Assembly (NCBI RefSeq): GCF_036971445.1
Contig: NC_091480.1
Coordinates: 82,646,001 to 82,710,000 of the forward strand
Reading direction: 5' to 3'
Length of the DNA: 64,000 nt
From: Narcine bancroftii
Lineage: Eukaryota
The translations under genes were made by a program, and so were the position numbers. Shown here piece after piece: positions 1-64,000 of this stretch (the stretch's first letter is position 1; each line of letters starts with the position of its first letter). The notes under the pieces are model-generated. The model did not search any database, had not been told where the DNA came from, and worked only from the letters and a program-made list of their open reading frames with translations.

Positions 1-278
1 GCCACATTGACCACCGCCAGTGGGATGATATCGCCTCCAACTGTGCATCTTGGCGCCTCACAGTTCGGCGGGCAGCAACCTCCTTTGAAGAAGACCTCAC
101 TGACAATAGACAAAGGAGGAAACACCCAACCCCAACCCACCAATTTTCCCTTGCAACCGTGTCTGCCTGTCCTGCATCGGACTTGTCAGTCACCAACGAG
201 CCTGCAGCAGACGTGGACATACCCCTCCATTAATCTTCATCCGCGAAGCCAAGCCAAAGAAAGAAGAAGAAAGAAGAG
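1..278 (+). mobile_element. RTE-clade LINE 3' end
   Basis: Same sequence as the better-preserved copy at 58913-59364 (HIDHRQW...ATSFEE...), with an (AAAG/AAG)n tail. Cut by the window edge. Confidence 0.8.
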
Positions 279-619
279 TTAGGCCATGGCTAGGTGATGT
301 AAACAGGTCACAGTTCAGAGTGGATGCAGAGGAAGTTCATGAGGATGGCTTCTGGGATAGAGCATTTCTGTTATGAGGAAAAACATAATGTGATGAGTTT
401 TTAGTGAAGCGGAGAAGATGGTTGACATAGCTAGAAACAGATCCTTGTAGCAGAGGCTACAATATTTTTTAGGATAATGGGTGGGAGGTTTAAAGGCATT
501 TGGGAAGGACAACTTTTATATGGACTGAGCAGCCATATAAGCAGATAAGATGCCAAAATTCCAATGTCTAATATAGGAATGTGAAATGGCTAGTATTTAA
601 ATAATGTAATGGCATTGCA

Positions 620-1075
620 TGGAGGTGTTGAGGATCTGCTACAACTAAGCAAGATGCTGGTGGGACTACTTTGAAAAATATTGAGCAAATGTAGCTCAGC
701 TATGGGAAACACGATTAAGCTGGAAATCTTACAGAAAACATTCACATGATTTGAAGATAGAGTGCTACTTTTCTCCCAGGAAGTTAGGATACTTTTGGGG
801 GGGGGGGGGGTGGAGAGATTCATAAAATGATGAGTGGTATGTAGAAGGCACGTTTCTCTTCCCATTGTAGGGGAATCTAAAAGAAGGAGGGCATCGATTT
901 GAGGGGAATGGTTTAAAAGGGACCAAAGGGGGATAAAATGAAACGAGCTGGAACAGCTAGAAGCCTGTACAGTTGTGACGTTTAAAATGCATTTACACTG
1001 GTACATATGAATGGTTAAAAGGGATATGGGCTGAAAGCGGGCTTGGTCGGCTTGGACAGGTTGAACCGATGGCTC
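620..1075 (+). mobile_element. Degraded CR1-like LINE 3' fragment
   Basis: Resembles the other CR1 3' ends in this window (ggggaatctaaaagaaggagggcat...tttaaaatgcatttacac...gggatatgggc). Boundaries approximate. Confidence 0.55.
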
Positions 1076-1643
1076 ATTCATACCTTAGCGAAGGGCTCAG
1101 GCCCGAAACGTTGATTGTCTATCGACGATGCGTGAGTTTCTCCAGCACCTCTGCATCCCGCTGCAGTCACAGCGCCGGCAGCCTGTTCTATTCTACTCCG
1201 GAGAGCCTGTTTTCGTGCTCTGAAACTCGTTTGACACCAAGATGTTCGCAACTTCTACAAAAGATCATCTGAACCATTGAGACCATTTATTCTGACATGA
1301 CTAGCGACGGCTCGTTTCTGGCGACCCGTGTCAACCAGATAGCAGGGTAAATGACCGCAGAGAGGAATGAAGCTCCGACGCTGGCGATGTCATGAGAAGG
1401 GAATATTCCAAATTCCAGGAGCTACCACGTGTACATGTCAGCAATCCAGTAAATTCCTGGAGAATTACTACTCGACCCGCAGTCATTTATTGAAGATTTA
1501 ACCATAATCTTGGAGATGGGGTTTGAAAAGTACCTTCAGGTAAAACACCAGCTATTGATTTGTGACGTCGAGTTCAATGCAAGCAAAATTATTTTTGGCC
1601 ATCGATCCTGTTTGATGTCACTGATGCAAAATAGTTTTCAAAC

Positions 1644-1798
1644 CTTCCTGAAAATTCATCGATGAGTCATTCATGTCACTCATTCTTATTTAAAGCAACG
1701 CTGAGATTCCGCTGTTATTTTCTGCTCCCGCGTCCGGAGCCCAGCAATGTTCAGCAGATTCTGGAAGCGCCTGGGTCTCTGCCCCCCGGGATATATAA
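1644..1798 (+). promoter_or_regulatory. hsp30 copy 1 promoter: heat-shock elements, AP-1 site, TATA box
   Basis: cTTCc-tGAAa-aTTCa (1644-1658) is a perfect 3-unit HSE. TGAGTCA at 1663-1669. aGCAg-aTTCt-gGAAg at 1753-1767. TATATAA at 1792-1798, about 100 bp before the ATG. Confidence 0.85.
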
Positions 1799-1892
1799 GG
1801 TGTGCGTCCCGCGGGCTGCGGCAGCTCAGCCACTGAGATCTGCCCGTTCACAAGCAGCCGCTTTCAGAGCAGCGACAGGAGACGCGGAGACG

Positions 1893-2546
1893 ATGCTGAG
1901 CTGCCGGACCTGGTCCCCTTGCCGTCTGTGCCCGCAGCCTGTGCACACCCTGTGGCCCGTTCCACTCGCCGCCTTTGAGCCGCTCGAATGCACCGCGTGG
2001 AAACGGGCGGAGGCCACGAGAAAAGTCACGGGCTTCGTGGAGCGAATTTTTGAGGAGCTGGTGAAAGAATTCAGGGGCGAAGGAGCGAGGGAGCAGAGGC
2101 AGCGAGCGGCTGCCGCTGGAGAAGGCGACAGCGGGCAAGTGGGCGAGGATGGAGATGGCTTTTCCCTGTGGCTGGATGTGCTGCGATTCTCCCCGGAAGA
2201 ACTGAAGGTAAAAGTGCTTGGAAGAAAAGTGCTGGTGACCGGGAGCCGCGAGAAGAAGAGCGACGATGGCAGCGGCTCTTCCAGCTACAAATATGAAGAG
2301 TTGCGGAGGGAATTCCAGCTGCCGGACGGCGTCGATGCTCAAGCTGTGAACTGCTGCTTGTCCCAGGACGGTCGGTTACAGGTTCGAGCCCCCCGCCTGG
2401 CGCTGCCGGCTGTGGATGAGCGGCTCGTCCCCATCAACGTGGAATCTGGGGAAGCCACCGGTCCCGTCCCCAATCCCGGGGAAGAGGCAAAACAAGAGGA
2501 GAGAGGAGAGGTCGGTGGGAACAAGGAAACACACACGGACACTTAG
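1893..2546 (+). CDS. hsp30: Small heat shock protein, Hsp30/HSPB9-like, intronless, 217 aa (copy 1)
   Basis: Alpha-crystallin domain FSLWLDVLRFSPEELKVKVLGRKVLVTG...LPDGVD...CCLSQDGRLQVRAP, the Hsp30-type DDGSGSSSY loop and a C-terminal VPI (IxI-type) motif. ATG 1893 is the first ATG after the TATA box. Confidence 0.93.
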   Translation: MLSCRTWSPCRLCPQPVHTLWPVPLAAFEPLECTAWKRAEATRKVTGFVERIFEELVKEFRGEGAREQRQRAAAAGEGDSGQVGEDGDGFSLWLDVLRFSPEELKVKVLGRKVLVTGSREKKSDDGSGSSSYKYEELRREFQLPDGVDAQAVNCCLSQDGRLQVRAPRLALPAVDERLVPINVESGEATGPVPNPGEEAKQEERGEVGGNKETHTDT

Positions 2547-2823
2547 ACTCGTTTGCAATGAAACCCTGCAACGTGTCATTGTTCAGATGAAGATGTATTT
2601 TTACCAGTAATATTTTTAAATCAATAATTTTACTTATACCCTGAAAAAAAGGAGCAAGCCCAAAACGTTGGTTATGTATCTTTATCTTTGCTCCATAAAA
2701 TACACTGTTGGACCTTCCGGCGACCTCCAGCAGTGGGTTTTACATGTATCAGTACTTCTTAGTTAACAGTCTATCGTTGCTCACTCTGTTCACGAGGATT
2801 GCTTTACATCATTGTATTGAAAG

Positions 2824-2873
2824 AATAAATATTTTAAATATGAAATATTAGTTTTGGTTCATTATTTAATAAA
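2824..2873 (+). terminator. Polyadenylation signals of hsp30 copy 1
   Basis: AATAAA at 2824-2829 and 2868-2873. The first is conserved in the paralogous flanks (~6152 and 10682). Confidence 0.6.
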
Positions 2874-2989
2874 TGCGCTTTCATGGACTACACACAGACT
2901 TAGCACGTAAAGGTTTCCGTTTTCTTTTCTTTTCTCATGCACAATTAAGTTATTAAGAGCTTCCATGGCAGATGATTGGAGACATCCTC

Positions 2990-3860
2990 CTACATAAAAA
3001 TCGTGGCTTCCCATCGACCACCATCTACTCAGCTCTCACCCGTAGATCCTCCATCAGCTACACATCTGCCCTGACCCTCACCGCCCCCACGCCCAGAGAG
3101 GACAGGTTTCTCACCTCTCACCGCACCAGCCTCCTCATCCCTACACATCCTCCTCCACTATTCCCCCTACCTCTTAAAGTGATCCCACCACCAGACACAT
3201 ATTCTCATAGCCGCCCCCTTCTCAGGGACCACTCCTCCTTGACTCGTTCCCCTGAGGCTGCAGGAGAGCCTCACCTTGCCCCAACACCTCCTCCCACACC
3301 ACCAGTCGGGGCTCCAAACATTCAAGTGAAGCAACACAACACTTGTGAATTTGCAGGTGTCATCTATTGTATCCTGTGCTCCCTACCTCAGATAGACTGA
3401 ACTCAGATGGGAGATCGCTTGGTTACCTGGGCTCCCTCCACTGCAGTGGAGTTCCTCTCACAGTGGGCACTCCTTTCAATTCCCCGGCCCATTCCCTTAC
3501 TGCTATGCCTGTCCACGGTCTCATGCACTCCCAGACTTGAGACCACATTGAATGATCTTGTCTGGGCATCCTCCAACCGGATGGCATTAACATCAACTTC
3601 TCCGGTTTCCGTTACAACCCCCCACCACCTCGTCCCCCGGCTCCTTTCCCCCAGACCTGTCTCTCTCCCCTTTTTCTTTCCTCTCTGTCTTCTTTCACAA
3701 AGACAAAATCAATTCTCACCTTTCTTCTTATCAGTCGGGACTCTTTAGTCTGACGTCTTCCTGATTCTTTGCTTATACCATAAGAAGGGCTGAGGTCCGA
3801 ATCAGTGGTAGTATATCTTTCCCGTCTATGGAGGCTGTGTTTCTGTGTGTTTTTACTCAT
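2990..3860 (+). mobile_element. Penelope-like element 3' fragment
   Basis: RGFPSTTI...QVKQHNTCEFAGVIYCILC matches the GIY-YIG region of the Penelope copy at 61.4-63.4 kb. Ends in the terminal-repeat motif gaagggctgaggtccgaa. Confidence 0.75.
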
Positions 3861-4782
3861 TGAAAGCCCCTTTGGTGCCGAATTGAGGATTGGCACCAAT
3901 TCTGACCGCGAAACGGTGCGTTCCTTCTTTCCAAATCACAGGGTAGTCTCAAACAAATGACGGAATACTTCCACATAACGGAGATTTTTGTACACCGTCA
4001 TGTTCCTTGGCGCTGCCAACATGCCATCTGCGACCTGCGAGACCATCATTGGGTATCCCTCTGTGTGCCTCACCCATGGCTGTCAGACAGTTCTGTTACA
4101 GACTCAATATAAACAGCTTAAGCGACACTGCCAGAAATGGTCCGCATCTCACTGGAGTCAAGGCAAAACAAAGGACAGTTGTATTAAACTCAAAATTTCT
4201 GCTGGAAGTCCTTTTGTCTTTGCTCACACGTGTTGATATTAAACTGTTAAGCCCAAAGGAACAACCCTCTTAAATTCCCAGAGCTGCACCATCGCTCCTC
4301 ACTGTCACCCGCAGGAACCACGAGCGGGCAGAGTCCAGAGTTGCTGTTTATATTCCTTGAACGGAGTTCGATATAATTGCTTAATTGTGCATGAGAAAAG
4401 AAAAGAAAACGGAAACCTTTACGTGCTAAGTCTGTGTGTAGTCCATGAAAGCGCATTTATTAAATAATGAACCAAAACTAATATTTCATATTTAAAATAT
4501 TTATTCTTTCAATACAATGATGTAAAACAATCCTCGTGAACAGAGTGAGCAACGATAGACTGTTAACTAAGAAGTACTGATACATGTAAAACCCACTGCT
4601 GGAGGTCGCCGGAAGGTCCAACAGTGTATTTTATGGAGCAAAGATAAAGATACATAACCAACGTTTTGGGCTTGCTCCTTTTTTTCAGGGTATAAGTAAA
4701 ATTATTGATTTAAAAATATTACTGGTAAAAATACATCTTCATCTGAACAATGACACGTTGCAGGGTTTCATTGCAAACGAGT

Positions 4783-5436
4783 CTAAGTGTCCGTGTGCGT
4801 TTCCTTGTTCCCACCGACCTCTCCTCTCTCCTCTTGTTTTGCCTCTTCCCCGGGATTGGGGACGGGACCGGTGGCTTCCCCAGATTCCACGTTGATGGGG
4901 ACGAGCCGCTCATCCACAGCCGGCAGCGCCAGGCGGGGGGCTCGAACCTGTAACCGACCGTCCTGGGACAAGCAGCAGTTCACAGCTTGAGCATCGACGC
5001 CGTCCGGCAGCTGGAATTCCCTCCGCAACTCTTCATATTTGTAGCTGGAAGAGCCGCTGCCATCGTCGCTCTTCTTCTCGCGGCTCCCGGTCACCAGCAC
5101 TTTTCTTCCAAGCACTTTTACCTTCAGTTCTTCCGGGGAGAATCGCAGCACATCCAGCCACAGGGAAAAGCCATCTCCATCCTCGCCCACTTGCCCGCTG
5201 TCGCCTTCTCCAGCGGCAGCCGCTCGCTGCCTCTGCTCCCTCGCTCCTTCGCCCCTGAATTCTTTCACCAGCTCCTCAAAAATTCGCTCCACGAAGCCCG
5301 TGACTTTTCTCGTGGCCTCCGCCCGTTTCCACGCGGTGCATTCGAGCGGCTCAAAGGCGGCGAGTGGAACGGGCCACAGGGTGTGCACAGGCTGCGGGCA
5401 CAGACGGCAAGGGGACCAGGTCCGGCAGCTCAGCAT
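4783..5436 (-). CDS. hsp30: Hsp30/HSPB9-like small heat shock protein, 217 aa (copy 2)
   Basis: Protein identical to copy 1. One synonymous difference (ACG vs ACA, Thr). Confidence 0.93.
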   Translation of the reverse strand: MLSCRTWSPCRLCPQPVHTLWPVPLAAFEPLECTAWKRAEATRKVTGFVERIFEELVKEFRGEGAREQRQRAAAAGEGDSGQVGEDGDGFSLWLDVLRFSPEELKVKVLGRKVLVTGSREKKSDDGSGSSSYKYEELRREFQLPDGVDAQAVNCCLSQDGRLQVRAPRLALPAVDERLVPINVESGEATGPVPNPGEEAKQEERGEVGGNKETHTDT

Positions 5437-5530
5437 CGTCTCCGCGTCTCCTGTCGCTGCTCTGAAAGCGGCTGCTTGTGAACGGGCAGATCTCAGTGGC
5501 TGAGCTGCCGCAGCCCGCGGGACGCACACC

Positions 5531-5685
5531 TTATATATCCCGGGGGGCAGAGACCCAGGCGCTTCCAGAATCTGCTGAACATTGCTGGGCTCCGGACGCG
5601 GGAGCAGAAAATAACAGCGGAATCTCAGCGTTGCTTTAAATAAGAATGAGTGACATGAATGACTCATCGATGAATTTTCAGGAAG
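5531..5685 (-). promoter_or_regulatory. hsp30 copy 2 promoter (TATA, HSEs, AP-1)
   Basis: Mirror of 1644-1798: TATA 5531-5537, AP-1 5660-5666, HSE 5671-5685. Confidence 0.85.
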
Positions 5686-5871
5686 GTTTGAAAACTATTT
5701 TGCATCAGTGACATCAAACAGGATCGATGGCCAAAAATAATTTTGCTTGCATTGAACTCGACGTCACAAATCAATAGCTGGTGTTTTACCTGAAGGTACT
5801 TTTCAAACCCCATCTCCAAGATTATGGTTAAATCTTCAATAAATGACTGCGGGTCGAGTAGTAATTCTCCA

Positions 5872-6290
5872 GGAACAAGGAAACAGACTCATTTTCAATG
5901 AAACTTCCACATGTCAACGTCTAGATGAAGATGTAGTTTTAGAGTAACACATAAATACCTTTAAAATATCAATGAACTTGCTCATAATTTGATGAAGGGC
6001 TCTAGGCCGGAACGTTGGTTATGTATCTTTATCTCTGACCCGCTGAGATTTCCCACCTTTGTATCACTACTTGTTTGTTTGACCCTCAGTAGTTACTTAC
6101 CCTGCCACTACACACGTTCTCGTGGATTATTTTACGCTATTGTACTGAAAGAATAAATATTTTGATTTGTAAACTATTTGTTTTGTTTCATTTCCTTTAT
6201 TAAATGCATATTCATGAACTAAACATAGTCATAACTCGTTAAGGTATTTTCTTTTTTCAAACGCAATTCAGCTGCCTAGGTCTTCCATGC
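5872..6290 (+). pseudogene. 3' relic of a fourth, diverged hsp30 copy (last codons and 3' UTR)
   Basis: ggaacaaggaaac-agactcattttcaatgaaac...agatgaagatgtagttttagagt aligns with the stop region and 3' UTR of copy 3. Homology continues through the AATAAA region. Confidence 0.85.
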
Positions 6291-6700
6291 CACATCATCA
6301 GATGTCAACCTTTAATCAACGTGCCTTCCCCTCTACTGCCATCAACACGTCCCTCACCCGTAGATCCTCCATCAGCCGCACATCTGCCCGGTCCCTCACC
6401 ACCCCCATGTGCAACAAGGACAGGATTTCCCCCTGTCCGCACCGACTGACCCACCAGCCTCCGTCTCCTGCATATCCTCTTGCACCATTTCCACTGCATG
6501 ATCCCACCGCCAGACACAGCGTCCCCTCTCCTCCCCTCTTCATTTCCCCCCAGGGACCGCTCCCTCCTTGACTCCCATGTCTACTCCTCCCTTCGCAACT
6601 ATCCCTGTGACCACAGGGTGTGATCCACTTGCACCCACACTTCCTCTCTCACCTGTGAATCTGCAGGGGTCTTCTGCTGCATCCAGTGCTCCAGTTGTGG
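6290..6700 (+). mobile_element. Penelope-like fragment (paralog of 10810-11745)
   Basis: ORF MPHHQMSTFNQRAFPS.. is shared with 10804..11064. Confidence 0.75.
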
Positions 6701-6704
6701 TCTC

Positions 6705-7150
6705 AAGGTAACAAACATCGATTGTTCTCACTTCCTGTTTGATCAACTCAGTTTATTCAAAACAAGCCACAGTGTGGAATTAAACTGAAACAAATGAATA
6801 CATAGATTTTTAAAAAGGAATCTGATATATTTTTCAAATGAGGTAAAATGCAATGCAGGAGAAACTCAGCTGGTCCAACAGCGTACTTTATCTAGCTAAG
6901 ATAAAGTTACATACCACCGTTTAGGCCTTGAGGCCTTCATCAAGGACTACAAAATGTGTTCTCCTTATGGAGTCAGTTTGATTTAACTGCTGTCACCTTG
7001 TCACTAATAGCAAGTTCCCTGTAAAGTGAAATACCAACACCTCTCCTGTGACCCATGCAATTAACTATGGTTAACTTTACAGAGGTTTGGCCAGTAGCAG
7101 CCCTCTCCTTCTATCCCAGTTGCATTCAAAGTATAATCTTTTAATTTCTG
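6705..7150 (+). repeat. Diverged direct duplicate of ~13993-14440
   Basis: aaggtaacaaaca...ccacagtgtggaatt...ctaatagcaagttccctgtaaagtgaaata...gcattcaaag aligns colinearly at both sites. Confidence 0.85.
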
Positions 7151-7685
7151 GCACATTTCTACGGATGTGTGGTGGAAAGTCTGCTGCCTGCTGTATCACG
7201 TTGTGGTGTGAGGCACCAATACCTCTGAGCAGAAAGCCCTGCAAAAACAGAAAGCCCGGGACATCACAGGCAAAACCCTCCCCACCATTGAGAATGTCTA
7301 CAAGGAACGCTGCCGTCAGAGAGCAGCACCAATCATCAAGGATCCACACCAACCAGCGCACACCCTGTTCTTGCTGCTACCATCAGGTAAGGGTAGAGGG
7401 GCCACAAGACTCGCACCACCATGTTCCGGAACAGCTGCTGCCCTCCTCCATCAGACTCCTAAATGACAAACTCATTCAGAGATTCATTTAAAGCATCTTA
7501 CGTTTGAACTTAGTTGACTTCTCCTCCCTACATTGCAGGCTATTTCTTTTTTTTTGTCTTCTTGAGTACAGTGCTTTTTTTGCACTACCAATAAGTGGTA
7601 ATTCTGCCTTGCCGCAAGAAAAAAGAATCTCAGGGTTGTATGTGATGAAAAGTATGTACACTGACAATAAATCTGAACTTTGAAC
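7150..7685 (+). mobile_element. Rex1/Babar-like LINE 3' end
   Basis: Homologous to 58250-58815 and 40840-41330. Tail tgacaataaatctgaactttgaac. Confidence 0.7.
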
Positions 7686-7689
7686 ACTG

Positions 7690-8070
7690 TAAACGGCAGG
7701 ACACTGAGGAATGCGGTAGAATTGAGGGATCTGGGAATACAGAGACTTAATTCGCTGAACGTGGCGTCACAGGTAAACAAGGTCAGAAAGAGATCTTTTG
7801 GCACATTAGCTTTTATAAATCCAAACATTTAGGTTTGGAGTTTGCTATTAGGGTAGAGTTGGACAAGACATGGACTCAGCAAATTTGTAGTGTGTGCAGT
7901 TCTGGTCACCTAACAACAGGAAGGATGTCAATAAGATTGAAAGAGTGCAGAGGACATTTACAAAGACGTTCCCAGGACTTGAAGAACTGAGTTACAGTGA
8001 AAGGTTAAGCAAGTTAGGACTTTATTCCCTGGAGTGTAGAAGAATGAGGGGAGATTTGGCAGAAGTGTAC
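7690..8070 (+). mobile_element. CR1-like LINE RT C-terminal fragment
   Basis: QFWSP..RKDVNKIERVQRTFTK..PGLEELSYSERLSKLGLYSLE..RMRGDL. Confidence 0.85.
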
Positions 8071-8770
8071 TGTGACAGAGTATTTAGAGGTGGTTTGGGA
8101 GGAATTGTTAGAGCAGCTTGCACACACACATTTTAAAACACAGAATATTTGCAGGACTTTTGCAGAATGCTTTTTGCAGGAGGCAACAAATTATAGACAA
8201 CAGCTTGCCTGGGAGAGCATGTGATCTTTGCAGGGACAAGAGAAGTGTTTTGCTCTCAGAGAGGGAGGGTGTGAAACAGAGAGAGAGGAAATAATCAGTT
8301 CAAGAAGGACAAGCTGGCAAACTTTGGAAGGCTGCCTGGTTGAAGGAGAAGACTGGCAGTCTGAAATGTGACCTGAAAGAAAGAGAATCACCTGAAGAAC
8401 CCTGAAGGGGGCAAGTTTTGACAGCAAGACTGATTGAGAAGCAATCAGTTGTGGATGTCCTGGAAAAGGAATCTCTGAAAACCAGCAAGAACCCACCTGA
8501 GTGGTAATTGTTTGCCTGTTAAGCACCAAAGGCTGGTGAACTTTGTTAATGCTAACTTCTGTGCACAGTTCAAGAATTGCCTGCAACCAGTGAGAGCCAA
8601 AGAACTTTTCTAATCTTAAATATACATGACATGCACCTGCGCTTAGTATTAGAGGGGGATTAAGTCGTTAGGTAGGTTAAGTAATAAGTTAAAGATCAAT
8701 TCTGTTTTCTTGTTCAAATATAATTCAAAACTACTTTTGTTTAAGTAACCCTGTGTTTTTGGGGTCCTCA
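8071..8770. mobile_element. LTR-like insertion interrupting the CR1
   Basis: Starts TGTGAC exactly where CR1 homology stops, and CR1-like sequence resumes after ~8770. No clear TSD. Confidence 0.4.
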
Positions 8771-9079
8771 TGGTGTAGATTGAGTAAACGCGAGCAGGAG
8801 CAGTTAACGAGCTGCCAGCTGAATTGGTAAATTCAGGCTCAGTCTTGACATTTACGAAACATTTGGACAGGTGCACTGACGGCAGGACCATGGTGCAGGT
8901 CAGGGGGGGTTAAGGAGGAATATAGTTTGGGATAGACTAGAAGGGCCGAAGGCAGTGTTTCTGTGCTGTAATATTCGATGCTTTTAACATCTGCCGTCAT
9001 GTCCCAACTTTATACTTTGGAACCAACTTTGCTTGAATCAACGCTGCATCCCTGCGCCTCCCCGTGTCGTCATGGGCTC

Positions 9080-9236
9080 AGAACAGGCTGGAAGTCTCTG
9101 GGTGATGTCGGTGAGTCACCGGGTGAAACCTCCCAGTTTAGAGGCGGAGTCAGTCTGTTCACCTCCCGCGTCCGGAGCCCAGCAATGTTCAGCAGATTCT
9201 GGAAGCGCCTGGGTCTCTGCCCCCCGGGATATATAA
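9080..9236 (+). promoter_or_regulatory. hsp30 copy 3 promoter
   Basis: Degenerate HSE aGAAc-aggct-gGAAg-tCTCt (9080-9099), TGAGTCA 9112-9118, proximal HSE 9191-9205, TATATAA 9230-9236. Confidence 0.75.
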
Positions 9237-9330
9237 GGTGTGCGTCCCGCGGGCTGCGGCAGCTCAGCCACTGAGATCTGCCCGTTCACAAGCAGCCGCT
9301 TTCAGAGCAGCGACAGGAGACGCGGAGACG

Positions 9331-9984
9331 ATGCTGAGCTGCCGGACCTGGTCCCCTTGCCGTCTGTGCCCGCAGCCTGTGCACACCCTGTGGCCCGTTC
9401 CACTCGCCGCCTTTGAGCCGCTCGAATGCACCGCGTGGAAACGGGCGGAGGCCACGAGAAAAGTCACGGGCTTCGTGGAGCGAATTTTTGAGGAGCTGGT
9501 GAAAGAATTCAGGGGCGAAGGAGCGAGGGAGCAGAGGCAGCGAGCGGCTGCCGCTGGAGAAGGCGACAGCGGGCAAGTGGGCGAGGATGGAGATGGCTTT
9601 TCCCTGTGGCTGGATGTGCTGCGATTCTCCCCGGAAGAACTGAAGGTAAAAGTGCTTGGAAGAAAAGTGCTGGTGACCGGGAGCCGCGAGAAGAAGAGCG
9701 ACGATGGCAGCGGCTCTTCCAGCTACAAATATGAAGAGTTGCGGAGGGAATTCCAGCTGCCGGACGGCGTCGATGCTCAAGCTGTGAACTGCTGCTTGTC
9801 CCAGGACGGTCGGTTACAGGTTCGAGCCCCCCGCCTGGCGCTGCCGGCTGTGGATGAGCGGCTCGTCCCCATCAACGTGGAATCTGGGGAAGCCACCGGT
9901 CCCGTCCCCAATCCCGGGGAAGAGGCAAAACAAGAGGAGAGAGGAGAGGTCGGTGGGAACAAGGAAACGCACACGGACACTTAG
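9331..9984 (+). CDS. hsp30: Hsp30/HSPB9-like small heat shock protein, 217 aa (copy 3)
   Basis: Protein identical to copies 1 and 2, offset +7438 from copy 1. Confidence 0.93.
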   Translation: MLSCRTWSPCRLCPQPVHTLWPVPLAAFEPLECTAWKRAEATRKVTGFVERIFEELVKEFRGEGAREQRQRAAAAGEGDSGQVGEDGDGFSLWLDVLRFSPEELKVKVLGRKVLVTGSREKKSDDGSGSSSYKYEELRREFQLPDGVDAQAVNCCLSQDGRLQVRAPRLALPAVDERLVPINVESGEATGPVPNPGEEAKQEERGEVGGNKETHTDT

Positions 9985-10071
9985 ACTCGTTTGCAATGAA
10001 ACCCTGCAACGTGTCATTGTTCAGATGAAGATGTATTTTTAGAGTCATGTAGAAAAACCTTTAAAATATCA

Positions 10072-10492
10072 ATTATAGATGTTAAGTAATTTAAAATATG
10101 TTAATTGGTAGAATTTGGTACAAACTTTGTTACTTCCCTGCCTCACTCAATTTATTTCATTTTACTTTATTAGATGTTATTTGTGTGCTTTTTAAAAAAA
10201 CCCCTATATACATATTTTTTGAATTGTGTTATATATTACACAGTAGTGTTTAATTGTTCCATATACTTCATACTTAAAAGATATAATTGTAGTTGTAAAT
10301 ATTAGAATAAATAGGTCACAATTTATTAATGAGGTAATATCCAGTATTGCTAAAAAGTCTATTTTTTCATTTCTTTTCCATCTTTCTTTGGGGCTTTTCT
10401 GCATTGGAGGGGGAGAAAAATTATAAAACAGATATTGATTTTAATATAAAATTTTCTAGTTTTGTTACATGCGCCAATAAAATATGAAAATA
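10072..10492 (+). mobile_element. AT-rich insertion (probable L1-like 3' end) in the copy 3 3' UTR
   Basis: Absent from the paralogous flank at ~5970. Ends in AATAAA/A-rich sequence and is flanked by aaaatatca at 10063-10071 and 10493-10501. Confidence 0.5.
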
Positions 10493-10809
10493 AAAATATC
10501 ATAATTTGATGAAGGGCTCTAGGCCGGAACATTGGTTATGTATCTTTATCTTTGACCCACTGAGATTTCCCACCATTGTGTTTTTACATGTATCACTGCT
10601 TATTTTTTTTGACCATCAGTAGTTACTTACCCTGCCAATATACACGTTATCGTGGATTATTTTTCACTATTGTACTGAAAGAATAAATATTTTGATTTGT
10701 AAAATATTTTTCTTTATTAAATGCATATTCATGAACTAGACATCGACATAACTCGTAAAGGAATTTTCTTTCTTAAAACACAATTCAGCTGCTAAGGTCT
10801 TCCATGCCA

Positions 10810-11745
10810 CATCATCAGATGTCTACCTTTAATCAACGTGCCTTCCCCTCTTCTGCCATCAACACGGCCCTCATCCGTAGATCCTCCGTCAGCCGCATAT
10901 CTGCCCGGTACTGCACGTGCAACAAGGACAGGGTTCCCTTCCGATCCACCAGCCTCCGTCTCCTACATATCCTCTTGCACCATTTCCACTACATGATCCC
11001 ACCGCCAGCCACATATTTCCCCTCTTCATTGTCCACAGGCACCCCCACCCAATCACCTCCTTAGCACCTACCCCTTTAACCGCAGGGGGTGATCCACTTG
11101 CACCCACACCTCTTCCTTCACAACCATTCATAGGCCCAAACAATCCTTCCAAGTGAAGCAACCGCTTTCCTGTGAATCTGCAGGGGTCATCTACTGCATC
11201 CAGTGCTCCTGTTGTCCTCTCTACATTGGAGAAACTGGACGCAGACTGGGAGTTTGCTCCCACTGTGCACCTTGGTTCTGTCTGGTGCAATAGTGTGGAT
11301 CTTCCAGTGATCACCCATTTCAATTCCCTGTCCCTTGCTGACATGTTTGCGTATGGTCTCATGCACTGCCAGACTGAGACCACCCGCAAATTGGAGAAAC
11401 ATTCCTCAATTTCCATCTGGGAACCCTCCAACCATATGGCATTATCATTGATCACCCTTTTCATCTTCTCTCCTGTCACCTTTCTGCTCGCTATCTCTCT
11501 TCCCTTTCCCTCGGTTTCAAAGCCAAAATCAATTCTCTCCTTTTATATCCAATTAACACCTTTTGTCTCAACTTTCTCCCCTCATGTTCTTCCCTCTTTC
11601 TCCTCCAGCTTTTAATTCAAACACCTATCTGTTTTCATTCATATCTTGATGAAGGCCTCACTCCTGAAACAATGGTTATAGATCTTATTCTTTGCAATGT
11701 ACACACACTGTTGGACCTGCTGATTTCTCCAGCATTGTTTTTCCT
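10810..11745 (+). mobile_element. Penelope-like element 3' part with terminal repeat
   Basis: GIY-YIG-like region (QVKQ..PVNLQG, LYIGE, HCQTETTRKLEKH). Terminal motif cttgatgaaggcctcactcctgaaac. Confidence 0.75.
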
Positions 11746-12929
11746 TTGGAAACAACATCAGCAGAACCAGGCATCAAACCCTGCTCCTCTCTGTGGACTT
11801 AAGGTATTAGAACAGGCTGGTTCTTTGGGTTGGAGTCAATGTTCCTTCATCTTTCCTCATTGCTTTTCAAGTGTTTATTGATTTAAAGTTGTGATAGTCC
11901 CTGCATCCATCCATTTAACTCCTGGATGAAAAATATTGTTCTCATATCCTCGCTAAATCTAAAGTCTATCTGCACCCTCTGCCATCTCCAGGTGTGTAAA
12001 TTGGAGATAGAACCAACCCCATTTATAACCCTCACCCTTGCTTCTTTACCAAGGGAGGGAGACAATCTCAGCTGCACAGTTAGCCTCTTGTCTGTCTCTA
12101 TGCCACAATTTAAAACGGAAACCATGAAGAGAATTGGTCAGTAGTTGAGTATGCACAGAATATGGCTGGAATATATATATACCGACCCCCACTTATACCT
12201 GATTGGAACCATACCTTATAAAGACAATGTTATTTGTTGCAGATGACTTGTACAAAAGGCCTCTCCTCTCCCTACTTGTTTTAGAATCTTATCACACTTG
12301 AGGGACCTTCAAAACCAACAGACCTCTCTTGGACAGTGGTATTGAACTTTAGATTTGAGTGTGTGTTATATAATCCAGATTTTAAAAAAAAAATTTCTGA
12401 TTACAATTTGCTTGGCAGTAACTTTGGAACAACAGTGATAGGGGAATAGGAAAAATTGCAGGAACTTTTTCATTAAACTTTAAGACAGAAGTATTTCAGT
12501 CGTAGAAACTGTTAGGGGTCTGGGGAAGGGAAATAAAGACAAAAGCAAGAAGTTGACCGTGAGCCACAAACGTTATTAATATATTCCAAAATATCATACA
12601 TATAGAAATAGCAAAGATAGACCGAAGACTCGGAGTTTTGGTTACAGAAAGAATACAAAAATAAATGAGCTGATTTAGCATTTTGCCACCCACTGGAAGA
12701 ATCAAGAGACTGTGGATAAATGTTTGTCTCTTCCTCATTCCTGTGCAGGGAGAACACAAGGTACAAAAATCACCCCAACAGCAGCTAATTGAAAGACTAG
12801 TTTCTTCCACTTAACTGTACAAAATCCCGTGACCACAAATGTTCAAGTTAGACAGGAAAATTAAAGTTGTGCCAGAGACACACAAATGCACCATCTCCTT
12901 TTAAATTCTGAGATTGGTTTTAATCTACC

Positions 12930-13850
12930 GTGGTTAAAAAAACCACCCAGAAATGCTGGAGTAACTCAGCCAGTCTCACAGCATCCATAGGAAGATGCAT
13001 TACTAATGTTTTGGTTCTGATCCCTTCTTCAAAGTGCCACAGGAAGGTGTCAAAATAAAGACTGAAGAATGGGAGGGGAAAGAGTCCAGACCAACAAAAC
13101 GTCAGAGAGGGAGAGGGAGTTAAAACAGAAACCAAAAAAGTCAATGCTAATACCATGTGGTTGGAAGGTGCTCAGACAGAAGAGGTTGTTGTTCCTCCAA
13201 TTTGCAAGTGGTTTCATTCTGGCAGTGCATGAGACCACAGACAAATGTGTCAGCAAGGGACTAGGATGGGGAACTGAAATGGGTGGCCTCTGGGAGGTCT
13301 ATGATATTGCAGCAAAGTGATCTCAGTCTGCTCCCAGACTCTCCAATATAAAGGAGACCACAACAGGAGCTCTGAATGCAGTAGATGACCCCCTACAGAT
13401 TTACAAATGAAATATTGCTTCACTTAGGACTATTTGTGACCCCAAATGCTGGAGAGGGGCAAGGTGTGGGTGCAAACTGAGCATCTTATGGCTAAGTGCC
13501 AAATGGAAAATGGGTGGGGAGGGAGGAGTAGAAGAGGAAGTCATGAAGGGTGCAGTCCAGGTAGAAGATGGAGAGGGGAATAAGTGTCTTGTTGTGATTT
13601 CATGTAGTAGGTAGCAGAAATGATGAAGGAGGATATGTTGTACATGGCGGCTGGTTGTGTGGACAAAGGGAATCCACTCATTCTTGTGCTTGGGGCAGAG
13701 GCGATCAGGGCAAATGTGCAGGTAATGGAAGATACAAGTGTGAGGGCAGAGTTGATGGTGGTAGTGGAAAAGCCATGTAGTTTTAAGGGGGACATCTCTG
13801 ATGACCTGGCATTGAAATCCTCCATGGGAACAGATGTGATGGAGGAATTG
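12930..13850 (-). mobile_element. Penelope-like element 3' part
   Basis: Reverse-complement homology to the other Penelope fragments. Confidence 0.7.
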
Positions 13851-16800
13851 AGAGAAATAAATGTTTAATCCACCAAGCTCAATTTCTGAGATGGTGATTT
13901 CTCAGGATATTTCTGTATTAAATTTGTAGATTCAATTTAATCTGCTTCAGAAATGGAGAATTGTTTAAACTGAACTCACAAAATATCTTTGAAAGGTAAC
14001 AAACAGATTGATTTCACTTGCTGTTTGGCCAACTCAGTTTATCCAAAGTAAACCACAGTGTGGAATTCAACTGAGACCCAATGAGTACATTGATTTTAAA
14101 AAAGTTATTGTAAGAGTCCAGTATATTTATTAAATGTGGTAAAAACAATGCTGGACTCAGCTGGTCCAACAGTGAACTTTATCTAGCAAGATAGATACAT
14201 AGCCAATGTTTCAGCCTTGAGCCCTTCATCAAGGTATACAAAATGTGTTCTCTTTATGGTGTCAGTTTGTTTTAATTTCTGCCTCCTTGTCAATAATAGC
14301 AAGTTCCCTGTAAAGTGAAATATCAACACCTCTTCTGTGACCCATGCAATTAACTGCAGTTAATTTTAAGAGGTTTGGGCTGTATCCGGTCCTCACCTTC
14401 TATCTCATCTGCATTCAAAGGATAATCCTTTAATTTCTGCCATGACGACATATTACCTTCCCCTTTAAGCAAGAACCCACTCCCTCGACTACCTGGTCTG
14501 TTCTTACACCCCTACCAGCCATTTTTCCATGCAATATCTGCCTTTTCACCTCCTCCTCCCCATCATCCTGGGATTAAAAATCTTTTCAGATGAAGTAATG
14601 ATTCACTTGCACTGCATTCAGTGTTCACAATGAAGTGTCCCCGACAGAGGAATCAAAAGGAGATTGAATGACTCCTTTAGTGCTCATATTCACCTCTGTC
14701 AGGGAAGCACAGTTCCAATGGAAGCTGCTTTAATTCATTATCCCCATTTCTGTGGAACATCTGTCGGTTACCACATGCAAATGAACAGCCATGTTTCCTC
14801 CAAAACCACAGTAGATCTGTCAGATTTAATAATTATGAAGTACTTTAGAATATCCCGAAATGATGAAAAATGATTTATAATCAATTAGGTACAAGGACAA
14901 AGGCTTCATTTTACCAAAAAAAAATTGTTACTGGAACTTTATACAAATAAATTGATTCATATGCTCTGCACAAAATCTTATCCCAATTTCCTGCCCAGAT
15001 TCTACACCAACCTTTTATTTACCCGTCCAAAAAAATGGTAGCCCTGTCCTGGTGCAGAACCGTAGAGCCAAGACACAGCACTGCTCCGAAAGGTTCAACC
15101 CGATTCTAATGCTGGCAGCTCCCAAGTGCATTATAGTCCATTAGAGGAGCCAACATGAGCTTAAACTTAAATCTTGCGACCTCTAGGTCTACGCCCACGA
15201 TAGCTGGGCCTGCGCTTGGCAACAGCCATGAGGGGGGGGGGGGAGTCACTGACAAGAGAACACTCTCCCTCGCCCCCCCCCCCCCCAAATGAGAAGTATG
15301 GGAGATGACCCCACAGGTCAGCAACCGCAGCAGCAGATCAGCAAGGGGCTCAGTGGCTGAGGGATCCACACATGCTGTGTGCGACTTATGGGTGGGGGGT
15401 GGGGAAGCTGCCTGCGTTGCAGGCTGCTGGAGGCTGGATCATGAAAGGCTTTGGGGGCTGAAGGCTTTTTGATCATGGAGGTTTGGAGCTCTGTTTGTTA
15501 ATGAATCAAACAGCAGTCTGTGCCAGGCCTCTCTAATGGCGACTGTCTGCCTTATGGCAGCCTGAAAGTAATTTTATGTAATACAGTATTACGCATTCTG
15601 TATCATTACATGGCAATAAAGGAATCATGAATCTTTAATCACCATATTGCACCAAGACATTTTGTTACCTGAAATCATTGCAGCCATACAGTCTTAGCAA
15701 CTTCATGGATTGTTTTATGGATGTGAGGGACTTGGCTTCATTCCATTCCCATGGACTTGTAATAAGTAGCAAAACCAAGAATGTCTTGGTTTTAAAGATC
15801 TTCACCATCTAGTGTAGACATCTTATCCAGATTTGTGGTCTGATTAAGCCACCAAGGACATTTCATCAAAAGTGAAACAGAGGGGAGGGAAAAAGGTATT
15901 TAATTTTTAATTTAGATATAGTACAGGTCCTTCTGGACCACAAGCTTATGCTTGCACCCATGTTACCCATGTTACCAACCTACTAATCCCATGTCTTTCA
16001 AACTTGTTTTCAGTGCAGAAAGGGGGAGGGATGGTGAAAGGGCGTGGACCAAAGTTATGAAGGTTACATTTAAAAAATGAACAGATATAGAAAATAGCAA
16101 CATTTATGAAGAAAAAAATGAGCAATTACCTGAAATAGGCAAAATTACAAATTCAGAGGATTACTTCATAACCAGACTTCAGTTCCTTAGACTTACACTA
16201 GTCATCAATGGATTATTGTAGTAGGGAGGGAGGTTTAGTTGGGATAGGTGTTGGAGCCAGTGGGATTATGACCCAATGTCAGCAATTTTTCTGATGTTAA
16301 GGGGAGAGTGAAAGCGAGAGATTTGTGCAAACTGATAAAGAGTGAGATTTGCAAAAGTCAAGGCTGCATTTAATTAAAGATATCAACTCCTCTCTTTGTT
16401 GTTAAACTTTAAAAGGTACCTACATTACAATTTAAAAGATACCAGTACCTATCGAGCAAAAACATGTTCAATGTCAAGAAAAATGGGGAGAGGAAATTTC
16501 TCATTTCAGATCGATAAAGCAAAGACTGGGGAGCTCAAATCATTTTAAAGACGAGTTAGATACCCTCAGTCACCATCCCAACATCCAGCATTTCAAAAAA
16601 AATCAGACAAATTCTTCATTTAATGGGCATTTATGCCATAATTACCACATTAATATGGGTCAAAATATATAAAATGTAATATTGCTTTTTTTTTCACATT
16701 ACACAAAAATATTCATGCCAGTATAAATCTCCAATAAGTTGGAAAGACACATCATTCCTAATATTTAGTTAAAGCATTGAAAACTGCTGGGGATGAGAAC

Positions 16801-16859
16801 AAGGGTATTTATGACCGGGGCTCGGGATCTTTACCAGAATGTCATCTCTGAAGTAAATT

Positions 16860-17930
16860 GGCAATTCCAGAGGAAGCCAGAGGCAGAGACATGCCAGCTA
16901 TGGCAGGGAGTGCAGGGCAAACACTATTAGATGGCTGTGATGCTTCATTACCCAATGAGCTGAACACCTATTCCCACTGTAAGAACCAAACAGTGCCTAC
17001 TAGAATCCCTGAAAAGGCTGAACACCCTGCGATATCTGTCTCTGAGAGACATGTCAGAACAGCATTCAAGAGGATGAACCTGGCAGGGTACTGATAATCT
17101 GCACGAACCAACTAGCCGGAGCATTCATGGACATTTTCAACCTCTCATTGCTGCAGCCAGAGGTTCTCACCTGCTTCAAAAGGGCATCAATCACCCTGGT
17201 ATCCAAAAGAGTTGTGTGAGCTGCCTCAATGACTACTCCCCAGTAGCACTAGCTCCTACTGGGATGAAATACTTTGATCATGGCCAGAATTAACACATAC
17301 CCAAAGGTCCAGACCTTCTGCAATTCACCTATTATCACAATTGCTCTACAGCAGATGCAATATCACTGACTCTCCATCAGCTCTGGATACCTCTTAAACA
17401 GCAATTCATACATACGGCTGCACTTTATTGACTACAGCTCAGCCTTCAATGCCATTATTCCCTCAGGGCTTGTCAAACAGCTACAAACTCAAGGTTTCTG
17501 CACCCTTGTCTGCAACTGGATCCTTGACTTTCTCATCGGAAGACCAGTCGGTATTAATTGGAAACGGCTCCTCACTGATTATCAACACAGGTGCACCCTT
17601 CTAAACACCCATGACTATGTGACCATGGAATGTTATCTACAAGTTTGCCGATGACACCACAGTTATCGGCAGAATCACAAATGGAAATGAAGCATAGAGG
17701 AGGGAGATGGATCAGCTCGTTGAATGGTGTAATGACAACAATCTTGTGCTCAATGTCAGCAAAACCAAGGTGATGCTTGTGGACTTCAGGAGGAAGTCAG
17801 GGGGAATATGATCCAGTCCTCATCGAAGGCTCAGTAGTGGAGAGGGACAAGAACTTCAAATTCCTTTGTGTCAACATCTTGGAGCCTCCATGTTAATGCA
17901 AACACAGAGAAGGCTCGCCAGCAGCTATAA
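16860..17930 (+). mobile_element. Rex1/Babar-like LINE RT fragment
   Basis: Decayed motifs FMDIFNLSL, CLNDY.PVAL, FIDYSSAFN, CNWILDFL, KFADDTT, LNVSKTK..VDFR. Confidence 0.8.
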
Positions 17931-18539
17931 TTTAGGCACTGCAGAAATATTGTTACTATTTGATCTCACAGAAGATGGATTCAGTCAAGACAGAGTATAC
18001 AGGATCCTCAAATTTGACTGGCCTGAAACTCAGTACCATCTTGGTCATAAGATGCAAGCCATGATCCTCCTTAGTGGAGCCATGGGACAAATTCCAGTTA
18101 GAGGAGACTGCTGCAGACAATCATTTGCATTCTTTTTGATCCTTAGTACAATACTTCATCCTGCCTGCACCTGAGATCTGGACTTATTTACTTGTGATGC
18201 TTTCATGCATTCTTCCAAAATGACATTTTTCTTAAATTGTCAAGTCGTTTGACTTTATTCCCAAAACATTTTTGCAAATGATCAAAGGCTAATCTACCTT
18301 GAAACCTTTCCAGAAATTTTACCATCTTTTATGCATTTAACAACAGTTTCTTGCCGAATATTCCCAATTTCTGACAATTTTACAAGCCTTTTTGATTTAA
18401 TAAAATTGTGTTTACCATTGCCAGACTACTTTTCTGATGTATCAACTTGAAGACCCATCGAGTCTGCCCGCCATAAGCTGATCCATTTTCCCACAGCCCT
18501 ATTGTCTGGCCTTCTCTCCATAACCTTTGATGTCCTGGC

Positions 18540-18940
18540 TAAGCAAGAATCTTAAATACACCTGGCTTCCACAAAGGCTTGTGGCGACAAATTCCACAGA
18601 TTCACTAGCTGAAGAAATTCCTACACATCTGTTCCAAGTGGACACCCTTCAATTCTGAAGTTGTACCCTCTTGTCCCAAACTCTCCACCATGGGAAACAA
18701 CCTTCCTAGATCTACTCTATCCATACCTTTCAACATTTGAAAGGTTTCAATGAGATTCCCCCTCAGTCTCCTGAATATCAACAAATACAAGCCAAGAGCT
18801 GTCAAAAGCTCCTCATGTGATAACCCTTTCATTCCTGGTAATAGTCCTAGTGTACCTCCTTTGAACCCTCTGCAAAGTCAGCACATCTTTTCTTAAGCAG
18901 GAACTCAAAAATGCTCACAATATTCCAATTGAGGTCTCCA
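18540..18940 (-). mobile_element. CR1-like LINE 3' fragment
   Basis: MKGLSHEELLTALGLY..FRRLRGNLIETFQMLKGMDRVD. Confidence 0.8.
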
Positions 18941-19491
18941 TGTGATATTTGTATACTTTCAAGTTTTAAAAAATTAGATTAGGACACTGGTAGTTTCTCA
19001 GTCTACCATAGTAACACTGTTTCAAACTTTCAAGTAAATTATGCAAACATGCTGGAGACACTCAGCAGGTCACACAGCATGCATGGGAAGTGAAGGGTAA
19101 CCAACATTTCAGGCCCGGGCCCTTCATCAGGCATCTTTCTGCATTGCGTATTTTATTTCAGACTCTGGTCCTTTCCCATTTTTATACAAAATAAAAAAAA
19201 ACATTTTAGATTGGACAATTGCAAGATAGTTGAACCTATTGAATTGCTGCTTTGACCCCTAAAGGAATTGAAAGCATTAAATGGCAAATAGTTCAATCTT
19301 ATAAAAATGTTGGGGTGTGTTCTAATAGAGATCAATGTTCTCTGAACATTTAAAGAACCAAGGCCTTATTCAGGAAACCACAGCACCTTACTTCAAACTG
19401 GAGTGGTTTTGTTCATTACAAGTACATAATGTTCGTAAAAGGAAAGTAGATACAGCATTTTTTTTTTTTTTTTTTTAAAAAAAGTTGATAG

Positions 19492-19497
19492 TTTATT
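19492..19497 (-). terminator. Candidate RAB5C polyadenylation signal
   Basis: AATAAA on the minus strand, at the end of ~1.4 kb of repeat-free sequence after the stop codon. Confidence 0.45.
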
Positions 19498-20925
19498 AAA
19501 AGTAATTAGCATTCCTCTTTGGGGTACTAAACCACTAGTGCCTGGCTATCAAAGTGTGCCTCCGTTCCAGAACATTAAAGGACGATACAGTGGCATGTAC
19601 AAAGCCACACTGGATACCAATCGGATACAATCATTTGGAAACTACGTACTGAGATTGTGGTGCAATTATTACAAATGCTCTGAGTAACAGGTCAAGCTCC
19701 CAACCCTTTTGTATTCAGCACAAAATATCCTAACACTAGGATTGCAGAAGCTAGTGAAAACAAACTTATTCACTGCTGCAGGACATTGGGTTTCATCATC
19801 ACCACCTGTTTGAAGAACAATTTTCCAAAGTTTTGACATTTGAAATCCTTGTCACATTAGCCTGTTCCAAACTGACTGACAGCAATATCTAAAGATGCCA
19901 TTAACACTTCCAGTGTGCAATACTACATTTGAAGCAGACTTTGAAACAAATTCTTATTAGTTTCACTGTTGTAAAGTTAATACTTCCAGACATAAATGAC
20001 ATGGTTAGTTAACGGTTATCTCTTGTATTGCATTTCCAATGGAGTTGATAATTGTTACATTTCCTTATTATAGAACAAATACAAACTGGAGTTCATTCAT
20101 ACCTCCCTCTAGTTTTATTTGTCAAATTACAGATTTTTGTATTACAGACTGGCATCTCTCACACAGACAAACTTGCTCTTTCACTGCCAACAGTCACAGC
20201 AACACCTCATAATCTGAGCACTGTGTAAGAATGCAATTGCTGACATTAGGGACAACACATCACCTCCATGGACACTGAAAAATTTACAGATTGCAGAAAT
20301 TTGAACAGAAATGTGCATAACATTAGAAACCAAAAAACTCCATGCTTTCCAAACACAAGGATGAAGAACAAAGCAGCTATAGTGGAAGGTACTGAATGGA
20401 CAATGGTTTACCGATTGAAAACAAAGAAAACTGACATTACAAATAGAGATCCTTTTCAAAATTCATAATTGCGATTTGGTCAAAACCACGAGCATTTAAC
20501 CGCTGATTCCCGTATTAAATTAATTTGTTAACATTAATTGGAGGAGTTGTGTACTAAGTAGTTCTTTAGGCAGATTTTCACAAAAAGACATCTAATCTAT
20601 TTTTTTTTAAATTTTCGCTCTCCATATATTTATACAAGATTGTAGAGTCTGAAAATGAAGTAATGACCCAGGTAAAGTTGCCTCAAAGTAACTGGTGCAT
20701 GCATCCGCCACTGGAATTAGAAGGGAAGGGCAAAAGGTTGATATTAAAAGTGATTTAAGACTTAATTTTTGATTTCATGTGGAAAACGCGTTGGTGGATT
20801 TCCTCCTGGGTGACTGGAGCGGTGTGAAGAATCAGTGCAGCGATTTGCGGCTGCTCTTGCGGTAAGTGCGAGTGGTAAAGGGGAATTCCGGTCGGGCTTT
20901 CTGAGGAGACCTGCCAGTTACCAGT

Positions 20926-21041
20926 TTAATTACTGCAGCACTGGCTTCGACTCTGCGGACTGGTCTCCTGGAGGTCCACACCCCTGGTTCGGCCTGAAGT
21001 TCCACCTGCATTCTGAGGCTCATTTTTCGGCAGCTTTTTGG
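20926..21041 (-). CDS. RAB5C: RAB5C coding exon 5 of 5 (116 nt including stop)
   Basis: (A)[37 protein letters not shown] with the CCSN prenylation motif. Acceptor ttccag. Confidence 0.97.
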
Positions 21042-21973
21042 CTGGAATAAAAGGTTCAATGAAAACAGTTGTTGCAACACATTTAGTTTTGTATAATCTA
21101 TTGAGAAATTGTTGATCCAAATGTCAAAGGTATTATTTATTGAGCAGTATTATTCCTACCCATGTGGGAGTTTAAAAAAAAAATCAAGAAACAAAGACCA
21201 CATTTTAGATTAATGGCCATGCATCTTTTCTGCTTTGTCCTTGAGACAGGAAACATCTTTGGAAACACATATATTCTGGAGAGTTCCTCCTGTGTTGTGT
21301 CTACCAGTCTCAGTACATTTATATACTGTCTGCAGACCTCCAGATAATTTTTGTCTGGAGACAGGTTTTAATAAAAACTGCAGATGTTGGAATCTGAAAT
21401 AAAAATAGAAAATGCTGGAAATACTTTGCAGATGAGACAGCGCCATGGAAAGAGAAGAGCCTTTATCTGAACCTCATCCTGAAATATTAACTGATTCTTT
21501 CCACGGATGCTGCCTGGCCCGCTGAATTTTCTAGCAGTTTCTGAATTTATTAGAAATGCAATGTGCAGATAGCCATAAGGTGCATTAAAATCAGATGGTG
21601 GTTGGAGAGATTTCCTTCAAGGCTTCCACATAGTTATGATTTTTTTTCCATCAACAGGAAAATATCCAGTGCAAATAAAGCATGTTAATAGCCCAATTAT
21701 TTTCTCCACAGGTTACATTAGCTGGATAGTTCCCAACTCGCTTCTACTAGCTTAGCATCGATACACAAAGACAGTGTCCCATCCCATATTAGATGAGCTT
21801 TTAGCTCATTTAAAAGGAGCAATCCAGCAAACCTGTGCCATCAGTAAGGGCAAAGATGCAAACCAAAATGATTTCTCAAATTCAAACACAATTTGAAAGC
21901 TGTTGACTTCAGAAGGAACTCAAGTGACATGAGACAAGAAAATATATTTAAGAGAATCAAGAAAAATACTTAC

Positions 21974-22067
21974 CTATGGCCATAAATATTTCATTCACAT
22001 TCATTGCCGTCTTTGCTGATGTCTCCATGAACAGCAAGCTGTTGTCTTCTGCATATGCTTGTGCTTC
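21974..22067 (-). CDS. RAB5C: RAB5C coding exon 4 of 5 (94 nt)
   Basis: [31 protein letters not shown] (G5 motif ETSAK). Boundaries cag / gtaagt. Confidence 0.97.
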
Positions 22068-22248
22068 CTGCAAGAGAAAATAAGTTCAATTCTAAAACAA
22101 AGCCCAAGCATTTGAGGTCTACACTTCTGAAATGCAAACACAAATGTGCAAGAACATTTTCTGAGATGTTTGAATGAATTTTTGACGAGGTTGGAAATGG
22201 GTAGTGGCAACCAATGAAATACATGGATGCAATTTTATCCCGACTTAC

Positions 22249-22371
22249 CTGAAATTCCACGGTTCTTTTATTTGCAAGGTCAGCTTTGTTCCCAGCTAAT
22301 GCAATCACTATATTTGGACTGGCCTGTCGCTGCAGTTCCTTTACCCAGTTCTTAGCTCGTGCAAATGTGTC
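22249..22371 (-). CDS. RAB5C: RAB5C coding exon 3 of 5 (123 nt)
   Basis: [41 protein letters not shown] (G4 motif NKAD). Boundaries aag / gtaagt. Confidence 0.97.
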
Positions 22372-24254
22372 CTTCAAAAATTAAACATTAAATTAACTTA
22401 CATAGCAAGTGGAACAATGTGGTTAAGTTAAGATGATTGGCCAAATGTCTTAAACTTATCCATAAGTGATGTAGTCTTTCAATTTCCATTGCAGAGTTAT
22501 GTTAACTGTTTCACACTTGACATTCAAAGTACAACTGGGCAACTAAATCTAGTTCAGGCACATAAAAATGAATTTGGGAAAACTGTTACATACACAAAGT
22601 AAATTCACACCAATATTCCAAATTTTGAGAAAGTTTGACTGCAGAAGTGAGCAACCAAGGTCAGCTACAAAAGCTACAAGATCAGTTATGACTAATCTCA
22701 ACAAAATTGCTGCAAGTCAAATGCACCAAATCTTTTGCCTGTGTGAAATGATTGGGTGGGGGGAGGGGGTAGCAGTCAAAACCAGATCTAAATCAATACT
22801 GGCCTTAATTCAGCCTAGTACTTCAGCCACATGTGTAAAGGCTTTATCAAGCAAGAAAATAATGATTTTTTTTGGGTGGGGGCTTCTTTTCTTTTTTCTT
22901 TCTATTGATTTTAAAACTTGTAAAAGCCATGTATGACAGATTGTGAATGAATGTAATGCAACTGATTATATGGGATTTATAAATAAAATAAAAACAACAA
23001 TGAATCTTTGAAGTTAATTTTTCAAGTACAGAATATTCTAATGCCTTCTGTTACTTGTAATCAGGAGGAAATGAAAGCAGTTCTTGCTTATTTGACAAAA
23101 GCTCCAAATAAAGGCAAGGTTTTTCCTTAGTAAATTAGATTTAGTTGACGCACAGCTTGTGATTAAAACCACTGCAATTAGTTCAGTGAATTTGAAGGGA
23201 AACCAAGTTCTCCAAGTTACACTTTCATAAATCATTTAATACGATTTTCAGTATTGGCTGTTTGTATTTATAACAATTGCCTTTTGTTGACAAGTTGTTA
23301 ATTTCACATTCAGTCAATGTGGTGCAAGTCTGCAGCTTTAACCCATGCCAGAATTTGGAAGGCTCTTCATATTCTACTGTGCAATGGCACATGACCGAAT
23401 GCCCAAGCAATAAGACTTCATTCATGATTTACTATAGCTTCTGCCTCAGTTCCAAAATAGGTTCAATTCTGTCAGCTAGTGTTATGTGGAGCTTGCATGT
23501 TCTCCATGTAGGTTTCCTCAGGTGTTCCAGTTTCTCCCCCCCCATCCCAAAGTGGCAATTTGGTCAGTTAATTGACTATTGTGAATTGCCTCTAGTGACT
23601 ATGTGAGGGGTAGAAACTAGGGGTTATCCAAAAGTGACATGGGGAGAACAATGTGGGCTAGGGCAGGATTAGTACAGCAATAAGGTAGAGTAAATGTGCT
23701 GGAATAGAATTTTATGGAACTGCTAGGCCTAGTAATGGCAAGGCTAGGGTCAATGACTTCATGTGCAGAGGCCAGGGAAATAATCATGTGAGATACACTA
23801 CACTCAAAATCACCAATGCCTGAAGAGGGCGCACAAAATCAGTGAACCGGTGCGGACTCGAAAGGCCAACATGGCCTGTTTCCGCTCTGTAAATGGTTAT
23901 GTGGTTAATGAGTCCATTAAGCAGGCAAAAATTATTCAAATGTGCCCACCACATTTGAATTTGAGATTCAGACACCAGCATCAATTTATCAGTTCTTTGT
24001 TTCATACTCTGGGTGGGTGGGACTGCATACGGCTCTAAGAGGCAATACAAAGAACTTTCTACGATGAAAACCTTGATGCATGGAAACAGTGGTGACAGCC
24101 ATGTTAAAAAAGGAAGAGAGCACCATTAGTGAAGATAGTTTTAGCATGTCTACCTGGGGAGGTTCAGTCCCCATCTCAGTAAAGTCATGGCTGCTGTTGA
24201 CGCTCAGAAAGAGATGGGAAGGAAATACAAAACAAAGAAACGGGTATCACTTAC

Positions 24255-24406
24255 TGTGTTGGTTATATCATACACCACAATGGCAGCTTGTGCCCCCCTG
24301 TAATACATTGGTGCCAAGCTGTGATATCTTTCTTGCCCAGCAGTGTCCCAGATCTCAAATTTAACAGTTGTGTCATCCAAACAGACAGTCTGTGTTAGAA
24401 AGGCAG
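24255..24406 (-). CDS. RAB5C: RAB5C coding exon 2 of 5 (152 nt)
   Basis: [51 protein letters not shown] (G3 motif WDTAGQE). Boundaries cag / gtaagt. Confidence 0.97.
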
Positions 24407-27400
24407 CTGGAAGTAATATTTGATAGATCATTAATTCAGTTCAATGCATTCAGATCTCATACAAAACATTTGAAAAGTTCAAAATACATGGTTATAATCC
24501 TTCCACCTTCAAAAATCAGGTTTAATTGGAAATATCAAGCTAGAATCACACTCTAAAGGCCCTCAGTACAGGAAATGGTCCAGTTTTAATCCTGGGCAAT
24601 ACAACGCTGGATAATCCAATGGGATGTTACTCAAGAAATGGTCTTGTTCAGGCTTTGAGCAACTGTTCAATGCAAAAAAAAGATTGTGAATAAAATGAGC
24701 AAATTGGTCAAAATGTTTTGCATTGGTATTGGCAAAAACATTTTAAATACCATAGGTTGAAGTGCAAATGTTCATACTTCTCTTCCTTTCAAGTAGAATT
24801 TTAAAATTACTGGCAAATTTCCATACTCCAAAGACTTAAAATTGCTGAACATTCCATCAAAAGACAATTAAAAACCAAAGTACAACCAGTTATAATTCGA
24901 CCTCAAAGTAACTGAATAAGATCAGTTTTCCCAATTACCCATTTCCCTTCCTGACATTCAATGTTAATGCAGCTATTCTGCTAGGAGGTGCCTAATCTTT
25001 TATCTGGGATTCCGAACACCAGCAACCTCCAAAAACCAGCACTTTTTTCAGTAGATGACATCTGCTCATCAAATATGCTTTTTAAAAATAAATGCTGCCA
25101 GTAGATCACAGGAATTTCTCAGAAAATTCCTGCAACACAGGTGGTGTATAAAGTTTCAGGCTGGAATTAGAAACTAATTCCCATCCAGAATTTTTCCTGC
25201 AGCAGCCCTGGACATTTTTGCAGCCAGCCTGCAGCCTAAACTGAACTGCAGGCTGTCTGCAACAAGTTAATGAATACACCTGACCGCTTCATTCCTAGGT
25301 GACATGCCAAATTTCCTCCAAATGAGGATGTAGAGGCACTTGGTGTACTTCCTTGACCACTGTCAAAATGGTTGAACTCAGTCATTAGAGATGGTTAACA
25401 GCTCAACAAAAGTTGTCCTCATCTCCATTCTCATACTGTGGATTCTGTAGATCCCATGGGACTGAAAATGCAGTAACCTTGCTGCTCTCTCTCTACTACT
25501 CCCCCAGCGAAGATAAGAGTTTGAAAACACCACAGATTCAAGGATATTTTCGACCCCATTGTTAGACCATTGGCAAAATACTGTCCTTGCATTGTTTGAA
25601 TTGAACTTTAAGATCATAGTATGGACTTGTTTTGTACTGTTGTGTTCAAGGATAAGTTGACTTGACTGCATAACAAGGTTTTTCACTTTGTCTTGGTACA
25701 TGTAACAAATAATTCTATTCCAACTCATTGGTTCAAATCCCACTTTAGGTTGCAGAATTGGATGAACCTGCAGTCAGATGTTGCATTGGATCATGGGTTA
25801 AATTATTGGACTAGAAATTCAGATAATTGAACCAACTATAGAGGCACCATGGTTCAATTCCCACCACAGCAGTTACATCCAGACTGAATGCGACTAGCTT
25901 CTTTCCTCCATACACTGAGATACTAAACAAACTCAAAGATGCTCCCACAGCATCACTTGGATTCCTATAACCTTGGCTAGCACTTGTTGCACAGCCATTA
26001 ATAACATTATTATTCATCTTTTTTTACTTTTGCCAAATCTTGCATTGCAAAACACTGCAGTTAATTTAGGAAATCTATTAAAATGTGATACATTTGTACC
26101 ATGGCCTTCATTTGTACAAATACTCTTATTGACCGACTCAATTGAGCAGTTAGCCCACATTAAAACAGTTTCAACATCATTCCAATATCTTAATACATTT
26201 CACGCAGTTTGCAAATTTGCGTGGCATACTTGATTTTTGATACAACTGTGCTTTTATAAAACTAATTAAACTGATAAATTAAGACAAACAGCAGAGAAAT
26301 TAAATTCTCCATTTAACTTGGATTCACCTAAACTGTTTAAAGATAGGCCAGTATTCCTGCTGGCCCTATGCCAAGTTTCACATGCATACTTCTAGAAAGT
26401 AAACTTGTTACTGCTACATTAAATGAGAGCTTAGAATGACAAGTGGAAATATCTACAATAGCTGGAGATTCAAGCTTACTAGCTGCTTCACATCAGCTTC
26501 TTACGACCCAGTACCATCGTTACCCATGTGCAATATTCCGCCCCAAAAAAGCTCAAGCCTCTCTTTTTGCACAAATATTTTAAATTACCTTAGAGACTGA
26601 GAATTTGATATAACAGAACTTATTGGATGTTGTGTGGTATAACTTAATAGCCTGCACAAAAGCGTTGAACAGTGACGTGGGATATCTGCTGTTTGAAAAT
26701 TTCAAGATTCCTTTATTGTCATGTGATAAAACAGGTATAATATTACTAAAAAATTGCTTTATTCTGCCATTAGGGAGACAGATTTGCCATCAGCAGAAAT
26801 TGCTGGGCATCTCTTGGGGGAAAAAAAGGAAAATAATCTCTCTCTTCCCCCACCCCCCCCCCCCCCCCAAAAGTCACTGGGTGTTCATGAATTCATCTCC
26901 AGTGTTCCTACAGCCTCCATATTCACAAATTCCAGCCCAAGCCACTGGCAATCCAAACTCAAAATCGGCAGTCCAAAACCTGCATGGGTTTCTCGCCTCA
27001 AGACAACAACCTGCTGCTTGTGTTTTTCACTGTCCCTGTGGGTCGTCATCTCTGCTTCTTCTCAAACCTGGTTTTTTTTGGAGGGGAGGGGGGGGGGGGA
27101 ATCCTGCTGTGCTCTGAACCAGTCCACTGCTTCCTTGGAATCTGCAATCCCAAAGGCTGTTGCCAAACATAGACACTGCCATCTTGGGCCCAGACCCTGC
27201 AGTCGGAAGAGTTTAATATAAATCACCATCTACTCTGTTAAAGCCTGTACAGAGCTGCTGGTATTTGCAGAAGAGTCCCTCCTAACTCTCTGTAGGGCCG
27301 CACCAGCAGTGCTATCTTTTTCCACTGTAATTTTTTAAACATTCTTCCCCCCACCACACCAAGTAAATAATTAATAAATAAACTTGATGTGGTCAGAGTT

Positions 27401-27959
27401 TGTTCATACTTAGATTAAATATTCAATCTGTTTTAGTTCAGATTTTTGTTCCTCCCAATTAATGCCAGTAATTGGTAAAAATCAGGCATTTTTTTCAGTT
27501 AAATTAGCCTACTTATCAAATTGCAAGTCACTGTGTTGCTGGACAGTTCCTCTTTTACAGGAGGGGACGATGGAGGAAAACAACTCTGGTAACAGCCTTT
27601 TCAGTGGTGGACTGCAATCAAATTGATCTCCTTTCTTGAAAACTGCCTCCGATATATTCAGTACATTCTCTTCTTCCCAGAAGTGGGATTAGAGATTAGG
27701 AATTCCTGACTGAATACTGTCACCATCTGCTCCAAAAAATGTGCTGCTTTTCCGTTGATTATGGGTCCTTTGTCTTCTTGCTTCATACCACAGTGACATC
27801 AATTGCAAAATGCTGGAATGGGGTTATACCTCCTTTCATTTAATTGCGAGAAATGTGCCACTCTTGATAAATATTGCATAATTTTGATATTATCAACTAA
27901 AAGCAGCACATTTTTTGATACAAACATATGTATGCCCATAAAGTTCATATGAAACAAGA

Positions 27960-28370
27960 TTGACAGAGCTAGGGCTTTTCTCTTTGGTGGGGGGGGGGGG
28001 GGAAATGAAGGATAATAGGTAACTTAATAGAGGTAAATAAGATTATGAGGGGTTTAGACTTTTTTCCTGGGACAACAATAACAAATACTAGAGGACATCT
28101 GTTTAAGATGAGCGGAGGAAAGTTTAGGGGAGACGTCAGAGGCAAGTTTTTAAAAAAAACTGAGCCGTGAGTGCTTAGAATACATCCCCAAGCACGGTGG
28201 AGGCTGGTACAATAGGAACATTCAAAAGACTCTTAGATAGGCACATGAATGCAAGAAAAAAAGAGGGTTATGGGAGTGCGAAAGGGGAAAAAAGATTGTT
28301 GTGGAGTAGGTCAGCAAAACATGGGCTGAAGGGCCTGTACACTGCCGTAATGTTCCATGCTCTGTATCCT
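27960..28370 (+). mobile_element. CR1-like LINE 3' end
   Basis: RGNLIEVNKIMRG..., EAGTIGTFKRLLDRHM, and a typical 3' UTR (gggctgaagggcctgt). Confidence 0.75.
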
Positions 28371-29004
28371 GACTGTCTGTAAACAGCATGTTTCAGTAAC
28401 CCAACCATTGGAAATGTTACCTTTTAACATCTGCTCCTGCTTCAATTTATTCAAGTGCAACTTTTGCCCTCATGACAAATGCCAAAATTGTGACCGGAAA
28501 ACTCCATTTCACAAGGAGAACAATAAATTACCAATGGTCACCAGACAACTCTCTCGTGCTGGTTTTCATGTTTAGAAGCCATTTCCAAACGCTGTTGAAC
28601 AATAAACTTATCAAAGGTGTATTTACACAAATTTACAACCAGAGCATTAACAAAAAAAATCAATCTTGCAAAACTTCAAGCTGGCAGTACAAATTCAGGA
28701 GTTGGGACTTGACAACTTGAAGTACCAGGACTGCAGTCGACTCACATCCCTGCTTTGCACAGGAAGCTGTTATTATGGTGCATTATCTCTTGTTTAACAA
28801 ATGTGATGAGCCTTGGAAAGCGAACGATCTGACTAATTTCATTACAGACAGCAGAAATGTCAAACTTGCTCCATAAGGTGCAAATGCTTAATTTAGGAAG
28901 ACAAAAGTAATATTTTCATGCAAGTTGAGAAATGGCTCCATAAAAGTCTGAAATTCCAGCAAGCCCAAACCCAGGGCAACAGGGCTCTGCATAAATTGAA
29001 AATT

Positions 29005-29200
29005 TAGACTTTCATCATTTGGCCCATGAGCCTGTCCCACCCAATCCTAGCTAAATGACCTACAATCCCAGTACGTTTAAATGTGGGAGGAAACCCACGC
29101 AGACATGGGGAGAGCGTACAAGCTCAGACAGCTCCAGATTCTAACCCGAATCACTGGTGCTGTAACAGTGTTGTGCTAACCATTACATTAACCACTCTGT
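29005..29200 (-). mobile_element. tRNA-derived V-domain SINE (HE1-like)
   Basis: Minus strand carries the V-SINE core cttgtacgctctccccatgtctgcgtgggtttcc. Confidence 0.65.
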
Positions 29201-29325
29201 CCTGCATACTCATTGCACAACCTTCGCTGCATCAAGCAGCATTGGCTGATTACCTTATTAATTGATGCTAAAATCAGAGTGACCTCACCAAATGATTCAA
29301 ACATTGACTGTAAATTTTCACTTAC

Positions 29326-29497
29326 CTCCAATTGTGCTTTCTTGGTATTCATGAAACTGTCCTTTCACAAAGCGCAAAACAAGGCTGGATTTACCCACTG
29401 CTGATTCACCCAGGAGAACCAATTTAAACTGACAGATTTTGTTTCCAGCAGCTGGTCCATTGGATCGAGCCGTGCCACCCCGACCCCGACCCGCCAT
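29326..29497 (-). CDS. RAB5C: RAB5C coding exon 1 of 5 (172 coding nt; whole exon 29326-29597)
   Basis: gccATGG Kozak context. [57 protein letters not shown] (P-loop). The N- and C-termini match RAB5C rather than RAB5A/B. Exons sum to 657 nt = 218 aa + stop. Missed by the ORF track. Confidence 0.97.
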
Positions 29498-30949
29498 GGC
29501 CTAAAGTGCAGAGGCTTGCAGAAAAGTTCCGAGATTCAACAGCAGAAGTGATGCGTCAAGGCAGGGATTCCAGACACAGCTGTCAGCAAGTTTGGTACTG
29601 TAAAACACAATTAATAATACATGAAATATTTGTTGTACAGACACCCAGCCCAATGCACAGAAAAGTTTAAGAAATTTGATGAACGAGATGTTATTTTATG
29701 CATTGTAGATGCTGACTTCAGAATCTGCAGTTGTTATTCTCTTTCATTCAAGTTCCCATGCAAGAAAAATCTAATAATCTTCACCACTACACAAGTTTTC
29801 GATGATTTGAACATTAGGCCAGATGTTCTGCACATACACTCTGACCTTACAAGGTCTTAAAAAGGGAGACTTTCAGCCCAACAAGCTTTAATCAGCTCTT
29901 GGAGCTATCCCATATCCCCATTCATTTCCTGTGATTTATTCTTCAAATGACCATCAGCAACCTCAATTCTTCAACTACTACCCTTCACTGGGGTGAATTT
30001 ATAGTCGGCAATTAACCTTCCACGGACTCACCTTTAAGATGTGGGAGGAAACAAGGAGATTCAAGAGGCCCAGGGTGAACTTACAAAACTCTCTATTACC
30101 AGCAAAGTAACTTTGGGAACAGGGTACATGGTAGGACGAAAAATTGGGTTGCAGGTCAAAGTACAAGGTTGGAGAAGGAAGATTCTTTAGGAGTCATGAA
30201 GAATGCTGCAAGCAAAGTAGTTTCAAAGGGAGGTCGAAAGCAGAATAGCTCAAGGATAAAAGAGGACATCAGCTTAATAGGTAAATGGAGCTTTGCAACA
30301 GGAGGTGGAACACAATTATAGATTTTTGGAGTCTCCACAATGAATATAATTGTCTTAATAACTCAATACCATAGAGATAAGAGGGTAATCTAATTGAGAT
30401 GTCAATAGGAGATGATTTTTAAGGATGTGTAAAGTTACAATCCATAATTATCATAAAACAAATTGATCAGGATCAATGATTCTAAACAAACGAACAGGAG
30501 ACACCAGATTACAAATCAGGATTTTTAATCAAAGAAAATACCACAATAGTAGCTTCACTCTTATCATAAATAGCAAAAGGGAAATGTTTTGTTTGCAAGG
30601 ATTACAAAAAAACAACTTTGAAGGTTTGATCAGTTTAGGACATTTATATTGAATAAGTGCTTGAGGTTTATAGGAGAAAATTTAGCAAGTGAGGACAAAA
30701 AGCCATTAAGTGCTTTTGACAAGCAAGATTAAAGAGAATCCAGAAATCACAAGTGCAGAAAAACCCGCAGTATCTGGCACCTATAGGGATTGGTAGATGA
30801 CTGACAAGTAAATTTTCTGGTTGCTTGAGCCTTGCAAACTAACTGATGGGGGTGGGGAGCAATTTTAATTTTTTTTTTAAAAAACCCATTTATTTTCCTT
30901 TTTTTTTTGCCAGTTGCTTGAGGCTGTCAGCTGTTTGAATTCCAGATAA

Positions 30950-32720
30950 TGGGGATTTTACTATATATTGAAGCAAGAGGGCCTCTCAGGGAACCATGTG
31001 ATACAAGATATTAAATGATACTTCCCATTCACAAGAAATGAAGGCTTGAAGAGCTAAGGCACAGGTACCCCAACGTTCTGGAGCACATCAATATTAGGGG
31101 AAAATATAAGTAACAGATAATAATGGGAAGGAATGAATGAAGATAAATCCCCAAGGCCGAACAGAATCCATCTCAGGGTGCTAATGGAAATTGCTGGGAC
31201 TCAGAAGATTTTTGCATCTTCTTAAGCAGGGAAGGAAGAGACAGGAGGATAGATAACTTTGTCCTCTTGTTCAAGAGGAACAGAAGGGAATGAGTAATGC
31301 AGTTTCCAACAGTAGCCTGAAAACTATGTACCAGTAAACCTTTTTAATCATTGATAGGAAAGTTGAAGATTCTGAAGGCCAGGATTTACATTCACTTGGT
31401 GAAGCATGGATTGATTAGGAGGAATAACCATAATTTTGTGCAGAGGAAATTATGTCTCACAAATCTGACCACATTTTGTTTGAAGATAGTTGCTAGAAAA
31501 TTTAATGCAGAGCAGTAAATATTATTTACATGGACATTAATATGGATTTTGATAAATTCCCCAGATGGGTGGGGCACAACAGATTGGAGACGTGTTGGCA
31601 AATAGGATTCAAAATTTGCGTGGGTTAAAAGATGGTGGCAGAGGGGTGTTTTACTGACAGGAAATCTAACAGCATACTGCAGGGACTGATGCTGGTAAAG
31701 TTGTTTGTAATGTGTACAAGTAACTTGAATAAGAATATAGGTGGCTTGGTGGGCAAATCTGTAGATGGCAAAGATTGTCTAAGGATTCAGCAGATATAGA
31801 TCAGCTGAAATGCCAGGTGGAATTTCAATATTTTATGGTCATGTTACAAGACAGAAAATGTGATAGTAAATGAAATGTTCTTTAGTCTATCGCAAGGCAG
31901 ACTAAAGCCCCTTTCACACTTGCCAGTGATCCCAGGAATCGAACACCAGTCAGCCTTTAAAGTGGCAAGTCTGAAAGCAAAATCTGATCAACGCTGGCGT
32001 GAGATGACGTCGTCTCACGCCAATCCCCGGCATCTGCAGAAGCTGACGTTGAGATTAGGCAAGTGTGAAACAGACAGCAACATTGCAGGCACTTCCTATT
32101 AAAGGTAGAACAGACCAAATGCAGGTGTGAAAGCTTTCAGTGTCCCAGTTAGGAGTGGTCTAGTGTGAAAGGCCAAACCCCCATTCCTATCCCGGGACAC
32201 TGAATGGCCGGTTTACAGGGATGCAAGTGTGAAAGGGGCTTCAGACTCTATCAGCAGCGTCACCACTCTTTTCCCAAAGTGTGAAGTATTGCACCTCGGG
32301 AGGTCAAATTCTGATTGGCCATGTCGACTAAATGACAGGGACATTAGCTGCAATTGTAGTGGAGACACCTTGGGTAAAGTCCACAACTCCTTCAAAGTGA
32401 CATAGATGGACAGGGTAGCAAAGATGGTGTATGCTTTCCTTCATAGTCCAAGGCATCTAGCCCAAGAGTTAAGATGCAACATTGTGAACAATTCTGCTCT
32501 CCACAGTACAGGATGTGGTATCAATGGAGAATGCAGAAGAGATTTACCTGATATTACCTGGAATGGAGGGCCATAGTTATACATGGACAGATGGGTTTAT
32601 TTTCATTGAAACAAGAACCTGAATGGCAACCTCAGGTTTATAAATTATGAGTGGCAAGTTACAATGAATAGTTAGAAACTTTGCTCCATGGCAGAAAAGT
32701 TTAGGACAAGAATGTGCAGA
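30950..32720 (+). mobile_element. Highly decayed CR1 ORF2 region, interrupted by a MITE
   Basis: Remnants DKSPRPNRIHLRVL, PLFKR, HNFVQRKLCLTNL, and KCEVLHLGRSN. Confidence 0.6.
31906..32240. mobile_element. Non-autonomous DNA transposon (PIF/Harbinger-like MITE)
   Basis: Perfect 18-bp TIRs agcccctttcacacttgc / gcaagtgtgaaaggggct, flanked by TAA / TCA. Confidence 0.8.
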
Positions 32721-33158
32721 TCAAATATTAAAAATACAAATATTATACCACACCGAAAGATGTTTTTAATGTTGCCATAATTTAATTTTCCCCATAAATC
32801 AAAGATTGTCAAATGACATACAAAGAGACTGGAGGAATTCAACAGGTCAGGTAACATCCATGGAGAGAACTGATCAGTTTCAGCTAGGATCATTTATTGA
32901 GATTGTCAAATGATGCCCATTTGAAATGGTAGCCTGTAGATACTTTAAATGCAATATTAAGAAAACAAAATGTTCTGAAATGGAGTAAGAGGAAAATTGA
33001 GGTAGGTTTTTTTTAAGCAGAGATTAAGACAGATGCAGCAAGACAAAATAGATCAGGGAAAGATTTTAAATTCAAATGCAGCTGAAGGCTCTGTTAACAA
33101 AGATCCAAGATTATAGAAGAACAAAGCTGAAAAATTCTCAACTACAATTATTTTCAGA

Positions 33159-33296
33159 TTTTATACCTTAAATGGACGGGAGGGGGGGGGAGGTGGGATG
33201 GGGGGGGGGGGGGGGAGAAAATGGCACTGTATAAGGAAAAAGTGTGTACCATGGTTAATGTGATTTATGGTGTGAAAAATAAAACATTTAAAAAAA
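33159..33296 (+). mobile_element. 5'-truncated L1-like tail insertion with G-rich tract and poly(A)
   Basis: Perfect 18-bp TSD actacaattattttcaga (33141-33158, 33297-33314), AATAAA and an A tail. Confidence 0.85.
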
Positions 33297-34523
33297 ACTA
33301 CAATTATTTTCAGAGAACGACACCATCAACCAAAAATACATCAACTAGGATGTTAGTTCAACTCCCTCAAACAGCTAAATCTTGCACCAACAAGTTTGCC
33401 TTTATGCCATCAGCAATTTCTTGGGGTGGGAGGTAACACTGATTTGTAATCAAATTTTTCGCAATAGGCTTGACATTTTCAAATGGTTCTGACAAGACTA
33501 ATCACCTCTATGCAAAACCATCTTACCAAATTATCACTTCCACAGCATTAATTAAAAGCAGGCCAAGACATCACTGTCAAATTATACAAATATTTACACA
33601 AGCCCGATAGGTCCAAAAATCACATTTGAATGTTTTTAATAATATTCAGAATGCAAAATTTGGAAAGGAAGAAAGTCACCTCTTTTGAACAATTTCTGGA
33701 ACTACAACCCCCAACATAAATACACTAATTTTTGACTTTAAACTGTTAAAAATACAAAATAATCTCAAACATTGGTTGATTTGGGAAGTCGCCGGTCTAA
33801 AAAAAATCTCTGCTGACTCAACAGCACTTGGGTTAAACATGTTTAGCACAGGTAAAAGTCCTCCAGTCCACATTGCACTGAACCTGATGCAGAATTTATT
33901 GCAAGACTTTGCAGTCTGGACATGATATAGATCCTTCATAAAAGGGACAGTTGGAGAATGCCAGTAATCTAAACATTAGTACATTTTACATTAATTATAC
34001 ATTAGTACTGCAGCACTAGTGAAAACTCTGTTCAACAACCCCCAATTCCATTAAACTGTTACTGGTTTATGAAAAGTAACATGGATAAAGATCAGCATTA
34101 AACTGCCCTAAGAAAGTGATTCCTGCTTTGCAATTTGCTGTTAGCAATCACATTATGATTGTCTCAGTACCACAATACAGGGACAAACTGACGTTTTTCT
34201 TTAAAATTTGGGAGGTAAATCAAAAACATTGTTATTTCAGAAATGTTTCAATAAAAAGGCAAAAGCTTAGTTTTCACATTCCAAATTTGGACAGCGCTGT
34301 ACGAAAAGTTGCCAACATGAGTAGCTCTCTACTTTTCTACTGTTTTAATCACTTTGTGGAAATAGATTTTAAACTTTGGCTTGGCGACATCATCTCTGTA
34401 TCGCATATTTCATTGTCAATCACCCGAAGAGGATTAAAGTGGACAATGGTTTAAGATCAAGCTATTCATTGCTTACATAGCTACCCGAGCCACTGAAATC
34501 AAAGTAGATTAAATAGTCACTGT

Positions 34524-34740
34524 AAAGGCAAAGGTTCCATAATTGTCATGTAATATTACATTAACATGCATGAAATTCTTTTAATTTTTGTTTACTGTGA
34601 GACAGAGTTGCCACTTTGTTCAGCACCCCTCAGAAACCTACAGCATCTGGTGTTCCTAGGTGGTCTCCCCTCCAAGTACTGACCAGAACTGTGCCTGCTT
34701 AGCTTCTGAAATCAGACAATCTCAGACGTATTCAGCTATT
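34524..34740 (-). mobile_element. 5S rRNA-derived SINE (SINE3-type)
   Basis: 34634-34735 on the minus strand matches 5S rRNA (GAAGCTAAGCAGG..TGGTCAGTACTTGGAGGGGAGACCACCTAGGAACACCAGATGCTGTAGGTTT), fused to a ~110-nt LINE-like tail. Confidence 0.8.
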
Positions 34741-35296
34741 ATGTAAAATACATCAAAGCAGCTAAAAGTAATCAGTTCCTTCAGTCAATGTTTGCCTTTT
34801 TAAAACATTCATTTTTTTTTAAAAATATGTGGACAGATATTTGGAATTGCCAACCAGCTCAAATACCTTGGGGGGAGGGGGGGAAAAAATCTCAAATAAT
34901 AGGTAGATTTATTCCAGAAATTCTAGTTTAAAATTAAAAATATTTTGCAAAATGAAGAGAAGATTTAATTTTGAAAATGAGCTAAACTGACTCAAAATCT
35001 GAACATCTGGCTGTTCAACATATGGCTTTACTGTTTCTCTTTATTCATGTTATGGGACAATCTTTCAATACAAGAATGGACCCCACTCAACTGGTTACTC
35101 CACATTGAAGTGCAATAATTTTAGATAAAGTACCTCCACATAAACATTACACACTTGGGTTCAATATTATCTGTTGGGAGGGGTCAAAAGGTAATCCTTT
35201 ATGTTAATAACCTTTGATCCACATGCTTGTACTATTTACCACATCCCCAACGTCAGTAACCAACTTGGTGTAGATTAACAGGGACTGGTAGTAATA

Positions 35297-35637
35297 AAAC
35301 ACAAAAGTCTGCAAACACCATGGTTGAAGTAAAAACAACGCTAGAGAAACTCAAGAGGTCAAACAGTGTACTTTATATAGCAAAGACAAGATTGAGTAAT
35401 CAACATTTCAGGCAGAGCTCCTAACTTCTCTCACCTAGGCCCCGGCTGCCCTCGAGCTAGAGCTTCCAATGCAGACTCTCACCACGAGGCTCTCGACGAG
35501 CACTTACTGCAGTCCTGACCTCGCTGCTGGATCCCACAGGCTCATCCCCCACCACCAACACTTTAGTTATGTATCTTTATCTTTGCTATACAGAGTACGC
35601 TGTTTGACCTGCTGAGTTTCTCCAGCGTTGTGTTTTT
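35297..35637. mobile_element. Foldback element built from two inverted Penelope terminal repeats
   Basis: gagaaactcaagaggtcaaacagtgtactttatatagcaaaga (~35345-35387) pairs with tctttgctatacagagtacgctgtttgacctgctgagtttctc (~35580-35622). Confidence 0.7.
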
Positions 35638-36358
35638 AATTCTAACAGGCACTGGTAAACCTCCAGCAACCTGCCAATTTCTTCTAAATGTTAATAAAAT
35701 TAAACCTTCATAAATGGGAATGCAACCAAAAGTTCAATTTCATCTGTGGCAAATTCAACATGTGCTGGCTTTATTCAAGAATCACCAATTTAAAAAAGAT
35801 TGGAAACTCATTTTCACTTTTTGTAATCAAGTCAAAGAATCTATAGATTAAGAGAATGAAACCAAAACCTCCTGGACAGTCCAACTCACTTTTACTGCTG
35901 TGACACTTACCCATGTTCAAGGCAGGGAACAAAATGGATGACATAGCAACATCACCCAACAAGCATTGACAACTATCCAAATGTTTCCAAACTCAATTAA
36001 ACAAATGAAAACAAATAAACTTTAGCCTTACTAAAACACTGGGACAAACTGATTAGAAAGAAACTTCCCAGTTAATCCCAGGAAGGTGCTGGAATAGATC
36101 ACCTCACATGGGAGTGCAAAGCTGCATGTGGCGGGAGCTCGAATTAGAAAAAGTGTGAAGTGGAACACTACTGTTTCTGTTCCTTAGACAGAATTACATA
36201 GAACACCGATGCTACTTCCCATGGTGAAACAGCCTCCAAATTTCATGTGGTTACATCAACATAGAGTAGAATACTAAGGAAATTAAAAGCATTCTTAACC
36301 AAACATGACTCAAAAATCTTGATTTTAAAAAAGAGAAATGAACTTTGAGCAGTATGGC

Positions 36359-36633
36359 AGCCAAGAGTGAACTAATCAGGTATGCATTACCAATCGTATT
36401 TCTCTCTCATCGTGTTTTACAATGACCAATCCAAATCTAAGTTCCTGATAGCCAAGAGTGAACTAACCAGGTACGCATTACCAATCGTATTTCTCTCTCA
36501 TCGTGTTTTACAATGACCAATCCAAATCTAAGTTCCTGATAGCCAAGAGTAAACTAACCAGGTACGCATTACCAATCGTATTTCTCTCTCATCGTGTTTT
36601 ACAATGACCAATCCAAATCTAAGTTCCTGATAG
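36359..36633. repeat. Tandem repeat, 3 x 91 bp
   Basis: Units start at 36359, 36450 and 36541. Three variable positions in total. Confidence 0.97.
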
Positions 36634-37949
36634 AGGTCATAGCAAATACAAACTCCATGGATATTTGCGGTCACAGTCAAGTGGGGGAAAATAACCAAAC
36701 ATCACTGTGCCATTGCCAAAAACCAACTCTCATCTCTGCAATGTCAAACTATATCTAATCATTTCCATCACACAGACCGGCATCAAATTTTTCAAGTGTT
36801 TCAATCCATTGGTTATCCTAGTCCAAGAGTAGCAAGATCACAATAGCCAATTAGGCTCTAATTGTAAACCCCAAAGTGTGGAGATTGGTGTTTCCATGCA
36901 TTCATTCAAATTTTTGCTGTACATTCAAGCTCCCCATCTCAGTCCCAATGATTACAATTCCTAGCCATGAAGAAATGTCACTCTTTTACAATAGTCAAAA
37001 ATTTTGATAAGATGCGAGAATCAATCACCTTTTACCAAAACAAATGTACTGTACAGAACATTGTTGTGATGACCGATATAAACCTACTCAACAATCAAAA
37101 CCTTCACACCCATAACCCTCCAATTTTCTTGCATTCACAAGCCTTAGAGCCTTTTAAATGTCCCTATTGTACCAGCCTCCACCACCCCAGCAATGGATTC
37201 CAGTCACCCACTACGTTGTGTTTAAAAAAAAACTTACTCCAGATGTCTCCCCTAAAATTTGCTTCCCTCTCCAAAATCCTATGTATTTTAGAATAGTTAT
37301 ATAGGTTTTGTTAAGGCTGTAAAGATATTTCCTAGAAGAGTTCTCAGAATGAGAGAGTACAGTTACATCAATAGGCTAGACAGATTTGTTTCACTTCACA
37401 TCAGAAGTGATGGGGAGAATTGATAGATGTATTCAAAGATAAAGAGTTTGGATAGAAATGAAATGTTTTTCAATGATTGGATTACTGATAGTGTGATGAC
37501 ACAAATTTAAATGTTTATGGAAAGAGCCCAAGTCCATAAAGTAGTTGAGCAACAACAAAAAAAATCACATGCTTAGGATTGAGTACATTTAAAGTATTGA
37601 AAACTGAGAACTTGGCAAGTACTCAACAAAATAAATTGTAGGGACACGACAACAGAAGAGAAATGGAACCAAGCAGACAGACCACTTTCCAAAAGAGCCT
37701 CGCTGCAGAATCCACGCAAAATTAGTTAACAATTCAGTAAGGTCACAGTATAAGCCTTGCATATTACACATGCAACTTGCATTATTTGCTCCTGCCCCTA
37801 CTGAATTTGACTCGTGTTAAAATTCTTGGTACAGTAGAAACCCTAGTCCTTCAGAAACTGAAAACAAAACCAATATTTGCCCCAAATCCCCAAGATGGAT
37901 CAGATCTAAACATCACAAACTGGTTTAAAGTAAAAATGGAGAAATGCAT

Positions 37950-38165
37950 AGTGGTCAGCATAATACCTTTACAGCACCAGTAATCAGGACCAGAGTATGA
38001 ATCCTATCTTCTACCCATATCTGCATGGGTTTTCCCTGGGGGCTTCAGTTTCCTCCCACTGTTCAAAATGTACCAGGGGTGTAGGTTAATTGGGTGCAAA
38101 TTGGGTGACATGGACTCATGGGCCAAAATGGCCTGTTACTGTGCTGTACATCTAAATTTTTAAAA
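37950..38165 (+). mobile_element. V-domain SINE
   Basis: tctgcatgggttttccctggggg..gtttcctcccac..gggtgtaggttaattgggtg..ctcatgggccaaaatggcctgttactgtgctgta. Confidence 0.7.
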
Positions 38166-38536
38166 ATTAAAAATTGCCCTGAAACTGTTTTTTTTTTTAA
38201 ATTTTTTAAATTCTACTTAATTCCATGCCTCGAACATTTCCCAAAACCCTTCATCCCGTTAGAAATTGAGAAATTAACATTTTTGAAAATGTTATACAAG
38301 GGAATAAAATTATGCCAGAGAAACTAAAATAGTTCTCAAATATCAGTTTTTGCTTTGAAGAAAAATAATGGGAAACTGAGAAATTAGAAGAGAAAGGCAA
38401 GTTGGCAGCAATAGATTTTAGGAAAATGGTCCAGCTAAGTAAACCAAAATATTCAGTTGGTGAGGCTTTAGGTATGTTGATCTTGAACTTAGAGATTTAT
38501 CATACATGTGCCCATCTTTGGATCATCTTCATTTCT

Positions 38537-38640
38537 TTTTTTTTTATAATTTTTTTTCACACTATGAACTATATTGACCAAAATACACAAACATTTCCCT
38601 CTTGAATATACACAGTGTCATTTTCTCTCCTTTTTCCCCC
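38537..38640 (-). mobile_element. L1-like tail, same family as 33159-33296
   Basis: Reverse complement resembles the 33.2-kb tail (gagaaaatgacactgt...ggtcaatatagttcatagtgtgaaaaa). Confidence 0.65.
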
Positions 38641-40659
38641 GGAATCATCTTTCTGATGAGCGTATGTGTATATGTCTGTCTCGAGGCTTTAAATGCCAAC
38701 TCGCCTACATGTCAACCATCCACAAAAGGACAAGGTCTTCCATGGACTGGGAATCAGTAGATTCTGCAGTCTAACTGGTTTAGTTGCTCGAGACGGCAAA
38801 CTCTCACAAATAGGTCAAATCTGAAAATGTGAGAAGTATTCACCAAGTAAAATAGCATCTGGACAGAGGGGAACATTTCAGACTGATAGAAATAGAAGCC
38901 ATTTTATATCTGTACAATCAATACTACAGGTACTTCCTTGTGCCTAGCACGGTACATTAACATTCCAGTGAGATTTGAGAAGAAACCATTAATATCCAAA
39001 CTACTTCAATTGCCCATTTCCCTTTTTGAGTGAAAGCCCTTTGATTTCACATTGTCAAACAGCAACTAGCTAACTAACTACAACTGATGCCAGAGGGCTT
39101 GGAATCAATAAATTTCTGATCTATTAGTAAGAGGGAGAAAACAAATTGAAGTGCTATAAAGCCCACAGATTTGTTAGCAAAGTGAATCTGCCAAAACCAA
39201 CTTGTCTAATTTTTGTTTTATTTACACCATGGTAAGAGCAGATTCCGATCGTTTGAACCTGTTCAACCCAATTACACCCAAATTAACCTACAACCCCATA
39301 TGTTTTGAAGGGTGGGGGGAAATCTAAGCACCCAGCAAAAACCATGCAGACACAGGGAGAATGCAAAACTCCTTATATTAATTTATAAATGTCTTGCGGT
39401 GACTCAAAAACATTAAGCATGTTCTCATCACCATTAATTTGGAACCAGCAATAAAATGCAGCCTTTAAACAAGATCCCAACCAGGGACAAAAAGATAGCA
39501 AAACCTTTCTCTCAAGCCAGAATGCAAGCCAAAATCTGCTGTTTGAATTCAAGAACCAAAAGATTTGGTGTGAATTTGAAAAAACAACATTATTTTCAGA
39601 TTTGTGGCCTTGCAAGTGCTGTTGTAAGTGTTTAAAAGATAATCAACAATCAAGAATTAAGCATCCGTGGTTGCATAAAAATAATATTCAGCGCATCCAT
39701 CTTTCATCATTATTACCATGTCCATAAAGATTATAGTGTAAGTCACATTTATCCAATTTTAAAGTAACCAGACATGCAAAATTAAAGTCATGTATACAAA
39801 GAAGCAGAATTCTTTTAAGCAGTCAATTATAAACTCCACAGCAGTTTTTGATGCCAGATATGCAAGTTAAATATCGTACAAATTAGAATAGGCCACTCTG
39901 GGCCTCAGTTGTCATTTAGTCGGATTCTGGCTGATCCAATTGTAATGTGACCCCCCCACCTCCACCATCCCATCGATCAAGTATCAACCTCTGCCTTAAT
40001 AATATTCAAAAGCTCCACTTTCTCTGCACTTTTTGGAAGTATGCTACTAGACTTGTGACCAGTGGAAAGATATTGCCTCATTTAAAAAGTGACCCATTGC
40101 TCTAGACTTTCCCCACAGAAGGAAACTCCACACCAACCCTGCCCAGTCTCTTCTGGATATTGTTCACTTCAATTGTCACTTCTCATGTTAAAATATCTGA
40201 AGTTTATTTGCACTCTACGTTCATTTCCCCTAGCAATAAACATGATAGTCTTCCTAATGACTTCCTATACCTGCATACTAGAATCAGGGCAACAGATCAG
40301 TCTCATCTTAAAGTTCTCCAATCAATACTTTTCATTGTATTATATTTGCCAGATCCTTTTCTACTCCCTTACCCTATTTACAAGGTGTCAAACTTGCCAA
40401 TCTTTGTGTCAAAGAAGTTAGCTTTCGTACTTTTGCTGCCTTCAATTTCATTTACATCATTTTATTTTTTAAGTGTTGATGCTCCAACACATCATTTGTA
40501 ATATCTAGGCAACCAGAAAAATAACTAAGGTGAGGGGAAATAAAAATTGATTAATGTCAAAAGAATCCAGATAGAAAAATAAAACTCAACGACAATTGGA
40601 GATCTGGATGAATCATGAACACAACTCATTTGGATACAAAACATTTCCTAATCAGGAAT

Positions 40660-41330
40660 GGAAAAACCAGAGGTGTTCGATTCAGTGATCATTGGGGGAA
40701 ATCAGAGATGAAGAGGGTGAGCAAATTTAAGTTCCTCAGAGGATCTTTCCTGGACCCAACACAGTAATGCCATTGAGAAGAAATCACGTCAGCATCTCTA
40801 CTTCCTCAGGAGTTTACAGAGGTTTGGTAACATTGGAAACCCTGGCAAATTTCTACAGATGTGTGATGGAAAGTGCTGACTGACTGCATCTGGTATGGGG
40901 ACATCAAAAGCCCTGAGCAGAAAGCCCTGCTAATGGACACAGCTCAGGACAACACAGGCAAAACCCTACCCATCACCAAGAACATCAGAGAGCAGCAGCA
41001 ATCATCAAGGATCCACATTACCCAGCACATGCTCTATTCCTGCTGCTACCAACAGGAAAGAGGTATAGCTGCCAAAAGACTTACCCCTCCACCATCAGAC
41101 TCCTCAATAACAAACTCAATCAGGGATTTATTTAAGGACCCTTACTTTTGCACTTTATTGATTTTTTTTCTTCTTTGTATTGCAGTTTGTTTACATTTAT
41201 TTATATGTGTACCTTGAATACATTTTTTTTTGCACTGCCTAAGTGCTACCTAATTCTGCCTTGCCCTCATGAGAAATAATCTCAGGGTTGTAAGTGATTC
41301 ACGTATGTACGCTGATAAATCTGAAGTTGA
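40660..41330 (+). mobile_element. Rex1/Babar-like LINE 3' end
   Basis: RQHLYFLRSLQRFG motif. Homologous to 58080-58815. Confidence 0.75.
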
Positions 41331-42459
41331 AGCCACACATTTAAAGAGGGAAAGAAGCTGAGGAAAAGGCCCAGAGATGATAGATGGTCCAAGAGGTGGA
41401 GAGACGAGGGAGAAAGCAGTGAGGGGTGGTGGGGGAAGAAGGAGTGAAAGTTAGAAAAAGTACAGGTGTTATAAGAGATAGAAACAGTGGAACAGTTGGG
41501 GGGAGGGGCATAAAATTAATGATTGTACTTTTCATTTTAAGGATGCCCAGAAGGAATATAATGTGTCATTTTTCAAGTTCATATTTGTCTGCTGAAGATT
41601 CTTTGTTTATATTTGTCTGCTCCATATTTCAGCATCTGTAAATTTTCAATTTATTTTTATTGGAAATGGGTTTGGCAGCATTTGCCAGTTCTGGTGAGAA
41701 TTCTGATGAGTACTTCCCTTGAAACCTGAACTATTTCTTCTACAAATACTGCCTCTCCTACTTGGTGCTTCCAGCATTTGTTATTTCAGATATTTAGCAT
41801 CTGCAGTTATCATTTCTGACTCAACACATTTTTAAAACTTGTCACAAGCCCAAAACAAAATCCCAGCAGACCAAAGTATCCTGCATATTTAAGATAAACA
41901 ATTCAGTTAAACAAGAATCACATTCCGTCCTGCCTTTGAGCTATATCTGGTACATGCTCAGCATTTCAACTTCCTTGTATGCCATAGGAAATTACAAAAA
42001 AAGTCCATTTTAGTCAATCACTTTAAGATCATAACAGGTAACACCCCTAAAACCAATTTAACAGAACAAAGAAACCAAGTGCACATACATTTGGATGAAT
42101 CATGGATAGTTTCTATTCCCATCAGATTGGAAAACATTTTGGGGAAATTAAAGGGATGACAGATCAAACTTGACAAAAGAAAATCCATGATAAAAAAGAT
42201 GATTCACAAGATGAACTGTTGAAAATTCACTCTCCAGTTTTAAGATGTCACCAACCCTAATGTCATTCAAATTATTTTCATTTCCAGAATTGCATTGCTG
42301 AATTATCAACTGCTCCCAAGACTGGAAAACCCTGTCAAAATACAAAACAACTTTGCAAATAAATGCAAAAATATTTTAGATGAAATGCCCAGTCGGAATA
42401 AAACACTTTAATTTTTGCAATCATTCATCTTTTATTTGAATGATTTTATTCAAGAATTG

Positions 42460-43010
42460 TTCACTTGGATTTCCAGAAGGTGTTCGATAAGGAACCACTT
42501 AAAAGACTTGTACACAAGTCTTTTACACATAGAGTTGGAGGGGTGATGCACTAGCAAGGATAGATGAGAGGTTAACCAATAGAAAGCAGAGATTTGGGAT
42601 ACAGGGGTGATTTTCCTGGTTGGCAGTGGTGAGCGGAGTGCTACAAGGGTCGGTGCTGGGCCAGCAATTGTTCACAAACGATCTGGAAGCAAGGATAGAG
42701 TGTAGTATTTCTAAGTTTGCTGATGACGCCAAATTGAGTGGAAAAGCAAATTATGCCGAGGATATGGAGAGTCTGCAGAGAGATATGGATACGTTAAGTG
42801 AGCGGGCAAGGGTCTGGCAGATGGAGCACAATGTTGGCAAATGTGGGCTTAACAACTTTGGAAGCAAAAAAAATGGGAAAAATTAGATTATTTAAATATC
42901 AAGCAATTGCAGCAAGCTGCCATGCAGTAGGACTCAGGAGTGCTTGTGCATGAATCACAGAAGGTCGTTTGCAGGTACAGTAGCCTTTCAAGCAGACAAA
43001 TGGAACGTTG
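42460..43010 (+). mobile_element. CR1-like RT fragment
   Basis: LDFQKVFDK, VVSGVLQGSVLGQQLF, SKFADDAKL. Confidence 0.85.
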
Positions 43011-45558
43011 ATCATACATCTCAAACAACTGAGCTACAACAAAGCAATATTAGCAATTACATTAAGAAAAAAAAAAATCACATCACAGGAAACAGCCATC
43101 TGGGTCTTTAACCTTTAAATTTGTCATTCTCAGCTCAATTCCTGTATCCCTTACACATTTCCGTTTAAACTCTACATGCCATGTACTTTTGAAAGTTAAT
43201 TCCAAATCTCCTTCCACCATCTATTCCAACAATGAATTCTAAGTCTTGTTACTCTGCCTGAGAAAATTCTTGCACGATTTTTAGATCCAACATTTCTCCT
43301 CTGATGACTGAAACTTGGTAATTTTAAGTTTTACCTGATTTATCAAATATAACTGAATTTAATCCAGACACCCCTGCCCCCCCCCCCCCCGCATCTCTCC
43401 TTAATCTTCTCAGTTTTAAGCAAAATAATTTAACTTATTATCTTCCACAGTCAACATCAATTATCATTTGAATCACTTTGAAATGAAAATAGGACTGCCA
43501 TTTCAATCAGTTTCTCTTTGGTGTTATACAGTGAGAAATTTGTTATCTGTACCCAGAATTGAGATGTTTTACACGAGATGATTTCTATTTGTTGATCAAA
43601 GGATTACTTCCTGCATCTTACAAAACAATGTTACTATATGACTATGACAAAGCCAAATGAAAATAATTCATCTTTGCCATTTGTTTAATTCAGCTTGTGA
43701 ATAAAACAAAATGCAAATGTAACATTTTGTCAAATATTTTATTTGGTCAAGAATAAATCTGCTTTCATGCTTTTCCTGCAGTCAAGAGGTATACAGTACT
43801 TTTGCTAATGAATAAACCCTTTGGACTCCAGCCATTTTTAACCTTTCATAATATACACTCTGACTGGGTCCATGGGTAAACTACAGTACAAACCAGCTGG
43901 TGGTTGGGTATGAAACCGTCTCAGAAAATGGGGACACGGTGTATACGAGCTCATTGGTAGTCCCTGATCAATAGGGACACCGAGTCAAAAGTGTTAAAGC
44001 TAATAAAATACAAGCAATTATAGTGACAAATAGGAAGCTGAGTGATGGTGAAGGTGTCATCTTATGGCAATGCACTTGCCACACACTCATTGTCTGCAGA
44101 TTTTAGCCTAACCATTAATACTTTCACATTATAATAGTCATACAAAATTACTTGCTCATTCCCATATACACTTTAAAGAACTTTAAAGTAAAAAAGCCTG
44201 TAGATAATGGAAAAAAAGTCAGAATAAACACAAAACACCCAGGTCTAGTAGCATCTCTGGAAATAAAAATAATTGGTATTTCAGTACAAAAAAAGTCTTT
44301 GTTTTTTCCTTCAGCAGAATTTATTGATTTGAAAGATAGGTAATTATTTAATTCAAAATCTGAGATTATAGAACTTTAATGAATTAAAAGGAATTGACAG
44401 TCATGAAGCAAACATTTTATCAATTAGTCTGTCATCTTATCCTGCATCATCATCCTGTAGAGTACCAAAATCAATGTTAACTACAATAGGCTGCCTGGTC
44501 TCTTCTGACTGTCTCATACACCACTTAACATCACACTTCCCGTTTTTATTTCATTTTGTAGGTTAAGAATTGTGGAATAGCAAGTCCCTTCACTCAAATC
44601 GAAGTACAAAAACCCTGCTTGTGCAGAAATGTGCAATTGCATAATTGTTTGATTTGATTAGGTGCAGGAAAAGGCAACTAAGTTTTAGAAAGTGTGTATC
44701 TACTTCTTTAAATAACCTCAAATTTTACTACACTTTGAATTCCTAAAACAAATGTATAATTATAGTGATTTTACATCAATATTCTGCACATAAACAAAAG
44801 ACACAAACAACCTTCACTGATCAAGTTACCTCAATAAATGGCTCAAGACCAATTCATCACAGGGTATTTTAAAACATCTTGGCAAAAACACTCCAGCACC
44901 AACTTGAATGCACAGGATGTAAAAGTCGAAGAGTTTTCATGCATTGCAAAGAACTGATATTTTTGGAAAAATACTGAAGACAGAGAAAAGAAAGTTAATA
45001 GAGCCACAGAGAAAGCAGATTCCGAGAGGCAAACGAACTCGACTGGATTTGAGGTGCAGGAATAAATTGAAAACTGGAAAAAAAAGAGGAAGAGAGAGTT
45101 GATAACTGAACGAGAGAGATTTGTTCCAACCAGAAATAAAATAGTTTACACCTGGAGGTTAAACTTTCGAACCGTGTTCAAAACTGTTTCACAATAAACT
45201 TTTGTAAAAAAATCAGCTGACTCAGAGCAGAAACATCCAGGGCTCCTTCCAAATGTTGTTTACATGCGAGCTTCCTAAAAATAATGGAGCTGAAGATATC
45301 CAGCGTCATGGTAAAAACCAGGAACAAGGCACCATGACCACGCAGGTTGGACACAGACCCTTGCACCAGTGTCATTGAAACCTGGCTCCACCGTGAAGTT
45401 TCTTGCCAACATTTTGGGGCGGAGGAGGCCATGAAATCCCCTTTCACCTCGGTTCCTGGGGTGGAAATGCCCGGTGTTGCTGCCACTTGGCCCCAGCCAC
45501 AACACAGAGAGCATTTCCTCCCTCAAACGAGCCACCAACCCAACTAACAGATACTCAC

Positions 45559-45730
45559 GCGACGACAACAGGGCAACAACGTCGCCCTCGCCCACTCGTA
45601 TCTCACTCCAATTCCCAGCTTCAGGATTTATATTTATTCTACCCAAAAAAATAACTCCAGGCCCGACTCTCAACCTCCACTTCCGCCTTTCCGCTTTCAC
45701 ATTGCCGACCCGCCCATTCCTCCTCCGGAA
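45559..45730 (-). other. RAB5C: RAB5C non-coding exon 1 (start site uncertain)
   Basis: Strong donor CGC|GTGAGTAT at 45559/45558 inside the CpG-rich island upstream of the coding exons. Implies a ~16-kb intron 1 (29598-45558). Confidence 0.75.
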
Positions 45731-45965
45731 GCGACGCGTGAGGGTGGGAACATCTCTCCGATTGACAGGGCCGTTCACCCAATCGGAGATACGAACACCG
45801 CGCCAGCCGTCGGGTGACACGAGCTGACCAATTGCAAAGGCGCCAAGCGAAAGAAGGGACCAATCGCCGCGAGGAATGCCCTTTCCCGGCAGCTGTAGTC
45901 CGAGGCAGGCCACTTCATCTGGTTGGGGTTGAGGAGCGACTACAATTCCCAGAAGGCCTTGCGGA
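45670..45965 (-). promoter_or_regulatory. RAB5C CpG-island housekeeping promoter
   Basis: ETS-type CGGAAG motifs (~45680, ~45725), CCAAT at 45779, 45828 and 45860, ACTACAATTCCCAGAAGGC (ZNF143/THAP11-type) at 45939-45957 and an opposite-strand ACTACA at 45894-45899. No TATA. Confidence 0.8.
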
Positions 45966-46269
45966 GGCAGCGTATTGTCTTCAAGGTTGATGAGCAGGTT
46001 ACCCTGAGGAATTGGGTTATCATGTCCCAGGAATTCAGAGTAGGAGAATTATCTTTTGGACACCAAAATAATCACATTTCCGTCTTATGACATTTTCAAT
46101 GAGGTACTTTGCAAACTTCTCCACCTTATTTATTGGGGGTGAATCTCAATTTAGTTTGTGAATATTCATTTTGGTGAGTATCACTATCGAAGTTTTCTGT
46201 TTTAAACAGTTTTTTGTTTCACTGGTTTACTCTTAATATTATTCTGAAATCTTGGAAATCAGGAGAACA

Positions 46270-46618
46270 CGAACCAGTCCTCAGCGAGGGCTCAGTAGTG
46301 GAGAGAGTCAAGAATTTCAAATTCCTGGGTGTCAGCATCTCCGAGCATCTGCCCTGGTGCTTCATGTAGATGCAATCACAAGGCTATACATTGTGAGGAG
46401 TTTTGGTACGTCACTGCAGTCTCTCAAAACCTATGCAGGTGTACCGTGGAGAGCATTCTGGCTGGTTGTATCACTCTTTGATCCGGGGGTGCCAACACTC
46501 AGGACAGGGAAAAAAAAACAGAAAATTGTTAACTCGGCCTGTGACATTATTGGCATCAGTCTTCACTCCAACGAGAGCATTGACAAGAGACAGTGTCTTA
46601 GGGAAGCAGCATCTATTC
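46270..46618 (+). mobile_element. Rex1/Babar-like LINE fragment
   Basis: Homologous to 17810-17930 and 58130-58450. Confidence 0.65.
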
Positions 46619-46924
46619 CAGTGATTCTCAACCTTTTTCTTTCCATTCACATACCACTTTAAGTATTCTCTATGCCATAGGTGCTCTGTGATTAGTAAGG
46701 GATTGCTTCAGGGGTATGTGGGTGGAAAGAAAAAGTATGAAAACTACTGTTTTAATTGTACCTAATTGACTCGTTATGTGCACGGTTTCATAACTCCAAA
46801 GGAAATGGGCCAATGACAATTTTTCTCAAGCAAAATATTCCAGTTACAATTGGGTCCAGAGCTGTGGTTCTCAACCTTCCCTTCCCACTCACATATCACC
46901 TGCAGCAATAGAAGAGAGTGAAAC

Positions 46925-47580
46925 AGAAACATCTGCAGATGCTGTCATTGTAGTAAAAATACACCAAAGTGCTGGAGGAATTCAGCAGATACCTTGCTGA
47001 CTTTTCAGGCTCGAGCCCTTCTTCAAGGAATAAGCAAAGAATTAGAAAAAAACAGGAAATCTCAGAATACATTCAGTGCTGGCTGGGGGAGGAATCCAGA
47101 CCAAGAAAAGGATATGATAAGGGGAGAGGCAAGAATTGATTTTGTCTGTGTGAAAGGAAAGACAGGGAAAAAAGGGAGAGAGACAGAGCTGGGGAAAGCG
47201 ATGGGAGGTGGTGGGAGTGGGAAGAAGTTGGTGGGGAGGTTTATCAAAAGCCGGAGAAGTTGATATTAATGCCATCTGGTTGGAGGGTGCCCAAACTGAA
47301 GATGAGGTGGTGTTCCTCCAATTTGTGAGTGGTCTCAGTCTGGCAGAGCATGAGACCATGGACAGACAAGTCAGCAAGGGAATGGGATGGGGAATTGAAA
47401 TAGATGGTCTCTGGGAGATCCCTGCTATTGCAGCAGACAGAACCGAGGTGCCCACAAAGCAATTTCCCAATCTGTGCCCAGTCGCTCCAATGTAGAGGAG
47501 ACCACCAGAGGAAACTCTGTCATTTCACAAGTGATTCACTTGAAAGGACTGTTTGGGGCCCCGAATGGTAGTGAGAGAGA
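46925..47580 (-). mobile_element. Penelope-like element 3' part
   Basis: HGLMLCQTETTHKLEEHHLIFSLGTLQPDGININFS is a PLE GIY-YIG C-terminus, followed by the terminal repeat. Confidence 0.8.
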
Positions 47581-47584
47581 GTAT

Positions 47585-48060
47585 CCAATAGAAGACAAAG
47601 ATCTTGTTGGATTCTTCCATTAGCAAGGCATTGCAATCATTTGGCAGAATGCCTCATCACCAGAACTCTCAGACAATCACAAGGACTTTGCTTGGGTGGT
47701 GGTGAAAAGGGCCCTCCCCTTCAGATCCTTCATCCACTCAATCCATGAAATCCACCCTCAAGGAGACTCTAAGAAGACTGGGAAAAGGATGCAGTGTTTT
47801 TTGTCAAGAATCACCCGAGCAGCTGTGTAAAACAGGACTCTGTGCTGTATGATTTGTTCCTGCGGATGTATATTGAGACAAACATTGACTCATTGAAAGA
47901 CATATTTTGGTCTTCCCAAAATGTGCTGGTCTTCCAATACATGGAGATATCCACAAATGAATGTTCCCATTTGCACATTCCATTATGCTGTAGTAACTAC
48001 TTGATGTAGTTTGGTGCAGCCACTGAAAGGGCTCTGGGGGAATATCCATTGTTTAGGTCC
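47585..48060 (+). mobile_element. Tx1/L1-like LINE ORF2 3' remnant
   Basis: WQNASSPELSDNHKDFAWVVVKRALP at ~47642 recalls Tx1-type C-terminal regions (from memory, not searched). Confidence 0.45.
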
Positions 48061-50420
48061 TGCTGCCACTGACCATTGAATGTCAGCACCCCCTATGCCT
48101 TCCTCTCACTGATGCAATGTTTGGAAAGGAAATGTTAGTGGCATTGACATATTGTAGGGGCATATATTGAATTGATTGGTTCAATAGCTCTAGACAATGG
48201 CATGGCTCGTTCCTCAGATCATACTAGTCAACAAGTGTGGAAGGTCAGTAATGCCCAGTTGGACAATGGTCAAGGGAACAAAACTGAGTGCAATGCATTA
48301 TGTATATTTCTGCTTTTTATTTAAGTATCCTTTAGACTTAGTTCTTACTTGCCCCGTTACCCCTTGGTCATTCTGCCATCACACTCTTAAATGAAACTCA
48401 CCCTGAGAAAAGATGATACCTTTTGTCCCGTTTTCTATACCTTCTTCTGGGCTTTTCTCAATACCCTGCATGATTTGATGTGCTGCTCCATCTGTTGTTT
48501 TATTTATTAACTTCTTTATTATTATTATTTCAGTACCTGCACTGTATCTCAGTGCATGAGACAATTAATTTCTGACAGATCTTCCCTTTCCTCTTTTTCT
48601 GAATCCCAAAACTTATTTTTCTCTAACTTTTCTCAGTTGCTATGAAAATTCATTGACATCCTGCATTAATTCCCTTTCTGGCCTGCTAATTATATCAAGC
48701 ATTTTGTTTTTTTGTTATTTACTGTTCTTGGGAGCTTGTTATGCGCAAGTTCATATACTCTTCACCTTGTATTACAACGTGCATCATACATTAAAGACAC
48801 CTTTGGTTGGAAAGTATTTTGGGATACATGAGAATCGGAAAGGTATTTTGTTTTGCCTGAATGAGTTCATTGTTCAGAGTTTCTGCTTCAAACTGAAACA
48901 TTATGTGCAGGATCAGTCATGCCACATATTTTATGTGACAGGGTGTCATACAGCACAGATGCAGACTCGACAGCCAACCATCTTTACTAATCCCATTGAC
49001 CAGCAGTTGGCCTGAGGTGCAGTGGATGCTGAACCTGAAGTAATTAACCTGTGACAATCAGCTTTTATTCAGAAACAAAAGAAAACAAAATTCACATAAA
49101 ATGAAAATATAATTGAAGTACTACTCATTCTATGTAGCTGTTTTGAGAAAATAGTTATCTTTTTAAATTTTCTAGAGCCAACAGGAAAGATACAGATGAA
49201 TGCTGACTGTCAATTTCTGTCAGGAGTATTGAAGGTAGTAGCTAATGGGACAAATGTGAAACCAGCTTTCAATCCATAGCGACGTGAGAATCATAAAGGT
49301 GTTTGTGGTAAACCACTGTTATACTGTGATTGGCTACTGCCAGCTGGTCACAGCTTCTGAGACCGATCCTACCCATTACCCCTGTGCATACTCCCCACTC
49401 TTCCTGCCATGATCAGTCGATGAGGTTGGTTGCTGCTCCAGTCTATAGTCAATAAAAGCTGGTCAGTTTCACAACCTCAGTCTTTTGTGGTAATTGATGG
49501 TGCATCAATTTTATTGATCATATTTTTCAAAGAAAATAGAAAAATACCTGAAACCCAAGAGACTCGTCATAGACCCTCGATCATCTGATGCCCTGAACAC
49601 GTTCGAAATCTGACTATGTTGCTTTGAGAACTTCCTGATGGCAACCGTGAATGCTGTTAACAGGAATGAGGACAGACTGAAACTCCTTTTCTCACAAGTC
49701 AGACCCTTGATCAATCATATGTGAAGGCCATGGGTACATTGAAGGTCCAGTATTGCAGAAGAATGAATGAGGTCTACACAAGACATATCCAGGCCACCAG
49801 AAAGTAGTGATCCGGTGAGTCGAGTGCCAAGTACCTATGGGGCCTTTGGGCCCTCTACAGAGGGTGCGACTACAAAGCCGTGATGGCTACCCAGAACACA
49901 GAGGACCTCATCGGGACCCCTATGTGGCCGGCATCTGGACCGGATACATCATACAGCAATTCCTGGAGCACAAGGTTCTTTACCTGCAAAGGGCGGTTGA
50001 ATTAACAGAGACACTGGAGGTGGCCCTCCAAAATTTGGACAACTACTTGGCCTCCAAATGCACCTCAATTTTGGGATGGGGTTCCATCTCGTGCCATGAT
50101 CAAATGGTTGTAGGCATCATCGCACCCTCTAACAACCTGACCTTGTGCTACTTCTGTGGGCAGGGCAAGGATCCAAGGAAATGCTGCCCTGCCAAGAAGG
50201 GGACATTATGCAAAGATTTGCTAGTCTAACCTGCCCGTGAAACCTAGCAGCGCCGCATGCTGACAGCCGTCAACCCAGACAGCACAATTAGCACCATCCC
50301 CTCTGTGGACTAGGGCCACGTGCGAGCCGTGGGGGTCGCCATTTTGGCCCACGTGGCTGGGGCCATCTTCTTGGGCCGGCAGCATAGAGGGGGATCAATG
50401 AAAGCAGCCATCTTGGGAAC

Positions 50421-50853
50421 TGTTAGGTCTGCTTTGTTCATGAATGAGTGAGACAAACACCAGGCTGAGTCGAAATCAGGGTTCTTTGTTCTTTATTACC
50501 GGATTGTAACACTTGCGACTAAACATGTTAGTCGGAGAATGCATTCTGCCGTTATCAGCAAAATGGTGATTTTTTATACCCTTGGATATGTGCTTAGAAC
50601 ATCATCATATCATTACTTGTCCAATGACTAAAACTGTTGCTATCCTTTCCCTGCTAGCTTCCTGCCTCTCAATCCATCAATGTCTCTCTTATCTTGTAAG
50701 TACAAGGATGCATTCACATCTTGTTACTGCCCCGTACATTCCCATCTCATGATGTTTTACCTAACAGGAGTACAAGGACACCTCCCCTTCTTGTTACAGC
50801 CTTGTACAGGGTAACTCCCTACACATTCCCATCTCATGATGTTTTACCTTACA
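50421..50853 (-). mobile_element. Solo LTR nested between gag and protease
   Basis: TGTTAGG...CCTTACA termini, 4-bp TSD GAAC, minus-strand TATAAAA (~50572-50578) and AATAAA (50492-50497), internal tandem repeats. Confidence 0.85.
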
Positions 50854-53839
50854 GAACCCATGCTCTCATCAGACTCGGACAGTGAGACTTTATTGGCCTC
50901 CATCACCCTGAACCAAGAGGGACCACACAAACTCGTCAGGTCTATGTTGGATGTCCAGGTAAACAGGTGTGTAACAAGCTCTTAGTTTGATAGCAGGAGC
51001 ATAGAAAGCTTTATTCACTGTCTATCCCTCGAAATGTGGCCAGTCAGCCATATGATAAGACATGTCCAAATCCCATATGGCAGAAGTCCACGGGCCCTGT
51101 ACGGTGACTTTTACCATTGGAGGCACAGTTTACAAACACTTAAGGCTCCTTGTCACGCTGCAGCCCTGTGCCCCCTTGCTACGGGGGCTAGATTTCCAGT
51201 GCCAACTTAAGAATGTTACATTGGAATTTGATGGGCCCCATCAGCCCCTCACCGTTTACAATGAACAGTTCCTAGATGGCCCTCTACCCATGACCTGTGG
51301 GCTCTTGACCCTCAAAGTAGCCCCTCCACTGTTGTTCGGAGATCTCACCCCTGCCTGCAAGCTGGTGGCCACCAGGAGCAGGCAATACTGTGCCGCAGAC
51401 AGAGCATTCATCAAGTCAGAGGTGCAGCATTTGTTGGGCGAAGACATCATCGAGGCCAGGAGAACCCAGGTGGTCTAAGTAAAGAACACGATGGTCATAG
51501 ACTATAGCCAGACCATAATTGGTACACGCAGCTTGATGCGTACCCCTCCCCCGCATATCTAATACGGTTAACCAGATTGCACAATATCGAGTATTCTCCA
51601 TGATCGATCTCGTCAGCCTATCACCAGCTCCCGATTCGCCTGGAGGACTGCCAGTACACTGCATTTGAGGCAGATGGCCATTTTACCACTTCCTCCAGGT
51701 TCCCTTTGGCGTCACAAATGGGGTTTCCGTTTTCTCGCTGGAGATGGACCGCATGGCCACCTTATCCTATCTTGACAATGTGACCATCTGCGGCCATGAC
51801 CTGCAGGACCATGATGCCAACCTTCGAAAATTCTTCTGGGCCGTGAAGCTCCTGAACCTTATTTATAAGAAGGATAAGTGTGCGTTCCGCACAACCTGAC
51901 TAGCCATTCTCGGCTGTGTGGTCAAAAACGGTGTCATTGGCTCCGATCCTGACCGCATGCACCCTCTATTGAAGCTACCCCTTTCCCACACCCTCAGAGC
52001 TTTGAAGGGATGCCAAGGTTGCTTGTACTATGCTCAGTGGGACCCCAACTTGTGGACAAGGTTCGACCATTGGTCAAAGCCACCTCCTGCCCCCACTGGC
52101 AGAGGCCTGAGTAGCCTTCGACCATATCAAGGATGACATCACTAAAACAGCAATGCATGCAATAGATGAGTTCACACCTTTCCAGGTGGAGAGTGATGCA
52201 TCTGACTTCTCCTTGATTGCCACACTTGCCTTCTTCTCACACACCCTCCATGGCCTTGAAATCCACCATTCCTCAGTTGAAAAGGAGGTCCAGGCCATCG
52301 TGAAGGCAATATGCCACTGGAGGCACTACTTCGCTGGCAAACACTTCACCCTCCTCATGGACCAATGGGTGGTTTCCTTCATGTTCAACAACAAGCAGAG
52401 GGCAAAATCAAAAGTGATAAAATTCTCAGATGGAGAATTGAACTGTCCACCTATAATTATGATATCCTATACAGGCTTGGCGATCTTAACAAGCCCCCGG
52501 ATGCCCTCTTCCGCAGGACTTGTGCCAGTATCCAAATGGTCAGACTGCAGACCCTCCACAACAGCCTCTGCCACCCCAGAGTGACTAGGTTCTTCCATTT
52601 AATTAAACCATGGAATGTACTATACTTCTTTGAGTAAGTCAGAACAATGACCAAAAACTGCCTGGTCTGAGCCGAGTGCAAACTGCACTTCTAACGTCTG
52701 GACAAGGCACACCTGATCAAATCTACTCGCCCCTTCGAGCACCTGAGCATCGACTTCAAGGGGCTTCTTCCTTCCTCGAACTGGAACATATACTTCCTTA
52801 CCATTGTCCATGAGTACTCTCACTTCCCTTTCGCCATCCCCTGCTCAGACATGACCACGGCTACTGTCATCAAGGCCCTCAGTGATATCTTCACGCTCTT
52901 TAGGTACCCCAGCTTCATCCACAGCGTCCGGAGGACCTCATTTATAAGCGACAAGCTGCGGCAGTACCTGCCAGCCAGGGCCATTGCCATGAGCAGGAAC
53001 ACCAGCTGCCATCCCAGAGGGAATGGGCAGGTGGAGAATGCCAAGGGCCAGAAAACCATCCTCCTGGAACTGAGGTCACGGGGCCTCCCCGTCTTCCACT
53101 GGCAAGAGGTGCTTCCAGCTGTATTCCACTCCGCATGGTCGCTCTTATGTACAGCCACTAACAATATGCCTCATGAATGTATATTTGCTTCCCTAGGATG
53201 TCTATGTCAGGTACTATGCTGCCTGTCTGGATGTCCTCCCCGGGACTGGTCCTGATTTTGAAGCACACCAGCCAATCTAAGACTGCCCACTAGTGGAAAG
53301 GGTCTACCTCCTCCACACAAATCTCCAGTATGCCTACGTAATCTTCCCCGATGGGCGCAAGGACACCGTCTCGATCTGGAATTTGGCACCATCGGGCGTC
53401 CCTCCAACCGCGATCAACCACCAACAGACAGTCACCCCCCCCCCCACCCCTGCCAGCTTGGGGTCCCCGAACCTGCTGCTGACCACACTTTACTCTTGGC
53501 AGCTGTTGTACCCATGATGCACCAGCACCACACTCCCTCCTCTCTTCATTTGTCCCTTCCCCCTGGCAAACTGTAACCAGTGATAACAGACCAGCCGCAC
53601 AAACTGCCCATGGCGGCATCTCAACCATGTCATTCGCTGCAGCAGAGGAGATCCCCTGACAGACTTAACCTGTAAAATATGTATATGTGTATATATTTGC
53701 TTCATTTTTCTCTCACCCTGCAGGACTCTTCTTAAAAAAGGAGGGGTGAATGTAGTAAATCTCTGTTATACTATGATTGGCTACTGCCAGCTGGACACAC
53801 CTCCTGAGATTGATCCTACCCATTACCCCTTTGCCATTC

Positions 53840-54203
53840 TGTGGTGGTACACCAATGGCCACTGTAAGGGGCAACCTCTGTATCTGTAGGGGGACAAGAC
53901 AACACCTGGCCGGCTGTCAATCAGCCAACCTGAATGGACCCAGTTGGGTCTCAATCATCCTCCACTGTAGGGGGCAACCTCTGTACCTGCAGAAGAGCAG
54001 GGGGACAAGACAACACCTGGACGGCTGTCAATCAGCCAACCTGAATGGACCCGGTTGGGTGTCAATCATCCTCCAGGATATAAGCCTTCTAAGTACTCTC
54101 AGAGTTCATAGCAGCACACTCTCACAGCTGGCTCTGTGGAGTTTTACGTCGAATAAAGCTTGTTGTACAGTCTTTAGTTTTGTGTGTTTGCTTCTGACCA
54201 ACA
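53840..54203 (+). mobile_element. Solo LTR nested in the Gypsy 3' LTR
   Basis: TGT...ACA termini, perfect 5-bp TSD CATTC, ~100-bp internal tandem duplication, GATATAAG (~54077) and AATAAA (54152). Confidence 0.9.
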
Positions 54204-55234
54204 CATTCTTCCTGCCATAATCAGTTGATGAGGCTGGTTGCTGCTCCAGTCTATAGTCAATAAAAGCTGATCAGTTTCACAACCTCAGTCTTTTGTGGTA
54301 GTTGATGGTGTATCATTGTTATTGTCTGCACTACTCTTGCTGTAGTAAAAGACAGAGGATTTTGAGTGTCCGGATTCCCAATAAAGTTGCTTGAACATAC
54401 AGGAATGTTCTTGCCAGTTCTGCTGTGCTCCCATTGTAAATTCTATAGAGCCATTTGGCCATACCCAAAATGTTAAAGTTGAAACTGTATTTAATCACCT
54501 GCTGCTATATTTGCGATAAGAGTACAAAAGCTCAAATCAGAGAGATTCTCTTGAGATTCTTCAGGAAGAAATTCTTCCAGAATGCTTGCATATACTGCTG
54601 AATGAAAAAAAAGCCCATGCTGCGACTGCTCGTCTCCATGTGGCTCACAACAGGGACAAGGTCCCATGACTGGCCTCCTACTTCCTCATTCCTCTTTCAA
54701 CTGATTTCTCTGTGTCACTTTGGAAACATTCCTGTCTGCTTTCCTTTATCATAGTTAAAATGAAACATAGTCAAAAAGAGTCTGTAAACCATCCAACACA
54801 AATGATGTCCAATCAAGTAACAGGAAATTTGTTGCAAATTTTGCAGTAAATTATTAGCTGACAATGGTTTTAAATTTTGAGACACAGCACCTTTCTGTTT
54901 GAAGCCTTGCTGCTTGGGAACCTGTTGATGGAATATTGGCCAGGATCAGTGACGAAGGAAACAAGTATTACTCAAAGTTTTATTCTTATCATATCTGTAC
55001 GTTCTGCTATGATTAGTCCATCTTGAACATTGGAGTCATAATATAATATTATTTACATTCTCCACACTTTGTATTTTTTAAATTCTTGTTGTGCATGTTC
55101 CATATTAATGATAACAGTTCCCAATGTGGCAGTTGGATCATGTAGTTGGAAATTGAAAGCAAACATTTGAACGTCCTCCTGTCATAGGATGTGAAGACCT
55201 GGTACATTTTAAAATTTATACATACATCACTGTA

Positions 55235-55820
55235 ACAGTCAATTTTGGCCCTCGAGCCCTTGCCACTCAATTACACCTCATTGACCTACAGCCCTTGGTA
55301 CGTTTTGAACAATGGGAGGAAACTGGAGCACCTAAAGAAAACTCATGCAGACACGGGGAGAACCTTGAAACTCCTTGCAGACAGCGTGGGATTCGAACCC
55401 CAGTCGCTGGCACTGTACCAGTGTTGTGCTAACCATGCTGTCCAAACATTGGCCTAGGCACAAGAAACTTCTTTATCTTTTGGCAGAAAGAAGAGTCACT
55501 AAACTCTATAAAGCATGATTCATAAAGATACGTAGAAGAAGACAGTTGTGGGTGTAAATATTTGCAAAAGCAGTAAATGTAAAATATTTTAAATTTAACT
55601 TAAAATTTTTTAAAACTTAGACATATACGCCCTTTCAGCCCATGAACCCATGTCGCCCAATTACACCCAATTGTCCTACAACCCCTGATCCCTGGGGAAA
55701 ACCCATGCGGACACGGGGAGAACGTACAAACTCCTTAGAGGCGGCATGGGATTCAAACCAGGTCCTGATCGCTGGCACTGTAACAGCGTTGCACTAACCG
55801 CTACACCAACTGTGCCACAC
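55235..55820 (-). mobile_element. Two V-domain tRNA SINEs (~55235-55445 and ~55610-55820)
   Basis: Minus strand shows a tRNA-like head (gtgtagcggttagtgcaac..B box gttcgaatcc / gtttgaatcc) and the V core ggagtttgtacgttctccccgtgtc. Confidence 0.75.
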
Positions 55821-56424
55821 TGGGATCCTGGGCTCCATACTCAGAGGCAAGATAGATATGCTAAAATGACTTAAAATCTTGACTAAACCACAAATGGATT
55901 ATTGTGTCCAATTCTGGTCACCTATCTTCAGCAAGGATGTGTAACTTACAGTAGAAGGTACAGAGAAAATTCTGGGGGTCAGGGAATTCAGCCAAATAAT
56001 TGGATTGGAGAAGTTGGGGTTCTTCTGGGACATCTGAATGATGCATTTTGGTAAGTCAAATATGGGTAGGAGAAAATACATTAAATGGTAGAATGCTGAG
56101 GGAAGTCTAAGTCCATAATGTTTAGAAAATGGAAACACTGGAAGATAAGGTGGTGAAGAAGGCATAGGCCAGGTAAAGGATATAAAAGTTGGGCTTATGT
56201 TGGAACAATACTTGGAGAATGGAGTGCAGTTTGGGTTGCCGCACTATAGAAAAGGTGTGGTCCCACTGGAGAGAGTGCAGCAGTGATTCACCGGGGTGTT
56301 GCTTGAATTGGGGGACAGTTTGGAATTACTGGGTTTATTTTCTCTGAAGCAAAGGAGGCTTGACTGATGAAGTGACAGAGGTTTGTACATAAAATGATAA
56401 GAGGCATAGATAGGGCAACTAGAC

Positions 56425-56650
56425 ATTTAGACACATACAGTACAGTAACAGGCCCTTTCAGCCCATGAGCCTGAGCCATCCAATTACACCAAATTGACCT
56501 TCAATCCCAGTATGTTTTGAACAGTGAGAGGAAACCCACGCAGACATGGGGAGAATGTACAAATCCCTTATAGATAGTACCAGATTCGAACCTGGATTGC
56601 TGGCGCTGTAACAGTGTTGCACTAACTGCTACGCTAACCGTACTGCGCCT
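56425..56650 (-). mobile_element. V-domain tRNA SINE inserted in a CR1 remnant (55880-56750)
   Basis: ggttagcgtagcagttagtgcaac..ggttcgaatc..gtacattctccccatgtctgcgtgggtttcc. Confidence 0.75.
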
Positions 56651-56754
56651 GTCAGAATCTTTTTCACATGGTAGGAGTATCAAAAATAAGGAAGTATAAG
56701 TTAGGGTTAGAGGTAGAAGTTTTGAAGAGTATTTAAGGGGATTTTTTTTTCAAA

Positions 56755-58815
56755 TAGGCCTCAATTATACCTGTGCTCAAGAAGCGTGTGTTAATCTGCC
56801 TAAATATTTACTGATCAATGGCACTTACATTCACAGGGAGGCTAGCGGTGAAGCAAATAAGCTCTTGTCTGATCCAATTTGCCTACTACAGCAGCAAATC
56901 TACAAGCAGATGCCATCTCCCTGGGTCTAACCAAAGCCCTGGACAGCAAAGAAATATACATCAGGATGTTCAGCATTCAATACCATTATCCCCTCAAAAC
57001 TGATCAGCAAACACCAAGACCTTGCCTGTGTAATTGAATCCTGGATTTTCTCACCTCCAGATCACAATCAGTGAGGATTGGTAAGGACATCTCTTCCACA
57101 ATCTCCATCAATACTGGAACACCACAGGGCTGCGTTCTTAGCCCCCTCCTCTACTCACTTTATACCAGTGACTCTGTGGCTCAGTTCAACAATAACACCA
57201 TCTACAAATTTCCTTTTCAATCTTTGTTATAAACATTATAGTAAACAATACATGAGGAGAATAGAATACAGAATCGAATAGTTAAAACAGAAACATCAAT
57301 ATATTGCAATACAACATATAACATTATAACATATTGAACATATTATCCCATTCTCCTCAATTTGAAATATTCAAAAAAGAGAAAAAAACCCATTTAATTT
57401 ACCAAATAAACAAAAAGGCTGGACAACCTAAACTGAGAGTTCACTACAACAGATCAGTACAAATTATTTATCTAGTCCTTGCCAATAAAAAAACCGAGAA
57501 ATTCAGAACAGTCTGGAAGGTAAAGTCAAAATGCAAATGAACTAAAAAATGAAAATAGTTTATAAAAGGACGCCAGGTCTCTTCAAACTTATCAGAGGTA
57601 TCAAAAGTGCATCTTTTGAGAGAGCCATTGCATCAAAGTAGGTGAATTAGAATCTTTCCATTTAAATAAAATGGCTCTTCTGGCCAATGGTATAGCAAAG
57701 GCTACAACCCGATGTGCAGAAGTGGGAACTCGACCCACCTCCGGAACTATAATTCCAAAAAATAGCAGTCATTGGATTAGGTTGCAATCTAATACCCAGT
57801 ATAATTGACAAAATTTTGAAATACAGAGCAAGACCAAAACATATGCGTTAATGTGTCCACTTGTGATTTGCATCTATCACACATAGGACTAACATTTGGA
57901 AAGATACGGGCCAATATCATCAACAAATTTGCTGATGATATCATGGTAGTGGGTTCATGAAAAGGAGTGATTATTAGTCAGTGTACAAGAGGGAAATTGA
58001 AATATTGGATTAATGGTGTATTAACATCAACCTTGAACTCAATGTCACCAAAAACAAGATGATTGTGGACTGTAGGAAGGGAAAACCAGAGGGGTACAAC
58101 TCAGTGATCATTGGGGTATTTGAGGTGGAAAGCCAAACCAAATTTAAATTCCTCAGAATCACTATCTCGGAGGACACAACACATTAATGAAGAAAGCACG
58201 TCAGCACCTCTACTTCCTCAGGAGTTTGCGGAGGATTGGGATGACATTGGAAACCTTGGCAAACTTCTGCAGATGTGCAGTTGAAAGAGTGCGGACTGGA
58301 TGCATCACAGCATGGTATGGGGGCACCAATACCTCTGAGGGGAACTCCTTGCAAAAGGTGGTGAACACAGCCCATACATCAGAGGCAAAATTCTCCCCAC
58401 GATCGAGAACATCGAAATGGAACGCTGCCGCCGGAGAGCAGCAGCGATCAGTAAGGATCAACACCACCCCAGCACACGCTCTGTTCTTGCTGCTGTCATC
58501 AGGAAAGTGGTAGAGGTGCCACAACAGACTTGCATCACCAGGTTCAGGAATAGCTGCTACCCCCTCACCATCAGACTCCTCAACCACAAACTCACTCAGG
58601 GACTCCTTTCCACATTATTTATTATTGAGTATTTATTTTCTGCATTGCACAGATAGTTTGTTTACATTTCTTTCTTTGTTTACATATCTCTCTTTTGTAT
58701 ACTACCCTTTCTTGAGTACAGTTTTTTGCATTACCGATAAGTAGAAATTCTGCCCTGCCTGCAGTTAAAAGAATCTCAAGGTTATATGTACTCTGACAAT
58801 AAATCTGAACTTCGA
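56755..58815 (+). mobile_element. Rex1/Babar-like LINE 3' half, split by an L1 insertion
   Basis: [30 protein letters not shown](Y/N)KFADD, KKARQHLYFLRSLRRIG, then the tail. Confidence 0.85.
57212..57915 (-). mobile_element. L1-clade LINE 3' end
   Basis: LARIFPNVSPMCDRCKSQVDTLTHMFWSC (CCHC finger). TSD catc(t/a)acaaattt at 57199-57211 and 57918-57930. Confidence 0.85.
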
Positions 58816-58912
58816 ATTTGAAATCTGGAGTTCTGAGCCAGAGGAAGTGATGGAGTAGTTTACAATTACAATGTTCTTAAGAGATATTTAGTCAGGCAGT
58901 TGGAGGAAACAT

Positions 58913-59364
58913 CTCTTTGGCTTGGCTTCGCGGACGAAGATTTATGGAGGGGGTAAAAAGTCCACGTCAGCTGCAGGCTCGTTTGTGGCTGACCAGTCCG
59001 ATGCGGGACAGGCAGACGCGGTTGCAGCGGCTGCAGGGGAAAATGGGTGGGTTGGGGTTGGGTGTTGGGTTTTTCCTCCTTTGCCTTTTGTCAGTGAGGT
59101 GGGCTCTGCGGTCTTCTTCAAAGGAGGTTGCTGCCCGCCAAACTGTGAGGCGCCAAGATGCACGGTTTGAGGCGAGATCAGCCCACTGGCGGTGGTCAAT
59201 GGGGCAGGCACCCAGAGATTTCTTTAGGCAGTCCTTGTACCTCTTCTTTGGTGCACCTCTGTCACGGTGGCCAGTGGAGAGCTCGCCATATAACACGATC
59301 TTGGGAAGGCGATGGTCCTCCATTCTGGAGACGTGACCCATCCAGCTGGATCTTCAGCAGCGTG
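58913..59364 (-). mobile_element. Young 5'-truncated RTE LINE
   Basis: Open frame GHVSRMEDHRLPKIVLYGEL..RDRGAPKKRYKD..W..C..C.R.C.SRIGLVSH. TSD gtcaggcagttggagg(a/c)aacat. Confidence 0.9.
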
Positions 59365-59854
59365 GTCAGGCAGTTGGAGGCAACATACAGAACAGGAATC
59401 TAATGCAGACAAAAGGCATCAGTATAGGTGAGAGAAGATTGGCATGGACATGGTGGACAAAAGGCCTGTTTCCGTGCTGTCTGACTGACTCCCTGAACCA
59501 AAAAGGCTGAGTGGAGATTGGCAGAGGGGTACAGGATTATGGTTTATAGAAGGTAACAGCAGATGATATTTATCTTTGCAGATAGGTCAAGTCCGATGGC
59601 ACAGATATAAAATTTTAGGCAAAAGATAAATGAGAAAAAAGTGGAAAAAAGTCTGGAATTCACTGCAATTAAACCTGGAGGAAACAGAATTAAGCAAGGC
59701 TTTCAAAGGAATGGAATAAGCAACTGAAAAAAGGAAAAAGAAAATGTGCAGCAGAAGGATCAGGTGAATGGACGGCTGAGATTTGCTGGCATGGACTTGA
59801 TGGGTCAAATCAATTATTTAATTCTTGGTTTGCATTGAAACATATGTGATCTTT

Positions 59855-60186
59855 AACCCCTTTTACACTGACACCCTGTCCCAGGAATTAACTGGGACAG
59901 GGTCCAGTGGAAAAGGAACACTGTTCGAATGCCAGTGTCAAATGATGTTATTTCACACTGGGGATTAACCGCCTCTACCCCTCACTCATATCCCCAGCAT
60001 TTGCTGATCTCGGCGTGGTGATAAAACCAGTGGAAAAGGGGCAGCAGAAAGTCACCTGTTTCCGGGGATGAGTTGTGTTCAGTGGAAAAGCAATTAGTAT
60101 CCCAGTTAAGGGAAACGGCATGAAGGGCTTCCTATCCCGGGACACTGCACAGCCAGTTAACTGGAATGCCAGTAGAAAAGGGGCTT
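59855..60186. mobile_element. Harbinger-like MITE related to 31906-32240
   Basis: Imperfect TIRs ccccttttacactg / cagtagaaaagggg. Shares the internal cctatcccgggacactg. Confidence 0.7.
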
Positions 60187-60399
60187 TTGAATACTACTGG
60201 TCTCTGAGGATATTGGACAAAATTCTGGATCACCTCAGGGTTCATCTGGTGTGTGAAGTCCTGATGCCTGGGACCTACAGATAGGAGACTGCAGTCGGTG
60301 GCCAGAAGGATGTCAGGAAATGTTTCCAGGACCAAAGATTCACTTTTCAAACCCATTCTGATTGCCAACGTTATTTGATCTCAGCCTATGGTGCCTTTG

Positions 60400-60608
60400 A
60401 AGAAGACTGCAGAGCCCACTTCACTGACAAAAGGCAAAGGAGGAAAAACCCAACACCCAACCCCAACCAACCAATTTTCCCCTGCAACCGCTGCAACCGT
60501 GTCTGCCTGTCCCGCATTGGACTTGTCAGCCACAAATGAGCCTGCAGCTGACGTGGACATTTACCCCCTCCTTAAATCTTCGTCCGCGAAGCCAAGCCAA
60601 AGAAGAAG
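60400..60608 (+). mobile_element. RTE LINE 3' end
   Basis: Near-identical to the 58.9-kb copy. 12-bp TSD atggtgcctttg (60388-60399, 60609-60620). Confidence 0.88.
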
Positions 60609-61084
60609 ATGGTGCCTTTGGAGATGAGTCTTGAGGGGGTCCGGAGGGGGCTAAAAATCATCCACTTTTTATCCCTGCTGGTAGTGTGTGCATTGAAGTT
60701 GATGCTGTCTGCAGTTTAAACTGACAGATATTACTCACTGCCTTGACTTGTATGTGAGGCAATAGGTTAGAGCCTACAAAACTGGGGGGGTGGCTGGGGT
60801 GGGCGAAAGGAATTTGAAAAATTATTCCTGCTTGCATACTAATGTTTGTTGTTATTTTGGGAATACTTTCAGGACTCTTGACATATAAAAGATGCAAATT
60901 GTGAGGATAGAAACTTCCTTTCTGGAAACCAAATGATTTGAATTTTGCATTTAATTGCCAAAATGAAAATACAGATAAATAACACCGCCTCCGAAAAGGT
61001 GAACATAGCTGTGTTTATTTTTGAAAGCTGCCTTCTCTGCGAGGCAGATTTTATTGTTCAACTAACAATACTCAGGTCAGAAGT

Positions 61085-61295
61085 AAAACAGGAAAGTCTG
61101 AAGACAACGCGATTGAAGTAAAAAGACAATGCGGGAGAAACTCAGCAGGTCAAAATGTGCACTCTATACAGCAAAGATACATAAGAGGTGCCTGCTGACG
61201 TTTTTCCAAACCTCGGCGAAGGACACAAGCCCAAAACGTTGCTACATAAAATACACTGTTTGACCTGCTGAGTTTCTCTAGCATTGTGTTTTTAC
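61085..61295. mobile_element. Foldback element of inverted Penelope terminal repeats
   Basis: gagaaactcagcaggtcaaa / tttgacctgctgagtttctc. Confidence 0.7.
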
Positions 61296-61429
61296 AATAT
61301 TCAGGACAGGTCTGCTTAATAGCTAATTCATTGGCATTACAATCTTCCTCACTTCCTGTAGAGGGTGCTGTTATCCATCATCATGCCACATATGGCAAGC
61401 CAAACCAAAATTATTTCATGAAGTGATAC

Positions 61430-63405
61430 ACAAAAGTTTGCAGACACCGTGATTGTAATAGAAACACAGAAATGCTGGAGGAACTTAGGGAGACACGCAG
61501 CGTCCTTAGGAGGTAAAGATATATGACCAATGTTTTTGGTGTGAGCCCTTCTTCAAGGTAGGAGAAAGAGCAGGGAGCATCTGAATAAAGAAATGGCAGG
61601 GGGAGGAGTACAGACCAACAGACAAAAGGTGATTATTGGATATTGAGAAGAGGCCGGGCAAAAGGAAAGGCGAGAATTGATCGGGAAAGAGGTGAAGAGG
61701 GGTTTGGCTCTGTGAATGCAGAGCTGGGGTAAAGGAGATAGAGGGAACAGTGAAGAGAGAGAAACAGAGCTACAAGAAAGGAGACGTGGGTGGTGGTGGT
61801 GGTGGGGTGGGTGGGGGGCAGGGCTAACAGAAACCAGAGAAGCTGATGTAAATGGTGGAGTGTGCCCAGACAGAATATGAGGCGTTGTTCCTCCAATTTA
61901 TGGGTGGCAGTGCATGAGACCATGGACAGACATGTCGGCAAGGGAATGGGGTAGGAAATTGAAATGGATCCCCACTATTGCAGCGGACAGAACCTAGGTG
62001 CTCAACAAAGCGATCTCCCAGTTGATGTCTGTTTATCCGATGTAGAGGAGACTACACTGGGAGCACCAGATGCAGTCGATGGACCCTGCAGATTCACAAA
62101 TGAAGTGTTGCTTCACTTGGAAGGACAGTTTGGGACCCTGAATGATGCTGAAGGAGGAGGTGTGGGCATAAGTGGAGCACCTCCTGTGGACATAGGGGTA
62201 GGTGCCAAGGGAGTGATTAGTGGGAAGGGAGGAGTGGACACGGGAATCACAAACGGAGTGATCCCTGCTGAAGACTGAGAAGGGAGGAGAGGGGAAGATG
62301 TGTCTGGTGGTGGGATCATGTAGTAGGTGGCGGAAATGATGCAGGATTATATTTTGGTTGCCCAAAAGGTTGGTAGGGTGATAGGTGAAGACAAGGGGAA
62401 TCCTGTCCTTGTTACATGTGGGGGCAGAGGGAGCCACGGCAGATATGCAGGTAATGGAGGATATGCAGGTGAGTGTCAAGTTTATGGTGGAAGAGGAGAA
62501 TCTATGTTGTTAGAAGAAGGAGGACATCTCTAATGATCTGGCCTTGAAGACCTTGTCCCAGAAGCAGATGTGATGGAGATAGGGAAATTGAGAGAAAGGA
62601 ATGGAATCCTTATGGGGGTCCGGGTGTGAAGCAATTAGGTCGAGGTAGCTGGGGAATTGGTGGATTTGTAGAAGATGTCTGTTGAGAGTTTATCTCCCAA
62701 GATGGAGACAGAGAGATCAAGAAAGGGGACAGTATTGTTAGAGATGGGCCAAGAGAATTTGAGGTCAGGATGGAAATTGGCAGCAAAGTGGATAAAGATG
62801 ACCAGTTCAACATGGGTGCATAAGGCAGTCCTAAAGTAGTCGTCGATATAGCAGAGGAGAAGTTGAGGGGTCTTGCCTGTTTTGGCTTGTAGCATGGAAT
62901 ATTTGGTTAAGCATAGCTGGGGCCCATGCAAGTACACATGGCTACTCCTTTGACTTGAAGCAAGTGGATTGAGTCAAAGCAGTTATTGAGGGTAAGTCTG
63001 CCACCCAGAGGAAGGTGGTGAGAGAGGTGTACTGGTTGGGTCTATTGTTGAGAAAGAAACTAAGGGCTTTGAGGCCTTTGCTGAGGGGGATGGGCATGTA
63101 TAGTGATTGGATGTCCGTGGTAAACATGAGGCGATTGACTTCAGGGAATTAGAAGTTGTTGAAGTAATGGAGGGCATGAGGAGTATCGTGGATGTAGGTG
63201 GGGAGGGAGAGGACAGGGGGAAACAAAATGGTGTCAAGGTAAGTCGACACCAGTTTGATGAAGCATGGCCATGTGGAAATAATGGGTTTGCCAGTACAAT
63301 TGGGTTTGTGGATCTTGGATAGGAGGTAGAGCCGAGCAGTGCAGGGTTGGGCAACAATGAAGTTGGAGGCTGTGTGAGGGAGACGACTGGAAGATAGTTC
63401 ATTTA
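61430..63405 (-). mobile_element. Penelope-like retroelement (RT + GIY-YIG), decayed
   Basis: KIHKP..GKPIIS, TTDIQSLY..IP, YIDD, PFLDL, TDIFYK, QVKQHF.C.S....CIWCSQCSLLYIG, KLEEQRLIFCLGTL, then the terminal repeat. Confidence 0.9.
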
Positions 63406-63409
63406 CTTA

Positions 63410-63830
63410 TCAAATCACTGGAAGGATACATTCGATATTAGAAGCAAAAAAAAGAACAGGAGGGGCTCATGAGAATTATATGGTAGCCAGGAAGGAATTT
63501 AAGACAGGACTTAGGACAGCTGGAAGTGGGCATGAGATTAAGGCATTCTATGCTCATGAGAAGAATAAAAGATGACTAGAGGGAAGGTGGGGCCGCTTAA
63601 GGAAAAGGAGGCAACGTGTACCTGGAAGCGGAGGAGGTTGAAATGAGGGCGGATCTCATTGAAACATTTGAATGTTGAAAGGCATGGACAGAGTAGTTGT
63701 AGAAAGGTTGTTTCCTATGGTGGGAGAGTCTAGGACATGAGGGCGTAACTTCAGGATTGAAGGGTGTCTGCTTAGAACAGAAGGATGTCTGCAGAGGAAT
63801 TCTTTCAGGCAGAGAGTGGTAAATCTGCAG
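63410..63830 (+). mobile_element. CR1-like fragments
   Basis: atgagggcggatctcattgaaacatttgaatgttgaaaggcatggacagagtag is homologous to 18540-18940. Confidence 0.7.
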
Positions 63831-64000
63831 AAGGCTGGCAGTGGGGCTGAGTGGGAAAATGAATCAGATTACGATTAAATAGTGGGCTCTTATGGATCTC
63901 CCAGAGGACACCCATTTTAAATCCCCACCCCATTTCCTTGCCAACATGTCTGTCCATGGTCTCATCCACTGCCAGGTTGTGGGACAACCTGCAAATTGGA

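Follow-up and report, generated by a model that had tools for sequence, protein, structure and literature searches.

The window analysed here, a stretch of 64,000 nucleotides from Narcine bancroftii, contains a palindrome with one hsp30 gene in each arm. This palindrome is real and not an artefact of assembly, because the short-read unitigs of a DNA run (X1) are interrupted at the ends of the palindrome and have depths close to 1:2:3:2:1. The joint reading that we hold to be probable is a real inverted duplicate within a three-gene cluster, with an origin by template switching, upkeep by gene conversion, Hsp30 dosage as its use, and RNA editing as a minor by-product. A copy of gene 1 made by template switching likely replaced an older neighbouring gene, promoter and body included, and so generated the palindrome; gene conversion likely keeps the three copies alike. 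The likely use of the palindrome is plain Hsp30 dosage, and any transcript that by chance covered the two arms would form a stem at most 1.5 kb long and undergo ADAR editing, with the hinted edited RNA beginning upstream of the hsp30 promoter. The arms, the third copy, the remnant, the microhomology at the junction and the depths that give the copy numbers are observed directly; we infer the order of events, the conversion and the young age of the inversion. The features of the locus are listed in Table 1.

Table 1. Features of the hsp30 locus, with their positions in the window and the basis of each assignment.
Feature	Position	Strand	Basis
Left arm, with distal promoter, gene 1 (hsp30/HSPB9 type) and 3' UTR	1454..2949	+	sequence comparison; breaks and 2x depth of X1 unitigs
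Perfect three-unit HSE	1644..1658 (mirror 5671-5685)	+	HSE scan
Imperfect proximal HSE, common to three copies	1753..1767, 5562-5576, 9191-9205	+ (first)	HSE scan
TATA box	1792..1799 (mirror 5530-5537; copy 3 9230-9237)	+	sequence; X6 depth climbs ~30 nt downstream
CDS of gene 1, 217 aa, intronless	1893..2546	+	ORF and profile search
Main poly(A) signal AATAAA of arm genes	2824..2829 (second at 2868; mirror 4500-4505)	+	signal scan
Spacer, 1430 bp	2950..4379	no strand	flank comparisons; single-copy depth in run X1
Right arm: inverted copy, gene 2	4380..5875	-	sequence comparison; 2 mismatches against left arm
CDS of gene 2, same protein as gene 1	4783..5436	-	tblastn
Arm-only stretch upstream of promoter, with changed X5 contig	5775..5833 (= 1496-1554 on +)	-	contig comparison
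AATAAA antisense to gene 2, near outer arm end	5838..5843 (mirror 1486-1491 on -)	+	signal scan
Remnant of fourth paralog: last codons, 3' UTR, downstream repeat piece	5872..6700 (about)	+	flank comparisons
Homogenised core of copy 3: proximal HSE to 57 nt past stop	9163..10041	+	sequence comparison
CDS of copy 3	9331-9984	+	sequence
Poly(A) signal of copy 3	10306..10311	+	signal scan; X6 contig end at ~10330

All three genes (those of the two arms and copy 3) encode one 217-aa protein of the HSP20 family, in which Pfam HSP20 (PF00011) matches residues 85-181 with 62.4 bits (cut-off 20.8; E 4.8e-17). The ORF is a single exon with full-length homology to named hsp30C/hspb11-like proteins, and 60 other proteins were found at E<=0.001, the best being from Pristis (69% identity over 98%). 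A 294-aa form starting at ATG 1662 (P0062) was rejected as the likely product, since its reading frame runs through the HSE and the TATA box; the resemblance of the N-terminal extension of a Mobula protein to P0062 falls exactly in the part that is read from the TATA box and 5' UTR. The genes are presumed heat-inducible from their HSEs and family membership. At least three alternating nGAAn units close to the TATA box are described for HSF1-inducible genes (PMC9737000), and the perfect element of the arms has such units near its TATA box. In the HSE scan, this perfect element was found in the arms only and none was found upstream of copy 3, which has only the one-mismatch HSE.

The original prediction had described near-perfect reverse-complement arms around a 1430-bp spacer, each arm with HSEs, TATA box, CDS and poly(A) signals, and this description was borne out: the arms are 1496 bp long and match at 1494 positions (identity >99%), with exactly two mismatches, and all of the elements were located in both. 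One mismatch (2531, A, against 4798) is synonymous in a Thr codon, and the other (2802, C, against 4527) lies in the 3' UTR. The accompanying two-gene picture holds for the inverted pair and is incomplete, as a third, non-inverted copy and the remnant of a fourth gene were overlooked. The left part of the spacer is a fragment of an interspersed repeat, and the right part is unique sequence. The repeat fragment is also found behind copy 3 and behind the remnant (73-75% alike), so that the left part represents the native downstream sequence of gene 1. The X1 unitigs break at 1454/1483, 1725/1754, 2603, 2920/2949 and 4409, and their depths in order (2.9, 6.3, 9.1, 5.7, 3.0 and 3.0) correspond to 1, 2, 3, 2, 1 and 1 copies. 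As to the predicted flipping of the spacer, the inner junctions exist in either of its orientations, and 31-mers cannot phase across arms of 1.5 kb.

In the core of copy 3, 879 of 879 positions agree with the right arm, 225 non-coding bases among them. The 3' flank of copy 3 matches the arm flank at ~73% and the remnant flank at ~90% (89-91%); its 5' flank showed no homology (395/500 shuffles score as high), and only the 3' edge of the core is a homologous edge. Because the identical core sits beside a 73%-alike 3' flank and outside any palindrome, the comparison supports gene conversion as a probable process at the locus. Since copy 3 has also been homogenised, homogenisation would span the cluster, and a palindrome is not required for it. 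The prediction that conversion keeps the arms identical therefore finds support in copy 3 as to conversion at the locus, while arm-to-arm upkeep of an old palindrome and a young duplication are indistinguishable. A single complex recent event, without repeated conversion, could also account for the right arm together with the core of copy 3.

The remnant has neither promoter nor gene body, and its flank is 73-75% alike to the arm flank. It agrees with the core at 59 of 70 positions (~16% diverged) with a 14-nt gap, which is between the expectations for the two directions of conversion. A search of the right end of the spacer for a vestigial hsp30 promoter gave none (290/500 shuffles as good), and three further flank comparisons were likewise negative (76/500, 173/500 and 213/500 shuffles as good). 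This fourth gene, of which a 3' stump is left, was apparently overwritten by the right arm.

Expression was examined on contigs of four probable RNA runs (X5-X8), their classification as RNA being a guess. For X6, two features point to RNA, namely a contig end 19 nt past the AATAAA of copy 3 and a climb in depth after the TATA box. Core contigs continue into the UTR of the arms in X7 and X8 and into that of copy 3 in X5, and X6 has contigs of the two kinds; since both types of 3' UTR are present in probable RNA runs, the arm genes are not silenced. The X6 contig depth is 217 for the arm-type UTR and 2589 for the copy-3 type, a measure that cannot rank genes, and damping of the arm genes would give a difference in this direction. 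Cover is absent in X5 at 1484-1507 and 2788-2905 and in all four probable RNA runs at 5901-5943; these holes would fit scattered editing of the arm and an RNA end near 5860, are proof of nothing and were not counted.

It is extremely improbable that a fold-back read or a false duplication created the palindrome during assembly. The near-identity of the arms and a 200-N gap ~3.8 kb left of the left arm would suit such an error; furthermore, X1 is possibly the assembled individual, and its support consists of short-read unitigs, with the right outer junction not among the DNA-covered ones. Against the error stand the X1 breaks at the arm and core edges with their stepwise depths, an X1 spacer unitig that overlaps the right arm by 30 bases, and the presence of both letters at 2802 in X1 unitigs. 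In addition, a contig of X6, which is another sample, ends at 2801, just before the variant, and the outer junction of the right arm has a 4-nt microhomology with the last codons of the decayed paralog, which looks biological. Rather unlikely, though far less so than an artefact, is an old palindrome whose arms are actively matched by arm-to-arm gene conversion, as in the nematode hsp-16 locus and Y-chromosome palindromes. Conversion does act at the locus, as seen in copy 3, and the C. elegans case seemed young and proved old (PMC1803023). The ~16% divergence of the remnant from the core would imply an old inversion if the inversion killed that gene, but the remnant possibly diverged before being overwritten. 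The arm ends also match through their final base, the closest mismatch lying 148 bp inward, and no decayed homology was found beyond them in the arm flank comparison; such sharp ends are compatible with a young inversion. In run X9, from another, near-identical organism, the listed contigs (depth ~3) differ only at the two arm-variant sites.

As to RNA made from the palindrome, one X5 contig carries 12 changes within 59 nt of the arm, of which seven are readable, all seven being A>G in gene sense, and five are unread. Adenosines are changed at seven of eight sites after U or A and at none of four after C or G (Fisher p=0.010); a 5' neighbour preference for U/A is reported for ADARs (PMC3113232). 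As the source of these changes, a fourth genomic copy was rejected: a search with 1454-1724 gave two matches, both of them the arms, and the threefold core depth in X1 argues against it, though the 200-N gap could hold one. Edited double-stranded RNA from the palindrome is thus a candidate, hinted at by one contig. Since the changed stretch is in gene sense and upstream of the promoter, the edited RNA would begin outside the gene and would not be simple heat-shock read-through; it could come from the KAT2A side, as + strand RNA, or from the RAB5C side, as - strand RNA. The predicted read-through hairpin with editing is thus hinted at by the X5 contig, while strand and position indicate an RNA starting upstream of the hsp30 promoter instead of read-through from the hsp30 promoters alone. 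It is improbable that RNA across both arms acts as a functional switch, in which a stem of >1 kb, through editing or dicing, lowers hsp30 output after stress, with small RNAs reaching copy 3 via the shared 879-bp core. Besides the X5 contig and its ADAR-like neighbours, this switch has in its favour that four unique flank and spacer contigs of X5 (584, 683, 521 and 290 nt) have no changes, that spacer contigs are present in X5 and X6, one X6 contig joining arm to spacer at 2949, that exons of an ADAR-family deaminase were found in the genome, and that heat shock increases read-through and double-stranded RNA in C. elegans (PMC6453478). However, the clustered A>G changes are in a single contig, maybe a single molecule, from one of the four runs; the X7 contig over the same stretch is unchanged, and X6 and X8 have no contig there. 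Read-through from the hsp30 promoters does not make the edited strand, cleavage at the poly(A) signal would leave a cis stem of only ~105 bp, two ATTAAA are present in the spacer on the + strand, and editing is a sign of double-stranded RNA, not of regulation. We give an equally low probability to a hairpin that the locus makes from an RNA with its start upstream of gene 1, its course through the two arms and its end at 5838, where the AATAAA could terminate RNA that has traversed the whole palindrome. Its ~1.4-kb stem would be hyper-edited by ADAR; edited or diced, it would limit the three hsp30 copies via the 879-bp core, and conversion would have the further effect of preserving the match to the silencing target.

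The hsp30 cluster is located between KAT2A-like and RAB5C-like genes, with PCAF_N exons on the - strand left of the window and Rab5-type exons on the - strand at 20.9-29.5 kb; exon 1 of KAT2A did not turn up in the 124 kb examined. In a quick tree of 81 proteins (12 of 93 were left out, namely 11 Logan rows and P0062), elasmobranch hsp30 copies cluster by lineage: Pristis (4/4, support 100), skates (7 rows, support 99), stingrays with Mobula (12 rows, support 96) and lamniforms (26 rows, support 99), and the Narcine protein is placed among batoid rows. This grouping suggests that turnover and homogenisation are the rule for this hsp30 family, and it is compatible with birth-and-death too.

The locus adds a vertebrate case to the known pattern of inverted, homogenised heat-shock gene pairs, and it presents two routes by which the diversity of a cluster is lost, the inverted overwriting of one paralog and the conversion of the core of another. 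If the editing hint is true, it provides a natural test of how a vertebrate copes with a strongly expressed gene that yields a near-perfect coding hairpin of 1.4 kb, and of whether a hairpin of this sort restricts the stress response.

The layout of a convergent small-HSP palindrome is already known from the C. elegans hsp-16 locus, where the convergent pair T27E4.3/T27E4.9 is in a 3.8-kb inverted repeat (PMC1803023, PMC3966223). Both loci have tail-to-tail small heat-shock genes complete with promoters, near-identical arms and a unique spacer, and share the question of youth versus conversion. The nematode locus has two head-to-head genes per arm and a spacer of ~415 bp and was shown to be old by C. 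remanei, whereas that of Narcine has one gene per arm, a 1430-bp spacer and, in tandem, a third copy that shares the core. Inverted hsp70 pairs of Drosophila are oriented head to head. Like the Narcine pair, Hsp70Aa/Ab and Ba/Bb of Drosophila and other dipteran inverted hsp70 pairs are inverted heat-shock genes homogenised by conversion (PMC3924832, PMC3071340), but they encode Hsp70 instead of small HSPs, and conversion there was shown by cross-species and polymorphism data. In the heat-shock downstream-of-gene transcripts of C. elegans (PMC6453478), read-through into inverted or antisense sequence can likewise yield double-stranded RNA, whereas the edited stretch in Narcine is in gene sense and upstream of the promoter. 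In the open-access literature we found no paper on editing of inverted hsp gene pairs and none on elasmobranch hsp30 clusters. Human HSPB9, from the vertebrate HSPB9/hsp30 locus, is also situated between KAT2A and RAB5C. Elasmobranch hsp30C/hspb11-like clusters are, as in Narcine, multi-copy and grouped by lineage; several of these relatives have many diverged paralogs, whereas Narcine has three copies of one protein sequence.

The palindrome of two complete hsp30 genes put forward in the original prediction was found as described: the near-perfect inverted arms differ at two positions, 2531/4798 (synonymous) and 2802/4527 (3' UTR), and each contains a perfect three-unit heat-shock element (HSE, as defined in excerpts of PMC9737000), a weaker proximal HSE, a TATA box, two AATAAA signals and an intronless coding sequence of 217 codons with an HSP20 domain (E 4.8e-17). 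As a description of the whole locus it was incomplete, having overlooked a third copy and the remnant of a fourth gene; the features are listed in the table. In both arms, an upstream in-frame ATG opens a 294-aa ORF (recorded as protein P0062) which translates across the HSE and TATA box. N-terminal extensions are also found in Mobula and Cetorhinus records, and these, like the 294-aa form, are likely annotation overreach.

Features of the hsp30 cluster and repeats in the window
Feature	Position	Strand	Remarks
Left arm	1454-2949		1496 bp; gene 1 (+)
Right arm	4380-5875		1496 bp; gene 2 (-)
Spacer between arms			1430 bp
294-aa ORFs	1662-2546; 4783-5667		
Copy 3 core	9163-10041	+	879 bp identical to right arm, 1 base off left arm
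Fourth-gene remnant	from ~5872	+	directly outside right arm; last codons, 3' UTR, downstream repeat piece
KAT2A-like exons	left of window	-	
RAB5C-like exons	20.9-29.5 kb	-	3' end of gene directed toward cluster
Tandem repeat	36359-36633		91-bp unit, three copies, 97-98% alike
Decayed LTR-retrotransposon-like element	49396-54324		121-nt direct repeats (93%) 4.8 kb apart; broken ORFs between them, RT RNase H match
Inverted repeat-fragment pair	58914-59124 / 60394-60603		94% alike across ~210 bp, 1.27 kb apart

The palindrome is a real structure. The DNA run X1 is perhaps from the assembled animal, but its short-word contigs do not depend on the assembly path. In this run the unitig breaks coincide exactly with the edges of the arms and of the core shared with copy 3, depths are 2.9 in the flank, 6.3 and 5.7 in the arm-only parts on either side of the core, 9.1 in the core and 3.0 and 3.0 in the spacer, and both letters occur at position 2802. 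A contig of X6, another sample, ends at 2801, just ahead of this variant, which is what the presence of both arm types would produce. None of the four probable RNA runs (X5-X8), the only runs examined at the right outer junction (5875), bridges it; the junction is implied by the branch of X1 at 1454-1483. We regard an artefact as extremely improbable.

All three genes encode the same protein. Beyond the core, the 3' flank of copy 3 is 73% alike to that of the arm; an identical core beside a diverged homologous flank is direct evidence for gene conversion, so the proposal that conversion keeps the arms identical gains support for the process itself, from a site outside the palindrome. No homology to the arm was found in the 5' flank of copy 3 (395/500 shuffles scored as well), and copy 3 therefore lacks the perfect HSE, which is present in the arm genes only. 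The distal promoters of the arm genes (1454-1724) and of copy 3 (8800-9162) are unrelated. The probable RNA runs differ in the 3' UTR type that they follow, a hint of copy-specific use. The remnant is 89-91% alike to the copy 3 flank and 73-75% to the arm flank, meets the right arm at a 4-nt microhomology, and is 59/70 alike to the core, a value between those expected for the two directions of conversion. The repeat piece of the remnant also makes up the spacer's left part, which is therefore the natural downstream flank of gene 1, and the new joints are 4380 and 5875.

The starting state would have been a tandem array of old paralogs, in which a template-switch copy of gene 1 was probably inserted inverted across the promoter and body of a neighbour, leaving its 3' stump, and conversion would have given copy 3 a core identical to that of the arm genes. 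The arm ends, abrupt and without decay, are in keeping with a young event, but room for an old one is left by the decayed remnant and by the precedent in nematodes. Organism B (run X9) is too near in sequence and too shallow in depth to date the palindrome. We consider an old palindrome kept by conversion unlikely, though worth some weight.

The RNA status of X5-X8 is a guess; X6 behaves like RNA, since a contig stops 19 nt beyond the copy 3 AATAAA and depth climbs ~30 nt past the TATA box. Contigs leading from the core to the arm-type 3' UTR occur in X7 and X8, to the copy 3 3' UTR in X5 and to both in X6 (depths 217 and 2589, respectively, contig depth being no measure of gene rank), so that the arm genes are apparently expressed. 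Both X5 and X6 have contigs in the spacer, and one contig of X6 (2852-3121) joins arm to spacer; the upstream flank is likewise covered, so this cover is not specific to read-through.

One X5 contig has 12 differences from the arm within 5775-5833, a stretch with 21 adenosines in gene sense; three are listed, four lie in a 12-letter loose contig end and five are unlisted, the readable changes being seven, all of them A>G in gene sense. Among the 12 adenosines of the readable zones, 7/8 after U or A and 0/4 after C or G were changed (p=0.010), the 5' neighbour preference that excerpts of PMC3113232 give for human ADAR1 and ADAR2. A genome search found no other copy of this stretch, and four unique X5 contigs showed no changes. 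On the other side, an X7 contig across the bases in question is unchanged too, and the hint comes from one contig, maybe one molecule, in one of four runs; we judge real editing to be probable.

A read-through transcript had been proposed as the source of a hairpin. The probable editing is a hint of double-stranded RNA, but the changed stretch is in gene sense and ~300 nt upstream of the hsp30 promoter, so neither hsp30 promoter would yield this molecule by simple read-through. It is consistent with a transcript begun outside the palindrome and running across all of it. This could be a + strand RNA from the KAT2A side, for which an X7 contig extending 30 bases into the left flank is cited and which an antisense AATAAA at 5838 could terminate, or a - strand RNA from the RAB5C side. 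Normal poly(A) cleavage would leave only ~105 in-register pairs in cis, and a long stem thus requires uncleaved RNA. A hairpin acting as a functional shut-off seems improbable. Our best reading, and a reasonably likely one, is that duplication and conversion serve Hsp30 dosage and that edited hairpin RNA arises now and then as a by-product.

The homologues of the encoded protein are hsp30C/hspb11-like proteins of elasmobranchs, the best of them 69% identical, and a quick tree that took in 81/93 proteins placed the window protein among rays and skates (support 88), hsp30 copies clustering by lineage. A dispersed hsp30 fragment (L004, G000:C23:6701383-6701661; 82% alike) covers the alpha-crystallin part only, carries a 21-bp deletion, matches neither the promoter nor the N-terminal half, and is likely a pseudogene. 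Three regions of G000:C15 (L011, L012, L013) with weak HSP20-domain matches (E 2.8e-7 to 3.6e-6) and long open frames unlike hsp30 may be divergent small HSPs or domain-bearing genes. We take the KAT2A and RAB5C flanks to mark the HSPB9/hsp30 locus. KAT2A-like exon 1 was not found in the 124 kb searched, and a 200-N gap (L019, G000:C24) lies ~2.4-2.6 kb left of the window, 1.4 kb upstream of exon 2; KAT2B exon 1 on C1 is ~1.1 kb ahead of its own exon 2, and the missing exon is probably inside the gap. Further left (L021, ~21.7-22.5 kb from the window) is an ~820-bp minisatellite of 15-bp period.

Searches of an open-access library turned up no paper that deals with hsp30 clusters in elasmobranchs or with the editing of hsp genes in inverted pairs, and PMC11835228 and bioRxiv 10.1101/2025.10.13.682214 contributed no relevant passage. 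According to excerpts of the respective papers, read-through and dsRNA go up with heat shock in worms (PMC6453478), and in dipterans Hsp70 genes form inverted pairs that undergo conversion (PMC3924832; PMC3071340). The C. elegans hsp-16 locus is a palindrome of convergent small-HSP genes whose arms are 100% identical, and comparison with C. remanei shows it to be old (PMC1803023; PMC3966223). The present locus is likewise a convergent small-HSP palindrome, and it adds a case to the already known pattern of inverted heat-shock gene palindromes and pairs.
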